Source: a virus (Duplodnaviria; Caudoviricetes). From it: 64,000 nucleotides of DNA. A model generated the notes under the pieces. It saw only the letters and a program-made list of their open reading frames with translations. It was not told the DNA's origin and did no database searches. Location: IMG/VR virus record IMGVR_UViG_3300033163_000002, positions 1,340 to 65,339 of that record; one strand, written 5' to 3'. Position 1 is the stretch's first letter. Every line of letters starts with the position of its first letter. This document shows positions 1 through 64,000 of the stretch, piece after piece. The translations under genes were made by a program, and so were the position numbers.

Positions 1-1626
1 CACCGCATTTTCGGATCTGATAAATTTCCCCAATCGATCCGCCTTCAACATCAATTCATTATCACAACCCACATGGGCGTATCCTTTGTAAAAGAAAAAT
101 CCCCCCAATTCTTTCCGCAATTCAATCGGGGCAAACCAATGTTGACACTCCGTGGTGGTTGCTCGATCATTCAATGCCACCAGATTCACGCCTTTGCAAT
201 CATTGTAAGCATGGATCAGGAATCCCATCTTTGGTTCAGTGTCATCCCCCAGATACATCACATATTTGCATCCATTTTTCTGAGCCTGATCCACCAATTT
301 TTCAACCAGAATCGGCGCCCCAGATCTTTCAAATAAAGACAATTCAATTTTTCCATCCTGAAAAACTTCTTCCCCCTTCAATTGGGAAAAATATTCCTGA
401 TTTCCATCCACTCCCACAAAGATCCGGTAATTATCCACCACCGCATTTTTCTGAATATTCTGGATGCAATTGATCAATTGATCCCGGCGATTCAAGGAAG
501 GGATCACAATCCCAATATCCCCATCCATTTTATTGAACCATTTCCAATTGAAAAGGAATCGGGGATCATGTGGTTTATATCGCAAACATTCATCCACCGC
601 TATCTTCCCGGATTTCAGATCCCCCAAATGCCAATAAGCCATTGCCATGTAATCCTGTGGGACATATGTCTGGAATGGGATATAGTCGAAGAATAGGGTT
701 TTCGGGGTGTTCAGCCATGTGCTTGCCTGCATCCATTTGATCACATCCTGCCAATTCTTTTCCTCATAAGCCATTTTTCCCAACAAAATGTAGGGATCAC
801 AATAATTTTCTTCCACCAACATCGCTTCAAAGCAATATCTTTTTGCATTTACCAGATCCCCCTTTTCTTTGTAACACACGGCCATTTCATACATAGCCCG
901 ATGCTTTTCCGGGATCCAATTACTCAAAGGAATATATTTTTTGAAAGCTTCAATCGCCTGATCAAACAACCCATTATAAATGCATTCCTTCCCATAATAA
1001 AACAGATATCTGGGCAATTCTTCTGGGGTGCAATCATCCACCACTTTTTTCAGGATCCGCAGGTTCCTTGCCGTATTCTGGGTTCCTTTCCCCTCATCCC
1101 TGAAATGATGGAAGATAACTTCATCATTCCGGGTAGCGAATCTGGAGTCATGTTCAATGTATTCGTGGATTCTTCCCCGCCAACGCCCTGTGCCATTTTT
1201 GATGATCCGGAGCCGGTGGTATTTGAAATTGGGGATTTCCCCGGTTCCGGTGCTTTCATGGGAATAAATGTAGGGAAAATTGATCCCTGTGATTCTGGGA
1301 TCATCATCATATTGATGAACAATTTCCCTGAATCTTTCCGCCTGTCCTTTTCCCAAAATATCATCCGCATCCACCCACATGATCCAATCCCCGGTAGCAA
1401 AGGAAAAAGAATGATTCCGGGCGGCTCCAAAATCATCAATCCATTTGAAATGTTCCACCCGGGCACCCAATTCCTTCGCGATCTTCACTGTTTTGTCAGT
1501 GCTCCCGGTATCTACAATGATCAATTCATCGTAGCATCCTTCCATGCTCCGGATACATCGCTCCAGAACTGGTTCTTCATTTTTTACAATCAGACAAAGG
1601 CTGATTTTTTTTCTTTTCTTTTCCAT
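1..1626 (-). CDS. Glycosyltransferase family 2 + TPR + second GT2 domain (3' end runs off the window)
   Basis: Not in the ORF track. Translated by hand from ATG at 1626 with no stop to position 1: SLCLIVKNEE..LERCI..DELIIVDTGSTD..ARN..ATGDWIMWVDADD, helical TPR-like middle (YLFYYGKEC, AMYEMAVCY), then IGIVIPSLNRR..YLGDD (second GT2). Confidence 0.85.
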   Translation of the reverse strand, partial: MEKKRKKISLCLIVKNEEPVLERCIRSMEGCYDELIIVDTGSTDKTVKIAKELGARVEHFKWIDDFGAARNHSFSFATGDWIMWVDADDILGKGQAERFREIVHQYDDDPRITGINFPYIYSHESTGTGEIPNFKYHRLRIIKNGTGRWRGRIHEYIEHDSRFATRNDEVIFHHFRDEGKGTQNTARNLRILKKVVDDCTPEELPRYLFYYGKECIYNGLFDQAIEAFKKYIPLSNWIPEKHRAMYEMAVCYKEKGDLVNAKRYCFEAMLVEENYCDPYILLGKMAYEEKNWQDVIKWMQASTWLNTPKTLFFDYIPFQTYVPQDYMAMAYWHLGDLKSGKIAVDECLRYKPHDPRFLFNWKWFNKMDGDIGIVIPSLNRRDQLINCIQNIQKNAVVDNYRIFVGVDGNQEYFSQLKGEEVFQDGKIELSLFERSGAPILVEKLVDQAQKNGCKYVMYLGDDTEPKMGFLIHAYNDCKGVNLVALNDRATTTECQHWFAPIELRKELGGFFFYKGYAHVGCDNELMLKADRLGKFIRSENAV

Positions 1627-1642
1627 GTTTAGGGGGTTTAAA

Positions 1643-2302
1643 TTATCTAAATTGCTCCATATTGTTATAATAACACATCATTCCTGTTCCCGGCGCATAA
1701 GGGGATTCAGTTTCCCATGATGAAGCGCTTTCCACCAATTGAATCACAGATCCATCAAAATAAAACCGACTCCTCCAATTCAATGCTGTCCATATGTAAA
1801 CGTTTACCCCATCCACAAGGCGGACCACTGGATACGCCCCACCTTCAAAATCAACAACCTGTTCGGCTGTCGGCATTATTCCATCATTTTTAATAAAGCG
1901 AACTGATAATCCTTCCCGAATATGCCTTTCAATGGTGTCCAATGATTCATTGTTATACCATAATCTGGCCGCATATCGATAATCAGTAATATATAAAGTT
2001 GAAGTCCACCATAACATCTGAGTAAATTCCGAACCAAATCCCCCATATCTGTCACGAAAACTGGAAGGGATTCCACGAAAGCCATACGTATCTAACCCGA
2101 TTCCAGATGAACCTATTGCCCAATATCCAGAATCTTTCAATCTTTGCGCATTGGAAGCTATAGCAGATCGTAGATTAGTAATATCGGTAGCCGTAGGCAA
2201 TCGCCATCCAGATGGGGCAAAATTAGCATTGGAGACAGCATGATAATTATACAATGCCCCGAATTGCCGCAATCTTCCCCAGTATAATTTTTGTTCCAAC
2301 AT
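1643..2302 (-). CDS. FISUMP (Fibrobacter succinogenes major paralogous)-like domain protein, apparently circularly permuted; probable tail/receptor-binding accessory
   Basis: GALYNY.AV, PSGWRLPT, LKDSGYW, GFRGIP, WWTST, GLSVRFIK and CYYNN motifs. Confidence 0.7.
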   Translation of the reverse strand: MLEQKLYWGRLRQFGALYNYHAVSNANFAPSGWRLPTATDITNLRSAIASNAQRLKDSGYWAIGSSGIGLDTYGFRGIPSSFRDRYGGFGSEFTQMLWWTSTLYITDYRYAARLWYNNESLDTIERHIREGLSVRFIKNDGIMPTAEQVVDFEGGAYPVVRLVDGVNVYIWTALNWRSRFYFDGSVIQLVESASSWETESPYAPGTGMMCYYNNMEQFR

Positions 2303-5300
2303 TACCTACCTATTTTTTGCCAATGACAAACATAATGATCTGATGAAACATCCCCATAAACAGTAATGCTCACCACAAATCGTTTGGTGGAATCCCCCCA
2401 CGGAATGTAATACAATGGGACAGAATCCACCCAATTTCTGCCAACCAATGTGGGATATCCCGCCGTGTCTTTTTCAAACTCTACTTGGCGATTTGCCCCA
2501 ACTGAACTATGGGGAATGATTTCCACAAATATTGTATGGGCTGTTTCTAAATTTGTTGTGGGCCAATTTGTTGTGACTATTTTCAAAAGGGTGGTGGTTC
2601 CTGAATATAAAACCCCCATCTTTAAGCGATACCATTTCCCGCTCCTGACATCAACCAAAACATTTTCTGTAACCGTTCCCAAATCTTCCACCACCATTTC
2701 CGTTGCAGCGGGACCAGTCGATCCGGTAGGCCCCGTTGGCCCCAGATTCCCGGTAGATCCGGTAGGCCCCGTTGGCCCCAGATTCCCGGTAGATCCGGTA
2801 GGTCCCGTTGGCCCCAGATTCCCGGTAGATCCGGTAGATCCAGTAGGCCCTGTGGGTCCCAGATTCCCGGTAGATCCGGTAGATCCGGTAGGCCCTGTGG
2901 GTCCCAGATTCCCAGTAGATCCGGTAGATCCGGTAGGCCCTGTGGGTCCCAGATTCCCGGTGTTCCCTTTTGCCCCGGTCGGACCTGTGGGTCCCAGATT
3001 CCCGGTAGATCCGGTAGGCCCTGTGGGTCCCAGATTCCCAGTAGATCCGGTAGATCCGGTCGGACCTGTTGGTCCCAGATTCCCAGTATTCCCTTTTGCC
3101 CCGGTAGGCCCTGTGGGTCCCAGATTCCCGGTAGATCCGGTCGGACCTGTGGGACCCAGATTCCCGGTAGATCCGGTAGATCCGGTCGGACCTGTTGGTC
3201 CCAGATTCCCAGTATTCCCTTTTGCCCCGGTAGGCCCTGTGGGTCCCAGATTCCCCTGACTCCCAGTGGATCCGGTCGGACCTGTTGGTCCCAGATTCCC
3301 GGTAGATCCGGTCGGCCCTGTGGGTCCATGATCCCCATGATCCCCGGTCGGCCCTGTGGGTCCTTCCATTTTTGTGACCTGCTCAATGGCTTCCTGTACA
3401 TTATCGGCAGTAACGCCGCCAGTAGGCGCAAAAACAACCTCCTGGGCCGATGGAATTACCAATTCGGGGGATCCATCCACCGGATTCATGCGCAGGTATT
3501 TGCCCCATTTCTGCTCGTCTACGGGCGCAAGATGATAAGCGATATCATCCACCTCATGCGCCAACTTCATGGAAGGGGAAACAACCGCAGCACTCCCCCG
3601 GGCGCTTTCCCCATTCACAGATGTCAATTGCCTTTCTTCAAAATCAAAGGAAACATCCGTAGGAATCATTTCTTCCACCACCAACCGGACATTCATCATC
3701 CGATAATCCCTTTCCAGATCCAAAATCCGATATTTCTTAACAACCCCATCCCGCGGAAATTGAAGAATATTCCCGATTGAAATAGTGTCGTCTGGATCTT
3801 CCACTGTGATCATCAAATAATCCTTATAACGTTGGCGATCAGAAAGATATTGCAGGGCGTAGAGTTCAATGAAAGATCTGGCTGTGGCATCCCCTTCCCG
3901 GAACCAAGCCACCGTGACCTCTTCCTCTTCTGAATCCCCGATCAGGAAAGCCCCCAGATCCGTCGGCCGGGGGGAATCGGCGAAATAAAGATCATGCTCT
4001 TCCACGATCTTTCCCTTTTCAATCGATGCCACAAATAATCGATCAAATGTAACATTTCCTGATAATGCATCTTCCCCCGCCAATGAAACTTGCCGAATCC
4101 CAATATTATACATGACCATATTGGCCACAAATGTTTTATGATCAGGATGCAATGCAAAATAGAAATGGAATTCAATTTCGTAATCCCCCTCTTCCACAAT
4201 TCGCAATGCCGGATCCACCCCACTCATGTAGGGTTTCGGGGGGTTGTTGGGGGAAATTGTTTCAATCAAAAATCTGGATCCTTCAGCATAATGGATGGAT
4301 CCATCTGGGCGGGTCACCTGAATCAACATATTTGGAACTCCAAATGCGTTGAAATCCCCCATGATCCGCTCAACAAAGCCATCAAAGGAAACCTGTATGT
4401 AATCAGAATCAGTAATCGGGATGAAATTAAGCGCCTGCTTATAAATCATCTTCATTGGTAGATTGGAATCCCTGAAAAATTGCATGGAAATCCGATTCCG
4501 AAGCGGGGGCCTGCGTTCAATTTCTTCAACAAGCAACCAATTTTCAAAATCATAATTGTCAAAATCATTGAAATCCGCCGATATTTCTCCCAGATTCCGG
4601 TTGTAATGGGTGATGTTCATCCTTTTTACCGGGGGGATCATGGATAATGATCCCCGGCGATGGAATTTGTAGGTAGAAATATCCAATAAATCGGCGGCGG
4701 CTATCCGGGATCCGGGATCCAGTGTTTCCCAATCTACGGGATAATACCATGTATCAATTTCATGAAGATTCTGGATTTCATAAACACCCCGATTCTGCCG
4801 AAGAATCGCCCGATATCCTTTCAATGTCTTTTCCAACACCGCCAAACAGGTGTCATACTCCATTCGGGTGTCCAGTGAAATGATCTGCCCAGATCTGGGA
4901 GAAATCCCGATTGGGGCGGAAGCATGCATGGGATTGAAGGATGACAAAGATTTATCAACCGCAAATCTGCGAGTGTTCACTTTCTTTTCCAACCATGACA
5001 ACTCAGTCGGGGATTGTGATTCTTCCCTGATCCCAACTTTAATCATAAATGGAAGATGGATCCCGATGGGGGCAATAGCATCCCGGATCACCTGCATGAC
5101 AGAAATAATCCCATCAGTATCAAAATTATGCTCTCCCAGATCCCGCAAGCCATCCGTGGCAGATAATTCAATCCGGATCACATAATCCAGAATGGTGCGA
5201 TCCATCATGTCCGGTTGAAGATATCCAACCCATTCTACCTCCGAATCCTTTTCCAATTCAATCCGCCAATCCCGGTATTCACTCTGGAATAATTCATCAG

Positions 5301-5790
5301 TGAACCCAATTTCTGATTTGTAGATTTCAAAGGCCACATGGAGAGTGCTCCCCTGCACCGCCACCTGCTCCCCTTTGTTCAGTCCGATATATTTTTTTCG
5401 CAATGGGGTAGATCCCAGAAACTTGATTTCCGTAGATTCCCCATCATAATCGGCAAGGTGGAAGGATAATCTATACAGGGAATTGTCTTTGAAATCCCTG
5501 AATTCCGCATAATATTTTTCCGTGGATGGAACTACATTTTTCAGGGAAAGGGTAAAATCTGTTCGGGTGTCTGTGGCCCCATGCGATACCGTCTTCCCCT
5601 GACTAACATATCCATCCTTTTCCACAAACACATAATAGGTATTCGGGGATACTGACAGAATTCCATAAAACCCATGAATGTCGGTGAAGGTGGAAGCCAC
5701 CGTTCCGGATCCTTCCAGATTGATCGTGACCCGGGCCCCAACGACCTCAAAGCCATTTACATCCTTCACCCACCCAAACATCATTGCCAT
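2302..5790 (-). CDS. Large tail/baseplate protein with N-terminal carboxypeptidase-regulatory-like beta domain and collagen-like Gly-X-Y region
   Basis: Directly downstream of the tape measure gene; GARVTI..T.TD..GFY..L..G.Y.V.VEKDGY motif; long (GPT/GST/GNL)n stretch; AAGGAGG SD 8 nt before ATG. Confidence 0.75.
2711..3363 (-). repeat. Collagen-like tandem repeats ([12 protein letters not shown]) within the tail protein
   Basis: Repeated ggtcccagattcccggtagatccggtaggccc units. Confidence 0.95.
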
Positions 5791-8700
5791 TATCGCATCC
5801 TCCTTGCTTCTTCACTCAAATACATAAGCAGATCTGTTCCCGCCCGCTCAATCCGGGCAACCAATTCCCCTGATTCCCCTGATCCAAATGAATTTGCGGA
5901 ACGGGCTTCCGGAGCAGGAATGACCTCTTCCCCGGATGATAACCAAGCCGGGTATGTGTCATTTGGAAAACCATCCGGGATTCTTCCCCCTCTTGCCAAT
6001 TTTGGGGCTTCCAATCCCTTCGCCATGAATGATTTGATAGCCGCCCCGGCGGCCACAAGGGCAAACCCCGCCGCAATCGCCGCATATGGATTGGAAAGGG
6101 ATTGAAGAAATGCCTTTGCCGCTACCCCTTGAGCAATAAACAATTTTCCCAATTGCTGAAAGGAATCCCCTACGAAATTCACAATCATCGCCATCCCATC
6201 CGTGAAATCTTTCTGACCGGTGATCATCCCGGCAAAAGCATCCGCTGTTGTGCTTAACAATCCTTCCAGAATCCCGGTCATCGCCATTCCCAACTGTTGG
6301 GCATTTGCCAACATTCTTTCCGTGGTATCATCCTGAGTCAATGCCAATTCTTCCCATGTCTGCTTCAACCCCTGAATGGCTTCTTCGCTGGGATCAATCC
6401 CTGCCCGGATCATATCTTCCATGGTCCGCTCAAGCAACCGCATCTGCTCCTGAATCGGATCCATGTCAAAGATTTCCGCCATGTCATGGATTTCCCGCAA
6501 TCCTTTCTGATATTCATTTAAAGCGGCAAGAATATCCGGATCCGCCTTGTGGGTCTTTTCCTGCAATTGGGGTCCGGTCGGAATTCCGATCCCTGTCATC
6601 CTTTTGGGACCCCCTGCCATGATATCGATCAGGGCCGTGTATTTTTTGATTTCCTTTTCAATCTCCAACTGCCTTTTCCGGGATTCAATGATATGAGTCA
6701 GGGATGTGGCTTGGATTTCGGCATCCCGCCAAAATTTCAATTCTTCATTCAATTTTTCCAGAATCCCCAATTCCCGTTCCGTTTCCCCGGCCAATCCGGC
6801 GACGGATCCAGTAAGATCATCCACTGCTTTTTTGGTTCCATCCACCGACTTGGTGGTATCATCCACTGCTTTTTTGGTTCCATCCACCGACTTGGTGGTA
6901 TCATCCATCGCCTCCCCCAATTCTTTCTCACCATCGATGATGATATTCATCAGGGATTCCCGATTTTCCAGATATTGGTTTTCGGCTTCTTCCCGATTCC
7001 GCATCGACATCCGATGGGCCGCCGCATGGGCCTGTCCCATGCTGATCTGCCCAGCCATCCCGACCCGGAGTTTCTGCCAGAAATTTAATTGGGCATCGGA
7101 TCCATCCTTCAGCACTTGGATCCTTTCCTTTTCCAATTCCACGAGCATATCTTCGGCGGCTTGGATCCGGGCTTTCTTCAGCAGGGATTCAATATACTTT
7201 TCCGCCGCTTCCCGGGCGCCATTCAATCCCTCTTTTTCCAATTCCAGATTACCGAAATATTCCGGACTGATCTTGTTCAATTCCTGAAGCGCCCGTTGGC
7301 GTTGTTCCAAAGTGGCATGCTCTGATTCCGCCACCCGGATCAATTTTTCGACCTCAACTCGTTGTTTGGCCACGCTTTTTTCGGCTTCAGCATTGACCGA
7401 CGTGGTAATATCCCCGGTCTTTCTGGATTGGATTCCCAATAATGCCAAGGCGGCAATCAATCCCCCCACCAAGGTGATAATAGCCCCGATGGGATTTGCC
7501 GCCATTGCCACATTCAGGGCAACCATAGCCGTCCGGGCAATAAGAAAAGCATTCCGAACAGCGATCACAACCTTTACCAATCCCCCGAAAAGACTAAATA
7601 ATTTCCCCAGAATAACCAACATAGGACCCAAAGCGGCCACCAAAGCCAGAACAGTCACCAGGGTGCGCTTTATCCCATCATCCAGATTGGTGAACCATTC
7701 AGCAAATCTGGCTAACCATCCTGATAATTTTTCCATTGCAGGGATGACCACTTCCGCCACAGATGCCCCGACGGCCGTCAAAGCAGTTTTCCCTGATGCC
7801 AATGCCTTTTGCCATTTGAATTCTGCTGTTTCCGAAGCCGCATCAAAAGCATGATCCAAAGCCCCGGTAGCATCTTTCAATGATTCAAAGATTGCAATAT
7901 TATCCGCCGCATTCATCCCCATCAGGTCAAGCACCCCCATCATAGCCCGGATATTGGGAACAACCCGACCCATTGCTTCCTCCCCGAACTCCCGGGTTTT
8001 TTCCCGAAGCGTACCTAACATATGGATCAATCCCTCTTCCCGCATCTGGCGGCGCAATCCCTCCGAACTCATTCCCATTTCTTCCAACGCCTTTTTAGCA
8101 TCATTTGTAGGCTTGGTCAATGCGGCCAGAATCCCCCTTAACTGGGTGGATGCGATGGTGGCTTCCGTACCTGTTCTGGTCATGGCGGCAATGGCTGCCC
8201 CCACCTGATCAAAGGAAACCCCCATTTCGGATGCGATGGGAAGAACCTGACCCATAACAGCGGCCAATTCCGATGCTTCGGCCTTCCCTTCCCTTACCGC
8301 CGCCACAAGGATATCCGCCGCCTGGGTGGCATTCAGATTTTCAGCCCCATAAGCGTTGATAGCAGATGTCAAAAGATCAGCGACCACCTTGGTTTCCCCC
8401 AATCCCGCTGCGGACGCCTTGGCGGAAATCCGAAGCACATCCATTGCCTGAGCACCCCGCATACCAGCCGAAGTGACAAAGAATAACGCATCGGCTAATT
8501 CCTTTGGAGATTTCCCCAATTCCGGAGCCATTTTCAGAATATCCTGACTCCACCCATCGACTTGATCCCTTGCCACCCCAACAAGACCAACAATTTTGGA
8601 CATGGAAGATTCAAAATCCTTTTGCATCTTAAATGCCCCGGTCCCAAGCGCCACAATTGGCAAAGTTAAATTTCTGGAGAGGGTGCCACCGACTCTGCTC

Positions 8701-8864
8701 AGATCTTTTCCGATCTTGTCAGCAGTTTCCGAAATTTGACGCAGACTTCTGGACATCCGATTGGATGATTCCTGCATTTTCGCCTCAGCCTCCCGCATAG
8801 AATTATACAAGGGATTCAGATCCGCTCCGATGCTCGCAATCAAATTTGCTATAACATTCGACAT
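5790..8864 (-). CDS. Tail tape measure protein (TP901-like domain)
   Basis: ~1025 aa, Ala/Gly-rich helical; [18 protein letters not shown]-terminal motif; follows the tail chaperones. Start placed at MSNVIANL (8864). Confidence 0.92.
6816..6907. repeat. Perfect 42-bp tandem duplication in tape measure gene ([14 protein letters not shown] x2)
   Basis: atcatccactgcttttttggttccatccaccgacttggtggt at 6816-6857 and 6858-6899, plus a partial third copy. Confidence 0.9.
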
Positions 8865-8868
8865 CTTT

Positions 8869-9234
8869 TCACTTTTTTCTGTTGCTCTTGCGCTTTTCCC
8901 TTTTATCAATCCGGGCGTTCTGATGGAAAGCGATGCCCATCAGAATCCCCTTCATTTCATCAGGGGATTGTTTTCTCTGGGGGCTTTCCTTGTCCCACGG
9001 GAAGGGGAAAACCTGCTCCATCCGATCAAATGGTCGTTTCAGAACTTTCCCCGCTGAATTCCAAACATGAAAGGCGATGAATCTGGCAGATTCAAAGGCC
9101 AATTCCTGATCAAACTGGGATTGAAGCTGAATGGTTTCAGCATGATCCCGGAGTGCTATATGGAATTCCCGTGGTGTTGTATCAAAGAACGCATCTACTG
9201 ATAAACCAAATCTGGAAAGAGCAATCCCGCTCAA
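8869..9234 (-). CDS. Tail assembly chaperone, C-terminal (gpT-like) frame
   Basis: Precedes the TMP gene and has no good start of its own. It is in the -1 frame relative to the upstream chaperone through the slippery site. Confidence 0.7.
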   Translation of the reverse strand: MSGIALSRFGLSVDAFFDTTPREFHIALRDHAETIQLQSQFDQELAFESARFIAFHVWNSAGKVLKRPFDRMEQVFPFPWDKESPQRKQSPDEMKGILMGIAFHQNARIDKREKRKSNRKK

Positions 9235-9254
9235 ATAATCGATGTCACCCTCAA

Positions 9255-9575
9255 CTACTTTCCCGATTTCTTTTTCCCCGCTTCCCCCGGATTCATTGGT
9301 TCCAGATTGGGGAAGAATTCAGGGATCAATTTCATGAACTCGAAAAACACCTCATCCATGACATCCTCCATTTGATCCATTTGGAATTCAAAAGGGATTC
9401 CCATCTTTTTTGCCCCCCTTTCCAAAGCATAATATAGCAGGATTTCGTATGTTTCAAAATCCGTGCTTTCCATATTTTCCAACGATTTCCCTGTTTTTTC
9501 TTTCAGCATTTTCAATGCGTAATAGGAAACACGAATGGGATGATCTTTTCCGTTGATCTTCAAATATTTTACCAT
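9255..9575 (-). CDS. Tail assembly chaperone (gpG-like)
   Basis: 106 aa between tail tube and TMP genes; ends in the slippery site. Confidence 0.75.
   Translation of the reverse strand: MVKYLKINGKDHPIRVSYYALKMLKEKTGKSLENMESTDFETYEILLYYALERGAKKMGIPFEFQMDQMEDVMDEVFFEFMKLIPEFFPNLEPMNPGEAGKKKSGK
9258..9264 (-). other. Programmed -1 frameshift slippery heptamer G GGA AAG (lambda G/GT type)
   Basis: TCG GGA AAG TAG at the end of the chaperone; a -1 shift reads GKVVEGDIDYLSGIAL.. in frame with 8869-9234. Confidence 0.8.
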
Positions 9576-9629
9576 TGTTTTGATTATTTTGGGTTTATAA
9601 CAAAATCCCTGATTAGGATCTCTAAATCA

Positions 9630-10043
9630 TTAGGCAGATTCCCCATCAACAAGGACTTTGCCTACAATTTTGATTGTGACATCCGCTGTCATTTTATCCC
9701 CGGTGGGAACATTCAGCGGGAGCTCGGTGACCAATCCTTCAAAAGTGAAGGTTGTTTCCTCTTCATCCGGGAGCTCAATGGCATAATCAACAGGATCATC
9801 GCTTTCAAAATCCTCTTTGAAAAGCAGGTAGGTCGCACGCGTAAAATTCATATTCAGCGTGATTGTTCCCGCATCCCGCAAGGATCCGATAAAGCGGCGA
9901 TATCCATCGATAACATCCAATGTGGTGACATCGACGGTTTCCCGCGACATCCCCGGCCCGGAGATGGAAATGATTTCAGCAACCGGCGAGGTATTTCTTT
10001 TGAAAATAGTGCCTTGTCCGGTCATTGCATTTGATTCGCTCAT
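9630..10043 (-). CDS. Major tail tube protein
   Basis: AEIISISGPG.SRETVDVTTL..GY.RFI.SLRDAG.ITL..NF motif; AAAGGAGG SD 7 nt upstream of ATG 10043. Confidence 0.88.
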   Translation of the reverse strand: MSESNAMTGQGTIFKRNTSPVAEIISISGPGMSRETVDVTTLDVIDGYRRFIGSLRDAGTITLNMNFTRATYLLFKEDFESDDPVDYAIELPDEEETTFTFEGLVTELPLNVPTGDKMTADVTIKIVGKVLVDGESA

Positions 10044-10047
10044 AATT

Positions 10048-10443
10048 TTACCTCCTTTGGATTTCAAAATTTACATAAATTAAAAACCGATCATTATCAT
10101 CCCTTCCCAGCAAGGCAGGTCCGCCGGAACATCTGATAATGCTATAATAAGCCCCACCCCATGACTCATGTGCCCGTCCATGAAGTGTGGTCTTTATTCT
10201 TTCAGCCAGATCCCATCCTTCCCGGAAATCTGAATTCCTGATCCGGATCTGGATGGATGGGTATTCGTATATTTCCGCCCGATTGAAAGTCAATTGCGGG
10301 GGGAAAGAATCAGTATCATATATGGTCACACAATGGGAAGGATCCATTGGTTCCCGGGCGATGTAAAGATTCTTTGCGAAAACCAATTTCAAAGATTTTT
10401 CCGCGCATAACATATCCTTCACATCTATGCTGGGTGCATTCAT
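10048..10443 (-). CDS. Tail terminator/tail completion protein
   Basis: Position in neck-tail operon; YPSIQIRIR, LG.DDN.R..I.VNF motifs. Confidence 0.7.
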   Translation of the reverse strand: MNAPSIDVKDMLCAEKSLKLVFAKNLYIAREPMDPSHCVTIYDTDSFPPQLTFNRAEIYEYPSIQIRIRNSDFREGWDLAERIKTTLHGRAHESWGGAYYSIIRCSGGPALLGRDDNDRFLIYVNFEIQRR

Positions 10444-10946
10444 TTCTTTGCCCTCCGTTTGATCGCTTCAATGATCTGATTTGTGTTGTTCTTCATGGCC
10501 GCTTCCAAAAATCGGGGACCCGCCCCGGTTCTTTTAAATTTAGCTTCCAGATTTTCATGAACATAAACCGCATAATTGGCGGAAAATCCCATCAATAGTG
10601 TAGGATTCCGGGGGGAAGCACTCCGAACCGCTCGCAGGGCGGCCGCCTTTGCCACCTGATGATCCGCTTCCAATTTCTGCTTATTCTTCCCTTTGAACTC
10701 TTCCCCGGATTCCCCGGTTCCCCGGGTTGTGGCAGTAAACCATGATGCCCGCAGATTCCCCTGATCAACCGGCACCCGTCTGGATGGTTGTTTATCCATC
10801 GCGCGCCTAATAATTATGGATGCTTCAATCATCCCAGACAATGCCTTGTCGGCAATGGAATCGGCTTCCCGGTTCAGTGCTTCCATGAACTCCCGGATTC
10901 CTTTCAATTCAAAATCTTTTTCCTTTCTTCCCAGATCCAACATCAC
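10440..10946 (-). CDS. HK97 gp10-like neck protein
   Basis: VPVDQGNLRAS and NYAVYVHE..GPRFLE motifs. Confidence 0.75.
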   Translation of the reverse strand: MMLDLGRKEKDFELKGIREFMEALNREADSIADKALSGMIEASIIIRRAMDKQPSRRVPVDQGNLRASWFTATTRGTGESGEEFKGKNKQKLEADHQVAKAAALRAVRSASPRNPTLLMGFSANYAVYVHENLEAKFKRTGAGPRFLEAAMKNNTNQIIEAIKRRAKK

Positions 10947-11326
10947 ACATATGCTTTTCTGACAAATTCCTTGGTTGAAAAGATCATTGACACCTTGTCA
11001 AATCGCTTAATTTTATAGGCGCCCGGGATCTTTCTGGGATCCAGAACCTCCCCCAATTGATCCACTTTGACGCTTTCCGGTAGATCATCCATTTCCCCCA
11101 ACCATAACCACCCACCCTCATCCAGATCGATTGTGGTCATGATTTCCGCTTTCGACACCACCTCATCCCCTTTGGAATCCGTGATTACTTCGGTCTTTTC
11201 ATCCCATCGCACGGGTATTTCCTGCGGTTCCCCGAATTGGATCCCCCCATACCCATCAGGAACGGGTTCCGGCCAATATAACGCCCGCTGAACACAGACT
11301 GTTTTGATAAAACTTTCAATGCCCAT
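10943..11326 (-). CDS. Head closure/stopper protein
   Basis: Start refined to MGIESFIK (11326); beta-rich; lies between adaptor and gp10-like genes. Confidence 0.6.
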   Translation of the reverse strand: MGIESFIKTVCVQRALYWPEPVPDGYGGIQFGEPQEIPVRWDEKTEVITDSKGDEVVSKAEIMTTIDLDEGGWLWLGEMDDLPESVKVDQLGEVLDPRKIPGAYKIKRFDKVSMIFSTKEFVRKAYV

Positions 11327-11330
11327 GATA

Positions 11331-11696
11331 TTATGATTTAATGGCCTTGATAAACATCCCTTTCTTCCCCAAAGCCGCCAATCGACCGGTGATATCCATC
11401 GACATCGCCACCTGACCATACGGAGTGCTCGCAAGATTCTCCCCATATTCCCCGGTGTATTCAATGAATGCCCCGCCGGCCCCGGCTTTCTTCGCCATCC
11501 TTTCTCTGGAAGATGCAATCAGATGCGCCGTCAACCACCGCTCCACTTCCGCCAAAAGATCCTCCCCCAATCCCTTATTACCCAGCAATCGAGTTAACAG
11601 GGTATTGGCCCCATCGATGTAAGATTGAATATCAACCTCACTGATTTCATTCGGCTCCATGATGGTCCGAACCTTTTCTACTGTTGTCCTTGCCAT
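11331..11696 (-). CDS. Head-tail adaptor/connector
   Basis: Helical; E.WLTAHL..ST.YG motif typical of phage adaptors; position. Confidence 0.65.
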   Translation of the reverse strand: MARTTVEKVRTIMEPNEISEVDIQSYIDGANTLLTRLLGNKGLGEDLLAEVERWLTAHLIASSRERMAKKAGAGGAFIEYTGEYGENLASTPYGQVAMSMDITGRLAALGKKGMFIKAIKS

Positions 11697-12394
11697 GATT
11701 CTTTTTCTTTAATTCGGGCTTTCCAAAATTTAGGATCAACATATTCCAACGCCTTGCTGTTCCATTTCAATCCCAACCAATCCACCAGTTCAAAGATCTG
11801 TTGGTAATCCCCGTGGATCATCCTTTCCGGCCAGATCACCCGGCAATTCAACCCTTCCATCACCATTTCCACGAATCGATCTTCATACTGGGCCACCCAC
11901 CAACGCCATCCATCCGCTTCCGATTCCACCCCGATCATTTCCCTGATCATTGGATTCTGGAAAGCCTGCATGTAGGCGGTTTTCAAGCAGGATTGCACCA
12001 CATCCCCGGTCCTTCTCCTGACAATCACCCATTTCGCATTTGGATAGGCATAATGCCAAGCCGGCCAAGTCAAAGCCAGCCGGAAATCTTTGATCATCCA
12101 TGGTCCTTGTGTGTATCCATCTTCCAAAATAATCCGCTCCACCTTTTCCCGCCATCCTCTGGGGATTTCCAGATCCTTTGTGGGTAGGAATGGAAATTGT
12201 CCTTTTATATCCAAATCATTCCTCCGCATATACTCATGGAATAATTGATTCCGGATCTTGTGGTTTTCATAATTGGATTCAACCAAAGAATTCCCCCCGA
12301 AAGCACCACATATTTTCAGGATCCCAGCAATCATACTGGTTCCAGATCTGCGCGCCCCGGTGATCAGGATCGGTGATGGCATTTTATCGATCAT
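11678..12394 (-). CDS. Sulfotransferase family protein
   Basis: PILITGARRSGTSMIA (5'-PSB loop), KD, VIVRR motifs. Start at MIDKMP overlaps the upstream stop; the track starts it at 12427. Confidence 0.8.
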   Translation of the reverse strand: MIDKMPSPILITGARRSGTSMIAGILKICGAFGGNSLVESNYENHKIRNQLFHEYMRRNDLDIKGQFPFLPTKDLEIPRGWREKVERIILEDGYTQGPWMIKDFRLALTWPAWHYAYPNAKWVIVRRRTGDVVQSCLKTAYMQAFQNPMIREMIGVESEADGWRWWVAQYEDRFVEMVMEGLNCRVIWPERMIHGDYQQIFELVDWLGLKWNSKALEYVDPKFWKARIKEKESWQGQQ

Positions 12395-14012
12395 ATCTTT
12401 CCAATTTTTTGCCCAATTTAAAATCAACAGAAAGGGGAATGAATCGCATATATCCGGATGATGGAAAATGTGTCAATTCCCCGAAGTATACCGCATTCCC
12501 GATGCAATAAAGATCCACCCGGACATAATCAAAGGGTTCAGCCAATTTTTCCGCCAGATCGATCATAAATTTCAATCGCCTTGGTTTGGGAATCGATTCC
12601 CCACACCATCCCCTTTTTGTCATCAGGGGAAGGCGGTTCCAATCCCGATCATAACTACCAAAAATGGATACTTCAGATCGCCGATTATTCGCCGCATAGA
12701 TATGGGTTACCTTTCCATTCAGCACCTGAAATTTGAAATCAAAAGGCAGCTCCCCATCCTGATCCAACAACAAAGGCTCAATCAGGATCTTCCGTGACAT
12801 CAAATCATAATGCCATTCATTCTTTTCTCCCCCGTATCCCCTTTTTAACCATCGGCGACATTCCCGGATCACATCCCCCTTCGACTTGGTCAGATCCCGA
12901 TCCCGCCGGATGATCATATATTGCCCGGACATATGATTGGGTTTCACGATGTAATTTTCCGGCAGATTTTCAAAGGGAATCAATCCCGGATCATCAGATT
13001 CAAAAATGGTGGGGATCAGGATCCGATCCGCTATTTCTTTCCCCAATTTTTCCCGGACATATTCTTTTACTTGGATCTTGTCCCCGGTAATAACCAATAA
13101 TGGATTCCGATTGAAATGCTTCCGGTGAACAATCTTTTCAGACAAAGACTCCGGATTCATGATATCCATTGGATACCCCAGAATCTTACTCCCCCAGATT
13201 GTCTCTTTCCGCAAGGCTTCAAACCGCTCCGCCATCCCTTCAATGGGTAATCTGTTGAAATGGACCGGATCCAAATGGCCATCCCAGTATTGTTGAATCC
13301 AAAGGTTATCAAAATATTCACTCGTAGGATCAATTTTACCGGCCATTAACACCATTTTGCTTCTGGGTAATAGATCCTTCCCCCTTTTGGGAAATCGGGC
13401 GTTAGGAAGGAAGTGAAAGACCTCCACGCCATCATCTTCCATGAAAAGGGCTTCCCCCCTTCCCAGAATATGGCTGATCCAAGCCTGATCAGTCCCCAGC
13501 AATTCCCGCTTCTTGCATCTGCTTACCAAAAGATCCCGATTCCCTGCCGGATCCTTTGCGAATTCATCCCAGACCTGGCGGCGGGCTCCGGCATTCATCA
13601 TGAATAAGCCACCATTGTAGAATTGATGGGATCTTTTCCCATAAAACTTATTGATGATGAAATCCTCTTCCCTGCTGAATAATTCATCCAGATTCCCCAC
13701 AATCACGCAATCCAGATCAATGCAAACAAATCGATCCCCGATCAATTCCCGCATATCTTCGCTGAAAACATATAAGCGATTATAACATCCGCCCAGATCC
13801 CGGCATTTGTCCCAAAGGGGAATTGTGCGGAATTCAACCCCGGTCGGATCATCCGTAATGCAAATGAATTCATGGGGAATGGTCAGGTGTTTTTGCAAGG
13901 CCCGGCCCATTGCATTGACATGGGCAGCAGTATATTGCCCGATCACAGACAAAGATTGAAGCCGGACCCCCCGGCTATGGTTCCACTTGAAACACACAAC
14001 CCGGATCATCAC
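12384..14012 (-). CDS. Glycosyltransferase (GT-A, GT8-like) fused to TupA-like ATP-grasp domain
   Basis: N-terminal VVCFKW, FICITDD, CIDLDCVI, GTDQAWI; C-terminal SEKI..RK, DKIQVKEYV, YIVKPNH.SG, DFKF, DYVRVDLY, YFGELT..P.SG. Confidence 0.82.
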   Translation of the reverse strand: MMIRVVCFKWNHSRGVRLQSLSVIGQYTAAHVNAMGRALQKHLTIPHEFICITDDPTGVEFRTIPLWDKCRDLGGCYNRLYVFSEDMRELIGDRFVCIDLDCVIVGNLDELFSREEDFIINKFYGKRSHQFYNGGLFMMNAGARRQVWDEFAKDPAGNRDLLVSRCKKRELLGTDQAWISHILGRGEALFMEDDGVEVFHFLPNARFPKRGKDLLPRSKMVLMAGKIDPTSEYFDNLWIQQYWDGHLDPVHFNRLPIEGMAERFEALRKETIWGSKILGYPMDIMNPESLSEKIVHRKHFNRNPLLVITGDKIQVKEYVREKLGKEIADRILIPTIFESDDPGLIPFENLPENYIVKPNHMSGQYMIIRRDRDLTKSKGDVIRECRRWLKRGYGGEKNEWHYDLMSRKILIEPLLLDQDGELPFDFKFQVLNGKVTHIYAANNRRSEVSIFGSYDRDWNRLPLMTKRGWCGESIPKPRRLKFMIDLAEKLAEPFDYVRVDLYCIGNAVYFGELTHFPSSGYMRFIPLSVDFKLGKKLERYDR

Positions 14013-14350
14013 ACACCCCCCGATTCAAGTTTCTGGATCAATTCTTCTGCTTCTCCGATTCGCAGGGCATTTTCATTCATGAAATTCCCCCCTTGATCCA
14101 CCACATCATACCACCCCGCATTCCTTTTCTGAATGGAAAAGGATTTCGGATCTGGTTCAATTTCCGCCAAAGCCTTCGAGGCCTTGGTCCTTGTGAATGG
14201 TTTGGGAAGATCATCCGGATTCAGGGGAATGATCGTGTCCCTGAATATTGGGGGAATCTGCTCCGGATCCGCTTCAAATGTTTCCCCTGCTTTTATTATC
14301 CTGTTGGGGCTGATCTGATATGATCCCCCGCCAATGTTTTTCCATTTCAT
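14009..14350 (-). CDS. Hypothetical virion-associated protein
   Basis: ORF after major capsid gene; GWYDV..G..MNE.ALR..EAE motif at C-terminus. Confidence 0.55.
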   Translation of the reverse strand: MKWKNIGGGSYQISPNRIIKAGETFEADPEQIPPIFRDTIIPLNPDDLPKPFTRTKASKALAEIEPDPKSFSIQKRNAGWYDVVDQGGNFMNENALRIGEAEELIQKLESGGV

Positions 14351-14419
14351 GTCCTGATCTTTTTTGGTTAAAAAGGAATCACCTGATTAGTGATTTTTTT
14401 AAATGGAATCCGGATCAGA

Positions 14420-15520
14420 TTACACCAATCCGGACGCCATGTGAGTGAGGCCGCATTTCCCATTCTGATCAGAGCGGATCTGCGGAACCTGGATTGTCAA
14501 CACCTTGTATTTGGTGATGAAATTGCCTTCAGTGCCCCACTGGACATTCTGCAATCCCATTCCCCGAACCATCCGAACCACATCGCTCGTCATCTGGACG
14601 AAGATGATGTTGTCGGCCGGCAAGGTATCCACAACTTTGATATCAGAAATGCCACCAATTTTCAGGATCCGATCCCGGATAGTCTGGGTGGATTGGCCGC
14701 TGGTGTCATAATCCTCATCCAAAACAGTTTCATATGCGGTCGGGATATAAATTACCCACGGCCCATAATGAAGATTGTTGATGCTGGTCTGTTTCAGACT
14801 GATCACATCCGCCAAGATTTCGGCAGGGGTTTTGGTGGCATCATTCCAAGCCTTGGTCAGATTGACCTTATTCCGGTTGGGATAATTCACATAACTGTAA
14901 ACCGTGCCCCCACCAAATGAATAATTTTCATTGGTGAAAAGCATGTTTTCCAGTTTTTCAGATACCTTGCGGGCAGCCCTTTCAGCCAATGTGGTATCAA
15001 TGGGATTCCCCAGATTCCGGCTGGAAGCCAAAACCCTTGCGTTAATCTCATAATCCACATGAACGATCGGGATGGGCAGGTAGGTGGTTGACCAGACCGG
15101 GCGATCCCCCTGACCCCGGGTTACCGCATCCATGCTCAATTCTGCCTTCAGCGCATCCCCTACATCATGGCTTTCCAGAAGCGTGGTTCCCATCGCATTC
15201 CCCAGATTGTAGGTCAGCCCCCTGCTGATCAGATCAGCGACGCCATTCAATCGGGTTTCTGCGATTCCCAAAACTGCTTCATCCAGTGTTTTCCATTCAT
15301 CCCGGCGAAGGGTTCCACTGGTATTTACCAGCTGGGTCACATAGGATTTCGGATCCTTCGCATCCCCACCCTTAAACACGGTGATGTAGGTTCTTCCATC
15401 TTTCCCGATATATGGGCGAAGGGATCCGGGATCCATCCGACCGTTTACGGCAAACAGGTTGGCCACCTCCCCTTGAGTCTGACCATTTCCTACAAAATCA
15501 ATATTCACATTTTCAGCCAT
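14420..15520 (-). CDS. Major capsid protein (HK97 fold, encapsulin-like family)
   Basis: ~366 aa; LRRDEWKTLD.AV..A..RL.GV.DL..RGL, P.P..H.DY.I..R.L motifs; follows scaffold and decoration genes; AAAGGAGG SD before ATG 15520. Confidence 0.85.
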   Translation of the reverse strand: MAENVNIDFVGNGQTQGEVANLFAVNGRMDPGSLRPYIGKDGRTYITVFKGGDAKDPKSYVTQLVNTSGTLRRDEWKTLDEAVLGIAETRLNGVADLISRGLTYNLGNAMGTTLLESHDVGDALKAELSMDAVTRGQGDRPVWSTTYLPIPIVHVDYEINARVLASSRNLGNPIDTTLAERAARKVSEKLENMLFTNENYSFGGGTVYSYVNYPNRNKVNLTKAWNDATKTPAEILADVISLKQTSINNLHYGPWVIYIPTAYETVLDEDYDTSGQSTQTIRDRILKIGGISDIKVVDTLPADNIIFVQMTSDVVRMVRGMGLQNVQWGTEGNFITKYKVLTIQVPQIRSDQNGKCGLTHMASGLV

Positions 15521-15536
15521 TTTTTGCCTCCTTTCT

Positions 15537-15983
15537 TTAAACAATTCTTACTTTGATTCGAGCGGTGGATGCGGTGGTGGTGACGGCTTCCAAAGCCTGT
15601 GCCACGATCTGCAATCCATGAACCTCAACGCCACCAGAATCGGTGTCTTCCACATGCTTTTTCAGCGTGCCATCCCCGGCGGAGCAAAGGAAATCCCCTG
15701 CGACCACTTCTTCGCTGGCTGCCAAGAGCGCATTCACATGCTCACCCCTTTGGGCAACCCAAACCTGAACCGGGTCATCCTGAGCGTAAGCCTGATCGAT
15801 TGTTTTCCCCTGAAGTTCATCTTCCAATGCGAACATGGGGATGGCGTTTTCATTTTCGCCATCATGGAATTCCACTTTTCCATTGGAATTAAACTTCACC
15901 AGATGTCCGGGAGTGATCGCCCCAGCGGCCACATATTCTTCAATGACATCCAGATACTTTTTTAACTTAATGGTGTTTGCCAT
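15537..15983 (-). CDS. Capsid decoration/cement protein
   Basis: 148 aa just upstream of MCP; A.GAITPG.LV, G..L..G.G.L motifs; strong SD. Confidence 0.65.
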   Translation of the reverse strand: MANTIKLKKYLDVIEEYVAAGAITPGHLVKFNSNGKVEFHDGENENAIPMFALEDELQGKTIDQAYAQDDPVQVWVAQRGEHVNALLAASEEVVAGDFLCSAGDGTLKKHVEDTDSGGVEVHGLQIVAQALEAVTTTASTARIKVRIV

Positions 15984-16000
15984 TTTTTTGCCTCCTTTCG

Positions 16001-17494
16001 TTATTTGTTATCAGATTTGGTTTCCACCCCTGCCGGCAAAAGGATTTCATCATCCGCCTGCTGGTGATTGGTCGGGCCCATCCCGGAATAATCCACTTTG
16101 GGCTTGACTGAACTGGACAATTTTTCCAAAAACCCGGTGTCCATTTTCTTCAATTCCTCATCCGTCCAAACTCCTTTTGCAGAATTGGCAAGGATGTTGT
16201 TGATCAATTCCTGCCGCTTTTCCCGGTGCAGTTTCAGTCCATTCCGCATTTGATCCTGAATTTCATCCGGCATGATCTGGATGAAATCATCAGGTTTCTG
16301 GAAATGATCTTTCAAGACCTGAATGGCCTGATCGACATTTACCTGCGGTGGTTCCGGATCTTCTACCGGATCAGCGGCCTGTTCTTCCATTGGCTCCAGC
16401 TTGCCCAGAATATCCTCTTCCTGAGTCAGCAGCCATTCCTTGTCCTCTTCCGTGAATCGGGTCCTTTCATTGGAAATCAATTCATCGACCCGGCGGATAA
16501 AACAAGGGCTTTTCACATTTTCACTCATAGTTTTACCTCCTTTGTTTGAAATTGGTGATTTTGTTCGGATCATGGATCCGTCTTCTTCATTGGTTGCAAG
16601 ATAGCGGACTTCCCTTTTCACCTTTTGGGCGCCCCCTACAAAATTGATCCCTGAATCAGATTTTTCATAATTCTGGCGGAAAATTTCCGACGGATTCCCG
16701 TTGGAATCCTTTTCGTAGATGAAATGATCATCATACACATCTGCCAAATAATGATAAGCCGATTCTGAATTCAATTTTTCCAAAGATTGGCGGATCTGGG
16801 CGATTATTTCCATGTAACTTTCGTCGACCTGAAAAGAATGCACTCCGAACCGCTCATTTCCCATTACACTCACATCAATACCTCCTTTCTTTTGGTTTGA
16901 ATCAGAATTCACACGGATTCCACACCCGTCCTGCCATGAACAAGCGCCAATCCCTCCGGGCAAGAGGGCCAAATGATCCGGGCGCTGCTCGCGGGCCACC
17001 GCATGATAAACTTCCCCTTTCCACTCACCATCGACGATCTCTTCTTCGGTAAAGATCCCGACACTGACCTCCAATGGTTTCCCCTGATTTATGTAGGAAA
17101 GGGCTTCCGGGGACATTGCCATCAATTTTTGTTCATTCAGGCGAAGATCCGCCTTCAATTTCTTTCCATCCATCCGGGGATTGATCACCTCCCCGACTGC
17201 CTGATCTTTGACCTGCGGGGAATTGGCGGAAATATATTCCCCCTGTCCGTTTTGGGGATGATCGATCATGACAGGCATTCCAGTCCATTCCGGGATGGCC
17301 TTTTCCAATTCCTCCGCCGGATGAAACAACGGTCCCATGCTTCCAGAATGGACCCCTTCCACCATCATCACCACAGGCAGGATCAAATGACGGACCCCCT
17401 GATGCATTTCAATCCGGATCTTGTATCCGGAAGCGGTCCGGGCATGGGTGGTCATTTCCCGGATTTCCAATCTGATTTCCTTTTCTTTGTTCAT
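16001..17494 (-). CDS. Prohead protease (DUF2213-like)/scaffold fusion
   Basis: W.G.PV.IDHP, LEVSVG, PDHLALLP..GAC motifs; coiled-coil C-terminus; two in-frame internal SD-led starts (16873 GTG, 16528 ATG). Confidence 0.75.
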   Translation of the reverse strand: MNKEKEIRLEIREMTTHARTASGYKIRIEMHQGVRHLILPVVMMVEGVHSGSMGPLFHPAEELEKAIPEWTGMPVMIDHPQNGQGEYISANSPQVKDQAVGEVINPRMDGKKLKADLRLNEQKLMAMSPEALSYINQGKPLEVSVGIFTEEEIVDGEWKGEVYHAVAREQRPDHLALLPGGIGACSWQDGCGIRVNSDSNQKKGGIDVSVMGNERFGVHSFQVDESYMEIIAQIRQSLEKLNSESAYHYLADVYDDHFIYEKDSNGNPSEIFRQNYEKSDSGINFVGGAQKVKREVRYLATNEEDGSMIRTKSPISNKGGKTMSENVKSPCFIRRVDELISNERTRFTEEDKEWLLTQEEDILGKLEPMEEQAADPVEDPEPPQVNVDQAIQVLKDHFQKPDDFIQIMPDEIQDQMRNGLKLHREKRQELINNILANSAKGVWTDEELKKMDTGFLEKLSSSVKPKVDYSGMGPTNHQQADDEILLPAGVETKSDNK

Positions 17495-18867
17495 GATTTG
17501 ATCCCTTTTGGTAAAGATAATCCTCTTGTTCGGGGGGAATAATCCATAAAATCAGTCTGGATCTGGCTGGGTTTGATTTTGATCCCATAATATTTGGCGG
17601 CCCTTTGGTAAAAGGGAAGATCCGGGACTGTCTTAACTCCCCCTGCCCCAAATACTTCCGCGTCAAAAATCCGACCTTTCCTAACCACCCACACATGGGA
17701 TGATGTCATGCTATCCCCCAACATATCAGAACTGCCCGTCACCTTTCCCCCATATTTCCGCGCGAAATGATCCGCCCAGATATCACAATACCCTGCGTTG
17801 ATTTCCCTTGGTGAAAGATCCAGCGGATAGTTTTCCCCGTAATTATCATTTATCGACCGGACCACATCCTCGTGCAGATCCTTGTCCGGGATCATTTCCG
17901 GCTCCAGAACCTTCGGCAACATGATGCATCGGCAATTGGGATGGGCCGGGAGCATCGTTTCTGCTTCTTCCAATGTAAAAGTCCTTCCCTGCATCCCGGC
18001 ACAAAGATCGCAAACCCGCATATCATCCGTTGTGGTCCATTCTGCCTCCACGAAAACCCCCTCTGCCCCCCAATTCTTATACTCCTGAATGGTTGCCACA
18101 TGGTGCGCCCGGATGACTTCCGTCCGGGCCAGCATCACAGCCCGCTTTTCCGCCGGGATGAATCTTCCAACGGAATCGGTTAACCCCAGATCCTTCAGTC
18201 CCGCCCCGCTGATTGCTGCATTCATTTTCCTTGCTAACAATCTGGGATGATCCCCATCGGCCAGCCCTTGTGAAAGAATCCGGCTGATATGGGAATCCAT
18301 TGCGGAAGTGATCCCTTTCAAATCTGAAAATGTCCGGGTGTATAGCAATCCAACCCGGTCAATATGAAAGGGGGTGCCCATCACAGCGTCGATACCCCCA
18401 CTCGACTCAACAGATGGAATTGAGAATCCCGCTTTTCCCATCTCGTAGCGGGCCCTCATCACCCCCCTTTTGTATGAATCCTGAATATATTGGTTGGTCC
18501 AAGCGGATTCCACAGCGGATCCCACCTGATTCATATGTCGAACTTCCAGAATCCCCTGCTCGACTTGTCGATTCAACCATTCCATGAACCCCGCCATTTT
18601 ATCCCCGGATCTTTCAAAGGCGAAAGCCCGGCGACCGGGGGATGCCGCAAACCCCCTCACCCCAGATCCCCCATCCATCAGACCGAAGCAATCATCCCGC
18701 ACCACAGCCTGATAAATGGATCCCCTGATCCCCCTGAACCTTTTCCTGATATCGCCAACAAATTTCTGACGAATCTGGGTTGTCCGGGTAGGATCCAGCC
18801 GATTTATCCTTTCATTCAGGGATAAAACCGGCCGCTCATGGGTCAATATGGATCCGCAATCACACAT
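17491..18867 (-). CDS. MuF-like minor head protein with C-terminal extension
   Basis: RA.MLARTEVIRAH, W.TT.D.RVC..C...G, P.HPNCRC; ~130 extra C-terminal residues. Confidence 0.85.
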   Translation of the reverse strand: MCDCGSILTHERPVLSLNERINRLDPTRTTQIRQKFVGDIRKRFRGIRGSIYQAVVRDDCFGLMDGGSGVRGFAASPGRRAFAFERSGDKMAGFMEWLNRQVEQGILEVRHMNQVGSAVESAWTNQYIQDSYKRGVMRARYEMGKAGFSIPSVESSGGIDAVMGTPFHIDRVGLLYTRTFSDLKGITSAMDSHISRILSQGLADGDHPRLLARKMNAAISGAGLKDLGLTDSVGRFIPAEKRAVMLARTEVIRAHHVATIQEYKNWGAEGVFVEAEWTTTDDMRVCDLCAGMQGRTFTLEEAETMLPAHPNCRCIMLPKVLEPEMIPDKDLHEDVVRSINDNYGENYPLDLSPREINAGYCDIWADHFARKYGGKVTGSSDMLGDSMTSSHVWVVRKGRIFDAEVFGAGGVKTVPDLPFYQRAAKYYGIKIKPSQIQTDFMDYSPRTRGLSLPKGIKS

Positions 18868-18875
18868 AATTCCTT

Positions 18876-20375
18876 TTATTGCCTGTTTTGGCTTCGTTTC
18901 CGGGCTTCTGGCTGGCGATCATCCTGATCCGGATCCAGAATATCATCCGGGGGGATCGGATCGTCCTGAGCCCGCTTTTCGGCTTCTTCGGCCAAACGCT
19001 TTTCCTCTTCCCATTCCGCCTCTTCTTCCAACAGGGCCGCTTCCCGCATTTCCTGAATCATTTGGATCTGCTCCGGACTCAATCCCAAAAAGAATTCCAT
19101 AAATGCCACCGGGGGAATAATCTCCGCAGCTCCCATTTCCTGAGCATAGGATCGCAGGGCTTCCGTCCGGGCTTTCCCAATATCGACCTGATCTTTTTCC
19201 GATGGTGCAAACAGATCCGACCATTTAATGCTATACCCATCCGCCCCCGCCTTTGGAAGAACCCCCAATTCAATGCATCGGTCAATGAAGGGCAAAAGGA
19301 TCTGTTGCTCGGCAAACTCTTCCCTGCGGGTTTGGATCAATTCCTTCCATGTGTCTTGATCCTGCGAACTGGCCAATTCTCCCCTTTCCGATCCCACAAG
19401 GATCCGTTTCGGGATTCCCGTCGCTGCGCTGATCATTTGAATCTGAACATCCACATGATTCAAAGGATCCGACACCTGACTGGCCAAGGTTTTCAGATCC
19501 ACCCCTTCACTCAACAGGACCCGGCGAAGATTGTGTTCGTATTCATCCAATTGGTTTTTAAGATCCTGTTCCATTTCATCCGACATGGTGTATTCCGAAT
19601 CAACCACCCCCTGATATCCCGGGCGGGCCCCTTTCCAGAACATTTCCGCCGACCCCCCGACCAATTTTTCCAGATCCTTCAATCGATTGAAAAGGACTTC
19701 CAGAACCGGCTCCCCTTCCGTTTCATTTTCCAACAACTCCCCCACCACATGAATCACCCTGCTATGATGAACCACCATGTTGTAGGTTTTGGAATCCCCC
19801 GGATTGGTCATCCGGAGTTCATAAATAAGGGGCAATCCGAATCGCTCGTTATTTGGATCATCTTCCCATTTCTGAATGCTACAGGACCCTTCCCCAAATG
19901 GTTTGACATAGATCAGATCCCTTTTCCCCCCTTCCACCGGCTTGGCCAGATCATCCTTCGCCCGGACATCATTGAATCCCATCAAAAGAACCCCATACCT
20001 TCCCAGACTGCTCAATTTATCCAACCGGACGAATCTGGATTTCAGTTTCAATCTTTTTTCCAGATCCTTCCAAGCCCTTTCTAATTCGGTTTCCTTGTCA
20101 TCATCCGATTCCAACACAATCAGATCCCCCTGCCATGTCCCTTTGATGGGCCGATTGATCAGGGCCTTTGCCATGTCTTGGCGGGAATACTGGGTCAGGA
20201 AATCCAGATAAGTCAATTCCTTTTTATAGCCCAACGCCTCATAAATATCCCGGCTCCCATCAAACTGCATCCCCAATCGGGCCGCTATATTGGCCCTACC
20301 CATCAGGGCTGACAGGACCTGCATCCGGGCGTTCGGATCCGGATTCCCTTTCTTTGGTTGTTTTGTTCGTTCCAT
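18876..20375 (-). CDS. Portal protein (DUF1073/ACLAME-type)
   Basis: 499 aa after terminase; VHHSRVIH, SAATGIPKRILVGSERGELAS..D..TW motifs. Confidence 0.88.
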   Translation of the reverse strand: MERTKQPKKGNPDPNARMQVLSALMGRANIAARLGMQFDGSRDIYEALGYKKELTYLDFLTQYSRQDMAKALINRPIKGTWQGDLIVLESDDDKETELERAWKDLEKRLKLKSRFVRLDKLSSLGRYGVLLMGFNDVRAKDDLAKPVEGGKRDLIYVKPFGEGSCSIQKWEDDPNNERFGLPLIYELRMTNPGDSKTYNMVVHHSRVIHVVGELLENETEGEPVLEVLFNRLKDLEKLVGGSAEMFWKGARPGYQGVVDSEYTMSDEMEQDLKNQLDEYEHNLRRVLLSEGVDLKTLASQVSDPLNHVDVQIQMISAATGIPKRILVGSERGELASSQDQDTWKELIQTRREEFAEQQILLPFIDRCIELGVLPKAGADGYSIKWSDLFAPSEKDQVDIGKARTEALRSYAQEMGAAEIIPPVAFMEFFLGLSPEQIQMIQEMREAALLEEEAEWEEEKRLAEEAEKRAQDDPIPPDDILDPDQDDRQPEARKRSQNRQ

Positions 20376-20384
20376 GATTCCGGA

Positions 20385-20495
20385 TTATTTGTTGTTAAAT
20401 TGCTTTTCCCGCCATTTCAACCAGATCCCAAAGCCCCATGCCCCCAGAAAAAGCACAATCACGAAGATCCACGCTGCTGTTATCATGGCTTTCAT
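20385..20495 (-). CDS. 36-aa single-pass membrane micropeptide
   Basis: MKAMITAAWIFVIVLFLGAWGFGIWLKWREKQFNNK fills the terminase-portal gap with stop/start overlap; paralog at 33856. Confidence 0.6.
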   Translation of the reverse strand: MKAMITAAWIFVIVLFLGAWGFGIWLKWREKQFNNK

Positions 20496-22042
20496 TATTT
20501 GATGATTCTTGCGATTCTTTTCCTTGTCAATTGGGAAAAGGCCCCTGCCGCCGCGTCAACCTGATCCTTGTATGTGGAAAAAGGGAAATTCCGATGCTCG
20601 TCAATGAATTCATGATTCCAATCTCCCCGCAACATAATCATATTCCCATTATTGACCTGAACCGAATATGGATCCGCCCGGTAGATCTTGTCCCCTTGCG
20701 GGCGATCGGCATAACTGGCAAACCCGGCCAGATTCTTAATCGTGGCCTCTGCCGATTCCTTTCCCCCGGATCCGGGTTCCTGTTCATGATAGATTTTGAC
20801 CCCCTTTCCATCCGCTTCCGCCGTGGATCTGATGATCTTTTCCCTTTCTTCGCTGGACCACCTCCCCCTGACCACATCCATGATCAGATATTTATCATCC
20901 TTCAACTTGGCCATCTTCACACCCACCGTATAGGCGCCACCCCCGGATCCCCTTCCCTCTTCAATTTCCTTTGTGCCCGCTTTATCCCAATATCTTACCA
21001 CTTCCAGAATCAACACATCTGATGGCATGGTTTGGATCTGTGGGAATCGATCCACTTTGAACATCCCACCACCCGGGGGCACCGGATTCTGGCCGATCTG
21101 GCCGGCGAATCCATATTGACCCATGTCGGCTTCCAGATCCTTCAACACCGACCATGGCATCCGATTCACATCAAACAGATCATCCTGATACATTTCAACC
21201 AATTCCGGGGGTTGGACCTGATCCCTGTAATTCCGGATTTCCCCCGGCATGGATATGTGGCGGAGTTTCTTTTTCTTTTTAGCAAGGATGTGTCCGGATG
21301 GATCATTCTGGTGGAGTCTTTGCATGATCCCGATGGTGGTGGTTGTGATCTTGTTTACTTTCCTTGTGGGAAGGGTCCGGTCGATCCATCTGTTGGCTTC
21401 GGCAAGTTTCTTTTCGCTGACAGCTTGATGGGGATTCAATGGGTCATCCCAGATCAGGATGTGCCCATGATAACCCGCCAAGGTCCCGCCGACGGATGTC
21501 GAATATCGATTGCCCCCGAAAATCAGCCGCTCCGGCCGCCCCGGCGCCCTCTCCCGTTTTACCACCCTGAAATTGGATTTCGTGTCCTTGTCCTCTTTGA
21601 TATCCAATTCCGGGTACACCGCCTGAAACCGGTCGCTCCGGATCATATCCCTGCTATACTCCGCTGCCTCCAAGGCCAACGACGCCGAATAACTCGCCGA
21701 TATGATCCTCATCCAATGCCATCGGGTCCAGATCCATGCCGGGTAGGCTATATTGCAGGTGATTGTCTTGGTGGTTCCGGGGGATATGTTAATCAGTAGA
21801 TCATAATCATTTGGTTCCCCCCTTGCTACTCTTTCTGCCACCAATTGTAATTCATTGCACAGGAAAGGAATATGCCAATTTTCGACAAACTCTTCACTAC
21901 TGATTTCTGGCCAGAAAAACCGAAGGAAATGGTAAAAGGATCTGTTGTTCAATTCCCGGATGATCAATAACGGATTATCAATCGCTTCCAGTAGAACCTT
22001 TCTTTTCGGCACCTTTGTTCGCAACATTTGGATATCTTCCAT
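20495..22042 (-). CDS. terL: Terminase large subunit
   Basis: Walker A variant NISPGTTKT, Walker B ILIWDDP, MQRLHQND; nuclease RYWDKA..DQVDA. Confidence 0.93.
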   Translation of the reverse strand: MEDIQMLRTKVPKRKVLLEAIDNPLLIIRELNNRSFYHFLRFFWPEISSEEFVENWHIPFLCNELQLVAERVARGEPNDYDLLINISPGTTKTITCNIAYPAWIWTRWHWMRIISASYSASLALEAAEYSRDMIRSDRFQAVYPELDIKEDKDTKSNFRVVKRERAPGRPERLIFGGNRYSTSVGGTLAGYHGHILIWDDPLNPHQAVSEKKLAEANRWIDRTLPTRKVNKITTTTIGIMQRLHQNDPSGHILAKKKKKLRHISMPGEIRNYRDQVQPPELVEMYQDDLFDVNRMPWSVLKDLEADMGQYGFAGQIGQNPVPPGGGMFKVDRFPQIQTMPSDVLILEVVRYWDKAGTKEIEEGRGSGGGAYTVGVKMAKLKDDKYLIMDVVRGRWSSEEREKIIRSTAEADGKGVKIYHEQEPGSGGKESAEATIKNLAGFASYADRPQGDKIYRADPYSVQVNNGNMIMLRGDWNHEFIDEHRNFPFSTYKDQVDAAAGAFSQLTRKRIARIIK

Positions 22043-22056
22043 CCTGTTGGTCGGGT

Positions 22057-22707
22057 TTAATTCTGGGTGACCTTATTGTTTTTTACAGCCTGACTGATCC
22101 CCAATTTCAAAGCCAATTCCAATTCTTCTGTGGTGAAGGTATCGGGATCGCTCAATTGATTGGAAAGATCTTCAATCTGGATTTTTCCCTGATGGGAGTG
22201 TTCCAATCGATGAACATCGGCCCACGGGGTTTCCAGATGTCTTGTGCGGTTTTTCAGCCAGAATATGCAGGCTGTGGTATCCGGGGGATAATGTTTGGTG
22301 ATTTCCTTGCTGATGATCTTTCCTTTGTAGATTGTCAGATAAGTATCCTTGTGGGAATATCCAATTGCTTTCTGGTATAGGGCTTGGGCCACATTGGTAT
22401 CGGCTTCTTCCTTCCCCCGGCGGACTGCCTGCATGAATTCCGGATGATGTTGTTTCCAATAATCGATCGTCGTCGGATGAACCCCAAATGCCACCGCCAG
22501 ATCATTATCTGTCAATCCCAGCAGACTCAATTTATAAGCCCTTTTGGGATGATCTTCCCGGTAGGCCCCTTTCCGACCTGCTGAGGAATTATAATTTCGG
22601 GTGTACATGGTTTGGATCATTTTTCTGAATCCTGTAAAAATAACATGAATTCCAATACCATACAAATCAATTTCCACTCCACAATTTCTACTCCCAAAAA
22701 CCCGCAA
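22057..22707 (-). CDS. terS: Terminase small subunit
   Basis: Upstream of terL; LG.TD..LA..FGV...TI..W...HPEF..A...GK..AD..V..ALY..A.GY, PPDT.A.IFWLKNR. True start probably ~22620. Confidence 0.8.
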   Translation of the reverse strand: MRVFGSRNCGVEIDLYGIGIHVIFTGFRKMIQTMYTRNYNSSAGRKGAYREDHPKRAYKLSLLGLTDNDLAVAFGVHPTTIDYWKQHHPEFMQAVRRGKEEADTNVAQALYQKAIGYSHKDTYLTIYKGKIISKEITKHYPPDTTACIFWLKNRTRHLETPWADVHRLEHSHQGKIQIEDLSNQLSDPDTFTTEELELALKLGISQAVKNNKVTQN

Positions 22708-22814
22708 ACCTACTTGGATTGTTAATTAAACCAATATTTGTAGATGATTTCGTTATTTAGAATGATTATAAATTTCATTTTTTCTTGAAAAAAGGCTAAA
22801 TATCTTTAAAAAAA

Positions 22815-22846
22815 TTTGGTTTTTTAAAAGAATGGGCGTATATTTG
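22815..22846 (+). promoter_or_regulatory. Bacteroidota-type housekeeping promoter (-33 TTTG, -7 TAnnTTTG)
   Basis: TTTG at 22815-18, 20-nt spacer, TATATTTG at 22839-46; lies in the divergent intergenic gap. Confidence 0.7.
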
Positions 22847-22859
22847 AATCATTGAATGA

Positions 22860-23251
22860 CGCTCATTGACATCCTGATCTGATCAACCCGTTGAAAATTA
22901 GGGGGTTATCGCAAAATAAGGTGGTTTTGGCACCATCAGCAAGGCGGTAAGGTCCGAAGAGAGGAAGCGGAAAGGATCCAGAATCAGGAATGGGGTGGTA
23001 GATTCCGACAGGAAATGGATAGGTTCACTGGATCGGATGTGTTTCCACCCAATTCCCCAACAAGGGTCCCCCAGTTATTTACCGGGGACCGACGAATCCG
23101 GGGCAGTGTCATTCAAAGCCAATTGTAATTCAGCGATTCCTGTAGCAAGGTTTTTTGGTTCAAAACAGGCGAAGGCTCCTCCGGATTCCCCATCCCAGCA
23201 GATGGGTGAAGGGAATGGTTCAGAATATCCCCCGGGAGATTATCCCGGATC
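22860..23251 (+). ncRNA. Candidate structured non-coding RNA / long early leader
   Basis: ~390 nt after the promoter with no convincing CDS. Hairpins include GGTCCCC/GGGGACC (23065-23090), nested ATTCCC..CCCATC/GATGGG..GGGAAT and CCGGGA/TCCCGG. Confidence 0.45.
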
Positions 23252-23318
23252 CGGCGCTGCTGAGATTGGATTCCAGACAGTGAAGAACCTGGCGGTGGTT
23301 CGATTCCACCCAGTGCCG
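23252..23318 (+). ncRNA. tRNA-like element lacking a canonical D stem and anticodon arm
   Basis: (C)GGCGCTG/CAGTGCC(G) acceptor-like stem; perfect T arm GGTGG-TTCGATT-CCACC; CCAG/CTGG stem with a 12-nt loop. Confidence 0.55.
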
Positions 23319-23355
23319 CTAAATCCTAAATGTAAACCAAAAATCCTTTTCAATC

Positions 23356-23532
23356 ATGACAAATGACGCAAAAATGAACAGGCTTCGCAAAGCCGCCAAA
23401 ATGAGCACCGAAGATTTGGTGGTTGGCTTGAAAGCAATGGGAATCATCAAAGATGGCGAATCCCTGCTTTCCTACTTCAAAAAAGATCGGGACGAATTGA
23501 TCCTGATGTGGGCCACAAAGAAAAAAATGTAA
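23356..23532 (+). CDS. Small early hypothetical protein (58 aa)
   Basis: MTNDAKMNRL..KKKM; leader tgtaaaccaaaaatccttttcaat shared with the next gene. Confidence 0.65.
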   Translation: MTNDAKMNRLRKAAKMSTEDLVVGLKAMGIIKDGESLLSYFKKDRDELILMWATKKKM

Positions 23533-23553
23533 ACCAAAAAATCCTTTTCAATT

Positions 23554-23712
23554 ATGAAAGCAATCAAATTTGACGAAAAATTTATCAAAGACGTAGCGAA
23601 AGATCAGGGTATTACCAATCTTTCCACCCAGCAATGCCGGAAAGCCCATAACGCTTGCAAACATGCCGGAGAAGATTATTACTACCGGTTGAAAGAATAT
23701 TTTTATGCATAA
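23554..23712 (+). CDS. Small early hypothetical protein (52 aa)
   Basis: MKAIKFDEKF..EYFYA; ends 5 nt before hammerhead 1. Confidence 0.65.
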   Translation: MKAIKFDEKFIKDVAKDQGITNLSTQQCRKAHNACKHAGEDYYYRLKEYFYA

Positions 23713-23717
23713 ACAAA

Positions 23718-23771
23718 GCACTCTGATGAGGCTTCATGAGCCGAAACCCGGGATTGATCCCGGGTCAGTGT
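23718..23771 (+). ncRNA. Type I hammerhead ribozyme 1 (predicted cleavage after GUC at 23766)
   Basis: GCACT-CTGATGA-GGCT tcatg AGCC-GAAA-CCCGGGA ttga TCCCGGG-TC-AGTGT. Confidence 0.9.
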
Positions 23772-23793
23772 TAAACCCTTAAAACTTATTCCA

Positions 23794-24174
23794 ATGAAAA
23801 CCCATCAAACCACAAGAATCGTAGATGTTTCCCATTTGACAAAAATGGCCACGCAAACAACTCTGAATCTGCTGAATTCCATCAGGCCAGTTCTTTCTGA
23901 TCAATATGGAAAATTTCAATGGACCGCCTCCCATATCACCGATATGACGAAGATTCTGGTATACAAGGAATATCTGGATGTTCTGGACACCTTCAAGCGG
24001 ATCTGGATGGAGCAATATTCGCATATCGGGGGGTATCCTGATGAAGCCCGGATCCGGAAAAACGTAGAATTCTACAAGGGATTGCGCACCTGCCCCTTTG
24101 GATTTGAAATCTTTATGGCCGCCCATTCCATTGCTTCCCACATGTTGGAAGAGGGGGTTGAAGTTCAGGAATAA
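23794..24174 (+). CDS. Early hypothetical protein (126 aa)
   Basis: ORF flanked by hammerheads 1 and 2. Confidence 0.75.
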   Translation: MKTHQTTRIVDVSHLTKMATQTTLNLLNSIRPVLSDQYGKFQWTASHITDMTKILVYKEYLDVLDTFKRIWMEQYSHIGGYPDEARIRKNVEFYKGLRTCPFGFEIFMAAHSIASHMLEEGVEVQE

Positions 24175-24176
24175 CA

Positions 24177-24234
24177 AACACTCTGATGAGGATTCATGAT
24201 CCGAAATCCGGGGGATCATCCCCGGATCAGTGTT
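24177..24234 (+). ncRNA. Type I hammerhead ribozyme 2 (predicted cleavage after AUC at 24228)
   Basis: AACACT-CTGATGA-GGAT tcatg ATCC-GAAA-TCCGGGG gatcat CCCCGGA-TC-AGTGTT. Confidence 0.9.
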
Positions 24235-24255
24235 AAACCCTTAAAACTTATTCCA

Positions 24256-24522
24256 ATGAAAACTGTATCAGATCTTTTTAAATTGATCATCAAAGAAACC
24301 GCAATGAATGAAGGGAAAACCTGCAAATTTGTTTTCAGTATCAATACCCAGCATGGATGGGTTTCCATGTACCGGGAAGTAGATATTGAAGGGGAAAAGC
24401 CAGCAGAACTCTTCGCTCTGAAATCCATCAAAACCCCGGCCGAAGTTCAGGAAGTTTACTGGATGATCTGGAATCATGGCCGTTCCCGTAATTTGGATCT
24501 GGATGTTAACAAGGCATTCTGA
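24256..24522 (+). CDS. Early hypothetical protein (88 aa)
   Basis: Start refined to MKTVSDL; TGA stop lies in the core of hammerhead 3. Confidence 0.75.
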   Translation: MKTVSDLFKLIIKETAMNEGKTCKFVFSINTQHGWVSMYREVDIEGEKPAELFALKSIKTPAEVQEVYWMIWNHGRSRNLDLDVNKAF

Positions 24523-24570
24523 TGAGGCTTCAATAGCCGAAATCCGGGGAATCATCCCCGGATCAGTGTC
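24513..24570 (+). ncRNA. Type I hammerhead ribozyme 3 (predicted cleavage after AUC at 24564)
   Basis: GGCATT-CTGATGA-GGCT tcaat AGCC-GAAA-TCCGGGGA atca TCCCCGGA-TC-AGTGTC. Confidence 0.9.
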
Positions 24571-24592
24571 AATCTTAAAACCCCCAGAAATC

Positions 24593-24805
24593 ATGACAAC
24601 TTCCCTAAACATTGAAAAATTAACCAAAAAAGAAAAACAACAATTATTTGCTGTTCAAGTGTTCATAAAAAAGACCATGGATAGTGGTGATAATGAGCAC
24701 AAATTAAAAATGGATGAAGAATCCATCCTAAAAGTGTGGAATGATGAAAATACTTTTCCATGGTATATGCATTTAGGAACAGGAAAGCAAATAAAAACAC
24801 TCTGA
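24593..24805 (+). CDS. Early hypothetical protein (70 aa)
   Basis: Start refined to MTTSLNI; TGA stop lies in the core of hammerhead 4. Confidence 0.72.
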   Translation: MTTSLNIEKLTKKEKQQLFAVQVFIKKTMDSGDNEHKLKMDEESILKVWNDENTFPWYMHLGTGKQIKTL

Positions 24806-24853
24806 TGAGGATTCATGATCCGAAATCCGGGGGATCATCCCCGGATCAGTGTT
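24796..24853 (+). ncRNA. Type I hammerhead ribozyme 4 (predicted cleavage after AUC at 24847)
   Basis: Same sequence as hammerhead 2 over the ribozyme. Confidence 0.9.
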
Positions 24854-24876
24854 AAACCTTAAAAACCCCAGAAATC

Positions 24877-25095
24877 ATGACAGACGAAGAAAGGGAAGAA
24901 AGATCCCAAAAAATAGAAATGCTTTTTGAAGCGTTGGAATTGGTTCAACAAGCCCAGCAACTGGTAGATGATGCCCTTTCCGGAAGCAAACATGAATCCC
25001 ATTACAAAGCCTACGGGCGATATGGATTTGATCAATTGCTGGGCAATGGAAATCCCTACGATTATGATCTGGAAAAATTGTTGGAAGAATTCTAA
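24877..25095 (+). CDS. Early hypothetical protein (72 aa)
   Basis: Acidic helical ORF 29 nt after the hammerhead 4 cut site. Confidence 0.75.
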   Translation: MTDEEREERSQKIEMLFEALELVQQAQQLVDDALSGSKHESHYKAYGRYGFDQLLGNGNPYDYDLEKLLEEF

Positions 25096-25115
25096 AACCC
25101 CCAAAACTCCGAAAA

Positions 25116-25643
25116 ATGGAAAGAACAAAATTTAGCACACTTGATCAACTCAAAGATCAGATTACCAAAGAAATGCACAAGGATTATTTTTTCAATGGGG
25201 AGGTCTTCAATCCCCTGAATGAAGGATGGTGGTTCCAATTCGACAATGGCACCCGCCGAATGGGACAGTGCAGCATTCATTTGAAGCGGATTTCATTATC
25301 CAGAAAGATGTGTGAATTGAATATGAATCGATGGGATTTGATTGAAGATATTCTGTTGCATGAATTAGCCCACGCCTTCACCGAAAAGATCTACGGAAAG
25401 GAATCCTCTGGACACACCCCCCAATTCAGGCGAATCGCCAAATCAATGGGGTCCTCCCTTTTGGGGTCCATGATTCCTAAATCATTTGGATTGCGGGTCC
25501 CATATCGATATAAATATCGTTGTCCCGGGTGTGGAGGCACGTGGGAGCGGCAAAAGAAAATTGAAGGATCTTGTAGAGCCTGTTCCGGATCTAATATTTA
25601 TGATCCAAAATTCAAATTAGTTCTGGTTGATGAGGCACTCTGA
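25116..25643 (+). CDS. SprT-like zinc metalloprotease
   Basis: RRMGQC, LLHELAH, GHTPQF, C-terminal CPGC..CRAC; TGA stop in the core of hammerhead 5. Confidence 0.85.
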   Translation: MERTKFSTLDQLKDQITKEMHKDYFFNGEVFNPLNEGWWFQFDNGTRRMGQCSIHLKRISLSRKMCELNMNRWDLIEDILLHELAHAFTEKIYGKESSGHTPQFRRIAKSMGSSLLGSMIPKSFGLRVPYRYKYRCPGCGGTWERQKKIEGSCRACSGSNIYDPKFKLVLVDEAL

Positions 25644-25690
25644 TGAGACCTGATTGGTCGAAATCCGGGATCTGATCCCGGATCAGTGTC
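25634..25690 (+). ncRNA. Type I hammerhead ribozyme 5 (predicted cleavage after AUC at 25684)
   Basis: GGCACT-CTGATGA-GACC tgatt GGTC-GAAA-TCCGGGA tctga TCCCGGA-TC-AGTGTC. Confidence 0.9.
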
Positions 25691-25713
25691 AAACCTTAAA
25701 AACATTATCAATC

Positions 25714-25977
25714 ATGACAAAAATTACAATCCCAACAAACATGCCGCCAGAACAGATCCCGGCATATGTAAAGAATCAGATCCGGGGCATGGAAATGCGC
25801 AGAATGGCAAAAAATTCAGACGCCCCCATTCCCGAACCCAAATCAAAAAAAATCAAGGTGATTCCCGGTGATGACTGGACCACCAACACCAAAGGAATGA
25901 GCGGAAAGCAATTGAAAAGGGTGATCCAGATGTCCAAAGATTATGAATATCGGCGGACTAAATTCCCAAAAAAATAA
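25714..25977 (+). CDS. Early hypothetical basic protein (87 aa)
   Basis: Start refined to MTKITIP, 29 nt after the hammerhead 5 cut site. Confidence 0.7.
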   Translation: MTKITIPTNMPPEQIPAYVKNQIRGMEMRRMAKNSDAPIPEPKSKKIKVIPGDDWTTNTKGMSGKQLKRVIQMSKDYEYRRTKFPKK

Positions 25978-26010
25978 CCTAAAAACCGCAATTTTAACTA
26001 AAAACGGGAC

Positions 26011-26116
26011 TTCGCAAATAAGGCACAAAAGAGGGCCATAGACGAATTTACACCCTGTTTTGATATCCTTATACCGCCCCGCAACCGATCGTCGATTTTG
26101 GTATATATCGTGGCTT
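26011..26116. repeat. ~106-bp intergenic element, inverted copy of 55884-55989
   Basis: ttcgcaaataaggcacaaaagagggccatagacgaatttacaccc..ccgatcgtcgattttggtatatatcgtggctt aligns ungapped with the reverse complement of 55884-55989. Confidence 0.85.
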
Positions 26117-26209
26117 TGCGGGGCATACATATTCAAATAATTTAATTAAACAATACTTCATAAATCAGGGCATAAACCAGAATATGGGCTGCCCATAAAT
26201 CAAAAAAAA

Positions 26210-28249
26210 ATGGAAACAAAAATGTATCGGATCGGACCATTGTTTGCCCGGAAAAATTCACTTCCGGTCGCCTTCGTCGCAAACAAATTGATTGAAAGCC
26301 CCCGCGCTGTTTACCTCAATGGACATGGCACTCTGGAAACTCAAAAAATGGGATTCTGTTGCATCTGTGGGAGGGAATTGACCCACCCGGTGTCTGTTGT
26401 TCTGGGAATCGGACCCCATTGCGGAGACCATTGGTGGAATTGGGATGCCATTGGTGGATTCAATGAAAATGTGTTGGAAGAATTAAAAATCCGGATTCAG
26501 GGAGTCAAAGTTGATCAGTGGATCCCGAAATCCGTCATCAAAGAAATATACGAAACAACAGAAATCATCACCACTCCTGAAAATCATCCTATGTTGAAAA
26601 AAGAAAATAAACCCAAGCAGGCTCCCGCCAGAAAGGCCACCCCGGTCAAATATCAGAATTCCGGGAAATGGGCTATTAAAATTGAATTTCCTTTCAATCA
26701 TGATGATCTGGGAAGGGTCAAAACCCTACCCGATCGTCGCTTTCACAATGAAGGAACAGAAAAATACTGGACCGCCCCCCTTTCCATTGAAGCTGTTGAA
26801 AAACTGCAAGAATGGGGGTTTCAGATGGATGATCGCTTGATCCGATATCTGGAAAAAACCAAAGTCAATGTGAAGGATGTTTCTGATGATATCCAGATCC
26901 CCGGATTGAAGGGGAATCTTTTTCCTTTCCAGAAAAAGGGTGTTGCCTTTCTGGAAGCAAAGGACGGGCGCGCCCTGATCGCCGATGAAATGGGATTGGG
27001 AAAGACCGTTCAGGCTTTGGCATATCTTCAATTGCATCAGGAAAAGCGCCCAGTAATCATTGTGGTCCCTGCTTCCCTGAAACTCAATTGGAAGAAAGAA
27101 GCCCGCCTGTGGATGGAAAACCCAAATGTCCAGATCCTTTCCGGAACCAATGCCAACATCCCCATCATCGGGGAAATCCTGATCATCAATTATGATATCC
27201 TTCCCCAATGGGTTGGCCGATTGATCCAGATCAAAGCGCAGATCCTGATCACCGATGAATGCCACTATTACAAGAATAATTCTGCGAACCGGACCAAGGC
27301 TGTTAAGAAATTGGGGAAATCCATCCCCCATGTTATAGCCCTTTCCGGAACCCCGATTGTTAATCGGCCTGTGGAAATCTTCAATGCTCTTTCCCTGATT
27401 GATTCCACTGTGATGCCCAGTTTCTGGAAATTTGCCCATAAATATTGTGGCGCCCGCCATAATGGATTCGGATGGGATTTCAATGGGGCTACCAATACCG
27501 ATGAATTGCATACCATCCTTTCCAACACCCTGATGATCCGCCGGAAAAAGGCAGATGTGTTGAAAGATCTTCCCGACAAAATCAGATCATTCATTCCGAT
27601 TGAGTTGAATAATGAAAAGGAATACCGCAAGGCGGAATCTGATTTCATTGCCTATCTGCGGGAGCAGAAAGGAATGACTGCCGCTGATCGGGCTTCCAAT
27701 GCCCAAGCCCTTGCCGAAATTGAAGGATTGAAGCAATTGGCGGTTGCCGGAAAAATGAAACAGGTCGTTGAATGGATCCGGGATTTCATGGAAAGTGATG
27801 AAAAATTGGTCATATTCGCCACCCATAAATTCGTGATCGATGCCCTGATGAAAGAATTCAGCGGGATGGCCGTCAAAGTGGATGGATCTGTTTCCGGGGA
27901 AAACCGCCATCAGGCCGTTGAATTATTCCAGAATGATCCAAATGTCAGGATCTTTGTGGGGAATATCAAAGCCGCCGGGGTGGGTCTTACCCTGACTGCC
28001 GCATCAAATGTATTGTTTCTGGAACTCCCGTGGACTCCGGGGGATCTGACCCAGGCGGAGGATAGGTGCCACCGGATCGGACAAAAGGAATCTGTGACAA
28101 TTCATTATCTGCTTGCCGCCGGAACCATTGAAGAAAAAATTGCTTCCCTGATTGATCGGAAGCGTCGGATTTTGGATTCTGTTCTGGATGGAACCATCAC
28201 CGATCAGGAATCACTACTTTCTGAATTGATCAAAGATTTAACCCAATAA
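26210..28249 (+). CDS. SNF2-family helicase with N-terminal DUF6011-like Zn finger and HARP-like domain
   Basis: CCICGRELTHPVS..GIGPHCG; IEFPF..DL..VK.L..RRF..KYW; ADEMGLGKT, DECH, LSGTP, AAGVGLTL, QAEDRCHRIGQ. Confidence 0.9.
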   Translation: METKMYRIGPLFARKNSLPVAFVANKLIESPRAVYLNGHGTLETQKMGFCCICGRELTHPVSVVLGIGPHCGDHWWNWDAIGGFNENVLEELKIRIQGVKVDQWIPKSVIKEIYETTEIITTPENHPMLKKENKPKQAPARKATPVKYQNSGKWAIKIEFPFNHDDLGRVKTLPDRRFHNEGTEKYWTAPLSIEAVEKLQEWGFQMDDRLIRYLEKTKVNVKDVSDDIQIPGLKGNLFPFQKKGVAFLEAKDGRALIADEMGLGKTVQALAYLQLHQEKRPVIIVVPASLKLNWKKEARLWMENPNVQILSGTNANIPIIGEILIINYDILPQWVGRLIQIKAQILITDECHYYKNNSANRTKAVKKLGKSIPHVIALSGTPIVNRPVEIFNALSLIDSTVMPSFWKFAHKYCGARHNGFGWDFNGATNTDELHTILSNTLMIRRKKADVLKDLPDKIRSFIPIELNNEKEYRKAESDFIAYLREQKGMTAADRASNAQALAEIEGLKQLAVAGKMKQVVEWIRDFMESDEKLVIFATHKFVIDALMKEFSGMAVKVDGSVSGENRHQAVELFQNDPNVRIFVGNIKAAGVGLTLTAASNVLFLELPWTPGDLTQAEDRCHRIGQKESVTIHYLLAAGTIEEKIASLIDRKRRILDSVLDGTITDQESLLSELIKDLTQ

Positions 28250-28271
28250 AAACCCCAAAAACCCCTATACA

Positions 28272-28847
28272 ATGGAAAATATAAATTTCATAAAAAGCGT
28301 AGCATGGTCCTTTCATCAAACCACCGGGATCCAAATGGATGAATTGTTTTCAGAAGCCACATTGGCCTATGTGGAAGCCTGCCAAAGCCATGATCCTCAA
28401 AAAAGCAAATTAACCACATGGGCATATCATCATATGCGATCCAGATTGATCAAATTTTGTAAACAAGAAAAGCGCTATAAATTGATATTGGATTCCTGTC
28501 CGGATATAGTCCAATATGAAAGACAAAATCTATATGAAAGCGGATCCATGTCAAAGATTGGAAAAGGGGAAGCGGATCAATTCATTGATCAGATCCATGA
28601 ATTGCTTTTCAGTCCCTTTGTTGATCCTTTTGATTTCCCCTTGCAGGATATTCTAAAACAGCTCCCAGAACAGGGCAGGGAGCTCGTTAAATTGATTTTA
28701 GAATCCCCAGAAGATTATCCCATTGATAAACCAAAAAAGGCCCGTGGAATGGTCGTTAAGATGCTCAGGGCACATGGTTGGTCATGGGGAATGATCTGGG
28801 ATCAGATCCGGATCCTGAAAACCATCCTGAATGAATCCCAGATTTAG
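28272..28847 (+). CDS. Phage sigma70-like factor
   Basis: Region 2-like DEL.SEA.LAY.EA..S.DP.KSK.TTWAY..MR..L; C-terminal helix pair. Confidence 0.7.
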   Translation: MENINFIKSVAWSFHQTTGIQMDELFSEATLAYVEACQSHDPQKSKLTTWAYHHMRSRLIKFCKQEKRYKLILDSCPDIVQYERQNLYESGSMSKIGKGEADQFIDQIHELLFSPFVDPFDFPLQDILKQLPEQGRELVKLILESPEDYPIDKPKKARGMVVKMLRAHGWSWGMIWDQIRILKTILNESQI

Positions 28848-28856
28848 AGTATAATA
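28830..28856 (+). promoter_or_regulatory. Putative phage promoter AATGAA-N13-GTATAATA (copy 1)
   Basis: Same motif and 13-nt spacing at four gene boundaries. Confidence 0.6.
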
Positions 28857-29096
28857 TAACAGGGGAATCAATCCCCCAAAAACTAAAAATCCAATGTTTA
28901 TTTATTTGCTGTGGTTGGCGGTTTGGATATTATTTTTTTATGGGGAGTATCCCCGCCAATCCACTATTATTCACAATGAAATTCCTCACTGGCTGTGGCC
29001 TCAATTTTATTGACGGAATCCTTTCTATGATACAACTTAAAAATATATTTGATGAAAATACCGGTTGCAGGGTGAATTAAAAATGTAACCCTGTAT

Positions 29097-29194
29097 GGCA
29101 GATGTAGTCGTAATGGAATAACGATCCGGAATTGCCGATTAGAGCAATGTAAACACGATCACCGGGGATATGGGTTCGAGTCCCATCGCCTGCC
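29097..29194 (+). tRNA. Atypical tRNA (His-like extra G-1:C73 pair) with a 32-nt expanded anticodon domain; pseudo- or intron-containing tRNA
   Basis: Acceptor GCAGATG/CGCCTGC, D arm GTCG-taatggaataa-CGAT, T arm ATGGG-TTCGAGT-CCCAT; CCGG/CCGG stem encloses 32 nt; no encoded CCA. Confidence 0.6.
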
Positions 29195-29222
29195 CAAATT
29201 TTTTAATTCAAAAACAAAACCC

Positions 29223-29444
29223 ATGGCAAAGAAAAAAAGAAAAACAGATTTTTCATTCGCCAGATTCTTCAACCCATCAAAATCCCCCAACGGATCCTCT
29301 TTTCTGAATGGGGAATTTTATATTCCGATTCATCGGAAAAGGATGGGCATTCTAATCTGGAACAGCAAAAAATTTGGAGCATTCCGGGGAAGCGTCCGGG
29401 ATGATCTGATTCTTCAATCCACCCAAAGGACAACCAAAAAATGA
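29223..29444 (+). CDS. Hypothetical protein
   Basis: 73-aa basic ORF with an AT-rich leader. Confidence 0.55.
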   Translation: MAKKKRKTDFSFARFFNPSKSPNGSSFLNGEFYIPIHRKRMGILIWNSKKFGAFRGSVRDDLILQSTQRTTKK

Positions 29445-29448
29445 TCCC

Positions 29449-29664
29449 ATGATTATTGCAATTGATTTTGATGGGACCTGCACCTCCCATGACTTCCCCA
29501 ATATCGGGAAAGATATCGGGGCAGCCCCCGTGTTGAAAGATCTGATCAGGAATGGTCATGAATTGATCTTATACACGATGCGATGTGATTTCAAAGGGGA
29601 TGAAAAATTGAGTGGAAGCCCCACCGGATCCAATGATCCCAGAAAATACCTGACGGATGCGTAG
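29449..29664 (+). pseudogene. Truncated HAD-like hydrolase
   Basis: IAIDFDGT motif I and LILYTMR motif II are present; the ORF stops before any motif IV (DD). Confidence 0.55.
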
Positions 29665-29698
29665 GATTCTGATTCATGAAGGAATAATTCAACAATAA

Positions 29699-30607
29699 AT
29701 GGATATTATTCGGTTGTATCAGGATTATGATGTCCCCTATCAAACGGAAGGACATAAGCATTGTCGGCCCGGTTGGGCCAACACCGCCTGCCCTTTCTGC
29801 ACTGGTAACCCCGGCCTTCATCTTGGCGCAAGTCTGGATGGGGGCCATTTTTTTTGCTGGCGCTGTGGGTGGCATCCCCCGGATAAAGCCCTGTCTAAAT
29901 TATTGGGAGTATCGGAAAGGGATGCAAAAAAGATCATCTCCCAATATGGAGGCAGATCCCAGATTGCCCCAGAAGCAAAGATCCAGATCCGAACCAAGGC
30001 ATTCAAATACCCATCCAATACAGGGGAATTGCGAAAAGCCCATCGGAGATATTTGGAAAGGCGGAACTTTGATCCAGATCAGATCATTCAACAATGGGGA
30101 ATTCAGGGAATCGGTCCAATGGGGTTTCTGGATAAAGTCGACTACGGGCGTAGAATCCTGATCCCGATCTACTGGGATGGGAATCCTGTTACCTTTCAAG
30201 CAAGGGATATCACCGACCAACATCCAATGAAATATCTGGCTTGCATGAAGGAAAGGGAAATCATTCACCACAAGGAATTGATCTACGGAAATCAACAATT
30301 CTGGGGGGATACCGGGATCTGCGTGGAGGGGGTGATGGATGTTTGGCGATTCGGGGTGAATGCCTTTGCCACATTTGGAATTGAATATACCCATAAACAA
30401 TTGCGGATCATTTCCAAATCATTCAAGCGGGTGGCTGTCATTTTTGATGATGAATTGCAAGCCCAGAATCAGGCAAAGAAATTAGTAGCAGATCTTCGCT
30501 TCCGGGGAATTGATTCTTTCCTGATCCAGATTGAAGGGGATCCGGGGGGGATGGATCAAGGGGAAGCCAATTATCTGATTAGCAATATATTAAATAATAA
30601 ATTTTGA
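29699..30607 (+). CDS. DNA primase (Zn ribbon + TOPRIM)
   Basis: CPFC..H..CWRCG; CVEGVMDVW; IFDD. Confidence 0.85.
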   Translation: MDIIRLYQDYDVPYQTEGHKHCRPGWANTACPFCTGNPGLHLGASLDGGHFFCWRCGWHPPDKALSKLLGVSERDAKKIISQYGGRSQIAPEAKIQIRTKAFKYPSNTGELRKAHRRYLERRNFDPDQIIQQWGIQGIGPMGFLDKVDYGRRILIPIYWDGNPVTFQARDITDQHPMKYLACMKEREIIHHKELIYGNQQFWGDTGICVEGVMDVWRFGVNAFATFGIEYTHKQLRIISKSFKRVAVIFDDELQAQNQAKKLVADLRFRGIDSFLIQIEGDPGGMDQGEANYLISNILNNKF

Positions 30608-30633
30608 AATCAGAAATATTTTTATTATTTTTG
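30603..30633 (+). promoter_or_regulatory. Second Bacteroidota-type promoter
   Basis: TTTG at 30603-06, 19-nt spacer, TATTTTTG at 30626-33, upstream of the initiator gene. Confidence 0.55.
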
Positions 30634-30753
30634 GAGCCCATTTTAGGAAAGAAAGGTGGTTCTTTCCAATCAGGAAACTTACTTAAATGACCCGCAGGGA
30701 GTAGGCGCCACCTCGCCGAAACCTGTGGGTCTTATTTAATCCGCATTCACATC

Positions 30754-31665
30754 ATGGAACGAACAAAAATCCCAAAAAAACCAAAACTACCAGATGCTGT
30801 CAATTTTTCCCCACAAGATTTCACCATGATCCCAAACACCCTGATCCGGGATCCAAATATCAGCGCCAAGGCAAAGGCGATCCTTTGTTTGTTGTTGTCC
30901 AATAAAGATGGCTGGCACACTTATATCGGGGGATTGGAAAAGATGATGAAAGAAAAAAGAGATGCCATTTTATCAGGGATCCGGGAACTGGAAGAACATG
31001 GGTTTGTTCTTCGGTTAAGGTATCGGGAAAAGAAAACAAAAGTATTCCGGGGGACCCTATGGGCTTATACGAATGAAAAGGGAGTGTTTTCCATTGCGCC
31101 TCATGTTGTCAAATTAGATTCGTATGGGTTGGAAATCGTGGGTGTTGAGCCACAACCGGATTATCCAGCGCCGGAAAAGCCAGCGCCGGAAAAGCCAGCG
31201 CCGGAAAAACCGTGTGTAAAAATATTAAAGAAAAAATACCAAGGGAAAAATACCAATGATGATGATGATTCAGCAGCATCATTTTTCCCCACCATCCCAG
31301 AATCCCCCAATCAAAAAATCACCCCGTCCCAATTTACCCAGTTCTGGGAATCCTATCCATTGAAAGCAGACAAGGGGAAAGCCCTGACCAAATGGAATCA
31401 GATCTGCGGCCGGAAAGAAAATGTTCCGAGCCTGAAAAAAATCCTTTCCGCCATATCATCCCAAAAAGAAACCGACCGATGGAAGAAAAGGGGAATGATC
31501 CCCCATCCGACTACTTGGTTGAATCAATCCCGTTGGTTGGATGATCCCGCCCAGATGAATGATCGATTCCGGGGGAATGGATCCCCTGATTCCAAAAACC
31601 GCACCCGACATTGGGATCCGGAAAAAAGAACTTACGGCGAACCTGATAAAATTATCCAATCATGA
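30754..31665 (+). CDS. Replication initiator protein (N-terminal HTH; C-terminal F..FW..YP.K..K..A, PHP.TWLN..RW)
   Basis: FT.IPN.LI.D..IS.KAKAIL..LLS; followed by a DnaC-like loader. Confidence 0.8.
   Translation: MERTKIPKKPKLPDAVNFSPQDFTMIPNTLIRDPNISAKAKAILCLLLSNKDGWHTYIGGLEKMMKEKRDAILSGIRELEEHGFVLRLRYREKKTKVFRGTLWAYTNEKGVFSIAPHVVKLDSYGLEIVGVEPQPDYPAPEKPAPEKPAPEKPCVKILKKKYQGKNTNDDDDSAASFFPTIPESPNQKITPSQFTQFWESYPLKADKGKALTKWNQICGRKENVPSLKKILSAISSQKETDRWKKRGMIPHPTTWLNQSRWLDDPAQMNDRFRGNGSPDSKNRTRHWDPEKRTYGEPDKIIQS
31166..31210 (+). repeat. Three 15-bp direct repeats (PAPEK x3) inside the initiator gene; possible iterons
   Basis: ccagcgccggaaaag x3. Confidence 0.7.
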
Positions 31666-32240
31666 CAAAACAAGAAAAATGGGAAGAGCATATCCTGCCA
31701 AGGGTGCGGGAAGCATTTTCCCCCCGGCTCCGGGATGATCTGATCCAGATCCCGACGAAATCATCCGTGATTGAATTGGAAGATGATCCCCAAATGAGTT
31801 ATTACATTTATGGTCCGGTGGGATCCGGGAAAACCTTATTAGCCGCCCAGATTGTGGTTGAATTGAAAAGGCGGGCATTCCTATCTGGGAAGGATCTGCC
31901 GGAAGCCACCTTGATAACCATTCCGGAGTTGTTATTTGAAATTCAATCCTTTTTCGGAAAAAATTCCGCTGATCTGGTTGCTTTCATGAATGGGATTGCC
32001 GAGGTTGATCTGTTGGTATTGGATGATCTGGGAAGCGAAAAAAGCACAGACTGGGCATTCCAGATCCTGTACATGATTATCAATCGCCGATATGAACAAA
32101 AGAAACCCATCATTCTGACCTCTAATCTTTCTCTGGATCAATTATCCGAAACATTGGGAGATGATCGGATTCCTTCCCGATTGAAGCAGATGTGTAGGAT
32201 TTTATTTTTGAATAACAAAGACTTTCGCAATAAAAGATGA
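31662..32240 (+). CDS. DnaC/IstB-like helicase loader
   Basis: GPVGSGKT, LLVLDDLG.E, INRRY..KP.ILTSN, RI.SRL..MC. Confidence 0.9.
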   Translation: MTKQEKWEEHILPRVREAFSPRLRDDLIQIPTKSSVIELEDDPQMSYYIYGPVGSGKTLLAAQIVVELKRRAFLSGKDLPEATLITIPELLFEIQSFFGKNSADLVAFMNGIAEVDLLVLDDLGSEKSTDWAFQILYMIINRRYEQKKPIILTSNLSLDQLSETLGDDRIPSRLKQMCRILFLNNKDFRNKR

Positions 32241-33802
32241 AACCGGATCAGAAAATTGAACGAAAAATTGTGATCGGATTGATCACCTCAACTGAATTCA
32301 TTCATCGGATTCAACCTTTCTGGGATGGATCGCTGTTGCAATCTTCCATGGCAAAGCGATTATCGGCATGGTGTTTGGATCACTTTGAAAAGTTCCAGAA
32401 AGCCCCCGGACCCAATATTGAGGACATTTTCTTTGAAAAAATGAAAAGGGGATTGCCAAAGGAATTGGCAGAAGAAATCTCCGAAGATATTTTACCAGAT
32501 CTGAGCGATGAATATGTGGAAGATTCGTTAAATATCGATTATCTAATAAAGCAAACTCAGGATTACCTACAAGAGCAGCATCTTTTGCGCTTCGGGGATC
32601 AGATCCGCCATTTACTGGAAGGCGGGGAAATCAATCAGGCAGAAGAATTGGCAAACAATTATGCCCCCCTGATCAAAGGATCCGGATCTTTCTTTCTGGA
32701 TCTGGGATCGGATCAGGCGTTGGAGGTGGTGGAAAAAGCCTTTGAAGAATCCTACCAGCCGGTGATCCGATATCCGAAACAGTTGGGGGATTTCTGGAAT
32801 CATCAACTGGTGAAGGGGGGATTCATCGCCCTGATGGCTTCCGAAAAAAGGGGGAAATCCTACTGGCTATTAGATATGGCTATCCGGGCGACCCGGCAGG
32901 GGAAGAAAGTAGCCTTTTTTCAGGCCGGGGATATGACCGAGCGTCAGCAGATCCGGCGGATCGGGATCCATCTCTTGAAAAGATCTGATCGGGAAAAATA
33001 TTGCGGGAAAATGTTTGAGCCGATCCGGGATTGCATCCACAACCAAAGGGACACCTGTGATCGGGAAGAAAGGGAATGCGATTTCGGTATTTTGGCGGAT
33101 TGGGGCGACAAAAAGATCCGGGACGAAATTACATTGGAAGAATTGATTAAACGGTGGAAGGAGCATCCGGATTATCGACCCTGTTTCAATTGCAAGGAAT
33201 ATCAATCCCGACCATGGGGAGCCGTCTGGGTGAATCAGATTGATGTTGGATCCCCGATCAATGGGAAAGAAGCCCGGCAGGCGTTTGATCGATTCTTCGC
33301 CCAGACCAAGCGACGGCTTTTATTATCCACACATTCAAATGGATCCCTTTCCGTGGGGAAGATGCGGGGATTCCTGAACCTCTGGGAAAAACAAGAAGAT
33401 TTCATTCCGGATCTGATCATTGTGGATTATGCGGATCTTTTAACAACGGATTCCGGGGGGAAGGATTTCCGACACCAACAGAATGAAATTTGGAAAGGGC
33501 TGCGGGCTTTATCGCAGGAAAAGAATCAACCATTGGTGGTCACGGTAACCCAAGCCGATGCGGATAGCTATGATCGGAAGCGATTATCATTGAAAAATTT
33601 CAGCGAAGACAAAAGGAAATATGCCCATGTGACGGCTATGTTTGGATTGAATCAGGATAAAACAGGGCGGGAAAAAAAATTGGGGATCATGCGAATAAAT
33701 GAATTGGTGATCCGGGAGGACTTTTTCGACGGGGTTCGGGATATCACCGTGTTGCAGAATCTGAGCAGGGGATTGCCCTTATTATCCAGCTACTGGGGAT
33801 GA
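32237..33802 (+). CDS. Replicative DnaB-like helicase with Cys-rich insertion
   Basis: Walker A variant ASEKRGKS, IIVDYAD, VTVTQA, SEDK.K. Confidence 0.8.
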   Translation: MKPDQKIERKIVIGLITSTEFIHRIQPFWDGSLLQSSMAKRLSAWCLDHFEKFQKAPGPNIEDIFFEKMKRGLPKELAEEISEDILPDLSDEYVEDSLNIDYLIKQTQDYLQEQHLLRFGDQIRHLLEGGEINQAEELANNYAPLIKGSGSFFLDLGSDQALEVVEKAFEESYQPVIRYPKQLGDFWNHQLVKGGFIALMASEKRGKSYWLLDMAIRATRQGKKVAFFQAGDMTERQQIRRIGIHLLKRSDREKYCGKMFEPIRDCIHNQRDTCDREERECDFGILADWGDKKIRDEITLEELIKRWKEHPDYRPCFNCKEYQSRPWGAVWVNQIDVGSPINGKEARQAFDRFFAQTKRRLLLSTHSNGSLSVGKMRGFLNLWEKQEDFIPDLIIVDYADLLTTDSGGKDFRHQQNEIWKGLRALSQEKNQPLVVTVTQADADSYDRKRLSLKNFSEDKRKYAHVTAMFGLNQDKTGREKKLGIMRINELVIREDFFDGVRDITVLQNLSRGLPLLSSYWG

Positions 33803-33810
33803 TCCCCCTG

Positions 33811-33837
33811 AATGAATTGACATCTGCGGGTATAATA
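33811..33837 (+). promoter_or_regulatory. Putative phage promoter AATGAA-N13-GTATAATA (copy 2)
   Basis: Immediately after the helicase stop codon. Confidence 0.6.
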
Positions 33838-33855
33838 TAACAAAGGATAGAAATC

Positions 33856-33966
33856 ATGATCACCGCAGCTTGTATATTGATGATCGCTCTTTTTTTGGGG
33901 GTTTGTTTGTTTGCGGTATGGATGGAACACCGCGACAGAAACAATAGGAAATGGGATTCCGGCTGA
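33856..33966 (+). CDS. 36-aa single-pass membrane micropeptide
   Basis: MITAACILMIALFLGVCLFAVWMEHRDRNNRKWDSG; similar to 20385-20495. Confidence 0.55.
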   Translation: MITAACILMIALFLGVCLFAVWMEHRDRNNRKWDSG

Positions 33967-34175
33967 CTGCAAAGCGCTGGGGGCTTTTTAAGGAGTTTTG
34001 GCCTACACTGATCCCATTTCCATCCCCCCAGAAACAAAATGACGCCAATAGCGCTCGTTTAACCGACGATCGGCACCGGGGTGATATATGGATATCATTT
34101 TAAGATGATCGCCAGCCAGAAGCCCGGAAACGAAGCCATAGGCACATTCTGGGGGTTTTTATAGATCCCCCAATC

Positions 34176-34340
34176 ATGCAAATCAATCAAAAAATGAAAT
34201 TATTGGAATTTATTTTGATCATTGTGGGGATTATTTCCCTGATTGGAGCGATGCTTGGCCACACCCATCAATTGGCAATCACCTTGCTTTGCATTGGATT
34301 ATTTGTATTAACGAAATCAAAACCATTGAATGATGAATAA
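34176..34340 (+). CDS. Small two-helix membrane protein (54 aa)
   Basis: Hand-translated MQINQKMKLLEFILIIVG..KPLNDE; overlaps the queD start. Confidence 0.5.
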   Translation: MQINQKMKLLEFILIIVGIISLIGAMLGHTHQLAITLLCIGLFVLTKSKPLNDE

Positions 34341-34737
34341 CAGGAATGAAATCATGGTGGTGAAGGAATTTACCTTTGATGCCGCCCATTGCCTACCGGG
34401 ATATCCGGGGGATTGTGCCAATCTTCATGGCCACACTTATCGACTGCAGATTGGAATCATCGGGGGAATCAACCCAGATACCGGGATGGTCATGGATTTC
34501 AAAAAATTGAAAACCATCACAAAACCCATTCTGGACCAAATGGATCATGCTTATCTGAATAATCTGAATGACCCATCATTCCCATCCCACCTGCCGACCG
34601 CCGAAAACATGACAGTCTGGATTGCTGATCAGATCCGGACCAAGCTTTATGAAAATTATCGGGGAGCGGTTGAATTGGGATTGGTTCGCCTATGGGAAAC
34701 ACCCACCAGCTATGCCGAATGGAAAAAGAACTGGTAA
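34330..34737 (+). CDS. queD: 6-carboxytetrahydropterin synthase
   Basis: F.FDAAH.L..Y.G.C.NLHGHTY, MDF..LK, DHAYLN, PTAEN, RLWETPTSYA. Confidence 0.95.
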   Translation: MMNNRNEIMVVKEFTFDAAHCLPGYPGDCANLHGHTYRLQIGIIGGINPDTGMVMDFKKLKTITKPILDQMDHAYLNNLNDPSFPSHLPTAENMTVWIADQIRTKLYENYRGAVELGLVRLWETPTSYAEWKKNW

Positions 34738-34906
34738 ACTCCCCATCCGGCATTGTCGGTATTGTGGGAAAAAATTCCAATTGGATCGGGAAATCATCCT
34801 GTTGATTGAAGATGAATTCATCGAATCCAATGCGGAAATATGTGATGATTGTATGGAAATCCGAATAAATGAAATGAAAGAAAGGAATCAGAATGAAACT
34901 TTATGA
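34712..34906 (+). CDS. Small Zn-finger protein
   Basis: CRYC..CDDC; 64 aa from ATG 34712. Confidence 0.55.
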   Translation: MPNGKRTGKLPIRHCRYCGKKFQLDREIILLIEDEFIESNAEICDDCMEIRINEMKERNQNETL

Positions 34907-35546
34907 AATCTTTGAATCCATTTCCGGGGAATCCGGAATCATTCCGCAGGGCGCCTGGTGCACTTTTATCAGGTTTAAGGGGTGTAATCTTCGCTGCCAT
35001 TATTGCGATACTGCCCACACCCAGATTGGAGGCGGGGAAGATACATCCATGATGGAAATTGCTGATCAGATCAAAACCAAATATGTGACCATCACCGGGG
35101 GGGAACCCCTACTGCAGAAAGATCTGGGAAGATTGATCAATGAATTGAAGAAAGCAGGACATATCATTCAGGTGGAAACAAATGGATCCTTTCCACCCCT
35201 TCGCGGGGCTCCCTGTGGTTGGGTGATGGATCTCAAAGGACCCTCTTCCGGAATGTCCGAACAAATACCCCCTTTGCCGGAATTCATTGAAAGGATTCAG
35301 GGATTGGATGCGGTTGTGAAATTCATTATCCAGAAAGGGAATGATCATGATCTGTTCTTTGCCTGTAATAAAAGCATGATGTTGGCGGATTATGGGTATC
35401 AGGGGAATTTTATATTCAGTCCGATGGATGCGGATCCGGCAACCATTGAATGGATGATGCCCATATTGGATTCGTTTCTTCCCCTGAGTATCAAAAGCAG
35501 ATTGATTATTTCACTCCAGATTCATAAATTGTGCAAAATGCCTTAA
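34893..35546 (+). CDS. queE: 7-carboxy-7-deazaguanine synthase (radical SAM)
   Basis: EIF.SI.GE, FIRF.GCNLRC.YCDT, ITGGEPLLQ, ETNG, QIHK. Confidence 0.93.
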   Translation: MKLYEIFESISGESGIIPQGAWCTFIRFKGCNLRCHYCDTAHTQIGGGEDTSMMEIADQIKTKYVTITGGEPLLQKDLGRLINELKKAGHIIQVETNGSFPPLRGAPCGWVMDLKGPSSGMSEQIPPLPEFIERIQGLDAVVKFIIQKGNDHDLFFACNKSMMLADYGYQGNFIFSPMDADPATIEWMMPILDSFLPLSIKSRLIISLQIHKLCKMP

Positions 35547-35571
35547 TGAAAACAAAACGTTTGGTATAATA
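35545..35571 (+). promoter_or_regulatory. Putative phage promoter AATGAA-N13-GTATAATA (copy 3)
   Basis: Directly after the queE stop codon. Confidence 0.6.
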
Positions 35572-35612
35572 TAACAAAGATCCTATTTTACCAAACATCA
35601 AAAACCCAAATT

Positions 35613-36230
35613 ATGAAAACCTTAGTAGGAATTGCAAAAGATCTAAACGAAGTGATGGGATTGGATCCCAAAATCCCTGTGGTCGGGATTACCAAAGAAA
35701 AATTGACCGCCCAGATCAAAAAAGCATCGGCAATGATTGATCCGATCAATGATGAATTTACCCCGGAAACCGTCGCTGGATTGAAGAATCTGGGTTTCTG
35801 GAAAGAAGATGATTCAGATCAGGAGGACACCCCGGAAGCATTGGATTTGGAATCCCTGATCCATCAGACCAAAGATTTGAAGGAATTGAAGGCCTTGGTG
35901 AAGGATCGGGAAGAATTCAAACCGCTCCGGAAAAGAATTGCCGGGATGTTTGATCTGAATGATCTGCGGGAAGAAATGCTTTCCCTTTTGGATCCGGATT
36001 ACACTCCCCCTGCTCCGGAAAAGAAGCCCAAGGCTGAAAAGGCTCCGGAAAAGAAAGGACCCAATCAAACAACTCTGATCCGCTCCCTGATCAAATCAAA
36101 AGCCAAAAGGGAAACCATTGTCAAAGAATTGGCGGAAACCTTTGAAAAGACTGAAGGATGGGCCAATTCCCGCCTGAAAGTCTACGAAAATGCCTATGGG
36201 GAAATGGGCGTAAATGATAAAAATTTGTAA
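35613..36230 (+). CDS. Hypothetical protein
   Basis: 205-aa charged helical ORF. Confidence 0.7.
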   Translation: MKTLVGIAKDLNEVMGLDPKIPVVGITKEKLTAQIKKASAMIDPINDEFTPETVAGLKNLGFWKEDDSDQEDTPEALDLESLIHQTKDLKELKALVKDREEFKPLRKRIAGMFDLNDLREEMLSLLDPDYTPPAPEKKPKAEKAPEKKGPNQTTLIRSLIKSKAKRETIVKELAETFEKTEGWANSRLKVYENAYGEMGVNDKNL

Positions 36231-36350
36231 TCATGTTGATCCAATTTTTATCAGATTTTTTCAAACAACCAGAATCAGTTATCCAGCGGGTGCTCCATGA
36301 TCGGGAGCACCTGTTGGGCATTGAATCATTTTTGTGAAAAACAGCCACTG

Positions 36351-36599
36351 ATGAATGTCATTGCGATTGATTTTGATGGGACCGCTTCGGAACACCCCGA
36401 AAAGGTCAATCAATTATACGAAAACAGGAATAATTTCATTGTAATCTACACAGCCAGAAGCCCCGAAATCAGGGAAAAAACTGAAAAAGAATTGCAAATG
36501 CTGGGAATCCGATATCATGCATTGGTTATGGGGAAATTGCGGGCAGATTTCTATGTAGATGACAGAAACCAAGGGGGATTAAAATGGCCAGAATATTAG
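36351..36599 (+). CDS. Minimal HAD-superfamily phosphatase
   Basis: IAIDFDGT, IYTAR, GK..AD.YVDDR; start refined to 36351. Confidence 0.75.
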   Translation: MNVIAIDFDGTASEHPEKVNQLYENRNNFIVIYTARSPEIREKTEKELQMLGIRYHALVMGKLRADFYVDDRNQGGLKWPEY

Positions 36600-37279
36600 C
36601 ATTCAGCGCAGGGATGGATTCCCTGATCATGAAAAAATTATGCGGGTATCCGGATTCGGAATGTCTTTTTGTGGACATGGGGACTGAAGAAAACAAACAG
36701 GAGCGGGCTCTGATTGAGCGGTTCTATCCATCCGTTCAGATCCACCAAATGCCAATTGCTCGCTTTGAATTACCAAACAAAATCATCCCTTTCCGGAATC
36801 ATCTGTTGGCATTTATTGCTGCCCAATTCGGAACTGATATTGGATTTGCATTCACCGCCGGGGATACCACCAGGGACAAGGATTATGTCTTTAAAGCGCA
36901 GATTGAAGGAGCGTTAAATTATTTTTGTGGAATCCCTGAAAAAAGCCCCTTCCCCGGAAGCACTTATTCCATTTTCATGCCATTCAAAGATATGACCAAA
37001 GCGGATATGGTGCGGTTTTTTCTGGAGCGAGGGCATAGTCCATTGATTTTGAAAGATCAATCCATTTCCTGTTATGAAGGGAAAGGGGATTCTTGTGGGG
37101 TTTGTCGATCCTGCCTTCGTAAATTCGTTGCACTCACCCTGAATGGGATTGAATGCAGGGATTGGTTTGCTCAAAATCCTGCTACCCAATTGGGTGCTTT
37201 TTATCAGGAATGTGAAAGAAAAAACAGACAATTGGAATCCAAAGATGTTTTGCGATGCATAGACCTATTACAGGAATAA
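36584..37279 (+). CDS. queC: QueC-like PP-loop ATPase, paralog 1
   Basis: SAGMDS PP-loop variant, IPFRN..L, P...MTKAD, SCY..CGVCRSC..K. Confidence 0.75.
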   Translation: MARILAFSAGMDSLIMKKLCGYPDSECLFVDMGTEENKQERALIERFYPSVQIHQMPIARFELPNKIIPFRNHLLAFIAAQFGTDIGFAFTAGDTTRDKDYVFKAQIEGALNYFCGIPEKSPFPGSTYSIFMPFKDMTKADMVRFFLERGHSPLILKDQSISCYEGKGDSCGVCRSCLRKFVALTLNGIECRDWFAQNPATQLGAFYQECERKNRQLESKDVLRCIDLLQE

Positions 37280-37938
37280 TGGCAACCGGGGGAATTGATT
37301 CCACCGTATTGCTATATGATTTGGTGAAAAAGGGGGGCAAGCCCCAAATTTTAACTATTGATTATGGACATTCAACATTCTGGATTCAATGGGAATTGTT
37401 GAAATTCCATGCGAACCATTTGAAATTAAACCCCCCGATTTCCATCCCCATTGTTTACCACCCATGGCAAACCCGGGAAGGATTATTCACCCGGGGATAT
37501 TCCCCAAATGAAAAGGATCCGCTGGGAGATTGGGATTCCTTGCGGTATGCTGATTTTTTTGTTGAAGGTCGGAATTCAATCATGGTTTTATATGCAATGG
37601 CATATTGCTCTGCGCATGGGATTGATGAATTATTGGCCGGCTATCTATATGGGCGGGAAGAATGGGAAAACCGCAGATCTTATAAATTGATGACCGGGGA
37701 TAATTCCCCGCAATTCGTGGATGCAATAAACATCCTGTCCCAATTGGGATTCTCACACCAAGTTCGTTTCAGAGCTCCATTTTATGAACAAAGGATGGAT
37801 AAAGCGGACATCATTCAAAGAGGAAAAGAATTGGGGGTGGATTTTGGAAAAACATATTCATGTTATTTTGATCCGGAATGTGGAAAATGTGATAATTGTT
37901 TGTTAAGAAAAAAATACCTAAATAATGAAATCAACTGA
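37255..37938 (+). CDS. queC: QueC-like PP-loop ATPase, paralog 2
   Basis: TGGIDS PP-loop variant, [29 protein letters not shown]. Confidence 0.8.
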
Positions 37939-38470
37939 AATCATTACCGCAATGCTAAATGCAATCGGGGAAGATCCTGATCGGGAAGGCTTAATCGACA
38001 CTCCGAATCGGATCATCCGATCATGGGCGGAAATTTATTCTGGATATGAAAAAGATCCTTTCGAGATCTTTCGCACCTTCACATCTGATGGGTATGATCA
38101 GATTGTTTTGTTGCGGGATATTGAATTGTATTCCATGTGTGAACACCATATGTTGCCTTTCTTTGGGAAAGCCCATGTGGCGTATATTCCGGATGGAAAG
38201 GTGTTGGGGATTTCCAAGTTGGCCAGATTGGTTGATATCTATGCCCGCCGGCTCCAGATTCAGGAAAGGATCGGGGATCAGGTAACCGGGGATCTGATGA
38301 AATATCTCCAACCAAAGGGAGCGGCCTGTATTATTGAAGCCACCCATATGTGCATGCGAATGCGGGGCGTTGGGAAGCAAAATTCCATCATGGTGACTTC
38401 CAGCATGCAGGGAGCATTCCGGGATCAGGAATCCACCCGTCAGGAATTGTTGCAATTGATTAAACACTAA
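37925..38470 (+). CDS. folE: GTP cyclohydrolase I
   Basis: [43 protein letters not shown]. Confidence 0.96.
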
Positions 38471-38474
38471 AAAC

Positions 38475-39437
38475 ATGATGAAAGAATCAGAAAACAAAGT
38501 GCAATTGTTTCTGGATTCTGGTGCTTTTTCAGCCCTGACCCAGAAAACTGAAATCGATATTCAGGAGTATATCCAATTCATCAAAGATCATCGGGATGTT
38601 ATCCATGTGTATGCGAATCTGGATGTGATTTGCCAAGCGGATAAAAGGGGGAAAAGATCCACCCAGGCGCTGGAAGAAAGCGCGCGCTTATCTTTCCAGA
38701 ATCAAATGATCATGGAGAAAGCGGGATTGAATCCGATTCCTTGTTTTCATTTGGGGGAAAACCCCAAATGGCTCCGCCGATATCTGGACCGTGGTTATGA
38801 GTATATAGCATTGGGGGGAGCGGTGGGAAGCACCAGTTCAATCCTGATCAAATGGTTTGATAAATTATTTTCTGAATATTTGACCGATGATCAGGGGATG
38901 CCCCGGGTGAAGATTCACGCCTTTGGAATCACAAGCCTTGCTTTAATGATGCGCTATCCATGGTATTCAGTGGATTCTACATCATGGGTGGTTACATCCC
39001 GGATGGGAGCCATATATGTTCCCAGATATAAAGCAGGATCATGGATTTATGATGAAAATTCATGGAAGATCACGGTATCCAGCAAAAGCCCCACACGGAA
39101 AGAAAAAGGGGAACACATCGACACCCTCACTCCGGATGATCGGGGAATCATTCTGAATTATATCCATGACAAGGGGTATGAATTGGGGGCATCAGAATTC
39201 CGCTATGTGGATCAATCCCATAAGCCGGAAAAGGGGGTGGAATCATGGGCGGAAAAGAAACCGGAATCCAAATCAAAGAAACGTCTTTTGGAAATTATCA
39301 CAAAACCCGGGATCTCCAATAAATACCAATTACGGGATGAATTGAATATCATCTATTTTTCTGATCTGGAAAAAAGTATGCCGGCATGGCCATGGCCTTT
39401 TCAAAAAGAAGGGCGTCAGCAATCTTTGAACTTCTAA
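38475..39437 (+). CDS. dpdA: DpdA-like/tRNA-guanine-transglycosylase-like DNA 7-deazaguanine insertion enzyme
   Basis: FLDSGAFS, YANLDVI, IP.FH.GE, YIALGG, KIHAFG, WYSVDSTSW; directly after folE/queC. Confidence 0.75.
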   Translation: MMKESENKVQLFLDSGAFSALTQKTEIDIQEYIQFIKDHRDVIHVYANLDVICQADKRGKRSTQALEESARLSFQNQMIMEKAGLNPIPCFHLGENPKWLRRYLDRGYEYIALGGAVGSTSSILIKWFDKLFSEYLTDDQGMPRVKIHAFGITSLALMMRYPWYSVDSTSWVVTSRMGAIYVPRYKAGSWIYDENSWKITVSSKSPTRKEKGEHIDTLTPDDRGIILNYIHDKGYELGASEFRYVDQSHKPEKGVESWAEKKPESKSKKRLLEIITKPGISNKYQLRDELNIIYFSDLEKSMPAWPWPFQKEGRQQSLNF

Positions 39438-39450
39438 ACAAAAACATATC

Positions 39451-40083
39451 ATGGAAGAACAAAAGAAACTAACCAAATTTCAACAGGACTTTCTTGCCGG
39501 ATATGAGTGGCGGAAAGAAGCGATCGAGCAGATCAACAAATTATTTGAACCAGACAGATATATGTATTATGTCCGATTCCTTCATGAAGGACAATCTGTT
39601 CGGATGGGGGATCATATTGCCCGGAATAATACCATCGGGAATCGGATACTTGACCGGATGGATGACAAAGGGATCGGCTTGGAATTGCTATTGATCGATC
39701 AATCCACTTACAATACCAAGCAATTGATACTCCGGAAATTCACCGACGGAGATGTTTTTCTGAAAAAGCCATCGGATGTTTCCCCGGAGGATTATCTGAA
39801 AAGGATCCGGGATTCCCATTCCTTTTTGTATCTGGATGATGACTTTATTAAATTCGGATCCGGTTCCTATGTTGTGTTGCCCATGAAGGAATTACTGGCA
39901 GATCATCGATGCCAATTTCTGCTTTCCGATTCACCCGGGAATAAAACCCGGATGTCTTTGTATTCCAGTGGGAGAATGATGGTTCCTTCCACATTTTTGA
40001 AAAATCCAACCAACGGGGGGAATACCTTATTTGGATTCACCCCACCCCTTGCCCATGCTTTATCAAATCTTTTCAAAGGATGA
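39451..40083 (+). CDS. Hypothetical protein
   Basis: 210-aa ORF; ATGA overlap with the next gene. Confidence 0.65.
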   Translation: MEEQKKLTKFQQDFLAGYEWRKEAIEQINKLFEPDRYMYYVRFLHEGQSVRMGDHIARNNTIGNRILDRMDDKGIGLELLLIDQSTYNTKQLILRKFTDGDVFLKKPSDVSPEDYLKRIRDSHSFLYLDDDFIKFGSGSYVVLPMKELLADHRCQFLLSDSPGNKTRMSLYSSGRMMVPSTFLKNPTNGGNTLFGFTPPLAHALSNLFKG

Positions 40084-40229
40084 ATATTTATTTGGCCACA
40101 TGGATTCTGGAAAAATCACAAGGGGAAACCCTTACCCGGGTGGGACACAGGAATCGCCTGTTGAGTTATTTCCACACCAAACAAAAACCGGAATCTGAAT
40201 TCCGTAAATACATAAAGACAGGAAAATGA
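40080..40229 (+). CDS. Micro-ORF A (IYLA..RLLSYF family, 49 aa)
   Basis: Hand-translated MNIYLATWILEKSQGETLTRVGHRNRLLSYFHTK..; ATGA overlaps at both ends. Confidence 0.7.
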   Translation: MNIYLATWILEKSQGETLTRVGHRNRLLSYFHTKQKPESEFRKYIKTGK

Positions 40230-40405
40230 TCATATACCTTGCCGCTACTGCTCCGGGAAATGAAACCAAGCAAAAAAGGGGGATGCTGGGAATCCGCCAT
40301 CGCTTATTGAGTTATTTCCTGATTGTCAATCGGACGTTGGATTGTGATAAAGTTTTTAAAGCGATCAAAGATGAAAGTAATCTTCGCGGCAGCCGAACCA
40401 CATAA
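40226..40405 (+). CDS. Micro-ORF B (IYLA..RLLSYF family, 59 aa)
   Basis: MIIYLAATAPGNETKQKRGMLGIRHRLLSYFLIV.. Confidence 0.7.
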   Translation: MIIYLAATAPGNETKQKRGMLGIRHRLLSYFLIVNRTLDCDKVFKAIKDESNLRGSRTT

Positions 40406-40568
40406 TTTAAGGCATGGGGTGATCCGGAATGTTCTGCTTAGCTTTTATGACATCCACATTTCTTCCATCCCATTCCGAACAGAAACATTCAAAATCATAA
40501 AACATGAAAATTCAAAAAGAACAATTGCGGAAAGCATTGGAAATAGTGAAGCCGGGGTTGGCGAATAA
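40371..40568 (+). CDS. Micro-ORF C (VIFA..VLLSFY, 65 aa)
   Basis: MKVIFAAAEPHNLRHGVIRNVLLSFYDIH.. Confidence 0.6.
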   Translation: MKVIFAAAEPHNLRHGVIRNVLLSFYDIHISSIPFRTETFKIIKHENSKRTIAESIGNSEAGVGE

Positions 40569-41520
40569 AGAAATCGCCGAGCAGACCAGTTCCTTTGCTT
40601 TTATTGATGGATTTGTGGTGACTTATAATGATTCCATCAGCATCCGCCACCCCATCGGGGACATCGGATTGAATGGGGCAATCCGAGCGGAAAAACTCTA
40701 CAAACTCCTGACCAAAATCAAAAGGGATGAAATTGAAATCCAGATTGATGAAAAAGAATTGACCATCATGACCGGGAAAGCCGTGGCAAAGTTGGCAATT
40801 GAAGCTGAAATCACAATGCCCATTCTGGACATGAAAAAGATCATGAAAAAGTTTCAGGATCTTCCCGATAATTTTTCCCGGAATCTGCGCTTTGCCATGC
40901 AATCCTGCTCCCGTGATATGAGCAAGCCTGTTCTGACTGCCGTGCATATCCGGGAAAATGGGGCATTTGAGGGTTCGGATGGATTCCGCTTAAGCCGGAT
41001 CCGGGGGGATGGGATGCCTTGTCCAGATTTCCTGCTCCCAGCCGACACGGCCGCCCAAGTGGCAAAATTGAATCCGATCCGGATCCATCTGCAAGAAGCA
41101 TGGGTTCATTTCCAGAATGAGGAAGGATCCATTATCAGCAGTAGGATATTGGAAGATGATGTGTATCCTTTGGTGGATCATATTTTTGATTTCAAAGGGG
41201 AAAAACTTCAATTGCCTAAAGCAATCGCTGACATTCTGGATCGGGCCACAATCTTTTCCAGCGATTCAGATCATTTTCTGGATCAGAAAGTGGATGTTCA
41301 GATTGAAGATAATTCTGTTGTTGTTTCCGGGGAATGTTCCACCGGGAGTTATGCGGAAACCGCCAAAATGCGCTACGAAGGGAATCCCATCAAATTTGCC
41401 ATGACTCCCCATCTTTTCAAAGACATCATGACTGAAACCCATGAATGCATTGTGGGGGAGGGTCGGATTAAATTTACCGGTGAAAATTGGGAATATTTGG
41501 GAATGTTAAAAAATGATTAA
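40504..41520 (+). CDS. DNA polymerase sliding clamp (beta-clamp-like)
   Basis: 338 aa; AMQSCSRD.SKPVLTAVH, EGSDGFRL, ISSRI....YP; clamp loader nearby. Confidence 0.75.
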   Translation: MKIQKEQLRKALEIVKPGLANKEIAEQTSSFAFIDGFVVTYNDSISIRHPIGDIGLNGAIRAEKLYKLLTKIKRDEIEIQIDEKELTIMTGKAVAKLAIEAEITMPILDMKKIMKKFQDLPDNFSRNLRFAMQSCSRDMSKPVLTAVHIRENGAFEGSDGFRLSRIRGDGMPCPDFLLPADTAAQVAKLNPIRIHLQEAWVHFQNEEGSIISSRILEDDVYPLVDHIFDFKGEKLQLPKAIADILDRATIFSSDSDHFLDQKVDVQIEDNSVVVSGECSTGSYAETAKMRYEGNPIKFAMTPHLFKDIMTETHECIVGEGRIKFTGENWEYLGMLKND

Positions 41521-42750
41521 ATGAAAGGATTTTTCACAAAAGACCAAGTTGCTTCAAAATCCCGGCCGGATGGAAAGACATATTCCTGCTTTGCCTGTGG
41601 ATTATCAAAGGATGCCCAGAACCCAAAGATCAAACCCTTTGGTAATTTCAAAAAGCGAATCCTAAACATTGGGGACGCCCCTGATGAATTGGAAGATGAA
41701 AAAGGAATCCCATGGCAGGGGAAGACAGGTCGGATCCTACAAAGGGCTTATCATAAATTTGGGATTGATCTGGTGGACGATTGTTTGAATATCAATGCGG
41801 TTTGCTGCGCATCTACTTATAAAGATTCCGGGAATCCCAAACCCCCCGGAATGCACTCCATTGCCTGCTGCAGAAAAAACATTCTGAAAACCATCCGGGA
41901 ATATCAACCGGATCTGATCATGCTTTTTGGATTATCGGCAGTACAATCTGTGCTTGGCCACACATGGGGGAAGGATATGGATTCCCTTGCCAAATGGCGG
42001 GGGTGGGTGATCCCTGATCAGCAGTTTAAATGCTTGATCGCCCCCACCTTTCATCCATATTATGTTGAAAATAGTGATATTCAGGTGGAGACAATCTGGA
42101 AGCAGGACATCGGGCGGGCATTGAATTCTTTGGAAAGGAAAGAATGGCATCGGGCACCCAAGCCTGTGATTGAAGTCATTGAAGATCTTTCCGTGTTGGG
42201 GGAAATTAAATCCGATCTGATTGCATTTGATTTTGAAACCACGGGATTGAAACCCCATGCCCCGGGTCATCAGATTGTTTGCGCATCGGTGGCCACATCC
42301 ATCAATCATGCTTATGTTTTCATGATCCCCCCGAAAAGAAAGGATCTGCGCCCCTTTTTGGATTTATTGGGGAATCCGCTGATTGGAAAGATGGCCCATA
42401 ATATGAAATTTGAGGAAACTTGGAGCCAAGTCAGATTCCGGCAACCTGTTGCTAATTGGGAATGGGATTCCATGATCGCTGCACATATTCTGGATAACAG
42501 ACCTGGGATCACCAGTCTGAAATTTCAAACATATGTCAATTTTGGAATCCCAGATTATTCCACCGGCGTAGAGGCGCATTTGCGGGCTTCTGGGGATTCC
42601 GGGAATTCTATTAACCAAGTGTTGGATCTGGTTAGATCGCCATCAGGACGAGCGCAATTGCTTGAGTATTGCGCATTGGATTCAATATACGAATATCGAT
42701 TGGCGATGAAGCAGATTGATTTGATTGATTATGATTTTTTACCCTTTTAA
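41521..42750 (+). CDS. DNA polymerase N-terminal half: UDG-like domain + 3'-5' exonuclease (SPO1-like)
   Basis: CFAC, IGDAP..ED..G.P..G.TG, PTFHP; AFDFETTGL, AHNMKFE, DSMIAAHILD, YCALD. Confidence 0.85.
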   Translation: MKGFFTKDQVASKSRPDGKTYSCFACGLSKDAQNPKIKPFGNFKKRILNIGDAPDELEDEKGIPWQGKTGRILQRAYHKFGIDLVDDCLNINAVCCASTYKDSGNPKPPGMHSIACCRKNILKTIREYQPDLIMLFGLSAVQSVLGHTWGKDMDSLAKWRGWVIPDQQFKCLIAPTFHPYYVENSDIQVETIWKQDIGRALNSLERKEWHRAPKPVIEVIEDLSVLGEIKSDLIAFDFETTGLKPHAPGHQIVCASVATSINHAYVFMIPPKRKDLRPFLDLLGNPLIGKMAHNMKFEETWSQVRFRQPVANWEWDSMIAAHILDNRPGITSLKFQTYVNFGIPDYSTGVEAHLRASGDSGNSINQVLDLVRSPSGRAQLLEYCALDSIYEYRLAMKQIDLIDYDFLPF

Positions 42751-42752
42751 TC

Positions 42753-43472
42753 ATGGAAAAACAAATTCAATGGATGGGATTCAATTGGATCCCGCAGGAA
42801 AGATGGGGAACCGCCTACAAAGACAACACCAACACATGGATGGATCCAAAATGTGTAGAAGTGGAATCGGATCAGAAATCCCCCCTACATTTGCGCACAA
42901 AATACAACCCCCAATTCATTCATGAATGGGATCAATTGCGCCCGATTGCCATCGGATTGGTTTCCTGTGTGCATCATTTTTCCTATGGTCGGTTTATTAT
43001 TGAAGCGAAATTGCCGGATGTTCCTTTCGCCTGGCCGGCCTTTTGGTTATATTCATGGAAAGGATGGCCACCGGAAATTGATTTCTTTGAAGGATATGCC
43101 AACAGCCGGGGATCTTATTTTCAACCAACATTTCCAAATCTTTGCCAATTTTGGAAAATGGAAACCAATCTACACCTGCCATTGGCCGGGGAACCCTATG
43201 CGTTGGGGGCGAAAAGATTGGGGGGGATTGGGTGCCGGGATCCACGGGATCATTTCATAACTTACGAAGGGCGATGGCATCCAGATGATATTTCCATCTG
43301 GGTTGATGGAAAATTGGCCCATCGATGGGATATTCCCAGACAGACCCTGAATCAATTCAAACCCCCGATGAATCTACTGATCAACACTGGGGTTCAATCC
43401 GGGAAACATATCCCGCCGGATCAGGCGGATAGTGATTTTGTGATCAAATCTTTTAAATATATTCCGTTATGA
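42753..43472 (+). CDS. Glycoside hydrolase family 16 protein
   Basis: FSYGRF.IEAKLP, WPAFWL, EIDFFE catalytic motif, H..Y...W....I...VDG. Confidence 0.8.
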   Translation: MEKQIQWMGFNWIPQERWGTAYKDNTNTWMDPKCVEVESDQKSPLHLRTKYNPQFIHEWDQLRPIAIGLVSCVHHFSYGRFIIEAKLPDVPFAWPAFWLYSWKGWPPEIDFFEGYANSRGSYFQPTFPNLCQFWKMETNLHLPLAGEPYALGAKRLGGIGCRDPRDHFITYEGRWHPDDISIWVDGKLAHRWDIPRQTLNQFKPPMNLLINTGVQSGKHIPPDQADSDFVIKSFKYIPL

Positions 43473-44878
43473 TAATTTCCCCGCAAACAAAAGAAGCCTA
43501 CCGATTATTCCATGATGGGACGCTTGCCTTGGCGCGGGCTGAGCAACAAGGGATCCGGGTAAATATGGAATATTGTGAAAAGAAAAGTGATCAATTATCC
43601 CACAAGATCCAACGGCTGGAAGAACAATTCTACCGGACAGAATTCTTCAAAGAATGGAATAAAACAACAAGATCCCGAATAAATATTCATTCCAATGTCC
43701 AACTGGGTAATTTTCTTTATAAGGTGAAGAAATTCACCCCCGCAAACACCACGGCCACCGGGAAAGGGGGGACAGACGAAGAATCCCTGTCCCAATTGGG
43801 AATATCGGAATTAAATTTATTATTGGAAATCCGGAAATTGAAAAAAAGCCGTGACACTTATCTGGGATCATTCATCAGGGAAGCGGTCGAGGGATATCTC
43901 CATCCATCTTTCAACCTACATTTGGTTAAGACATTTAGGAGTTCATCGGATCGGCCCAATTTCCAAAACATTCCGAAAAGGGATGAAGATACCATGCGAT
44001 TGATCCGAAAAGCATTATACCCCAGACCCGGGCATCAATTGATGGAAGTGGATTATTCTGGATTGGAAGTCCGCATAGCCGCTGCATATCACAAAGATCC
44101 AACCATGCTTAAATATATTCTGGATCCTTCCACGGATATGCATCGGGATATGGCCGAACAAATTTTTCTGATGGATGATTTTGATAAATCGGATCCAACC
44201 CACAAAACCCTCCGATCCGCTGCCAAAAATGGATTTGTCTTTCCCCAATTCTACGGGGATTACTTTAAAAATTGCGCGATCAATCTGGCTTGTCGATGGG
44301 GTAAACTCCCGGAGGGCCGATGGAAAGCAGGACAGGGGATCGATTTCAATGGTGGAAAATTGGCGGATCACTTCATCGGGAAAGGGATCCGATCAATTGA
44401 TAAATTTACAGATCATTTGCGGGAAATTGAATCGGATTTCTGGAATAATCGATTCCCGGTTTATCAGGAATGGAAAGAAAAGTGGTGGAAGGAATATCAG
44501 AAAAAAGGATATGTCGACATGTATACCGGATTCCGCTGCAGCGGGGAAATGGGAAGGAATGATGCGATCAATTATCCAGTACAGGGGGCGGCCTTTCATT
44601 GCCTGCTCTGGTCTTTCATTCGGTTGGATGCGATCATGCAGCGAAAAGGATGGAAAACCCGATTGATCGGACAGATCCATGATGCAATTGTTTTGGATGT
44701 TCATCCGGACGAGCTGCATGAAGTGGGTTTGAATATCCGCTTGGTTACCACCGGGGATCTTCCCCGCAATTGGCCATGGATCAATGTGCCATTAGAAATT
44801 GATGCAGATCTGGGTGGTGTGGATGAAAGCTGGGCGGATCTGAAACCATATCAATTGCCTTATAATGTCCATAATTGA
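43469..44878 (+). CDS. Family A DNA polymerase, catalytic half
   Basis: RSSS.RPN.QNIP; motif A DYSGLE.R; motif B R..AK..F..FYG; motif C QIHDA. Confidence 0.93.
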   Translation: MIISPQTKEAYRLFHDGTLALARAEQQGIRVNMEYCEKKSDQLSHKIQRLEEQFYRTEFFKEWNKTTRSRINIHSNVQLGNFLYKVKKFTPANTTATGKGGTDEESLSQLGISELNLLLEIRKLKKSRDTYLGSFIREAVEGYLHPSFNLHLVKTFRSSSDRPNFQNIPKRDEDTMRLIRKALYPRPGHQLMEVDYSGLEVRIAAAYHKDPTMLKYILDPSTDMHRDMAEQIFLMDDFDKSDPTHKTLRSAAKNGFVFPQFYGDYFKNCAINLACRWGKLPEGRWKAGQGIDFNGGKLADHFIGKGIRSIDKFTDHLREIESDFWNNRFPVYQEWKEKWWKEYQKKGYVDMYTGFRCSGEMGRNDAINYPVQGAAFHCLLWSFIRLDAIMQRKGWKTRLIGQIHDAIVLDVHPDELHEVGLNIRLVTTGDLPRNWPWINVPLEIDADLGGVDESWADLKPYQLPYNVHN

Positions 44879-44900
44879 AACGGATATTCTGGGTATAATA
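44874..44900 (+). promoter_or_regulatory. Putative phage promoter ATTGAA-N13-GTATAATA (copy 4)
   Basis: At the polA stop codon; same spacing as copies 1-3. Confidence 0.55.
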
Positions 44901-44938
44901 TTAGGAAAGGATTTTTTTAATTTAAAACCCCCAAAAAC

Positions 44939-45298
44939 ATGACTAAACAAAAAGAAAAACCAACCCCGGCGGAAGCATGGGAAATAGTGAAATCCGTCAT
45001 GATCAATCAGATCAACGAAAAGGGGCCGGATACTGATGATATCCTTGAAATTTTGGGTGTCCCGGATGCCGAAACAAAAAGGGATGACGAGTATTGGGAA
45101 CCCATATTGGATAAAATTGAGAATAAATCGGACGACACCATCACAGGGGACATAGGCAGAATGTTGGAAGAAACCGAAGATTTTGGATCATTCCTTTTTG
45201 TTTATTGGCATTTTGCCAAGCATGAAGGGCGCCGCGAGCAACAGATTCAGATGTTTCGTAAAAAAATGGAAGCGCTCCTATCAATAATGGGGAAATAA
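44939..45298 (+). CDS. Hypothetical protein
   Basis: 119-aa acidic ORF. Confidence 0.65.
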   Translation: MTKQKEKPTPAEAWEIVKSVMINQINEKGPDTDDILEILGVPDAETKRDDEYWEPILDKIENKSDDTITGDIGRMLEETEDFGSFLFVYWHFAKHEGRREQQIQMFRKKMEALLSIMGK

Positions 45299-45300
45299 TT

Positions 45301-46209
45301 ATGAATCTATATTTGAAGCATCGACCAAAATCCCTGAATGATATCCGGGGAAACAAGGAATTGGTATCTTCCCTTTCTTCCATGTTGGAAGATCGGGGAA
45401 GATGCCCCCATTCCTTTTTGTTAACCGGACCGACCGGATGCGGAAAAACCACCATTGGTAGGATCATCGGGGAAAGCCTGAATAGCCGGGGGAATGATTT
45501 CCGGGAAATTGATTCAGCAGATTTCCGGGGGATTGACACCATTCGGGAAATCCGGAAGCAAAGCCTGTATGCCCCATTGGAAAGTGATTGCCGGGTTTGG
45601 TTGATCGATGAATGCCACAAGATGACCAATGATGCCCAGAATGCTTTGTTGAAGATATTGGAAGATACCCCATCCCATGTGTATTTCATTTTGGCTACCA
45701 CTGATCCCCAAAAATTATTACCCACCATCAAAGGGCGTTGTATTTCATTTCAGGTGAATCCCCTGAATGATTCTGAAATGCAAAATCTATTATTGCACGT
45801 GGTTCGGGAAGAGGGGGAAAAATTAGCAAAAACCGTTGTGGAACAAATAATTCAGGACAGTCTGGGACATCCCCGAAATGCCTTGCAGATATTGGATCAG
45901 GTCTTGCGCGTCCCCCCGGATCAACGATTGGAAACAGCGAAAAGATCTGCGCAGGAGCAATCCGAATCGATTGAATTGTGCCGGGCCCTGTTGGCAAGGA
46001 AATCATGGTCGGTTGTAAATAAGATCCTTTCCGGATTGAAGGATCAGGAAGCGGAAAGCATCCGCCGCCATGTTTTGGGGTATGCCCAGTCTGTCCTTTT
46101 GAAATCTGATCATGCCCAAGCGGCTATTATCATTGAATCGTTCTGGGAACCATTCTACGATATTGGATTCCCCGGATTGGTTTTTGCCTGTTATTCATCC
46201 ATTAAATAA
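45301..46209 (+). CDS. Clamp loader AAA+ subunit (DnaX-like)
   Basis: KHRP..L.DI.G, LLTGPTGCGKTT, IDECH, NALLKILED, TI.GRC. Confidence 0.9.
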   Translation: MNLYLKHRPKSLNDIRGNKELVSSLSSMLEDRGRCPHSFLLTGPTGCGKTTIGRIIGESLNSRGNDFREIDSADFRGIDTIREIRKQSLYAPLESDCRVWLIDECHKMTNDAQNALLKILEDTPSHVYFILATTDPQKLLPTIKGRCISFQVNPLNDSEMQNLLLHVVREEGEKLAKTVVEQIIQDSLGHPRNALQILDQVLRVPPDQRLETAKRSAQEQSESIELCRALLARKSWSVVNKILSGLKDQEAESIRRHVLGYAQSVLLKSDHAQAAIIIESFWEPFYDIGFPGLVFACYSSIK

Positions 46210-46216
46210 ACCCAAT

Positions 46217-46909
46217 ATGGAACCAAAGGAAAAGCGATTAGAAATACTGGAAAAGGCCCTTCATGATTTCAAACAGGAAAGGAAAAGGGCAAAAAGCATG
46301 GGCACCCCCCTGAATTCTTCATATTGGGGGCTTTGTCTTTACCTTCATGAAATGGGACATCTTCCCCCCGTAGACGCCGAGCGGATGGCCGGGAATTCAT
46401 TGAAGCAATTGGTGGAATATTTCCCAGAATTGGGAATTGCCTACACCATCTTAACCGAAAATGAAGATCCAATATATCCCAAACACGACCCATTTGATGG
46501 TGTGGGGTTTTGTGGTTTCCATGCCCCTTTGCAAACAGGACCAGGGGAATCACCTTCATATTGGTTCAAGACATCGGATATTAAATCCCGGATCAGGGTG
46601 CTGGAAAAAGCCTGCGAATTGTTAAGGGGTGAAATTGAGGTTGAAAGGGCTTATCAGGAAAAAGAACGCCGGGCAAAATTGAAAGGGGAAAACCAGAAAA
46701 AAACAGAACAACAGATCCTGCTAATGACCCGATTGCTGGCGAAGATGATCCGGTGTAGTGATTTGGGGATTCCTTTTCATTTTGAATTAGAAATCCGGCC
46801 GGTGTATTTGGATAATGATCCTTTTCAAACTTTATCAGATCTACCAAAAGCCTGCCATCAAATATACACGATCACACTGGACATTCCCAACATCCCAGAA
46901 AAAAAATAA
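46217..46909 (+). CDS. Hypothetical protein, paralog of 46929
   Basis: YWGLC.YL..G..YWF..D..SRI.VLE.A domain; start refined to MEPKEK. Confidence 0.65.
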   Translation: MEPKEKRLEILEKALHDFKQERKRAKSMGTPLNSSYWGLCLYLHEMGHLPPVDAERMAGNSLKQLVEYFPELGIAYTILTENEDPIYPKHDPFDGVGFCGFHAPLQTGPGESPSYWFKTSDIKSRIRVLEKACELLRGEIEVERAYQEKERRAKLKGENQKKTEQQILLMTRLLAKMIRCSDLGIPFHFELEIRPVYLDNDPFQTLSDLPKACHQIYTITLDIPNIPEKK

Positions 46910-46928
46910 TCCCAAACCCCCCAACGCC

Positions 46929-47810
46929 ATGAAAAACTTACAAGAACGATTGCAGATATACAAAGAAGTCCGCCAGGATCTTATAAAAGCGGACAAAGAA
47001 ATGGGGGACGTTATCCCTTCCATTTACTTGGGGTTGTGTAGTTACTTCTGCCACCTGGGATATATTAACGAAGTAAGTTCAAAGGAACTTTGCATCAAGT
47101 TTCCTGGGTTGTTGGAGGCCTACAAAGAAATGAATCTCCCAGATCTTATTGCTCCAGATAAATATAGCGGATATTGGTTTCCTATGGGTGATTTGTCCAA
47201 CCGTGTGCGCCTTTTGGAATTGGCGATGGATATAATAAAAGGAAGATTGAAAAAGGCCGCTGAATTATTCCCATCAAAGGATTCAATTGATGCCTTTGTC
47301 TTTGCCTGTCAAAAAATGAAGGAAGCCACTGATTCATTTTCCCCCAAAACAAACACGACAAAACAAATGGAACCATTCACAATCGGCGGTCCCGGCCCCT
47401 TACAAAAAGCGTTTGCTGAAATGGCAGGGTTTGAAATTGTGAAAAGTTTTGATTTTGACCACTCTTTCTTGTATGGAACTGAGTATTCAAAAAAATTAAA
47501 GCGATTCCACCAGCGTCTTATAAAAAAATCGCTCCACTTTGAACTCCCCCAACAATGGAATGAAGCAATGGCCTATACCCGCCGGTTTTATTCCCAACCG
47601 GAGGAATCAGAAAAAGGGTATTTCAAATTCAAAAGGGAACATGATTTGAGTACCAGACCAACCGCCCCGCTTATGATAGCAGATGGTATTACAAGACCCG
47701 GGGATGATCGGTTTTCTGTTCTGGTGATACATCCTGAATATGAATTGGAGGTTATCCCCAACTATTACAAAAAAAATACCGGGATACGATTTCATAAAAA
47801 ACAATCCTAA
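46929..47810 (+). CDS. Hypothetical protein, paralog of 46217
   Basis: YLGLCSYF..G..YWF..D..NRV.LLE.A domain; start refined to MKNLQE. Confidence 0.65.
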   Translation: MKNLQERLQIYKEVRQDLIKADKEMGDVIPSIYLGLCSYFCHLGYINEVSSKELCIKFPGLLEAYKEMNLPDLIAPDKYSGYWFPMGDLSNRVRLLELAMDIIKGRLKKAAELFPSKDSIDAFVFACQKMKEATDSFSPKTNTTKQMEPFTIGGPGPLQKAFAEMAGFEIVKSFDFDHSFLYGTEYSKKLKRFHQRLIKKSLHFELPQQWNEAMAYTRRFYSQPEESEKGYFKFKREHDLSTRPTAPLMIADGITRPGDDRFSVLVIHPEYELEVIPNYYKKNTGIRFHKKQS

Positions 47811-47823
47811 ATACACATAACCC

Positions 47824-48312
47824 ATGAACTACGAAAAAGACATAACCATCGATGAATCCGGACTGGATATTGAATGGTTGAATCAACCCCGGTTGATGAT
47901 CCAATATGCCACACATCTGGCAGAAATGAGCCTTCGTCTGGATAAAAAGAAATCCCTGCTGGAATTGAAAAAGGCAGAATTGGATAAAGCGATCCGGGGG
48001 AATCCTGATAGGTTTGGCGTGGCAAAACCTACTGAAACAGCCATCCTGAATGCGATCATGATGAATGAAGAATATCAGGAAATTGAGCATCAGGTTTTGG
48101 ACGCCAAATATCAGGTGGATATTGCCAAAGCCGCTGTCCGGGCGATTGATGGAAAAAAGGATGCTCTGGAGAATCTTGTCCGGCTTCATGGACAGCAATA
48201 TTTTGCCGGCCCAAAATTACCAAGGGATCTGTCTGCTGAATGGGAAAGAAAAATGTCCCAACGGCGGGTAGATAGTGGGGTGGCAGAAAAACTAAGGAGG
48301 ACCAAAAAATGA
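47824..48312 (+). CDS. UvsY-like recombination mediator
   Basis: Coiled-coil; K.TE.AI.N.I...EEY, A..A...KK..LE.L..L....YF pattern; precedes SSB and RecA. Confidence 0.6.
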   Translation: MNYEKDITIDESGLDIEWLNQPRLMIQYATHLAEMSLRLDKKKSLLELKKAELDKAIRGNPDRFGVAKPTETAILNAIMMNEEYQEIEHQVLDAKYQVDIAKAAVRAIDGKKDALENLVRLHGQQYFAGPKLPRDLSAEWERKMSQRRVDSGVAEKLRRTKK

Positions 48313-48450
48313 GATGGTATACCTTGTTAATCCTGATTCTTGCGACCCCTTTTTTGACATATTTGTTTTCATATCTGTGGCATCATGCCCAGATGTCCGC
48401 TTGGATCTCAAAATTCAATGAATATTTACACTCAAAAAAATCACAAAAAA

Positions 48451-49683
48451 ATGAAGAAAAAAGGTAGTTTCAGGGGAAAGGTCGCAAGGGACGCCCAAAG
48501 GCAAAAAAAATCATCCAACAGCTACGGGTATCTTTCCCTTCCCCGCGATTTGAATGTTTTCAAAGAAGATCCGGGTGGTCGGATCCGGATCGACATCATG
48601 CCCTATCTGGTTACCGATGAAAGGCATCCCGACCGCAACGACGAATTGGGGATCGCGGTTCCGGGGGAATTGTGGTATAAACGTCCGTTCAAAGTTCACC
48701 GGAATATCGGGGCAAACAATGATTTGATGATCTGCCCCACGAGCATCGGAAAACGTTGCCCCATCTGCGAATACCGGGCTAAGCGTTTGAAAGAAGGCGC
48801 CGAAAAAGAAGAAACCGACGCAATGCGGCCTTCCCTGCGGAATCTGTATGTGGTGATTCCCATCGGACATAAAAAGTTTGATGAAAAGCCACACATCTGG
48901 GACATCTCCCAATTCCTTTTCCAAAATCTGCTCAACGAAGAACTGGAAGAAAATCCAGATTTTGAAATCTTCCCGGATCTGGAAGAGGGGATGACTTTGC
49001 GGGTTCGGTTTGATTCCAAAACCATCGGAAAAAGCCAACCCTTCGCTGATGCCAATCGGATTGATTTTGAAGAAAGGGAAGAAATCTACGATGAAAAGAT
49101 CATGAAATCGATTCCAAATCTGGATGAAATCCTGATCGTCCCATCCTACAAGGAACTGGAATTAAAGTTCTTTGAAATGGAAGATCATGATCCGGAGGAT
49201 TCTGTGGCTGAGCCGGATCCTGATGAGGATCTGAATGATCCTGATCCCCCGGTTCGTCGGAAAAAGGCTGACCCGGATCCTGATGATGATGACCCGGAAC
49301 CCCCGACCCGTCGCCGGAAAAAGACTGACCCGGAGCCGGATCCCGATGATGATCCGGAACACCTGGCGCACTGGAAAAAGACTGACCCGGAGCCGGATCC
49401 CGATGATGATCCGGAACCCCCGACCCGTCGCCGGAAAAAGACTGACCCGGAGCTGGATCCCGATGATGATCCCCCAGTTCGCCGGAAAAAGACTGACCCG
49501 GAGCCGGATCCCGATGATGATCCAGAACCCCCTGCCCGAACCAAAAAAGGAAAGGCAAAGGATGATGACGCCCAGAAATGTCCGCATGGTTTCAAATTTG
49601 GAAGGGATTGCGAAAAATATGACGAATGTGAAGATTGTGACATCTGGAATGATTGCTATGATGCCCAACAACAAATGAAATGA
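48451..49683 (+). CDS. Single-stranded DNA-binding protein (gp32-like) with repeat-expanded acidic tail
   Basis: H..IG..N..ICP....CPICE, RNLY.V, G..L.V.F; long DP-rich C-terminus; start refined to MKKKGSF. Confidence 0.72.
   Translation: MKKKGSFRGKVARDAQRQKKSSNSYGYLSLPRDLNVFKEDPGGRIRIDIMPYLVTDERHPDRNDELGIAVPGELWYKRPFKVHRNIGANNDLMICPTSIGKRCPICEYRAKRLKEGAEKEETDAMRPSLRNLYVVIPIGHKKFDEKPHIWDISQFLFQNLLNEELEENPDFEIFPDLEEGMTLRVRFDSKTIGKSQPFADANRIDFEEREEIYDEKIMKSIPNLDEILIVPSYKELELKFFEMEDHDPEDSVAEPDPDEDLNDPDPPVRRKKADPDPDDDDPEPPTRRRKKTDPEPDPDDDPEHLAHWKKTDPEPDPDDDPEPPTRRRKKTDPELDPDDDPPVRRKKTDPEPDPDDDPEPPARTKKGKAKDDDAQKCPHGFKFGRDCEKYDECEDCDIWNDCYDAQQQMK
49210..49535 (+). repeat. ~60-bp imperfect tandem repeats (KKTDPEPDPDDDPEPPTRRR)
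   Basis: aaaaagactgacccggagccggatcccgatgatgatcc recurs about five times. Confidence 0.9.
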
Positions 49684-50024
49684 TAAAAGAAGAAAAACGG
49701 CTTGTCGGGGCTTATTTGTCCCGACGGGCCGCTTCCTATCTGGAGTTGTATGCCAACGCCCATCAGATCAGCAAGTCCCAGATTATCCGGACTGCCGTGG
49801 ATCTTTGGACTCAGGAAAAAATCCAAAGCAATTGCACAAATGATCTTATTAAATTGATTACAGCCCGGAAACAGTTGAATTGGAATCGATTGAAACAAGG
49901 GATCAGTGAAGCAGAAAAATGTTCTGTTTATAATTCCTTTGTGAAATCAGTTTTGAATGATTTGAGTAATCGGGGAATTGATTATTCTATTGTCAAACAA
50001 ATCGTTGGAGGGCTCCAGATATGA
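49680..50024 (+). CDS. Putative ribbon-helix-helix DNA-binding protein
   Basis: LVGAYL....L..YA....ISKSQIIR.AV pattern. Confidence 0.5.
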   Translation: MIKEEKRLVGAYLSRRAASYLELYANAHQISKSQIIRTAVDLWTQEKIQSNCTNDLIKLITARKQLNWNRLKQGISEAEKCSVYNSFVKSVLNDLSNRGIDYSIVKQIVGGLQI

Positions 50025-51067
50025 AGCGAACAGCAAAAGCATTGGGGACACAAATGAAAGAATCTGCCAACAAACCAATCAAAGAAAAAAGGGAATATGA
50101 TGGGGACACCTCCATCATGATATCCACTGGATCTACCTTGTTGGACCTGGCCATAAGCGGCGGTAGGGTACGTGGCGGTGGAATCCCCGGTGGTATATTG
50201 GTGGAAATATTTGGGCCGTCTGGTGCTGGGAAAACCGTGCTGTTATGCGAAATTGCCGGGGCCGTGCAAAGACATGGCGGGCAGATAATGTTCCATGATC
50301 CTGAAGCGCGGTTAAACAAACAATTCGCCCGCATGTTTGACCTGGACACGGACTTAATGGATTACGATACCCCAAATACTATCCCTGAGGTTTTTTCTCG
50401 CGTCCGCAAATGGGAGCCGGACAGCAACAAAAAGATTAACGGGGTGTTTGCCGATTCATTGGCAGCCCTTTCCACCGACATGGAAATGGAAAAGGATGAA
50501 GGTGATAAGATGGGCATGCGGCGGGCAAAGGAATTCAGCGAAGAATTGCGGAAAACCTGTCGCATATTAACCGAACAAAACCTATTGATGGTATGCAGTA
50601 ATCAGGTGCGGATGAACTTGGATGCCGGGCCGTATGGCCAAAAATACATTAGCCCCGGCGGGGAAAGCATTGGTTTTTATTCTTCCCTGCGGTTGCGTGC
50701 CGGTCGTGCCCAAAAGATCAAGGAAAAAGTAAAAGTGGCGGGTAAAGAGGTTACGCGTATTGTTGGTGTGGAAACCGAGATTGAGGTATTTAAATCCAGT
50801 ATTTGGAAACCGCACCGCACCGCCCTTATTACCATTATTTTTGATTACGGTATTGATGATGTGAAAGCCAATTTGCAATTTTTGAAAGACTTCACCAACG
50901 CCACGGTGTACACCATCGGCGATCGACAATTGGATCGGTCAATGAAACAGGCGATTGAAATAATTGAGGAAGAGGGGTTGGAAAAAGAATTGCGTGAAGA
51001 GGTGATTGATCTTTGGATGGAAATTGAAGAAAAGTTTAAAACTGAACGTAAACCAAAACAACGATGA
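50021..51067 (+). CDS. recA: RecA/UvsX-like recombinase
   Basis: ISTGS..LD.A..GGIP.G..VEIFGPSGAGKT, DPE, DSLAAL, NQVR, PGG..IGFYSSLR. Confidence 0.93.
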   Translation: MKRTAKALGTQMKESANKPIKEKREYDGDTSIMISTGSTLLDLAISGGRVRGGGIPGGILVEIFGPSGAGKTVLLCEIAGAVQRHGGQIMFHDPEARLNKQFARMFDLDTDLMDYDTPNTIPEVFSRVRKWEPDSNKKINGVFADSLAALSTDMEMEKDEGDKMGMRRAKEFSEELRKTCRILTEQNLLMVCSNQVRMNLDAGPYGQKYISPGGESIGFYSSLRLRAGRAQKIKEKVKVAGKEVTRIVGVETEIEVFKSSIWKPHRTALITIIFDYGIDDVKANLQFLKDFTNATVYTIGDRQLDRSMKQAIEIIEEEGLEKELREEVIDLWMEIEEKFKTERKPKQR

Positions 51068-51312
51068 AGACAGCTACAGAAATTAACCAACACCTACGGC
51101 AATGTAGAAAAGGTAGGATGAAACTATTAACCCAACATAATGATTTAAATCAAATTGATATGCAGAGCGGGGGAGGTTACGGGCTTCAAAAAAAGATTGC
51201 TAATTATGAAGGGCAGATTGATGCATTGAACTGGGTATTATCCGGTCGTGGGGCAAATAAATTTCCAGATTTACCGGATGACTGTAATGCAACAGAATCA
51301 GATATTTATTAA
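51064..51312 (+). CDS. Hypothetical protein
   Basis: 82 aa; ATGA overlap with recA. Confidence 0.6.
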   Translation: MKTATEINQHLRQCRKGRMKLLTQHNDLNQIDMQSGGGYGLQKKIANYEGQIDALNWVLSGRGANKFPDLPDDCNATESDIY

Positions 51313-51333
51313 CCATATAAACAACGATAAGTT

Positions 51334-51534
51334 ATGGAAACTCTTTTGATAATTGCAGCCGCTCTGTTATATCTTTTCATAGGAAGGGTGGTTGCTCAGA
51401 TATATGTACAATGGCATTTTGATCCTTATGGTCACCGGACTGATATGGTTTTGTGGACGTTTACATGGCCATTGGTTTTAGTGTGGTGGGCATTTGATGT
51501 CTTTGTTAATTGGATTGATAATAAATTCTTTTAA
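51334..51534 (+). CDS. Small membrane protein
   Basis: Two hydrophobic segments. Confidence 0.55.
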   Translation: METLLIIAAALLYLFIGRVVAQIYVQWHFDPYGHRTDMVLWTFTWPLVLVWWAFDVFVNWIDNKFF

Positions 51535-51543
51535 ACCAAAATT

Positions 51544-51744
51544 GTGATGGGGAAAACACCATTAAATACACTCAAAAAAGAAGCAGTTAAAGTTGTATTA
51601 TCTATAAAGGTAGTTAACTCTGATGATCTTGTTGAAAACATCATACAGTTCCATAATCTTTATGCGGCATTGGGGCAGATTATTGATGATGCGTATGCAG
51701 AAGGATATCGAAACGGGGTTGAAATTTCATTAAAAGACAATTAA
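51544..51744 (+). CDS. Hypothetical protein
   Basis: 66 aa; AY.EGY..G motif common in phage small proteins. Confidence 0.55.
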   Translation: MMGKTPLNTLKKEAVKVVLSIKVVNSDDLVENIIQFHNLYAALGQIIDDAYAEGYRNGVEISLKDN

Positions 51745-51965
51745 CAACGATGAAAATACGTATTGAAATACTGTCGTTCGGCTGGACGAAGCATTACAGG
51801 GGAAATCCGTTTGTTTTCCATTTATCATAAAGGTAACAAAAGAAGCCTATTCCATTTTATTGCACTGCCGCCGGCATGGTATCCATTAGTTTTACGCAAA
51901 AAGGGTACGCATGATGTTCCTATGAATATTTCCCTTAGCATTTTTTGGATTATAATAAAACCGTA

Positions 51966-52382
51966 ATGAAAAGAACCAAGCAGCCGACTCCCCCTAAAAA
52001 GCGTATCAGTGTTTCATCAGCCAAAGCCAAAGGGCGCAGTCTGCAACAATGGGTATGCCAAAAGGTATCCGAATTGACCGGATTTGAATGGGGATCCAGT
52101 GGATCGGATTCCCCGATTGAATCCCGGCCGATGGGGCAGTCTGGGTGTGACATCCGAATGGAATCACAGGTGCGGGAAAAATTCCCCTTTTCTGTGGAAT
52201 GCAAATTTCAGGAATCATGGTCAGTTCATTCATGGATTGAGCAGGCAAAAGATAATCAACAAAAAGGGACGGCATGGTTATTGGTGTGTAAGAAAAGCCG
52301 GAAAGATCCAGTTGTTATCATGGATGCTTGTTCCTTTTTCAAAATCTTACAAAGCATTGGATCCAGAAATATTCAAATATAA
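51966..52382 (+). CDS. Holliday junction resolvase-like PD-(D/E)xK nuclease
   Basis: KAKGR.L..WV, G..G.DI, FSVECK..ESW. Confidence 0.8.
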   Translation: MKRTKQPTPPKKRISVSSAKAKGRSLQQWVCQKVSELTGFEWGSSGSDSPIESRPMGQSGCDIRMESQVREKFPFSVECKFQESWSVHSWIEQAKDNQQKGTAWLLVCKKSRKDPVVIMDACSFFKILQSIGSRNIQI

Positions 52383-52610
52383 AAATGAACCCCAAGTGGT
52401 TGGTGATATCCGGGGCAAGCAACCCCCGATCAAAGATCTGGAATACGACCCATTAGCCCTCCGCCATCACCTATGGACGGAGTCCGGATTGGAATACATT
52501 CGGCAAAATTGGAAGGATCTTTCTGATCAGGAAATGTCTAAGCGATTATTCAGGACAAAAAGGGGAGTTGCCGCCCAGCGCATTCTACTTGGATTAAAGC
52601 GGAAAAGGGT

Positions 52611-52922
52611 ATGGGAATGATTTCATTTTATGCGATTCTGGGAATCATAGGGTTGATTTCCCTGATTGTGATCATTATCATGGTTAAATCATGGGTGAAA
52701 GAAATCCGGGATCTGGCCCAATTCCGGGAAACCCTTTTACCGGGGGATGTCATCCGAGTTCAGGGCAGACCGGGGATCCATCTGATGTATAAAGATCTTT
52801 GCGATGGAAGGATTGTAATTCAGGAAAATGGGACCGAGCGATTTCCAACAGTCCATTTATGTGATGTTTATCCGGTTCCTGAATCTAATGTTGAATGGGA
52901 AATAACGACAAGCCATGATTAA
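52611..52922 (+). CDS. Membrane-anchored hypothetical protein
   Basis: N-terminal transmembrane helix. Confidence 0.55.
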   Translation: MGMISFYAILGIIGLISLIVIIIMVKSWVKEIRDLAQFRETLLPGDVIRVQGRPGIHLMYKDLCDGRIVIQENGTERFPTVHLCDVYPVPESNVEWEITTSHD

Positions 52923-53994
52923 ATCATTGAAGATTGATAATTTCCAAAGCCATGCGGATTCTTTTTTGGAGTTTCATCCGGGGGTGAATATCATCATCGG
53001 GGGATCTGATTCCGGGAAAACCGCTATTATCAGGGCTCTGCGCTATGTGACCACCAACCGCCCCAGCGGGGAAGAATTCCGGAGCCATTGGGGCGGGGAT
53101 ACCCGGATATGCATTGAAACAGGGGAAGGAAAAAAGATTTCCCGGATCAAAGGAAATGACAATTTATATGATATAGCATACGCCGGCCTTGAAACCAAAG
53201 GACAGACATTTCGGGCATTCGGAACAGATGTCCCCGATGAAATTCAAAAGGCCCTAAATCTGAATGAAATCAACCTGCAAATGCAATTGGACCGACCTTT
53301 CCTTTTGGATTCATCCTCCGGGGAAGTGGCCCAGCATTTCAATAAAATTGCCCATCTGGATCAGATCAATTCCGGATTGCAAAAGGTGCATTCATGGATT
53401 CAGGGGTTGAAGAATGAAGAAAGGGCAAAGGAAATCCAGTTGAAGGAGTTGGAATTGGAATTGGAAAAATTTCAGCATCTGGAAAAATTTGAAATTGAGG
53501 TGGAAGTTTTGGAAGAGCAGGAAAAAACGCTGGGATCACTCCAAAACAAGCGAACAAAATTAGATCAATTGATCAGATCCATCCAGCAGATTGATCAGGA
53601 ATTGGAAGACAAGGATCAGATCCTTCAAAAAGAATCCGATGTAAACGCCTTGATTGATCAGATTCAGAATCGGGATTCCCTTTCCCAGAAAAAACAAGAT
53701 CTTTCCAAAATCATCATATCCATCCGCTTGACAGATACTGATATTCAGGAATTGCAACATATCATCGATCTGGATGGAATGGTTCGGGAATTGACCAAGA
53801 CCGTGGAAGCGAAGGAAGTGTTGATTGAAAGGCAATCCCGCTTGACATTGGCGATTGAAGAAATCAACAAGAATTCCCAGCGATTGGTGAAAATGGAAGA
53901 AAAATTACGGAATCTGGAATTCCGATTCAAAAAAGAATATCCGGATGTTTGTCCTTTCTGTGGATCTAAATTGAAGAAAGATGAAAAGAAATAA
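52915..53994 (+). CDS. SbcC/Rad50-like ATPase, N-terminal half
   Basis: NFQSH, G.N.I.G.SDSGKTAI, Q-loop QMQLD, coiled coil ending in a CPFC hook. Confidence 0.88.
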   Translation: MIKSLKIDNFQSHADSFLEFHPGVNIIIGGSDSGKTAIIRALRYVTTNRPSGEEFRSHWGGDTRICIETGEGKKISRIKGNDNLYDIAYAGLETKGQTFRAFGTDVPDEIQKALNLNEINLQMQLDRPFLLDSSSGEVAQHFNKIAHLDQINSGLQKVHSWIQGLKNEERAKEIQLKELELELEKFQHLEKFEIEVEVLEEQEKTLGSLQNKRTKLDQLIRSIQQIDQELEDKDQILQKESDVNALIDQIQNRDSLSQKKQDLSKIIISIRLTDTDIQELQHIIDLDGMVRELTKTVEAKEVLIERQSRLTLAIEEINKNSQRLVKMEEKLRNLEFRFKKEYPDVCPFCGSKLKKDEKK

Positions 53995-54880
53995 ATTGCC
54001 GGAATCCAGAAAACCAATGTTCATCGCCACGGCGGATTGGCATTTAAGGGAAGATACCCCCATTTGCCGGACAGATGATTTCTGGGCCGCACAATGGGCG
54101 AAGGTGGAATTTGTCCGGGGATTGCAGGAAAAGCATAATTGCCCAGTTCTTCATGCCGGGGATCTTTTCCACCAATGGAAGGCATCCCCATATCTGTTAA
54201 GCGAATGCATTCAAAGGCTTCCGGAAAAAATGTATGTGGTTTATGGGAATCATGATCTCCCACAACACAATCTGGATCTTTCCATAAAAAGCGGATTGCG
54301 GGTTTTGGTGGAAGCCGGGATTCTGAATCTGCTCGAAGAATGCCACTGGGGAAAGATCCCGGAAAAAGGATCTTTGCTTTTCCCGATCAATGATGCATCG
54401 GTTCTGGTCTGGCATGTCTTTACTTACCAAGGGAAATCCCCATGGCCGGGATGCACCGCCATGACCGGGGATCAGATCCTGAAAAAATATACAGATTTTG
54501 ATATCATCATCACCGGGGATAACCACAAGACCTTTGTAGTTGAGGATGGGTCCCGATTATTGATCAATCCGGGAAGCCTTTCCCGGCAGACAGCTGATCA
54601 GGATGATCATAAGCCGGTTGTGTTTCTTGTTTATCCGGATCCACCCTATTATGAAGCGATCCAGATCCCGATTGATGCCGGGGTGGTTAGCCGGGAGCAT
54701 TTGGATCGGGTTGAAGAAAGGGACGAAAGGATTGATGCCTTTGTTTCCCAATTGAATGATAATTGGGAGATTGCGTTGAATTTTGAAGAGAACCTGAAAA
54801 GATTCGCCAACAATAATCAGATCCGCCAATCGGTTATGAATATCGTGTATGCCGCTATCGATCAAAATAAGAGCGTTTAA
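53981..54880 (+). CDS. SbcD/Mre11-like nuclease
   Basis: ADWH, AGDLF, GNHD, H, GDNH, NPGS. Confidence 0.88.
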   Translation: MKRNKLPESRKPMFIATADWHLREDTPICRTDDFWAAQWAKVEFVRGLQEKHNCPVLHAGDLFHQWKASPYLLSECIQRLPEKMYVVYGNHDLPQHNLDLSIKSGLRVLVEAGILNLLEECHWGKIPEKGSLLFPINDASVLVWHVFTYQGKSPWPGCTAMTGDQILKKYTDFDIIITGDNHKTFVVEDGSRLLINPGSLSRQTADQDDHKPVVFLVYPDPPYYEAIQIPIDAGVVSREHLDRVEERDERIDAFVSQLNDNWEIALNFEENLKRFANNNQIRQSVMNIVYAAIDQNKSV

Positions 54881-54992
54881 AGCCCCGTGCCTTTGGGTGG
54901 GGGGAATATATGATTTTGCAATTATCGCCGGCGTGGGCGAGCGAGAATCAGCCTACAGCCGCTTTTTATGATCAACTTTAAATCTGAACATC

Positions 54993-55229
54993 ATGGATGA
55001 AACAAGATTATTTGAATTGAAACAGGAAATTGACGAAGCAAAAGAAGAAGTCGGGGAATTGAAAGGGAAGAAAAAACTTTTGCTGGAGCAATTGAAAGAA
55101 CAATGGGGATGTGCTTCCATTGATCAGGCTGCGAAAAAAATGGAAGAGTTTTCCAAGCAGATCCAAAAGTTGGAGACATCCATTGAAACCGGATTGAAAG
55201 AATTGGAGGAAAAATATGCAGACGAGTAA
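54993..55229 (+). CDS. Small coiled-coil protein
   Basis: 78-aa heptad pattern between the nuclease and the Rad50 C-terminal half. Confidence 0.65.
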   Translation: MDETRLFELKQEIDEAKEEVGELKGKKKLLLEQLKEQWGCASIDQAAKKMEEFSKQIQKLETSIETGLKELEEKYADE

Positions 55230-55857
55230 GATTGAAGATTTCCGCAGAAAACTGGAACGCCAGAAAGGGGAATTCCAACGGATTCAAAAATCCATCCATC
55301 AGGGGAAGGAAAAAAGGACATGGATCCGGAAAGATCTTCGCAAGCATGAACAAGCCCGGGAGATCATCCGGGAGGTTGGATTAAAGACCCAACAGCAATT
55401 GCAATATCATATTTCCGATATTACATCACTGGCCTTGGATGCGGTCTTTCCAGATCCGTATGAATTGGTTGCCGAGTTTGTTCAACGAAGAAATAAGACC
55501 GAATGCGATCTTTATTTTGAAAGGGATGGTGATCGCATGGATCCGATTTCGGCATCCGGGGGTGGGGCCGTGGATGTGGCCGCTTTTGCCCTTCGCATTG
55601 CTTCATGGTCGATGCAAAATCCCCGATCCCGGAACACAATTATTTTGGATGAACCGATGCGATTCCTGAGCGCAAATTTGCAGGATCGGGCTTCCCAAAT
55701 GATCAAGCAGATATCTACAAAATTAAATATTCAATTTATCATCATAACCCATGAAGAGGCCCTGACCGAGCATGCGGATTCCATCTTCCAAGTAGGTATC
55801 AAAAAAGGGAGATCCCAGATCAAAAAAATCAGCGAAAACGAAGATATGGTGAAATAA
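55216..55857 (+). CDS. SbcC/Rad50-like ATPase, C-terminal half
   Basis: Signature ASGGG, Walker B ILDEP, H-loop IITH. Confidence 0.88.
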   Translation: MQTSKIEDFRRKLERQKGEFQRIQKSIHQGKEKRTWIRKDLRKHEQAREIIREVGLKTQQQLQYHISDITSLALDAVFPDPYELVAEFVQRRNKTECDLYFERDGDRMDPISASGGGAVDVAAFALRIASWSMQNPRSRNTIILDEPMRFLSANLQDRASQMIKQISTKLNIQFIIITHEEALTEHADSIFQVGIKKGRSQIKKISENEDMVK

Positions 55858-55883
55858 ATTTATTTCCATATTTACAAGGCTGG

Positions 55884-55989
55884 AAGCCACGCTATATACC
55901 AAAATCGACGATCGGAGACGCAGTAATATAAGTATATCAAAAAGGGGTGTAAATTCGTCTATGGCCCTCTTTTGCGCCTTATTTGCGAA
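55884..55989. repeat. ~106-bp intergenic element, inverted copy of 26011-26116
   Basis: Ungapped reverse-complement match; mismatches cluster in a ~15-nt central patch. Confidence 0.85.
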
Positions 55990-56007
55990 ACCGCAAAAAC
56001 GACAAAA

Positions 56008-56295
56008 ATGAACGAAAAACCATTCAGAATCCGCGCAAAAAATGCTATAAAACAGGCAATAAAATTGCGTCTATTTTTGCTAAAACATAACAAAAGCATG
56101 AATGGAATTACATATGATCAATGCACAAATGTTTCTGAAAAAATGGATCCAATTCGCAGTGATCGGCAGTTTGCAAAATTGCTTTCCGAACAGGGAGATC
56201 TGATCCTGAATTTCATTCCAAGCAGCCAACCAAGGTTGATCTACAATATGCGAAAATTGATTTATGAATCCAATTCAATCCTACAAGAAAAATGA
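56008..56295 (+). CDS. Hypothetical protein
   Basis: Start refined to MNEKPF. Confidence 0.55.
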   Translation: MNEKPFRIRAKNAIKQAIKLRLFLLKHNKSMNGITYDQCTNVSEKMDPIRSDRQFAKLLSEQGDLILNFIPSSQPRLIYNMRKLIYESNSILQEK

Positions 56296-56510
56296 AAGAT
56301 TTAAGTGTTGGGGATCTGGTCCGATTCGACGGATCGGATGAACTTTTGGAAGTGATCGAGGTCCCAGAAAATCTGTCAGTATTATCCATAATCCGGATGC
56401 AATGCCCCAAAGGGACAAGAATTGTCCGGTGTGAATATGGAGCGTTTATGGATGGGAAAATCCGGATTATTCAATCGCCATCTCATCATAAAACTTCAGA
56501 CGAAAGTTAG
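56292..56510 (+). CDS. Hypothetical protein
   Basis: L.VGD.V.F small beta protein; last plus-strand gene before the convergence point. Confidence 0.55.
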   Translation: MKDLSVGDLVRFDGSDELLEVIEVPENLSVLSIIRMQCPKGTRIVRCEYGAFMDGKIRIIQSPSHHKTSDES

Positions 56511-57564
56511 TTCTGGCGAATTCCCCATATTTCGGATGAACCAACCAAGCCGGTTGCCCGGGTTCTGAATATCTCCCATCCTTGTGATCATAAGCGGTGG
56601 TTCCCTGAACACTTGCGCAACAAGACCAAAGGGGATGATCCAGATTCGTATGAAAATGGGCATGAACCATTTTATGGAATCCCAGTTCATGAATCTTTGA
56701 TGGATCTTCCAACACCAATCGCATCCGGGTGATTGTTTCTTTCCCCACCTTCCGTTCCGCATTATACCAAGGATACCCCATCCAACCCCGGATCTGATGA
56801 CCATGGGTGATCAAATATTGCATCTGATTCACTGAAATCACCTTTTCCAACATTGGATAAATATTGAACTCCACATTGGTGTGCTTCTGGATGTAGGCTT
56901 CCAATAATTTCCCCACAAGGTAATTCATGGAATTCAACCCGGCTTCCCCGGATTGTGGCTTTTTGGTAAGGCGAGCATGATTGTCCTCCGATACAAAATG
57001 CACGATGATCTTTTCAAAATGTGGGGCAAGGATGGCGATTTGCTTGGCATGAACCATCGCCGCCCGAACCACTTGCACCGGGCTGGGAAAGGCATTTGTG
57101 ATCAGCAATTCCTGATGAATATCCCCGCTAATTAAATCCCCCAGCATCAGGATATGCAATTCATGGATCTTGTATGATGCCCGCAGGGTGTTTGCGTAAT
57201 CCACCATGGAATAAGCGAACCCCATATTCCGCCTTTCGCAGATCAAAGGATTGAAATCATTGAATCCCTCAATTTCTTCCCCCTTTTGTTCTGCTCCCAT
57301 GTGGCTGTCGGCAATTTCCCCCACCATGGCCACTTCTGTTTTCTTTTTCCCAGATTCCGGAACGTATAATTTTGGCAGGGGGGTGATCGGGGAAATGGAA
57401 TCCACAACCCGCCGGAAAAACACTTCCAATCCCCCCCGGGTTTTTCTGTAGTTTTCAAAGACCCGATCCTTTTCTGCCAATTGCCGATGCAACTCCTGAA
57501 CCTCCTCATTCTGTTGGGCCCGCAGGGCTTCCCCGCTCAATGGCCCGAAATTGGAATTTGTCAT
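56467..57564 (-). CDS. Calcineurin-like metallophosphoesterase with N-terminal coiled coil
   Basis: IADSHMG, LGDLISG, DNH, THGH, HAHFH. Confidence 0.8.
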   Translation of the reverse strand: MTNSNFGPLSGEALRAQQNEEVQELHRQLAEKDRVFENYRKTRGGLEVFFRRVVDSISPITPLPKLYVPESGKKKTEVAMVGEIADSHMGAEQKGEEIEGFNDFNPLICERRNMGFAYSMVDYANTLRASYKIHELHILMLGDLISGDIHQELLITNAFPSPVQVVRAAMVHAKQIAILAPHFEKIIVHFVSEDNHARLTKKPQSGEAGLNSMNYLVGKLLEAYIQKHTNVEFNIYPMLEKVISVNQMQYLITHGHQIRGWMGYPWYNAERKVGKETITRMRLVLEDPSKIHELGFHKMVHAHFHTNLDHPLWSCCASVQGTTAYDHKDGRYSEPGQPAWLVHPKYGEFARTNFRLKFYDEMAIE

Positions 57565-58049
57565 AATAAAGTCCCCTCATTTTTCATTTCTTCAATCGAT
57601 TTCGGATGGCCCCAGATGATTTGCCCCTGTGCCTTTCCGCGATATGGTCTGGTCTCTTCCGATTCCAAAATAGCCCGATAACCCGGTCGACCGTGTAATC
57701 CAAATCTGCGCACAAAATCCGCATCCCGCCAGAAAATACCCTCTTCCTGATATGGCAGACTTTTCAAAGCGCGTATAACAATAGCTTTGATATTATACAT
57801 ATTTCGCAATTCTTGTCCGGATAATGATTTAACAATATCTGTCTTAACAGATGGATCCGGGGGATTTTTTTCCGGATGTGTGATCAAAATCCCAGATCCA
57901 ACAGTGCGACCGCGAATAATGCTGCGCACCTGTTCAACAGAACGAAATACTCCGGGAAAATCATGAAAGATCTTTTTCGCCAATTGAGTAGGCAAAAGAT
58001 CTGGGAATTCTTCCCGGTAAGATTTAACTAATTTTTGTGCTTCAGTCAT
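57561..58049 (-). CDS. Hypothetical protein
   Basis: 162 aa; 4-nt overlap with the downstream gene. Confidence 0.6.
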   Translation of the reverse strand: MTEAQKLVKSYREEFPDLLPTQLAKKIFHDFPGVFRSVEQVRSIIRGRTVGSGILITHPEKNPPDPSVKTDIVKSLSGQELRNMYNIKAIVIRALKSLPYQEEGIFWRDADFVRRFGLHGRPGYRAILESEETRPYRGKAQGQIIWGHPKSIEEMKNEGTLL

Positions 58050-58053
58050 GGCT

Positions 58054-58743
58054 TCAATTTTTGATTATAATAAAAACCAATCCGGCAGCCGCCACCCCGA
58101 TCCCTACGGGGGTCATCCCCGATGCGATCAATAATCCGGCTCCGGTTCCCGTCATCACCCCAACCAACGCCGTGGAATTCGCCCGGGCAATAATGGCCGA
58201 TTGGGCTTCATGGAATTCTGCTATGTGGGTGGATTGTGTTTGGATGATTTCCTGTTGAGTTTGAATGATAATCCCCTGACGCGCATTTATCGCCCGAATT
58301 ACGGCAATTTCTTCCAAGCGATATTCTGATACCTCTTTCCATTTATTTGCTGTCAGACGAGCGCTATTCAATTCGTGGAGGCATTCTTCCATGTCCTTTG
58401 GTTCTATGGATGACATGGGGGGAATATTGGCTATCAGATCTTCGGTTTTCTTTTGTTGGATGGAAAGATCCTGTTCCAATTTCAGGATGATCCCATTCTG
58501 ATCAGAAACCACCTTGTTTAGGGATGCAATTTCTTTTTCAGCCGATTCCCATGCCTGCATGATCCGATCCAGATCCTGCCCCTGTTCTCCGATCAATCCC
58601 TGAGTCCTTTCCATCAGGGTCAGGACCATGTCGATCTTTTGCAAAGCCCCGGTGTATTTTTGAACCGGGGCGGAGCGGCTAATCAGAAAAATCATCAGGA
58701 TCAAAACCAACCCCGCCCCAATTGCTATCGCCCCCTTTTTCAT
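58054..58743 (-). CDS. Membrane-anchored coiled-coil protein, spanin-like
   Basis: N-terminal transmembrane helix, long heptads, C-terminal hydrophobic segment; in the lysis cassette. Confidence 0.5.
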   Translation of the reverse strand: MKKGAIAIGAGLVLILMIFLISRSAPVQKYTGALQKIDMVLTLMERTQGLIGEQGQDLDRIMQAWESAEKEIASLNKVVSDQNGIILKLEQDLSIQQKKTEDLIANIPPMSSIEPKDMEECLHELNSARLTANKWKEVSEYRLEEIAVIRAINARQGIIIQTQQEIIQTQSTHIAEFHEAQSAIIARANSTALVGVMTGTGAGLLIASGMTPVGIGVAAAGLVFIIIKN

Positions 58744-58898
58744 TGCTTGTCGGCTTTTCGGGATTCCCGCCAATCTTTGGCCTTGTTGACCCCCTTTTTT
58801 CCAGTGCGCCAGGTGAATTTAACCACCCCCACGATTCCAACGATCAGGATGGTAAGAATTATCAAAACCCACCATCCAAGTCCCATAAGTAGTGTCAT
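58740..58898 (-). CDS. Small membrane protein (52 aa)
   Basis: Hand-translated MTLLMGLGWWVLIILTILIVGIVGVVKFTWRTGKK.. Confidence 0.55.
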   Translation of the reverse strand: MTLLMGLGWWVLIILTILIVGIVGVVKFTWRTGKKGVNKAKDWRESRKADKQ

Positions 58899-58918
58899 AA
58901 TTTAAAGATTTAAGTGAT

Positions 58919-59458
58919 TTAATAAACCAATGTGAAATGGGTGATCCGAAAATATGCGGTCGGATCGATACGCCGATTCTTCCGCCAAACCCCAGATCCA
59001 TCCCATTGTGATCCTTCATATCCGGGGGATGTATTACCCCCGATGGTCTGGCCCCGTGGGCCTTTCCATGCGTGTTCTGTTATCTCCACATGACCACTCC
59101 ATGATTCCCCTCTTTTCCAAACCACCAACGTCCCTGGTGGGACTTCCAACCCCCCGGCAACCCTTCCCGCTGGGATGCTTTCCTTCACAATATAATGCTG
59201 CGCTACAGCAGATCTGACCGGGGGAAACACCGCCTGGGCGGAATCCAATCCAGCAGCAGCAAAGGTGGCACACCACGAGCTTCCCAAAGGAATCCCCAGT
59301 CGACTGTTCCAATGATCAATGTGAGGACTCCGGTTTGGGCCGATTTCCTGATGATTCACATAAGCCTGTGCGAAAAGAACCAAAGATTCATTCGCTGGCC
59401 GGATTCCAATGAACCAGCAACAGGAAATCATCAACCAAATGGGCGCTAAATATTTCAT
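58919..59458 (-). CDS. CHAP-domain endolysin with N-terminal signal sequence
   Basis: WCATFA (Cys), GHVEI (His), TIGGNT. Confidence 0.8.
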   Translation of the reverse strand: MKYLAPIWLMISCCWFIGIRPANESLVLFAQAYVNHQEIGPNRSPHIDHWNSRLGIPLGSSWCATFAAAGLDSAQAVFPPVRSAVAQHYIVKESIPAGRVAGGLEVPPGTLVVWKRGESWSGHVEITEHAWKGPRGQTIGGNTSPGYEGSQWDGSGVWRKNRRIDPTAYFRITHFTLVY

Positions 59459-59781
59459 ACTGAATTCAATACGGCTGCTATTATCAACGCATAGGCTAAA
59501 AGAATCAACCCATAAGTCACGTTGTTTTCCTGAATGGCCTTGGTGGTATCAATATTGGAATGATATACCTTGTCCATGTAGGAAAGAAAAGCAATCCCGG
59601 TGAACATCAATAAAATAGCGGCGGGGAATCTGGAAAAGGGCCCAAATGGACTCAATACCCAGATCAACAGATAAAACATCCCCAATCCAATCAGGAACAT
59701 GATCAGAAACCAAAGGGTGTTTCTCCCGATCCGCATGTTTTTCAATTTTTCAAGAATCGTTTTCATTGTCGGTAAATTCAT
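59455..59781 (-). CDS. Three-helix membrane protein, holin-like (DUF350-like)
   Basis: Three hydrophobic segments; I...N.T.G..L.A..L motif; upstream of the endolysin. Confidence 0.55.
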   Translation of the reverse strand: MNLPTMKTILEKLKNMRIGRNTLWFLIMFLIGLGMFYLLIWVLSPFGPFSRFPAAILLMFTGIAFLSYMDKVYHSNIDTTKAIQENNVTYGLILLAYALIIAAVLNSV

Positions 59782-60190
59782 TTACAGGTGGACATTCCTT
59801 GCATGATTTATGGAAAGCGACATGTTTGTGGGAAAAATCGGCATAGCGATTCATCCGGCGGTTCAGGATCCGAATGGATTTTTCAAAGACCTTGTTTGTC
59901 TTTTCAGCCAATCTTTCCCGCTCCCTTGTAATTGCCACTTCCAACGTCAATTTCTGGACACTCTGGGTCAATTCCTTTTGTGTCTTTGCATTTTCCCGGA
60001 ATGTGTAGATCATGATTGAAATGATCAAAGATAATAACAATGCAAACAAATAATTAAACATATTGTCAACATTGGGTAATCCCGGAAAAAGGCTCTGTGA
60101 AAAAGCGGTAAGGGATAATAACATAAATCCCAGAAAAATCACACAATATGAAATAAAGTGTTTAATCGCCGGATTCCGGATCCATTTCAT
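59750..60190 (-). CDS. Membrane protein with coiled-coil tail
   Basis: Two transmembrane segments followed by heptads; start refined to MKWIRN. Confidence 0.55.
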   Translation of the reverse strand: MKWIRNPAIKHFISYCVIFLGFMLLSLTAFSQSLFPGLPNVDNMFNYLFALLLSLIISIMIYTFRENAKTQKELTQSVQKLTLEVAITRERERLAEKTNKVFEKSIRILNRRMNRYADFSHKHVAFHKSCKECPPVNEFTDNENDS

Positions 60191-60554
60191 TTTCTTCCCC
60201 CCTTTTTTGGTTAAACAATACATCCGTTAACCATTCAAATAAATTGGTCACGAATTCTTTGATCCACGGGACATTTCCCCATCCGACATTTGCCATGACT
60301 GCTGCCCAAGCCCCAAAGAATAAACCAGACCACCAAGGCAATCCGAAAAGAAATCCATCCTGAAAAATGGATGCCAATCCCCATCCACCCATACCAAGGG
60401 CCGGAGGAATGATCCATGACCAAACAGATTTCCAAAATTTAGTCTGCGGTTGAAACCAACGCATCCATGCCTCAATGATGAATGGAACCGTCACCGTGCA
60501 AAATGCTGAAAATGTAGCGAAATATAACGCATACACAATTGCCAATTCTTCCAT
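60162..60554 (-). CDS. Putative holin
   Basis: Three hydrophobic segments; charged C-terminus. Confidence 0.55.
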   Translation of the reverse strand: MEELAIVYALYFATFSAFCTVTVPFIIEAWMRWFQPQTKFWKSVWSWIIPPALGMGGWGLASIFQDGFLFGLPWWSGLFFGAWAAVMANVGWGNVPWIKEFVTNLFEWLTDVLFNQKRGEENEMDPESGD

Positions 60555-60578
60555 AATTCTACGTTTTTTAATGAAACA

Positions 60579-60956
60579 TCAGTTTTTGGTTCTGGCGGAT
60601 TCCTGATCGGTTTTTCGAGCAGGAGTGGTCGCCATTTCCTTCAATCTTGTTATTTCTTCTTCTTTGGGTTTGATTTCCAATGTCTGAACCCACTCCTCAA
60701 TCGCCTGATTGATTCTTTCCCTTTCCTGAATTGAATCCGGGATCTGGAAAGGATCATCCGGGGATTCGTCCGGAGGATCTTCATAATTGAAAAATTTCTT
60801 TGCTTCTTCCCGGGTTTCAAAATAATACCAACCCCGAACAGGATATTTGTATTCCTTGTGCCTTTTCACCCAGATTGACCAATCCTTCCCCCCCACGCTT
60901 TCCGGGGCATGGATCAATTGATTATCATCGATTGTGTAAAATCCTTTTTCGCTCAT
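60579..60956 (-). CDS. Hypothetical tail-associated protein
   Basis: GFY..Y.YPV.GWYYF..EA..FF motif; follows the fibre gene. Confidence 0.55.
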   Translation of the reverse strand: MSEKGFYTIDDNQLIHAPESVGGKDWSIWVKRHKEYKYPVRGWYYFETREEAKKFFNYEDPPDESPDDPFQIPDSIQERERINQAIEEWVQTLEIKPKEEEITRLKEMATTPARKTDQESARTKN

Positions 60957-60958
60957 GA

Positions 60959-63046
60959 TTATGCCGGTTTTGCGGGATTGGTGTTCCATCCCCGATTTAA
61001 TGCAATATCCCAATCAGCGGGCTCCAATTCATTGACAGCCGGGGTATCTGTGAATGTCAAAGTATAGGTAGTAGCATTATAAGTTCCCACCTTTCGCCCC
61101 GTAGGATGGGATCTTTCCGAAGTTTGCAACTCCCCCCGGACCACTGTTAAAGTGTTCCCTGATATGGAATCAATAAAAATGATTTCCCGATTAGCATCAG
61201 ATGTGGGGTTGGTGATGGATTCATCCCAAATGAAGGCAAATCCCCTTTCCACCAACAGGCTCGCATCATCAACCTCAATTGTGGTTTGGGAATCATCAAT
61301 CGCCCCATCCAGATTTGTAATCCCCCCGTTTAATCCTTTCATCAATTGGATCATCCCCGCCCGGCCCAATTGGCTCCGTTGGACACTGAAAGACCCTTTC
61401 ACATTTTTAAGATTGGCCCAGATCAGGGATGTGTTGTAATAATTCAGAAAATTTCCATTATTCGTGCCTCCACTCCAGCATTGCAGTTCCTCAATGGAAA
61501 TCAAAGCAGATGCTTGCTGAAACATTCCTGTAAAATTGGTAACACCCGGACTCCAGATCTTTCCAACCCTTTTTAATCTATAAGCCCAACGGAACATATT
61601 TTGAAAACTCGTGGCTCCAGAAAGATCCAGATCTGGAACTGATTCCAAGTTATGTGTAAATTGAAAAGAAGAAACCCAAGTAGTAATTTTAGACAAGTCC
61701 GCTCCCGATGGGAAAGGCCAATGCCTGATTCCCATCACAGATTGAAATGCACTGTTCATGGATCCCTCCAAAGAATCCAAAGATCCTACGAAAATGACAT
61801 CTTCCAATGAATGACATGTAGAAAACATTCCATTCATACTTTTTAATGATTCAGGATTTTGTAAAGTCGCTTTCTTCAAAGCCGGACAGGTGTTAAATAA
61901 GAAACTGGCATCCTCCACCCCGTCTATGTCCAAAGTTGCTTCCACCAAACCCCACCAATTGGAAAATAAATTGGATATTCTGCCAATCCCTTTGACACTT
62001 AAATTTTCCGGAATTTCTTTCATTTGTCGCAATCCATCATACAACCCGGCTATATCTGATATATTTGGGCTTTGCGAGAAATCATAAACAGGTAATTCCT
62101 TCAATCGATGGCATTGCTTATAAACATAGTACATTCCTTCCAAATCTTCATGCATTTCAATTTCAGGAGGTTCTGTGATGGGGGTGTAGGAAAAACAAGA
62201 ATCCCATGTTTTTACATAATGGGAATTTGTCAATTTTATATCATACAAAGAATAACACGAAAAACAAAAAGTAAGCAAGTTTTCAATAACCCCCGTAAAC
62301 TCTACATGGATTTTTTGAAGGGAATAACATTCTCCGAAGATATATTCAGCACTCCAATCCCCACTGATAGCGGGGAATTTTATTGGATCCGGGAGATATA
62401 AAAGGGATGAACAAAGCCAAAATAAATAACTAATATTTGTACCGGATGCAAGATCCAGATTCACCACCTTTACCAATGAAAGACAATTCCAAAAACAGGC
62501 TTCCCAATCTTCCACTTTATTGGTTCCAATGAAATCAAACTGTTCCAGATTTGTGTGAAGAACAGAGGTCCCCCATCCTACAAAATTAAACACTCCAATT
62601 TCCGATCCTGCCATTCGGATATCCAACCACCCCGTGCCATATTGCTGGGTGTGTTCAGGATGGGCTATGTTCAAATGAACTTCAGTCATGTCCTGCCCGG
62701 ATTGCATGGTGATTTCAATGATTACCTGGCGATATCCTTCGGTTGTTGTTGTTCCCGAATCCACCTCATCAAAATCATAATTGTGGGTGGCCAGATCATC
62801 CGCATCAAAATCCTCCGAAGCAGACCCATCCCCCCAATCAACGGTATAGTCCCCAGATATTTTTATTGCTACCCGGTTGGCGATATCCCACGGATCCACT
62901 TTAAACAATCCTACAATTTTCTGATCCGTGTCAAGCACCGTTGGAAGGGATAACCATTCCGAGTTTCTTGTCCATTCTGTAATGGGAGGGATGGGTGGAT
63001 CCACCGCCCCCCGCATCATCGGTAAATGAAATTTTCCCCTTGTCAT
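60959..63046 (-). CDS. BspA/DUF285-like leucine-rich-repeat surface/tail fibre protein
   Basis: DYTVDWGDG (PKD-like) followed by many ..MF..C.SL..I.. repeats; start at MTRGKF. Confidence 0.8.
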   Translation of the reverse strand: MTRGKFHLPMMRGAVDPPIPPITEWTRNSEWLSLPTVLDTDQKIVGLFKVDPWDIANRVAIKISGDYTVDWGDGSASEDFDADDLATHNYDFDEVDSGTTTTEGYRQVIIEITMQSGQDMTEVHLNIAHPEHTQQYGTGWLDIRMAGSEIGVFNFVGWGTSVLHTNLEQFDFIGTNKVEDWEACFWNCLSLVKVVNLDLASGTNISYLFWLCSSLLYLPDPIKFPAISGDWSAEYIFGECYSLQKIHVEFTGVIENLLTFCFSCYSLYDIKLTNSHYVKTWDSCFSYTPITEPPEIEMHEDLEGMYYVYKQCHRLKELPVYDFSQSPNISDIAGLYDGLRQMKEIPENLSVKGIGRISNLFSNWWGLVEATLDIDGVEDASFLFNTCPALKKATLQNPESLKSMNGMFSTCHSLEDVIFVGSLDSLEGSMNSAFQSVMGIRHWPFPSGADLSKITTWVSSFQFTHNLESVPDLDLSGATSFQNMFRWAYRLKRVGKIWSPGVTNFTGMFQQASALISIEELQCWSGGTNNGNFLNYYNTSLIWANLKNVKGSFSVQRSQLGRAGMIQLMKGLNGGITNLDGAIDDSQTTIEVDDASLLVERGFAFIWDESITNPTSDANREIIFIDSISGNTLTVVRGELQTSERSHPTGRKVGTYNATTYTLTFTDTPAVNELEPADWDIALNRGWNTNPAKPA

Positions 63047-63047
63047 G

Positions 63048-64000
63048 TTATGTTGCTTTTTCAAATATGTAAATCACAATCCCAATATCATCTGTCGGCT
63101 CATTCACCGCATAGATGGTAATTTTTCCTGCCGATGCCACAACCCCGGGTAATATTCCAGCCGCCTGAACAATTAAATAATCTTCATTATCCGGGATGAT
63201 ATCCACCACGCTGTTGGCAGAAATCAACCCATTCGCATATTCATATTCCCAGAATTCAGATCCTTCCGTCCAATTGGCTTGTGTTAGGGTGATTCCTGTT
63301 ACTTCAACGGGGGCACCCGCGGGTCCGGTAGGCCCGGTTGGCCCCAGATTTCCCTGATCCCCGGTAGGCCCGGTAGGTCCCAGATTGCCCTGATCCCCGG
63401 TTGGGCCTGTTGGTCCCAGATCCCCGGTGTCCCCGGTTGGGCCTGTTGGTCCCAGATCCCCGGTGTCCCCGGTTGGGCCTGTTGGTCCCAGATTGCCCTG
63501 ATCCCCCTGATCCCCTGTTGGCCCGGTAGGTCCCAGATCCCCCTGATCCCCGGTAGGCCCTGTGGGTCCCAGATCCCCCTGATCCCCGGTAGGCCCTGTG
63601 GGTCCCAGATTGCCCTGATCCCCTGTCGGTCCCGTTGGTCCCAGATCCCCCTGATCCCCGGTAGGTCCGGTAGGTCCCAGATCCCCCTGATCCCCCTGAT
63701 CCCCGGTAGGTCCGGTGGGTCCCAGATCCCCCTGATCCCCGGTAGGTCCGGTAGGTCCCAGATCCCCCTGATCCCCGGTAGGTCCGGTGGGTCCCAGATC
63801 CCCCTGATCCCCTGTCGGTCCGGTGGGTCCCAGATCCCCCTGATCCCCTGTCGGTCCGGTAGGTCCCAGATTGCCCTGATCCCCGGTAGGCCCTGTGGGG
63901 CCCAGATCCCCCTGATCCCCGGTAGGTCCGGTAGGTCCCAGATTGCCCTGATCCCCGGTAGGCCCGGTGGGGCCCAGATCCCCCTGATCCCCGGTCGGTC
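63048..64000 (-). CDS. Collagen-like tail fibre/spike protein (5' end outside the window)
   Basis: Hand-translated (GPTGDQGDL)n followed by ..[25 protein letters not shown]..; stop TAA at 63048-50. Confidence 0.85.
63320..64000 (-). repeat. Collagen-like tandem repeats [12 protein letters not shown]
   Basis: ggtcccagatccccctgatccccggtaggtcc units. Confidence 0.95.

Follow-up and report, generated by a model that had tools for sequence, protein, structure and literature searches.

Five complete type I hammerhead ribozyme motifs punctuate a predicted operon of small genes in an uncultivated tailed phage. Each is fitted exactly between the stop codon of one gene and the short leader of the next, the helices covary, and the motif recurs in related phages. 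The reading that we favour is that these are functional ribozymes, which probably cut the early polycistronic RNA into mRNAs of one or two genes. A gene-by-gene layout of this kind has been known in phages since 2011, and the present locus is a clean further example of it, not a new system.

The locus and its five hammerheads

The array lies in the virus record IMGVR_UViG_3300033163_000002 (65.3 kb, about 92% complete), which originates from sludge. The window, i.e., the whole stretch of 64,000 nucleotides analysed here, carries terminase, portal, capsid, tape-measure and tail-fibre genes, which provides the phage context. No integrase was seen, and the phage is apparently lytic. Its nearest cultured relatives by large terminase (TerL) infect Flavobacteriaceae, and a Bacteroidota-type host is guessed from this TerL identity of 38%. 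A Shine-Dalgarno-like motif was found in just seven of the 52 genes of the window. The eight sequencing runs listed as containing the array sequence are sludge metagenomes marked ‘DNA?’, with no RNA run among them.

The five hammerheads span 1.97 kb, all on the + strand and sense to the genes (Table 1), at the places where the sequence-only reading had put them. Each copy begins with a 5′ A and a 6-nt strand of stem I, followed by CUGAUGA, a 4-bp stem II with a 5-nt loop, and GAA; the 3′ half comprises a stem III of 8–9 bp that runs from A15.1 to U16.1, then C17, the other 6-nt strand of stem I, and AA. The hammerhead core (C3 U4 G5 A6 N7 G8 A9, G12 A13 A14, A15.1-U16.1 and H17) was present in all five copies, with all 13 core positions canonical (CUGAUGA ... 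GAAA ... UC). The proposed identification as type I is borne out by the open helix, which is stem I, by the complete core and three helices in every copy, and by covariation that is seen also in relatives. C17 falls at exactly the five positions after which cleavage had been predicted. No mispair adjoins the core in any of the five copies, and the short stems also pass when checked for multiple mispairs. The minimum-energy fold calculated with ViennaRNA is the three-way junction in four of the five, the exception being HH3, for which it is a competitor. HH2 and HH4 share the same sequence over 60 nt.

Table 1. Features of the hammerhead array (positions in the window; bit scores from covariance model R1).
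Feature	Position	Strand	Remarks
Candidate Bacteroidota-type promoter, TTTG-N20-TATATTTG	22815-22846	+	Pattern match; divergent gap between small terminase gene and small-gene operon
Two small ORFs, 58 aa (23356-23532) and 52 aa (23554-23712)	23356-23712	+	Predicted first bicistronic unit, ends at HH1
Hammerhead 1 (HH1), type I	23717-23772	+	Core CUGAUGA at 23723; predicted cut after C23766; 81.5 bits
Post-cleavage leader 1	23767-23793	+	Starts with 6 nt of the stem I strand; AA and ~20 G-poor nt follow, up to the AUG
126-aa ORF	23794-24174	+	Predicted monocistronic unit 23767-24228 (462 nt)
Hammerhead 2 (HH2)	24177-24234	+	Core at 24183; predicted cut after C24228; 88.9 bits
Leader 2	24229-24255	+	
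88-aa ORF	24256-24522	+	Stop is the UGA within CUGAUGA of HH3; predicted unit 24229-24564 (336 nt)
Hammerhead 3 (HH3)	24513-24570	+	Core at 24519; predicted cut after C24564; 86.7 bits
Leader 3	24565-24592	+	
70-aa ORF	24593-24805	+	Stop within HH4 core; predicted unit 24565-24847 (283 nt)
Hammerhead 4 (HH4)	24796-24853	+	Core at 24802; predicted cut after C24847; 88.9 bits
Leader 4	24848-24876	+	
72-aa ORF (24877-25095) and SprT-like 175-aa ORF (25116-25643)	24877-25643	+	Predicted bicistronic unit 24848-25684 (837 nt); SprT-like ORF stops inside HH5 core
Hammerhead 5 (HH5)	25634-25690	+	Core at 25640; predicted cut after C25684; 78.8 bits
Leader 5	25685-25713	+	
87-aa ORF	25714-25977	+	Last small gene; then a 232-nt gap and an SNF2-type helicase gene (26210-28249)

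The hammerheads delimit units of two, one, one, one and two genes. Searches of these cargo genes against Pfam and PHROGs named only the SprT-like ORF (PF10263, E = 9.7e-13), and an Atlas search with the 126-aa ORF gave no usable match. No paralogy was found among the cargo genes; the repeats are therefore confined to the intergenic cassettes.

Upstream of the operon lies a gap of 650 bp (22708-23355), which has no DNA similarity to any of the related loci compared, and in which ARAGORN called a tRNA-like T arm at 70% thresholds only, with mismatches. A ‘host-type promoter’ had been placed upstream of the array by the sequence-only reading, but a sigma-70 scan found none there. The Bacteroidota pattern TTTG-N20-TAnnTTTG occurs twice in the window against 2.06 expected, and it is position alone that favours the candidate in Table 1. 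The eight genes may be co-transcribed, as their strand, their spacing and this one chance-level promoter match suggest.

The space between stop codon and leader

Each hammerhead occupies the space from the upstream stop codon to a standard G-poor leader. In three of the five window copies the stop of the upstream gene is the UGA of CUGAUGA itself, and across the family the stop lies 1–6 nt before the motif in 34 copies and in the core UGA in 14. All five leaders that the predicted cuts would leave are 27–29 nt in length, poor in G and free of a Shine-Dalgarno sequence. The distance from cut to AUG is similarly narrow in the family: of 80 copies, 70 have 23–30 nt and 60 (about 75%) have 25–29 nt. 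The repeat unit in the window reaches through the leader into the first codons, and the leaders of HH1 and HH2 are identical to that point. At the ribozyme-free junctions of the operon there is a plain spacer of 21 nt (between the 58- and 52-aa ORFs) or 20 nt (between the 72- and 175-aa ORFs), so that the hammerhead looks like an insert of ~58 nt ahead of a standard spacer.

Covariation, relatives and detection

The compensatory changes that had been claimed for the stems are real. Among the four distinct window copies, six of the 18 pairs change on both sides and 100% of cells pair, against 22–49% in slid controls, in which the partner was shifted by 1–3 columns. The same subtype was found in related phage contigs, located via TerL and helicase homology, with one to five copies in each (four in L007, three in L017, and two each in L024, L053, L065 and L087); at the five TerL-derived loci, TerL is encoded on one strand and the hammerheads on the other. 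In this set of relatives 98.9% of cells pair, with two-sided changes in 16 of the 18 pairs and about 30% pairing in the slid controls. The exact window-specific pattern matched no locus in viral contigs, and copies there were collected with a looser pattern. The 75 distinct copies obtained from 70 further viral contigs pair in 99.1% of cells, although the covariation alignments were fitted to the model and the pairing values are in consequence somewhat inflated.

Conservation extends to the unpaired nucleotides around the open helix. An A flanks the motif on its 5′ side in 93 of 94 copies, and among the copies that were not chosen via the search pattern, 94% have A at both positions 3′ of stem I. 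Most loops II are pentaloops of the form U-N-A-A/U-U. The unpaired As that flank the 6-bp stem I, together with the conserved pentaloop, suggest a possible docking site. Across the family, the signal for a pseudoknot between loop II and the 5′ flank was below expectation, complementarity between loop II and the 3′ flank was marginal (54 versus 44.5 ± 4.1), and that with the start-codon region or leader was not significant (p = 0.11–0.62). Four of the five loops II in the window have 5–6 nt complementary to the start region, a feature that is not family-wide. A Watson-Crick pseudoknot of loop II was thus rejected as a feature of the family (p = 0.1–0.6). Since no tertiary contact between stem I and loop II emerged from these tests, the rate of cleavage at physiological Mg2+ could be low.

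A loose core pattern had 13 matches in the window, where 3.1 were expected, and of these just the five hammerheads fold. Covariance model R1, built from the window copies, scored the five at 79–89 bits, with the next match in the window at 15 bits, and a search of the whole 65-kb virus record returned exactly five copies. As an independent check, a hand-written structural descriptor for type I/III hammerheads recovered the five in the window and the four in L007, while the other related loci, about 120 kb in all, gave no match.

A comparison with the Rfam hammerhead models, which had been proposed as a check, gave no match at gathering score in the window. Three of the five copies scored highest with RF03152 (RAGATH-1), which gave 23.3–26.3 bits for HH1, HH3 and HH5 against a gathering score of 56.3 and whose upstream hairpin aligned poorly; RF00008 (Hammerhead_3) reached 21.1 bits against 48.5, RF00163 (Hammerhead_1) at best 14.7 bits (HH5 only) against 34, and RF02276 (Hammerhead_II) had no match in the window at E ≤ 10. 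Gathering mode likewise produced no hits on the 11 helicase-related loci, L007 with its four copies included. Twister, pistol, hatchet and HDV-like ribozymes were also absent from the window at E ≤ 1 with Rfam. The low hammerhead scores arise because the models were trained on eukaryotic type I motifs with a short helix III and on a variant with a one-base-pair stem II. RF00163, which holds mainly eukaryotic satellite and retroelement copies, shares the open stem I topology, the core and the cleavage site, but here helix III has 8–9 bp, a length at which the motif is expected to work as a monomer, and helix I has 6 bp without an internal loop and is bounded by conserved unpaired As. RF03152 is likewise type I, with a long GC-rich stem III and a 5-bp stem I, whereas the present copies lack its upstream hairpin, and their stem II, near-absent in the model, has 4 bp and a pentaloop. 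RF02276 and RF00008 have an open stem II and an open stem III, respectively, in contrast to the open stem I found here. At curated thresholds, every hammerhead model of Rfam 15 therefore misses this widespread phage type I subtype, and automated annotation leaves such arrays unmarked.

Transcript processing and other readings

If the hammerheads process the transcript, each would fold into its three-way junction while RNA polymerase transcribes the operon and would self-cleave after C17. One transcript would then yield six pieces, carrying two genes, one, one, one and two, with the last beginning with the 87-aa gene. The upstream piece at each cut would retain its stop codon and carry at its 3′ end the hairpins of stems II and III and a 2′,3′-cyclic phosphate, while the downstream piece would start with a 5′-OH and the uniform G-poor leader of 27–29 nt that has no Shine-Dalgarno sequence. 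Such defined ends would uncouple the stability and translation of adjacent cistrons. A functional analogy, not one of family membership, exists with the early mRNA of T7, in which host RNase III cuts intercistronic sites to give 5′-phosphate and 3′-OH ends, and with RiboJ, an engineered type III hammerhead insulator: in each case an intercistronic cut leaves a 3′ hairpin upstream and a defined leader downstream.

The closest precedent is the description of multiple prophage hammerheads that flank single genes or short gene blocks, for which it was proposed that long phage transcripts are processed to gene- or operon-length mRNAs (Perreault et al., 2011; PMC3088659). Three clustered arrangements were cleaved in vitro in that study, and one in vivo in E. 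coli; the point about clustered prophage hammerheads was repeated in a later review (De la Pena et al., 2017; PMC6155905). Like those clusters, the present one consists of coding-strand hammerheads flanking small non-conserved ORFs in phage DNA, and the same processing role is proposed. At least two close hammerheads on the coding strand that flank single genes or short blocks in phage DNA make a clustered array, and this is what was found. It differs in having five type I copies within 2 kb, in an apparently lytic phage that is uncultivated and known from sequence alone, as against three tested tandem arrangements with at least one triple, and in that three copies overlap the upstream stop and the cut-to-AUG distance is uniform. 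From hammerhead chemistry and the results of Perreault et al. (2011) we infer cleavage in vivo, co-transcription of the eight genes and the uncoupling of neighbours. The biological role of phage hammerheads is still an open question (PMC6765202; PMC6155905).

It is possible, albeit less probable than processing as such, that the selected role is insulation of the leader, the ribozyme stripping off upstream RNA and giving the next gene a standard short 5′-OH leader. In a host without Shine-Dalgarno pairing this would set translation initiation and decay that depends on the 5′ end, and would make the motif a natural counterpart of engineered insulators such as RiboJ. The tight cut-to-AUG distance in the family, the inclusion of leader and first codons in the repeat unit, the G-poor leaders, the scarcity of Shine-Dalgarno-like motifs in the window and the Flavobacteriaceae hosts of the closest cultured TerL relatives agree with it, as do 5′-UTR hammerheads reported in translation initiation of RNA viruses (PMC13725137). 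A fixed distance, however, is also expected of a ribozyme inserted before an ordinary 20–21 nt spacer, with no special role needed, and the host is guessed from 38% identity. Insulation of the leader would in any case refine the processing explanation, with which it is compatible. We consider it unlikely that the hammerhead and leader cassettes are mainly modules of recombination or mobility, i.e., repeated boundary sequences of ~90 nt through which small early genes could be exchanged, duplicated or lost; self-cleavage would then be incidental or of secondary importance. The identity of HH2 and HH4 despite unrelated flanking genes, the shared leaders of HH1 and HH2, the variation of copy number and position among relatives (with the motif in only one of the 11 helicase relatives) and the occurrence of the subtype in at least 70 viral contigs that are otherwise diverse all fit such modules. 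Yet a pure recombination signal needs no invariant core, compensatory changes in three helices or conserved unpaired As, and from these it follows that selection clearly acts on the ribozyme fold.

It appears very improbable that the cut gene segments are joined again, through the reverse hammerhead reaction or by a host RtcB-type ligase, to form circular or spliced RNAs. Each predicted excised segment would have a 5′-OH and a 2′,3′-cyclic phosphate, and its 5′ end can pair with the next stem I strand (the four internal segments reach 6, 6, 5 and 6 of the 6 possible pairs); the stem I strands being interchangeable, a chimeric hammerhead with a nick can arise in cis. This route is used by retrozymes (PMC6155905), but spliced or circular products of clustered prophage hammerheads were sought and none was found (PMC3088659), and successive stems I are not interchangeable in the relative L017. 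If it did occur, the result would be circular phage mRNAs, which would withstand exonucleases and could be translated although they have no free 5′ end. We give the least credence to inactive, hairpin-rich intergenic repeats that would serve as terminators, RNase III sites or binding sites for proteins and whose likeness to hammerheads would be due to chance or decay. The subthreshold scores of the Rfam hammerhead models would agree with this, but they are explained by the training sets, whereas all five copies keep the canonical core and covariation fits precisely the three hammerhead helices. Stem III is not followed by a U-tract, and a scan called no + strand terminator at the hammerhead sites. 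Stems of 4–9 bp are too short for RNase III. On these grounds the readings as terminators and as RNase III sites were rejected.

Processing of the early transcript thus remains the favoured explanation, and the locus leaves the general picture of phage hammerheads unchanged. It does provide a compact and well-behaved test case: the five ribozymes are near-canonical, the cargo genes are unrelated to one another, and two junctions within the operon lack a ribozyme and can serve as controls. The order that holds across the family, of stop codon, ribozyme, leader of ~27 nt without a Shine-Dalgarno sequence, and AUG, makes both the processing and the insulation hypotheses testable with reporters.

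The hammerhead array and its genomic setting

The virus record from which the window is taken (IMG/VR; 65,339 bp, an estimated ~92% complete) represents DNA found in sludge metagenomes, and the window covers nearly all of it. A minus-strand structural module typical of tailed phages (small and large terminase, portal, head proteins, tape measure, tail fibre) is followed by a divergent run of eight small ORFs, and beyond these lie genes for an SNF2-type helicase, a sigma-70-like protein, a primase, a DnaC-like loader and a DnaB-like helicase, together with 7-deazaguanine synthesis genes, a family A DNA polymerase and RecA. None of the scanned ORFs was recognised as an integrase. The radical-SAM (QueE-like) ORF and two QueC-like ORFs suggest 7-deazaguanine modification of the phage DNA. 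The small cargo ORFs are mutually non-paralogous, and no recognisable family was found for any except a SprT-like ORF. Only the cassettes, each a hammerhead plus leader, recur in the operon, with HH2 and HH4 identical over 60 nt.

Features of the window and of one related locus; C17 is the nucleotide after which cleavage is predicted
Feature	Position	Strand	C17
Structural module	left 22.7 kb	minus
Upstream gap (650 bp)	22708-23355
Promoter candidate	22815-22846
tRNA-like fragment	23253-23320	plus
Eight small ORFs	23356-25977	plus
HH1	23717-23772	plus	23766
HH2	24177-24234	plus	24228
HH3	24513-24570	plus	24564
HH4	24796-24853	plus	24847
HH5	25634-25690	plus	25684
GC-rich inverted repeat	26076-26124	plus
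tRNA-like gene	29098-29194	plus
QueE-like and two QueC-like ORFs	34893-37938	plus
Hammerhead with altered core	L087:4987-5046	minus

The sequence-only reading had proposed a sense-strand array of type I hammerheads, and this was borne out: all five repeats lie within the small-gene run on the coding strand, have type I helix order and carry the complete core (CUGAUGA, GAAA, and U-C at the cleavage site) with three helices, namely an open stem I of 6 bp, a stem II of 4 bp with a 5-nt loop, and a GC-rich stem III of 8-9 bp. The predicted cut sites agree with those it named. Four copies have the three-way junction as their minimum-energy fold (z -2.1 to -3.5); in HH3 a competing fold takes its place. 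Compensatory changes were likewise upheld: among the four distinct window copies every cell (100%) is paired, and at six pairs both partners have changed. A covariance model derived from the five copies scored them at 79-89 bits, with the rest of the window at ≤15 bits (filters off), and found exactly five hammerheads in the whole virus record. A second detector, a self-written structural descriptor for type I and III hammerheads, returned the same five and four in the related locus L007, with none in ~120 kb of other related loci. The repeats are hammerheads under the structural criteria of the field, and the presence of five is confirmed.

The Rfam hammerhead models, which the sequence-only reading had put forward as a check, did not recover them: RF00163 scored 14.7 against a threshold of 34 bits, RF03152 26 against 56.3 and RF00008 21 against 48.5, and RF02276 gave no match in the window. 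The alignments indicate that scores are low because these models call for a short helix III, one more hairpin upstream or a stem II that is almost missing, whereas the window copies have a long stem III and a 4-bp stem II.

Covariation and conserved anatomy among relatives

Related loci were collected by two routes. Among loci encoding helicase and TerL homologues (39-66% identity), the same subtype occurs in four copies in L007, three in L017 and two each in L024, L053, L065 and L087. In the five TerL-derived loci the hammerheads are opposite in strand to TerL, those of L017 at ~2 kb or less from it; the array is patchy, being present in only one of 11 helicase relatives. A pattern scan of IMG/VR gave 72 loci, 70 of which hold a total of 107 matches to the covariance model, some of them arranged in arrays of three to five. 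The covariation anticipated across related contigs was found: pairing was 98.9% by the first route, with double changes in 16 of 18 pairs, and 99.1% among pattern-scan copies, figures flattered by alignments fitted to the model. In the first-route alignment, sliding the partner by 1-3 columns reduced pairing to 27-33%, and, as judged from these sequences, the signal far exceeds the model-fitting bias. One L087 copy has GUGAACA in place of CUGAUGA, with C3-G8 swapped to G3-C8 and A at H17, a candidate natural core covariation; the only one of this kind in Perreault et al. 2011 (PMC3088659) is U3-A8.

An A precedes stem I in 93 of 94 distinct copies. Of the 34 copies not pre-selected by the search pattern, 94% have A at the two positions 3' of stem I, and the commonest loop II is U-N-A-A/U-U. 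Natural hammerheads require tertiary docking elements, and we infer that the unpaired As and the pentaloop serve as such; a Watson-Crick pseudoknot test of the family gave no support.

Two features of the flanks also recur. A stop codon lies 1-6 nt 5' of the motif in 34 copies, and in 14, including three of the five in the window, the stop is the first UGA of CUGAUGA itself. From cut site to next start codon the window distances are 27, 27, 28, 29 and 29 nt, and 60 of 80 family members with a callable ORF fall within 25-29 nt. Since the two ribozyme-free junctions of the operon are plain spacers of 20-21 nt and similar composition, the hammerhead looks like a ~58-nt insert between stop codon and standard spacer. 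The window leaders are G-poor and devoid of a Shine-Dalgarno motif, which is present in 7 of 52 window genes; this rarity, together with the closest cultured TerL relatives (Cellulophaga and Croceibacter phages, 38% identity), hints weakly at a Bacteroidota host. Seven other uncultivated phage contigs (L119, L120, L168, L130, L156, L141 and L145) hold three to five same-subtype copies ~350-800 nt apart, with a conserved but different leader (AACUGCUAGGAG...) containing a Shine-Dalgarno-like GGAG. The cassette has therefore been joined to different translation signals in different hosts.

Flanks of the small-gene operon

The host-type promoter of the sequence-only reading was not recovered: no sigma-70-type site was found upstream, and the sole candidate, Bacteroidota-style TTTG-N20-TATATTTG, occurs at chance frequency across the window. 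The predicted fold of the upstream gap is slightly more stable than those of shuffled sequences (z -2.0), and nothing similar to the gap was found in the related loci. Within it, just 5' of the first small gene, is a tRNA-like fragment with a perfect T arm (GGTGG-TTCGATT-CCACC), whose next strand can form 8 bp with sequence lying ~50 nt upstream. ARAGORN called it at 70% thresholds only, and the Rfam match is limited to the T arm; possible identities for the fragment are a tRNA remnant of attP type and a processing signal within the operon leader.

A gap of 232 nt separates the last small gene from the helicase gene and holds a 9-bp inverted repeat (GCCCCGCAA / TTGCGGGGC, 31-nt loop). This repeat may lie where the small-gene transcription unit ends, or it may belong to a middle promoter or operator; no terminator was called there by the scan. 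Between the sigma-like and primase-like genes, a tRNA-like gene (RF00005, 29.9 bits against a gathering score of 29) has well-formed acceptor, D and T arms and ~32 nt in place of the anticodon loop, including an insertion of ~25 nt that forms a small hairpin of its own. It was missed by ARAGORN and by the Rfam fast-filter gathering run.

Possible processing of the operon RNA

The arrangement is already published and hence not new. Perreault et al. 2011 (PMC3088659) described several hammerheads placed around individual genes or small gene groups in prophages and proposed that they process long phage transcripts. Three tandem arrangements were cleaved in vitro in that study, and one was also cleaved in vivo in E. 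coli; a search for circular or spliced products found none. De la Pena et al. 2017 (PMC6155905) reviewed the same arrangement with small, non-conserved ORFs and termed its role an open question. The present array is a clean five-copy member of this known class of clustered phage hammerheads. It adds, modestly, a quantified stop-ribozyme-leader-AUG architecture for a type I subtype, and the invisibility of that subtype at Rfam thresholds.

The eight small genes probably share one transcript, and cleavage would be expected to occur in this operon RNA within the phage. Self-cleavage during transcription, after each C17, would leave the 58-aa and 52-aa genes together in a first unit, then single-gene units for the 126-aa (462 nt), 88-aa (336 nt) and 70-aa (283 nt) genes, a two-gene unit of the 72-aa and SprT-like genes (837 nt), and a final piece beginning with the 87-aa gene. 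Each upstream product would retain its stop codon and end in two hairpins and a cyclic phosphate, and each downstream product would start with a 5'-OH and the uniform leader. The self-cleavage chemistry of hammerheads is established, and processing of the early operon RNA by the array is the leading hypothesis, supported by the present analysis; the new RNA ends may alter the stability or translation of the small-gene messages.

Follow-up and report, generated by a model that had tools for sequence, protein, structure and literature searches.

Five type-I hammerhead ribozymes, all on the + strand and packed into 2 kb (positions 23717–25690), interrupt a run of small early genes in the window, the 64,000-nt stretch of DNA analysed here, which makes up most of the 65-kb genome of an uncultured tailed phage. 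These ribozymes, each abutting the smallest stand-alone ribosome-loading zone, probably split the early transcript into mRNAs of one or two genes. Here, we demonstrate the motif, its covariation, its spacing from the start codon and the mosaicism of its copies. The phage identity is based on the IMG/VR record together with a predicted terminase small subunit and a helicase, and the probable host is a member of the Bacteroidota, judging solely from leaders poor in Shine-Dalgarno motifs, the type of promoter, one member of the ribozyme family (L148) that sits on a Weeksellaceae MAG contig, and a single distant match (Pontibacter, 30% identity) among bacterial genomes for the helicase. A counterpoint is that two late genes carry AAAGGAGG.

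The array would lie on a single rightward early transcript that probably starts near 22850; an SNF2 helicase gene lies downstream of the array. A Bacteroidota-type promoter candidate (TTTG-N20-TATATTTG, 22815–22846, + strand) in a divergent intergenic region is its likely start; the pattern has just two matches in the window, a count not above chance, and position alone singles this one out. No terminator-like sites were found on the + strand between this candidate and position 26200. Two small ORFs (58 and 52 aa, 23356–23712, + strand), the second of which is preceded by a ribozyme-free 21-nt spacer (family D5), would remain on the 5′ fragment freed by hammerhead 1.

All features of the array proper are on the + strand. 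Hammerhead 1 (23717–23772; 79.1 bits; predicted cut before A23767), whose stem I begins 4 nt after the TAA stop of the upstream gene, is followed by a 27-nt leader (23767–23793) and an ORF of 126 aa (23794–24174). Hammerhead 2 (24177–24234; 85.6 bits; cut before A24229) likewise has a 27-nt leader (24229–24255), which precedes an 88-aa ORF (24256–24522) whose TGA stop forms U4-G5-A6 in the core of hammerhead 3 (24513–24570; 81.5 bits; cut before A24565). The 28-nt leader of the latter (24565–24592) precedes a 70-aa ORF (24593–24805) that ends with a TGA within the core of hammerhead 4 (24796–24853; 85.6 bits; cut before A24848). Two ORFs follow the 29-nt leader 4 (24848–24876), one of 72 aa (24877–25095) and, across a ribozyme-free, A/C-rich, leader-like spacer of 20 nt that served as comparator (25096–25115; family D3), one of 175 aa encoding a SprT-like metalloprotease with a HELAH motif (25116–25643; PF10263, E = 9.7e-13), and the TGA stop of this second ORF falls within the core of hammerhead 5 (25634–25690; 75.9 bits; cut before A25685). 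The array closes with the 29-nt leader 5 (25685–25713) and an 87-aa ORF (25714–25977). The successive intervals between hammerheads thus hold 1, 1, 1 and 2 ORFs, and no Pfam or PHROG family matched the 126-, 88-, 70-, 72- or 87-aa proteins.

The assignment to the hammerhead class draws on several features of the sequences. All five copies contain the core CUGAUGA ... GAAA ... UC followed by the cut, which we placed by reading of the sequence after C17 (GUC or AUC), and all five carry the conserved type-I residues C3 U4 G5 A6 N7 G8 A9, G12 A13 A14, A15.1-U16.1 and H17 (not G), the criteria given by Perreault et al. 2011 (PMC3088659). The core-adjacent pairs 10.1-11.1, 1.1-2.1 and 15.1-16.1 are G-C, U-A and A-U in 5/5 copies, and the G-C and A-U pairs are invariant across 73 distinct family sequences. 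The topology is that of type I, with stem I open and stems II and III closed by loops, and the three-way junction is the minimum-free-energy structure for four of the five. A home-built covariance model recovered exactly these five copies, far above chance expectation (76–86 bits; E about 1e-17 to 1e-19), the next match in the 64 kb scoring 14 bits. An alignment of 81 family members, fitted to the model and thereby biased toward the structure, has 99.3% paired cells and compensatory changes at 15 of its 17 pairs, compared with 29–39% in slid controls; model-based alignment was used because MAFFT misaligned hammerheads differing in stem length. Covariation is also visible within the window, where position 6 of stem I is A-U in hammerheads 1, 2 and 4 and G-C in hammerheads 3 and 5. 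Stem III, at −12.9 to −15.7 kcal/mol, is among the most stable 5% of the family (102 members, median −8.9). Self-cleavage in vivo is predicted at all five sites, and Perreault et al. 2011 (PMC3088659) showed that comparable prophage arrays cleave in vitro.

The cut-to-start distances reported in the first-pass annotation (27, 27, 28, 29 and 29 nt) were recovered when measured from the new 5′ ends to the ATGs of real ORFs, at 23794, 24256, 24593, 24877 and 25714. Indeed, all five leaders begin with AGUGU(U/C)AA, as it had stated, and past stem I they contain 0–1 G and no GGAGG-like motif, in line with its description of them as A/C-rich and free of a Shine-Dalgarno sequence. Because leaders 1 and 2 are identical (27/27) and leaders 3 and 4 nearly so (25/29), the window holds about three independent leaders. 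The same spacing is found family-wide: 103 clean members, from a sample gathered by pattern searches in which some of stem I was held constant and thus not an unbiased census, have a median cut-to-ATG distance of 27 nt (IQR 25–29; 91% within 19–35), and the 90 unique leaders from outside the window, in phage and metagenome contigs, have the same median (90% within 19–35). About 9% of family leaders are outliers, two being shorter than 19 nt and seven 48–116 nt long, among them one of 48 nt that precedes the helicase in the related locus L019. The proposal that the leaders are standardised therefore extends to the family, but the cause looks ordinary. Stem I takes its 3′ strand from leader bases 1–6, and the remaining 21–23 nt match the 20–22-nt, G-poor, A/C-rich spacers at the ribozyme-free junctions of this phage, its usual spacer of about 21 nt for stand-alone initiation of translation.

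The composition of the leaders points to the initiation of translation. In the family profile, A occupies positions 7–8 in 86–87% of leaders and G is nearly absent, with adenine peaks at −3, −6/−7 and −11 to −13 relative to the start. On sequence grounds, these positions match the published determinants of Shine-Dalgarno-blind initiation in Bacteroidia, which in Flavobacterium johnsoniae are A-3, A-6, A-12 and A-13, with an open zone measured from −20 to +20 (PMC6847099). The predicted cost of unfolding the initiation regions in the window is 0.9–6.8 kcal/mol, compared with 11.6 ± 3.8 for random windows. We also considered whether the main reason for cutting is that it unmasks the initiation region, and rejected this, the predicted gain being just 0–2 kcal/mol; a need for cutting is therefore not strongly argued by local folding on its own.

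These observations fit the chopping of the transcript that we favour. Each ribozyme would fold co-transcriptionally and cut after C17, so that the transcript would yield a 5′ fragment, cassettes of 462, 336, 283 and 837 nt, and a remainder. The downstream piece would begin with a 5′-OH on AGUGUY, and its 6-nt stem I strand, freed as the 6-bp helix melts, would become the head of a G-poor, unstructured, Shine-Dalgarno-free leader. The upstream piece would terminate in the ribozyme body, with its very stable stem III and a 1-nt overhang bearing a 2′,3′-cyclic phosphate, which should block 3′ exonucleases. RNA with a 5′-OH resists 5′-monophosphate-dependent decay, and stabilisation of the transcripts by both types of end is plausible, given the predicted end chemistry. 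The strong 3′ hairpin that had been ascribed to each excised unit is upheld, with the qualification that the unit between hammerheads 4 and 5 holds two ORFs, not one. Helicase relatives without ribozymes pack their small early genes at distances of −20 to +4 nt, a spacing that implies coupled translation there. Since cleavage would abolish such coupling, the downstream gene would need a complete initiation region of its own, which in these phages would span about 20 unstructured nt, with adenines placed at set distances from the start. A compact genome would set the ribozyme directly against this zone, and the near-constant leader length (6 nt of stem I plus 21–23 nt, or 27–29 nt) would follow because the stem I strand adjoins it. 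The effects on mRNA stability and translation, like cleavage in vivo and the host, are inferred.

The strongest competitor to this explanation assigns the register a functional role beyond packing, in that a cut at about −27 would create the free, unstructured 5′-OH end that ribosomes need for loading. The tight family spacing despite unrelated leader sequences speaks for it, as does the similar distance (27–33 nt) kept by family leaders with Shine-Dalgarno-like motifs. There is also a precedent in ribozyme-enabled translation (Lopez-Galiano et al. 2026, PMC13725137), where ORFs are closely preceded by type-I hammerheads that have a long helix III, some of them in intergenic positions, and cleavage sets the translated 5′ end; in a fungal chrysovirus, such cleavage is essential for translation initiation, and it is sufficient in plants. 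However, these systems belong to eukaryotic linear RNA viruses with cap-independent translation and distances such as 7 nt, whereas here a DNA phage relies on bacterial ribosomes, which as a rule initiate internally. Moreover, this phage also has such a spacer at its ribozyme-free junctions, which are internal and offer no free 5′ end, the predicted change in accessibility upon cleavage is small, and the outliers noted above lie beyond 19–35 nt. We therefore regard a requirement for the cut as unlikely, if still the first alternative to be weighed. The same caution applies to the positional rule that would follow from it, by which type-I hammerheads of tailed phages would cut ~27 nt (IQR 25–29) before the start, making the exact 5′ end of a minimal Shine-Dalgarno-free initiation region, with efficient translation depending on the cut; we offer this rule only tentatively. 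If true, it would give orphan phage hammerheads a general function and provide a bacterial counterpart of ribozyme-enabled translation in RNA viruses.

A second alternative is that the repeats matter chiefly as DNA, the modules of ~85 nt being sites of recombination through which small early genes come and go, with RNA cleavage secondary. The copies in the window are indeed mosaic: hammerheads 2 and 4 have the same body (52/52), whereas hammerhead 2 has the leader of hammerhead 1 (27/27), although the bodies of hammerheads 1 and 2 agree at only 42/52 positions. Gene content and order also differ among related phages instead of being identical. The locus L143, in which tblastn detected a SprT-like relative, has only the SprT-like and 87-aa genes in common with the window, in reversed order (a homologue of the 87-aa protein, at 51% identity, is encoded upstream of the SprT-like gene), and no cassette genes are common to the window and L019 or L061. 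The helicase itself is flanked by ribozymes in L019, and no hammerheads were found in the flanking sequence examined of ten other helicase relatives. Searches of viral contigs by a peptide-pattern method found no SprT-like relatives, and the exact stem III pattern of the window matched no other record among them. These discordant body and leader relationships, together with the variable cassettes, fit and, at the DNA level, lend support to the earlier suggestion of repeat-flanked units that recombine.

A further precedent is offered by the PeSL cassettes of T4-type phages (PMC2839356, PMC4122927), repeated intergenic regulatory modules among small variable early genes that are likewise linked to modular shuffling. 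PeSL, however, combines an early promoter with a stem-loop terminator, whereas the module described here combines a ribozyme with a translation leader, and no promoter-like sites were found inside the ribozyme-leader repeats; the module resembles PeSL in effect and is not a member of it. Against a role chiefly as DNA, selection on the RNA fold, and not merely on DNA identity, is revealed by the flawless catalytic core and by compensatory changes in the stems; many arrays alternate stem I sequences, which lowers DNA homology between neighbouring copies, and the repeats may give rise to recombination only incidentally. On balance, this second alternative seems to us somewhat less probable again than a requirement for the cut. 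Under transcript chopping, the ribozyme-plus-leader module would also serve, because it is repeated, as a homologous-recombination substrate that shuffles small genes.

Far less survives of the proposal that the excised cassettes are closed into circular mRNAs by host RtcB or by a reverse hammerhead reaction. RtcB ligases join 5′-OH to 2′,3′-cyclic phosphate ends, which suits the end chemistry of the cassettes, and RtcB is found in Bacteroides thetaiotaomicron, a control genome. Moreover, in the window and its close relatives L019, L143 and L061, the two ends of every cassette are compatible, the 5′ end being able to form 5–6 bp with the stem I strand at the 3′ end. Hammerhead-flanked units with such ligatable ends are also released in viroid-like, retrozyme and satellite circular RNAs, which consist of tandem or unit-length repeats with hammerheads of type III, or of type I with a weak helix III, and whose circles persist because the hammerheads are disfavoured in the native fold. 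Here, by contrast, the units are different protein genes and not unit-length repeats, and helix III is unusually stable, so that joining the ends would restore a complete hammerhead, its stem III at −13 to −16 kcal/mol, and the junction should be cut again. Searches of the phage for RtcB, Rnl2-type and 2′-5′ RNA ligases gave no detectable match, and a search for T4 Rnl1 (PF09511) was uninformative, as the control genomes gave no response either. In the wider family, 14 of 38 two-ribozyme cassettes show 0–3 contiguous end pairs, and end compatibility is therefore not conserved. Perreault et al. 2011 (PMC3088659) sought circular or spliced products of comparable arrays and detected none. Taken together, circular mRNAs are very improbable.

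At gathering thresholds, Rfam gave no match in the window or in eight related loci; RAGATH-1-hammerhead (RF03152) scored 23–26 bits against a cut-off of 56.3, and RF00163 (type I) had no listed match. A reading of the motifs as hammerhead-like repeats that have decayed or lost their activity and do nothing as RNA, which these scores might be taken to suggest, is scarcely credible in view of the intact core in 5/5 copies, the 99% pairing with compensatory changes and the conservation of the family across many phages. The low scores are a limit of the curated models and not of the ribozyme class. The window's copies share with RF03152 and RF00163 the catalytic core, the three-helix junction and the order of elements (stem I open, II and III capped), but stem II of the RF03152 model is a single pair, whereas here it comprises 4 bp and a 5-nt loop. 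Curated thresholds thus miss an abundant group of phage hammerheads, represented by this array.

The arrangement itself is familiar. Perreault et al. 2011 (PMC3088659) describe clustered coding-strand hammerheads that flank single genes or short blocks, with the flanked genes varying among relatives, and both traits recur in our phage. They propose that a long phage transcript is processed into gene-length mRNAs and consider circular or spliced products. Our array differs in that all five hammerheads are of type I, lie in a probable Bacteroidota phage and score below curated Rfam thresholds. Distances there concern individual hammerheads (13 nt in the HF1/HF2 halovirus), and the passages considered state neither a register of ~27 nt to the start codon nor a match between it and a Shine-Dalgarno-free initiation region. 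We conclude that the array is a clear instance of an arrangement already described and nothing categorically new. What most hammerheads of bacteria and phages do has yet to be settled, according to a review (PMC6765202), and the spacing described here turns the vague idea of polycistronic processing into a measurable rule, with a median of 27 nt over ~90 independent phage hammerheads.

The same layout has an engineered parallel. RiboJ-type insulators (attributed to Lou et al. 2012) were reportedly derived from a satellite-RNA hammerhead, with a hairpin added before the Shine-Dalgarno site. As in the modules described here, a hammerhead in the 5′ UTR removes upstream RNA and leaves a constant short leader regardless of the upstream sequence; unlike RiboJ, our modules are natural and Shine-Dalgarno-free, and their leader is unstructured. 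They could serve as natural compact insulator parts in Bacteroidota synthetic biology.

Fast hammerhead cleavage in vivo calls for a tertiary contact of stem I with loop II, or for a pseudoknot. Besides the conserved AA at leader positions 7–8, loop II is complementary to the leader in 13 of 65 cases, compared with 7.9 expected (P about 0.03), and no consistent partner was found for the window's copies; pairing of loop II with the start codon as a pseudoknot suits hammerheads 4 and 5 alone in the window, is weak across the family and was not adopted. Finally, three of the five ribozymes have the upstream gene's stop codon within their core, so that ribosomes translating that gene could compete with ribozyme folding.

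The motif CUGAUGA-stem II-GAAA-stem III-UC occurs five times on the plus strand of the window, at 23717-23772 (HH1), 24177-24234 (HH2), 24513-24570 (HH3), 24796-24853 (HH4) and 25634-25690 (HH5), with cleavage predicted before A23767, A24229, A24565, A24848 and A25685, respectively. By their sequence, these are genuine type-I hammerheads under the criteria set by Perreault et al. 2011 (PMC3088659). A covariance model trained on the five copies plus a single relative gives them 76-86 bits, against at most 14 bits in the rest of the 64 kb, and the three-way junction is the minimum-free-energy fold in four of the five. Rfam at its curated thresholds does not report them, their best match being RAGATH-1-hammerhead (23-26 bits, cut-off 56.3). 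Among 81 model-aligned members of the wider family of such ribozymes, 99.3% of the cells are paired, with compensatory changes in 15 of the 17 pairs, as compared with 29-39% under the same count when partners were slid by 1-3 columns. Loop II has a complement downstream in two of the copies, CAUGA at the start codon for HH4 (loop UCAUG; 24802-24885) and AAUCA at -7 to -3 for HH5 (loop UGAUU; 25640-25722); across the family such complementarity to the leader occurs in 13/65 cases versus 7.9 expected (P about 0.03; mostly UUAAU with AUUAA), and may represent a pseudoknot or chance.

Prophages with clustered hammerheads around single genes or short runs of genes have been known since 2011, when in-vitro cutting was also shown and the same functional ideas were put forward (Perreault et al., PMC3088659); a review still lists their role as open (PMC6765202). 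The present array is a clean further case. Our analysis adds the resolution of the leader (from the predicted cut to the next ATG) into stem I and a standard initiation spacer, a register of about 27 nt across the family that matches Bacteroidia-type initiation signals, a sequence-based case against circles, and evidence of cassette shuffling.

The window spans bases 1340-65339 of a 65,339-bp IMG/VR virus record of 92% estimated completeness. The minus strand carries large structural genes and a terminase small subunit as far as about 22,700, and a long plus-strand block begins near 23,300. The divergent intergenic region holds a candidate Bacteroidota-type promoter, the pattern match TTTG-N20-TATATTTG (22815-22846); as this pattern has just two matches in the window, not above chance, it is position alone that backs the candidate. 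No plus-strand terminator-like site was found between it and 26,200, so the array lies at the head of an apparently single early transcript, which would reach the SNF2 helicase gene (26210-28249) via small ORFs. The host is probably a member of the Bacteroidota, to judge from the type of promoter, the scarcity of Shine-Dalgarno motifs in the leaders, the presence of one family member on a Weeksellaceae MAG contig, and a distant helicase relative in Pontibacter. Upstream of two late minus-strand genes (366 and 148 aa, ending at 15520 and 15983), strong AAAGGAGG motifs stand about 6 nt from the ATG, which is odd if host ribosomes ignore Shine-Dalgarno sequences. A weak Rfam match to the tRNA-like part of beta-tmRNA (23294-23387; 13.5 bits, E 0.49) lies at the end of the early transcript's non-coding head (roughly 450 nt), and the predicted HH1 cut would keep it on a single 5' fragment with two small ORFs. 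The 232 nt that separate the helicase gene from the last cassette (25978-26209) contain no hammerhead and have a 9-bp G+C-rich inverted repeat (arms 26076-26084/26116-26124); the matching position in the related locus L019 is taken by a hammerhead with a 48-nt, hairpin-containing leader.

The first-pass annotation had described leaders of 27, 27, 28, 29 and 29 nt that begin AGUGU(U/C)AA and continue without a Shine-Dalgarno sequence, and each of these features holds. The predicted cuts and the next real start codons (23794, 24256, 24593, 24877 and 25714) yield exactly these lengths, although not as five independent values (leader 1 has the same sequence as leader 2, and 25/29 positions agree between leaders 3 and 4); all five share the same start; and the 21-23 nt beyond stem I contain zero or one G and no Shine-Dalgarno-like motif. 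Nucleotides 1-6 form the 3' strand of stem I, with the U/C at position 6 belonging to a covarying pair (A-U in HH1, HH2 and HH4, G-C in HH3 and HH5). Because ribozyme-free gene junctions of this phage carry A/C-rich spacers of the same kind, 20-22 nt long (23532 to 23554, 25095 to 25116, 28249 to 28272, 51312 to 51334 and 54971 to 54993, for example), the leader is, by its composition, stem I followed by the spacer that this phage normally uses for stand-alone initiation. Folding predictions give open initiation regions in the window, with unfolding costs of 0.9-5.1 kcal/mol post-cut and 2.9-6.8 pre-cut, against 11.6 +/- 3.8 kcal/mol for random windows. An A/C-rich motif, UAAAACCCCCA(A/G)AA, recurs before five genes, only some of which follow a ribozyme (24571-24592, 24855-24876, 25096-25115, 28250-28271 and about 44915-44938), and may act as a translation enhancer specific to this phage.

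Scanning viral, metagenome and genome collections by pattern, and then applying a structure-checking scanner, yielded 114 distinct type-I hammerheads, a sample that is not an unbiased census because the search patterns fix part of stem I. Among the 103 clean ones that have an ORF downstream, the median cut-to-ATG distance is 27 (IQR 25-29), with 68% in 23-29 and 91% in 19-35; it is likewise 27 in 90 unique leaders from outside the window. The leaders are otherwise highly diverse in sequence. Relative to the cut, A fills positions 7-8 in 86-87% of leaders, and G hardly occurs; relative to the ATG, the peaks of A are at -3 (0.68), -6/-7 (0.56/0.64) and -11 to -13 (0.69-0.79). These peaks coincide with A-3, A-6, A-12 and A-13, which promote initiation in Flavobacterium johnsoniae, where ribosomes ignore Shine-Dalgarno sequences and the region from about -20 to +20 has reduced structure (PMC6847099). 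A ribozyme between two cistrons would make translational coupling impossible, so that the downstream gene would require a full initiation region of its own, and genome compaction would press the ribozyme up to the edge of that region. In two checked helicase relatives without ribozymes, small early genes (L006 4500-6000; L009 2100-4400) are tightly packed, with overlaps or 1-4-nt spacers (-20 to +4 nt), which implies coupling; the ribozyme-separated and the coupled layouts look like alternative solutions in one phage group.

Hammerhead cleavage leaves a downstream product starting with a 5'-OH and an upstream product ending at C17 with a 2',3'-cyclic phosphate. The strong 3' hairpin proposed earlier is borne out by stem III, whose predicted stability of -12.9 to -15.7 kcal/mol ranks it among the most stable 5% of family members (median -8.9), so that the upstream product should end in a strong hairpin whose overhang is a single base. 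Such ends resist 5'-monophosphate-dependent and 3'-exonucleolytic decay, and we infer that the window RNAs are protected from both.

That the excised cassettes (the units between successive ribozymes) are joined into circular mRNAs, as had also been suggested, seems to us very improbable. Within every window cassette, the 5' end can re-pair over 5-6 bp with the stem I strand that the same cassette carries at its 3' end. This would allow docking; the joined junction would also form a full hammerhead that has a very stable stem III and should cut again. Searches of the phage for RtcB, Rnl2-type and 2'-5' ligases gave no match (a T4 Rnl1 search was uninformative and is left out of this negative), and joining by host RtcB, not a phage enzyme, is possible. 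In 14 of the 38 two-ribozyme cassettes across the family, the ends form just 0-3 contiguous pairs, and stem I sequences often alternate between adjacent ribozymes; end compatibility is thus not a conserved trait. Moreover, circular or spliced products of comparable arrays were proposed and could not be detected (Perreault et al. 2011, PMC3088659). In many other phage arrays (L022, L153, L154, L159, L188, L193 and L194), neighbouring hammerheads alternate AGUAUC and UGUAUC in stem I, with matching partners; these versions differ at the pair adjoining the cut, and the alternation could block mis-pairing of neighbouring ribozyme halves or lower DNA recombination.

The suggestion that the units recombine in and out fares better. 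The ribozyme-leader repeats are mosaic in sequence: HH2 and HH4 are identical in the body, the part 5' of the cut (52/52), and HH2 shares its leader with HH1 (27/27), yet no more than 42/52 positions agree between the HH1 and HH2 bodies; the leader most similar to that of HH4 is the one of HH3. Identical gene order in relatives, the outcome that the first-pass annotation had set against its reading, was not found, because cassette content and order vary. The only genes that L143, a MAG contig of 2.9 kb carrying five hammerheads, has in common with the window are those for the SprT-like protein (43% identity) and the 87-aa protein (51%), in reversed order; L061 (three hammerheads) and L019 (four) each share only the helicase, itself flanked by ribozymes in L019 (leaders 27, 27, 48 and 24 nt). 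No hammerhead was present within the retrieved flanks of ten further helicase relatives. Together, mosaic repeats and variable content point to cassette shuffling, the repeats acting like the differently built PeSL modules of T4-type phages (PMC2839356, PMC4122927). Of the relatives, L143 (1-2857) has the most densely packed array; its leaders measure 26, 28, 29 and 28 nt, and its fifth hammerhead is broken off by the contig end.

Follow-up and report, generated by a model that had tools for sequence, protein, structure and literature searches.

A DpdA transglycosylase core lacking its N-terminal barrel segment and three micro-proteins that may complete it in a Caudoviricetes phage

DpdA determines which guanines of phage DNA become 7-deazaguanines and, through this, which restriction and CRISPR systems are escaped. 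To our knowledge, the known DpdAs are single chains that address one or two target motifs. Among phages, the closest described systems are those of the Queuovirinae (PaMx25, NP1, iggy), whose DpdA is a single chain with an integral N-terminus and whose dpdA loci carry FolE, QueC and QueD upstream, followed by a clamp gene and a DNA polymerase gene. The motif specificity of phage DpdA is GA in iggy and GA plus GGC in CAjan (PMC10484667). Bacterial DpdA (Salmonella Montevideo, 7ui4) requires the DpdB ATPase; like the TGTs, it is a single polypeptide with the TIM-barrel transglycosylase fold. A structural zinc site has been reported as conserved in bacterial DpdA and TGTs (PMC10164549). The structure of bacterial DpdA places the b1/a1 and b2/a2 loops at the DNA-binding face, beside the active site, and ties them to DNA binding and sequence recognition; Asp95 of SmDpdA is located just ahead of Ins3 (residues 97-109), an insertion in the b3/a3 loop (PMC10164549).

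The locus described here lies in a stretch of 64,000 nucleotides (positions 1,340 to 65,339 of the IMG/VR record IMGVR_UViG_3300033163_000002), which was analysed as a whole and is referred to as the window; the phage is represented solely by a metagenomic contig. Its relevant features are as follows.

34330-34737, + strand: QueD (Pfam PTPS, 2.5e-38)
34893-35546, + strand: QueE-like radical SAM protein (Pfam Radical_SAM, 9.2e-14)
36584-37279, + strand: QueC-like protein (Pfam QueC, 1.3e-12)
37255-37938, + strand: QueC (Pfam QueC, 2.8e-26)
37925-38470, + strand: FolE (Pfam GTP_cyclohydroI, 3.7e-73)
38475-39437, + strand: DpdA/TGT-family transglycosylase core of 320 aa, which begins shortly ahead of strand b3 (D14-S-G) and runs to the C-terminus
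39451-40083, + strand: conserved 210-aa ORF between the core and m1, function not assigned
40080-40229, + strand: m1, N-module-like micro-protein of 49 aa (HMM of fused N-termini, hhalign, orthologues)
40226-40405, + strand: m2, N-module-like micro-protein of 59 aa (HMM of fused N-termini, hhalign, orthologues)
40371-40568, + strand: m3, N-module-like micro-protein of 65 aa (frame test, family profile, hhalign)
40504-41520, + strand: sliding-clamp-like gene (weak DNA_pol3_beta match), which closes the module array

The preQ0-pathway genes FolE, QueD, QueE and QueC are all linked on the same strand directly 5' of the core (34330..38470), and the Queuovirinae dpdA loci share FolE, QueC and QueD in this place; in PaMx25 and Erebus, the gene at the clamp position carries the annotation processivity factor or beta subunit. 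Neither Pfam nor PHROG matched the 210-aa ORF, Atlas gave no usable lead for it, and its homologues are found at the corresponding place in about 15 related loci. Scanning 36000-42000 for sigma-70 promoters and terminators returned matches at chance level; the phage may use other promoter types.

The core starts with MMKESENKVQLFLDSGAFS, and its catalytic D-S-G motif follows only 11 residues after the first residue, as in the initial annotation, where the DpdA-like ORF began almost directly at FLDSGAFS. Since the FolE stop codon lies at 38470, there is no upstream space for an N-terminal extension. The core matches phrog_887 ("queuine tRNA-ribosyltransferase") with an E-value of 6.9e-47 from profile position 50 only, and it shares the LDSGAFS motif and about 40% identity with the DpdA of the cultured Queuovirinae phages. 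Residues D14, D50, H92, H148, S165 and D167 are invariant. D14, D50, H92/H148 and D167 fall into invariant or near-invariant Asp/His columns and are candidate counterparts of the active-site residues SmDpdA Asp95, Asp130, His181 and Asp256. The CxCxxC...H zinc motif of the bacterial enzymes, however, has no counterpart in the core, which contains two cysteines (C53 and C90), and no invariant Cys column appears across an alignment of 38 cores. Neither the single protein nor a profile found anything relevant in sequence searches against PDB chains.

Compared with its single-chain relatives, the core is without an N-terminal segment of about 50 residues. The DpdAs of PaMx25 and Erebus have about 49 additional residues ahead of the motif, and roughly half of the closest metagenomic homologues start with MKIYLAG...RL.SY[FY]..., followed by LFLDSGAFS. 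The N-terminal segment that the initial annotation had given for intact members thus exists. Its fold was assessed on the fused relative P0123, which aligns with PaMx25 DpdA from residue 4 onward, using an AF2 model built from 142 sequences. This model replaced one of P0003 (36 sequences), which had a poor N-terminal half and for which Foldseek gave weak TGT rows only. In the P0123 model (mean pLDDT 91.5), E4-6, H17-25, E27-29 and H32-49 precede the motif strand E54-56, which is followed by five further barrel strands; the N-module is the least confident region of the model, with a pLDDT of only 57-69. DpdA 7ui4 is the best structural match (Foldseek probability 1.0; VIA-align Z 13.2 over 227 aligned residues), and TGTs reach a Z of about 12.9. 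For this relative, assessed in place of the window protein, the predicted fold is a TGT-like (beta/alpha)8 TIM barrel. Because the structural alignments omit model residues 1-19 and the N-module pLDDT is low, we infer the equivalence of b1 and b2 from strand order and counts. Judged against DpdA and TGT, the core is without two of the eight barrel strands, and the window ORF does not hold a complete barrel in one polypeptide. The initial annotation had described a missing first beta-alpha-beta unit; the absence of the segment holds, but it spans both strands 1-2 and helices 1-2, making two beta-alpha units (b1-a1-b2-a2).

The three translationally coupled micro-ORFs, previously placed about 650 nt downstream, were found again with the same coordinates and sequences, and m1 begins 643 nt past the DpdA stop. 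The start codons of m1 and m2 each overlap the preceding stop, that of the 210-aa ORF and that of m1 respectively, in both cases as ATGA. The m3 ATG at 40371 lies 35 nt within m2, and the end of m3 at 40568 lies 65 nt within the clamp gene; only the first ~46 residues of m3 form the module, and the remainder is an out-of-frame read of the clamp gene start. Each micro-protein belongs to a family with its own motif: M.IYLATW..E..QG..LT+....RLLSY.......Y.KTG+ for m1 (38 orthologues; M1, W8, L27 and S29 invariant), M.IYLAATAPGNE......RLLSY..I....D.VF..I. for m2 (15-27 orthologues) and M..I.AA..P....LLS[YF]YD....IPFR.ETF. for m3 (at least 14 members; D27, P34, F35 and R36 invariant). Met1 is invariant in all three families, and the ORFs are intact across 14-38 loci. 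The median dN/dS is 0.36 for m1 and 0.32 for m2. For m3, a comparison of the window with the related locus L003 over 40407-40502 gave 13 synonymous and three non-synonymous codon changes in its frame, against 3:14 and 2:15 in the other two frames, both of which contain stops. By these substitution patterns, m1, m2 and m3 are genuine coding genes under purifying selection, and by their orthologues they are three old, conserved micro-protein families and not ad hoc local duplicates. Pfam and PHROGs gave nothing credible for m1-m3, no further module emerged when all six frames of the window were scanned with the HMM, and none of 50,697 phage records, cultured phages included, matched m1 by tblastn.

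All three micro-proteins resemble the segment that the core lacks. In an HMM trained solely on 53 fused N-termini, the first round recovered m2 (E 3.4e-5) and m1 (E 8.9e-5), with m3 non-significant (E 3.5); after iteration, the E-values were 1.8e-12 for m1, 3.6e-12 for m2 and 1e-3 for m3. The profile similarity to family N-termini that the proposal called for was present in hhalign comparisons with the DpdA N-terminus (probability for the m1 family 89.6%, E 1.9e-6; m2 family 94%, E 1.3e-7; m3 family 79%, E 1.5e-5), and the alignments of all three families cover the first ~37 residues of fused DpdA. At the profile level, this likeness is far above chance. One position differs: the Ala-Gly after b1 is invariant in fused modules, whereas the Gly is replaced by Thr in m1 and by Ala in m2 and m3. 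This substitution could equally mean altered or lost function. The small ORFs beside the dpdA genes of Erebus and PaMx25 are not N-modules and, unlike the window, Queuovirinae loci such as that of PaMx25 have no N-module micro-ORFs.

The reading judged probable is that m1-m3 are trans-complementing, interchangeable N-modules of a DpdA core. The phage would then produce a two-piece DNA 7-deazaguanine transglycosylase, in which the 320-aa core would contribute strands b3-b8, the catalytic aspartates and the C-terminal subdomain, and m1, m2 or m3 would each contribute b1-a1-b2-a2 in trans and complete the (beta/alpha)8 barrel. Because the b1/a1 and b2/a2 loops face the DNA beside the active site, three modules would give three holoenzymes, which might differ in DNA-sequence context and possibly in base preference; several holoenzymes may allow a larger share of guanines to be replaced. 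Physical assembly, activity and altered specificity are what we infer from the missing segment, the homology, the coding status, the conservation, the co-occurrence and the natural fusions.

The co-occurrence extends well beyond the window. Modules were found in 79 of 83 non-redundant related viral loci, at one to eight per locus and always on the strand of the core; the HMM of fused N-termini gave 160 significant matches in the 83 loci, all 160 on the DpdA strand. The split architecture is widespread, yet it occurs only in uncultured phages. All well-flanked loci without a standalone module have fused cores. In related locus L003, the core is 91% identical to that of the window and has a fused N-module, yet standalone modules are present as well. 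The block from 39451 to ~40390 is near-identical between L003 and the window, while the flanks differ by 12-17%, and the locus is recombinogenic. Because the FolE 3' ends have diverged too far, comparison with L003 does not define a clean loss of the fused module.

Standalone modules stand beside 24 of 27 fused cores, which would also fit a regulatory role. The micro-proteins could be regulators or inhibitors that bind the open b1-b2 site of the core or compete with a fused N-module, thereby timing or restraining DpdA. The replacement in m1, m2 and m3 of the otherwise invariant Gly would fit such a role, as would their maintenance as dedicated standalone families, almost always downstream (3') of the core. 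It is nevertheless unlikely, because all 37 well-flanked truncated cores have at least one standalone module and nothing but such modules to complete their barrels. In addition, some truncated cores have just a single module beside them, m1, m3 or another type depending on the locus, and the m1 type is naturally fused to the core in P0273-P0275 and P0230 (Rosetta-stone fusions), where it forms the cis N-terminus of single-chain enzymes, which is not expected of an inhibitor. The interchangeability suggested in the initial annotation is thus supported by different types serving singly beside truncated cores, although the modules accompany fused cores too and must therefore be more than patches for a deletion. 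For loci with fused cores, a split enzyme would require that the core be translated by itself from an internal start. Fused forms have a conserved Met at -10 to -8, and a Met occurs in the wider -16 to -4 interval in 69 of 102 of them against 28% expected, a sequence pattern by which such translation is suggested.

Slightly less probable than a regulatory role is that the truncated core is self-sufficient and that the micro-proteins, although derived from N-modules, now have a role unrelated to it. Truncation is indeed common, being seen in 74 of the top 150 representatives (50% identity), and the N-module is the least confident portion of the P0123 model. However, the modules adjoin the core on its strand in nearly all loci, no well-flanked truncated core is without one, and a self-sufficient core would have to function without the two barrel strands present in DpdA and TGT. 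A nature as remnants without translation, or as silent cassettes for recombination onto the dpdA 5' end, would suit a recombinogenic locus in which the same module types are fused or free depending on the phage, but it is very improbable given the invariant start Met and intact ORFs in each family, a dN/dS of about 0.3, a synonymous bias confined to the m3 frame and ATGA overlaps typical of translated operon genes.

The supply of modules may be switched in many relatives. There, the modules contain (AG)n, poly-G or poly-C tracts of variable, frame-breaking length; m1-m3 of the window have none of these. Module zones make up 5.9% of the sequence but hold 38 of 41 (AG)>=5, 17 of 33 poly-G>=7 and 6 of 9 poly-C>=7 tracts, 18 tracts being in frame and 11 frame-broken. 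Tract length varies between near-identical contigs, and codon choice maintains the repeat (AGA 86% vs 31%, GAG 91% vs 34%). At L058:4593, two poly-C lengths occur together in each of two groundwater runs at a depth ratio of about 3:1, as seen in contigs from several strains. These runs were read as Logan contigs, which strain mixture breaks into pieces and which stop at the (GA)n tract, so that AG-tract switching within a sample is not visible. Repeats concentrated in coding sequence, with frame-switching length changes, are features of an SSR-driven phase-variable (contingency) locus, and both are present in the related loci. This pattern suggests that the modules of many relatives are phase-variable.

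Type I HsdS switching and SSR-controlled methyltransferase phasevarions combine a catalytic unit with alternative specificity parts. Simple repeats toggle parts on or off, as they may do in the relatives of the window. The bacterial systems differ in being methyltransferases whose target-recognition domains are separate, whereas in the phage the exchangeable piece would belong to the catalytic barrel of a base-exchange enzyme and make up a quarter of it. A wider proposal, which is tentative and more doubtful than the two-piece enzyme itself, is that this clade practises combinatorial DNA hypermodification: one DpdA core would work with alternative b1-a1-b2-a2 modules that set motif or base specificity, and in many members the tracts would switch modules, including the fused one, by slipped-strand mispairing, giving mixed modification patterns in populations. 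The window phage would then possess three constitutively open modules.

No description of a split DpdA was found in the literature searched. If true, the two-piece enzyme would represent a new route for a virus to diversify its DNA-modification specificity, via an enzyme split inside the TIM barrel and served by several alternative quarter-barrel subunits. It would also allow fragment complementation and the modular evolution of (beta/alpha)8 barrels to be tested on a natural enzyme, and might yield programmable base-exchange enzymes. With the repeat tracts of the relatives, phase variation, which is described chiefly for contingency loci of bacteria, would extend to a phage system that counters restriction.

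The window's DpdA-like core, an open reading frame (ORF) of 320 aa, matches phrog_887 (queuine tRNA-ribosyltransferase) with an E value of 6.9e-47; the match starts no earlier than profile position 50. Its identity to DpdA from cultured Queuovirinae-type phages is ~40%, and in PaMx25 and Erebus the annotated dpdA begins ~49 codons ahead of the first aligned residue of the core. These comparisons bear out the initial annotation, according to which the core lacks an N-terminal segment. The gene lies in the following neighbourhood of an IMG/VR record of 65,339 nt with an estimated completeness of 92%:

34330-34737, plus strand, QueD
34893-35546, plus strand, QueE-like radical-SAM gene
36584-37279 and 37255-37938, plus strand, two QueC paralogues
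37925-38470, plus strand, FolE
38475-39437, plus strand, DpdA core, 320-aa ORF
39451-40083, plus strand, 210-aa ORF
40080-40229, plus strand, micro-ORF m1, start on an ATGA overlap with the preceding stop
40226-40405, plus strand, micro-ORF m2, start on an ATGA overlap with the preceding stop
40371 (ATG) to 40568, plus strand, micro-ORF m3, beginning 35 nt within m2 and ending 65 nt within the clamp-like gene
40504-41520, plus strand, clamp-like gene, followed by a family-A polymerase (plus strand)

The FolE stop lies 4 nt 5' of the core ATG and thus leaves no space for a further exon-like piece in front of the core. When the whole window was scanned in six frames with an HMM of the missing N-terminal segment, hereafter the module, none came up besides m1, m2 and m3. 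The 210-aa ORF is conserved between core and m1 and occupies the same position in ~15 related loci; Pfam, PHROG and Atlas gave no lead to its function. The family-A polymerase is split, with a GH16 gene between the halves (41521-44878), as also in the related locus L003 (8058-11400); L004 (8314-10981) has both halves without GH16.

Truncation is common in the family. The 120 closest database proteins are bimodal in length: forms of ~300-319 aa start right ahead of V.LFLDSGAFS, and forms of ~342-373 aa carry the N-terminus MKIYLAG...RL.SY[FY]... and are referred to as fused. Among 1.84 billion cluster representatives searched, 7,523 match, and the best 150 of these include 74 truncated and 46 fused proteins. 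Fold, as modelled for a fused relative, gene context and conserved acidic and histidine columns (D14, D50, H92, H148 and D167) place the core in the DpdA/TGT superfamily. The CxCxxC...H zinc site, reported to be conserved in bacterial DpdA and TGTs (PMC10164549), is absent from this clade (38475-39437, core alignment A5), whose C-terminal ~90 residues hold a conserved N.YQLRDE.NIIYF..LE...P.WPW region in its place.

The extent of the missing piece was derived from a model of the fused relative P0123 (mean pLDDT 91.5, 142-sequence alignment). Its first 50 residues, at a pLDDT of just 57-69, form a strand (4-6), a helix (17-25), a second strand (27-29) and further helices (32-49); after these come the LDSGAF motif strand (54-56), five further strands of the barrel and a C-terminal part rich in beta structure. 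Structurally, the model comes closest to the bacterial preQ0 insertase DpdA, 7ui4 (Foldseek probability 1.0; VIA-align Z 13.2 over 227 aligned residues), followed by tRNA-guanine transglycosylases at Z ~12.9. The structural alignments begin at model residue 20 or later, and for residues 1-19 we infer the b1/b2 mapping. In the DpdA crystal structure, the general-acid Asp95 immediately precedes Ins3 (97-109), an insertion of the b3/a3 loop (PMC10164549). Given this position, the strand order of P0123 and the matches to 7ui4 and TGTs, the window core comprises b3-b8 without b1-a1-b2-a2, and its barrel is incomplete. The first part of the barrel is therefore absent as initially proposed, but it amounts to b1-a1-b2-a2 rather than a single beta-alpha-beta unit.

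The three micro-ORFs resemble this segment. An HMM trained solely on 53 fused N-termini matches m2 (E 3.4e-5) and m1 (8.9e-5), and after one iteration m2 (3.6e-12), m1 (1.8e-12) and m3 (1e-3). In profile-profile comparison, the micro-ORF families align to the first ~37 residues of fused DpdA: m1-type at 89.6% (E 1.9e-6), m2-type at 94% (1.3e-7) and m3-type at 79% (1.5e-5). The suspected likeness to family N-termini is thereby confirmed for all three. They are conserved orthologous families across many loci, not recent local copies: the m1-type has 38 members with invariant W8, L27 and S29, the m2-type 15-27 members with an APGNE signature, and the m3-type at least 14 members with LLSYYD...IPFR.

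The micro-ORFs are also real genes, as had been assumed. Median dN/dS comes to 0.36 (m1) and 0.32 (m2), rough values because dS is close to saturation. In the non-overlapped part of m3, compared with the 91%-identical L003, codon changes in the m3 frame are synonymous in 13 cases and non-synonymous in 3, against 3:14 and 2:15 in the other two frames, both with stops. The last, m3-type module regularly overruns the clamp gene by ~60 nt in another frame (40504-40568; L031, L042, L048 and others), and the Gly/Asn/Ser/Lys-rich tails of these modules, alike in different phages, are a side effect of conservation at the clamp N-terminus.

Across viral contigs, 79 of 83 non-redundant loci hold at least one module, and many hold 3-8, directly 5' and/or 3' of the core and always on its strand (160/160, then 254/254 matches). 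With adequate flanks, every truncated core is accompanied by at least one standalone module (37/37), which for single-module loci may be m1 alone (L075), m3 alone (L082) or another type; well-flanked loci without one have exclusively fused cores. Single-chain DpdA loci of cultured phages lack micro-ORFs of this kind. Standalone modules nevertheless also occur beside fused cores (24/27), and the Gly after b1, invariant in fused modules, is replaced in m1, m2 and m3. A regulatory or competitive role of the micro-proteins is for these two reasons a live rival to a contribution to the barrel.

Natural fusions join the m1-type to the core in P0273-P0275 (E 1e-15 to 1e-17) and P0230. Tandem modules occur in one frame in L036 (4038-4265, m2-type straight into m1-type), and P0127 carries two in series N-terminal to the core. 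In 69 of 102 fused proteins (P0003-P0272; chance expectation 28%), a Met stands at -16 to -4 from the motif, clustering sharply at -10 to -8, where truncated forms also begin; this suggests an internal start, possibly yielding a core-only product, or frequent fusion and fission. L003 combines a fused module, encoded by ~160 nt missing from the window, with the same 210-aa ORF, m1, m2 and m3. From 39451 to ~40390 (L003:5988 to ~6927), the two are nearly identical, differing at 2/633 nt in the 210-aa ORF, 1/150 in m1 and 2/180 in m2, whereas the flanking core and clamp differ by 12-17%. This stretch is a recently exchanged block, and the module cassette therefore passes from phage to phage without being tied to the core.

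In many relatives, modules carry simple repeats. Module zones, 5.9% of the 839 kb of related loci surveyed, hold 38 of 41 (AG)≥5, 17 of 33 poly-G≥7 and 6 of 9 poly-C≥7 tracts (for example, L023:209-222 and 374-383; L101:3854-4004). The AG tracts, (AG)5-9, specify R-E-R-E within the b1/a1 loop and use AGA at 86% and GAG at 91%; core genes use these codons at 31% and 34%, which suggests that the repeat as such is being maintained. Classifiable tracts comprise 18 in frame and 11 frame-breaking; orthologous tracts differ between contigs in 2-nt steps. Lengths of (GA)n, poly-C and poly-G vary among the near-identical contigs L056, L058, L091 and L057 (in L058, poly-C 4593-4601, poly-G 4716-4724, (GA)n 4890-4906), and two groundwater runs contain two coexisting poly-C lengths at ~3:1 among contigs of mixed strains. 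These patterns suggest phase-variable modules in relatives, with a contingency locus toggling modules, the core-fused one included, on and off. Window m1-m3 contain no AG, poly-G or poly-C tract.

Evidence for homology, genuineness, co-occurrence and fusion is strong, and the initial proposal of a split DpdA with three alternative N-terminal micro-subunits is partly supported overall. The literature searched contained no description of a split DpdA. The simplest and most likely reading is a split TIM-barrel enzyme that takes its first quarter from any of three micro-proteins: m1, m2 or m3 would each provide b1-a1-b2-a2 to the core in trans, assembling into an active enzyme. The module would bring both loops that the solved DpdA associates with motif recognition and DNA binding; one of them, the b1/a1 loop, contains Ins1, which contributes to the dsDNA-binding surface (PMC10164549). 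Because phage DpdAs are motif-restricted, to GA in iggy and to GA and GGC in CAjan (PMC10484667), alternative modules carrying these loops could give the phage a wider or varied set of modified guanines.
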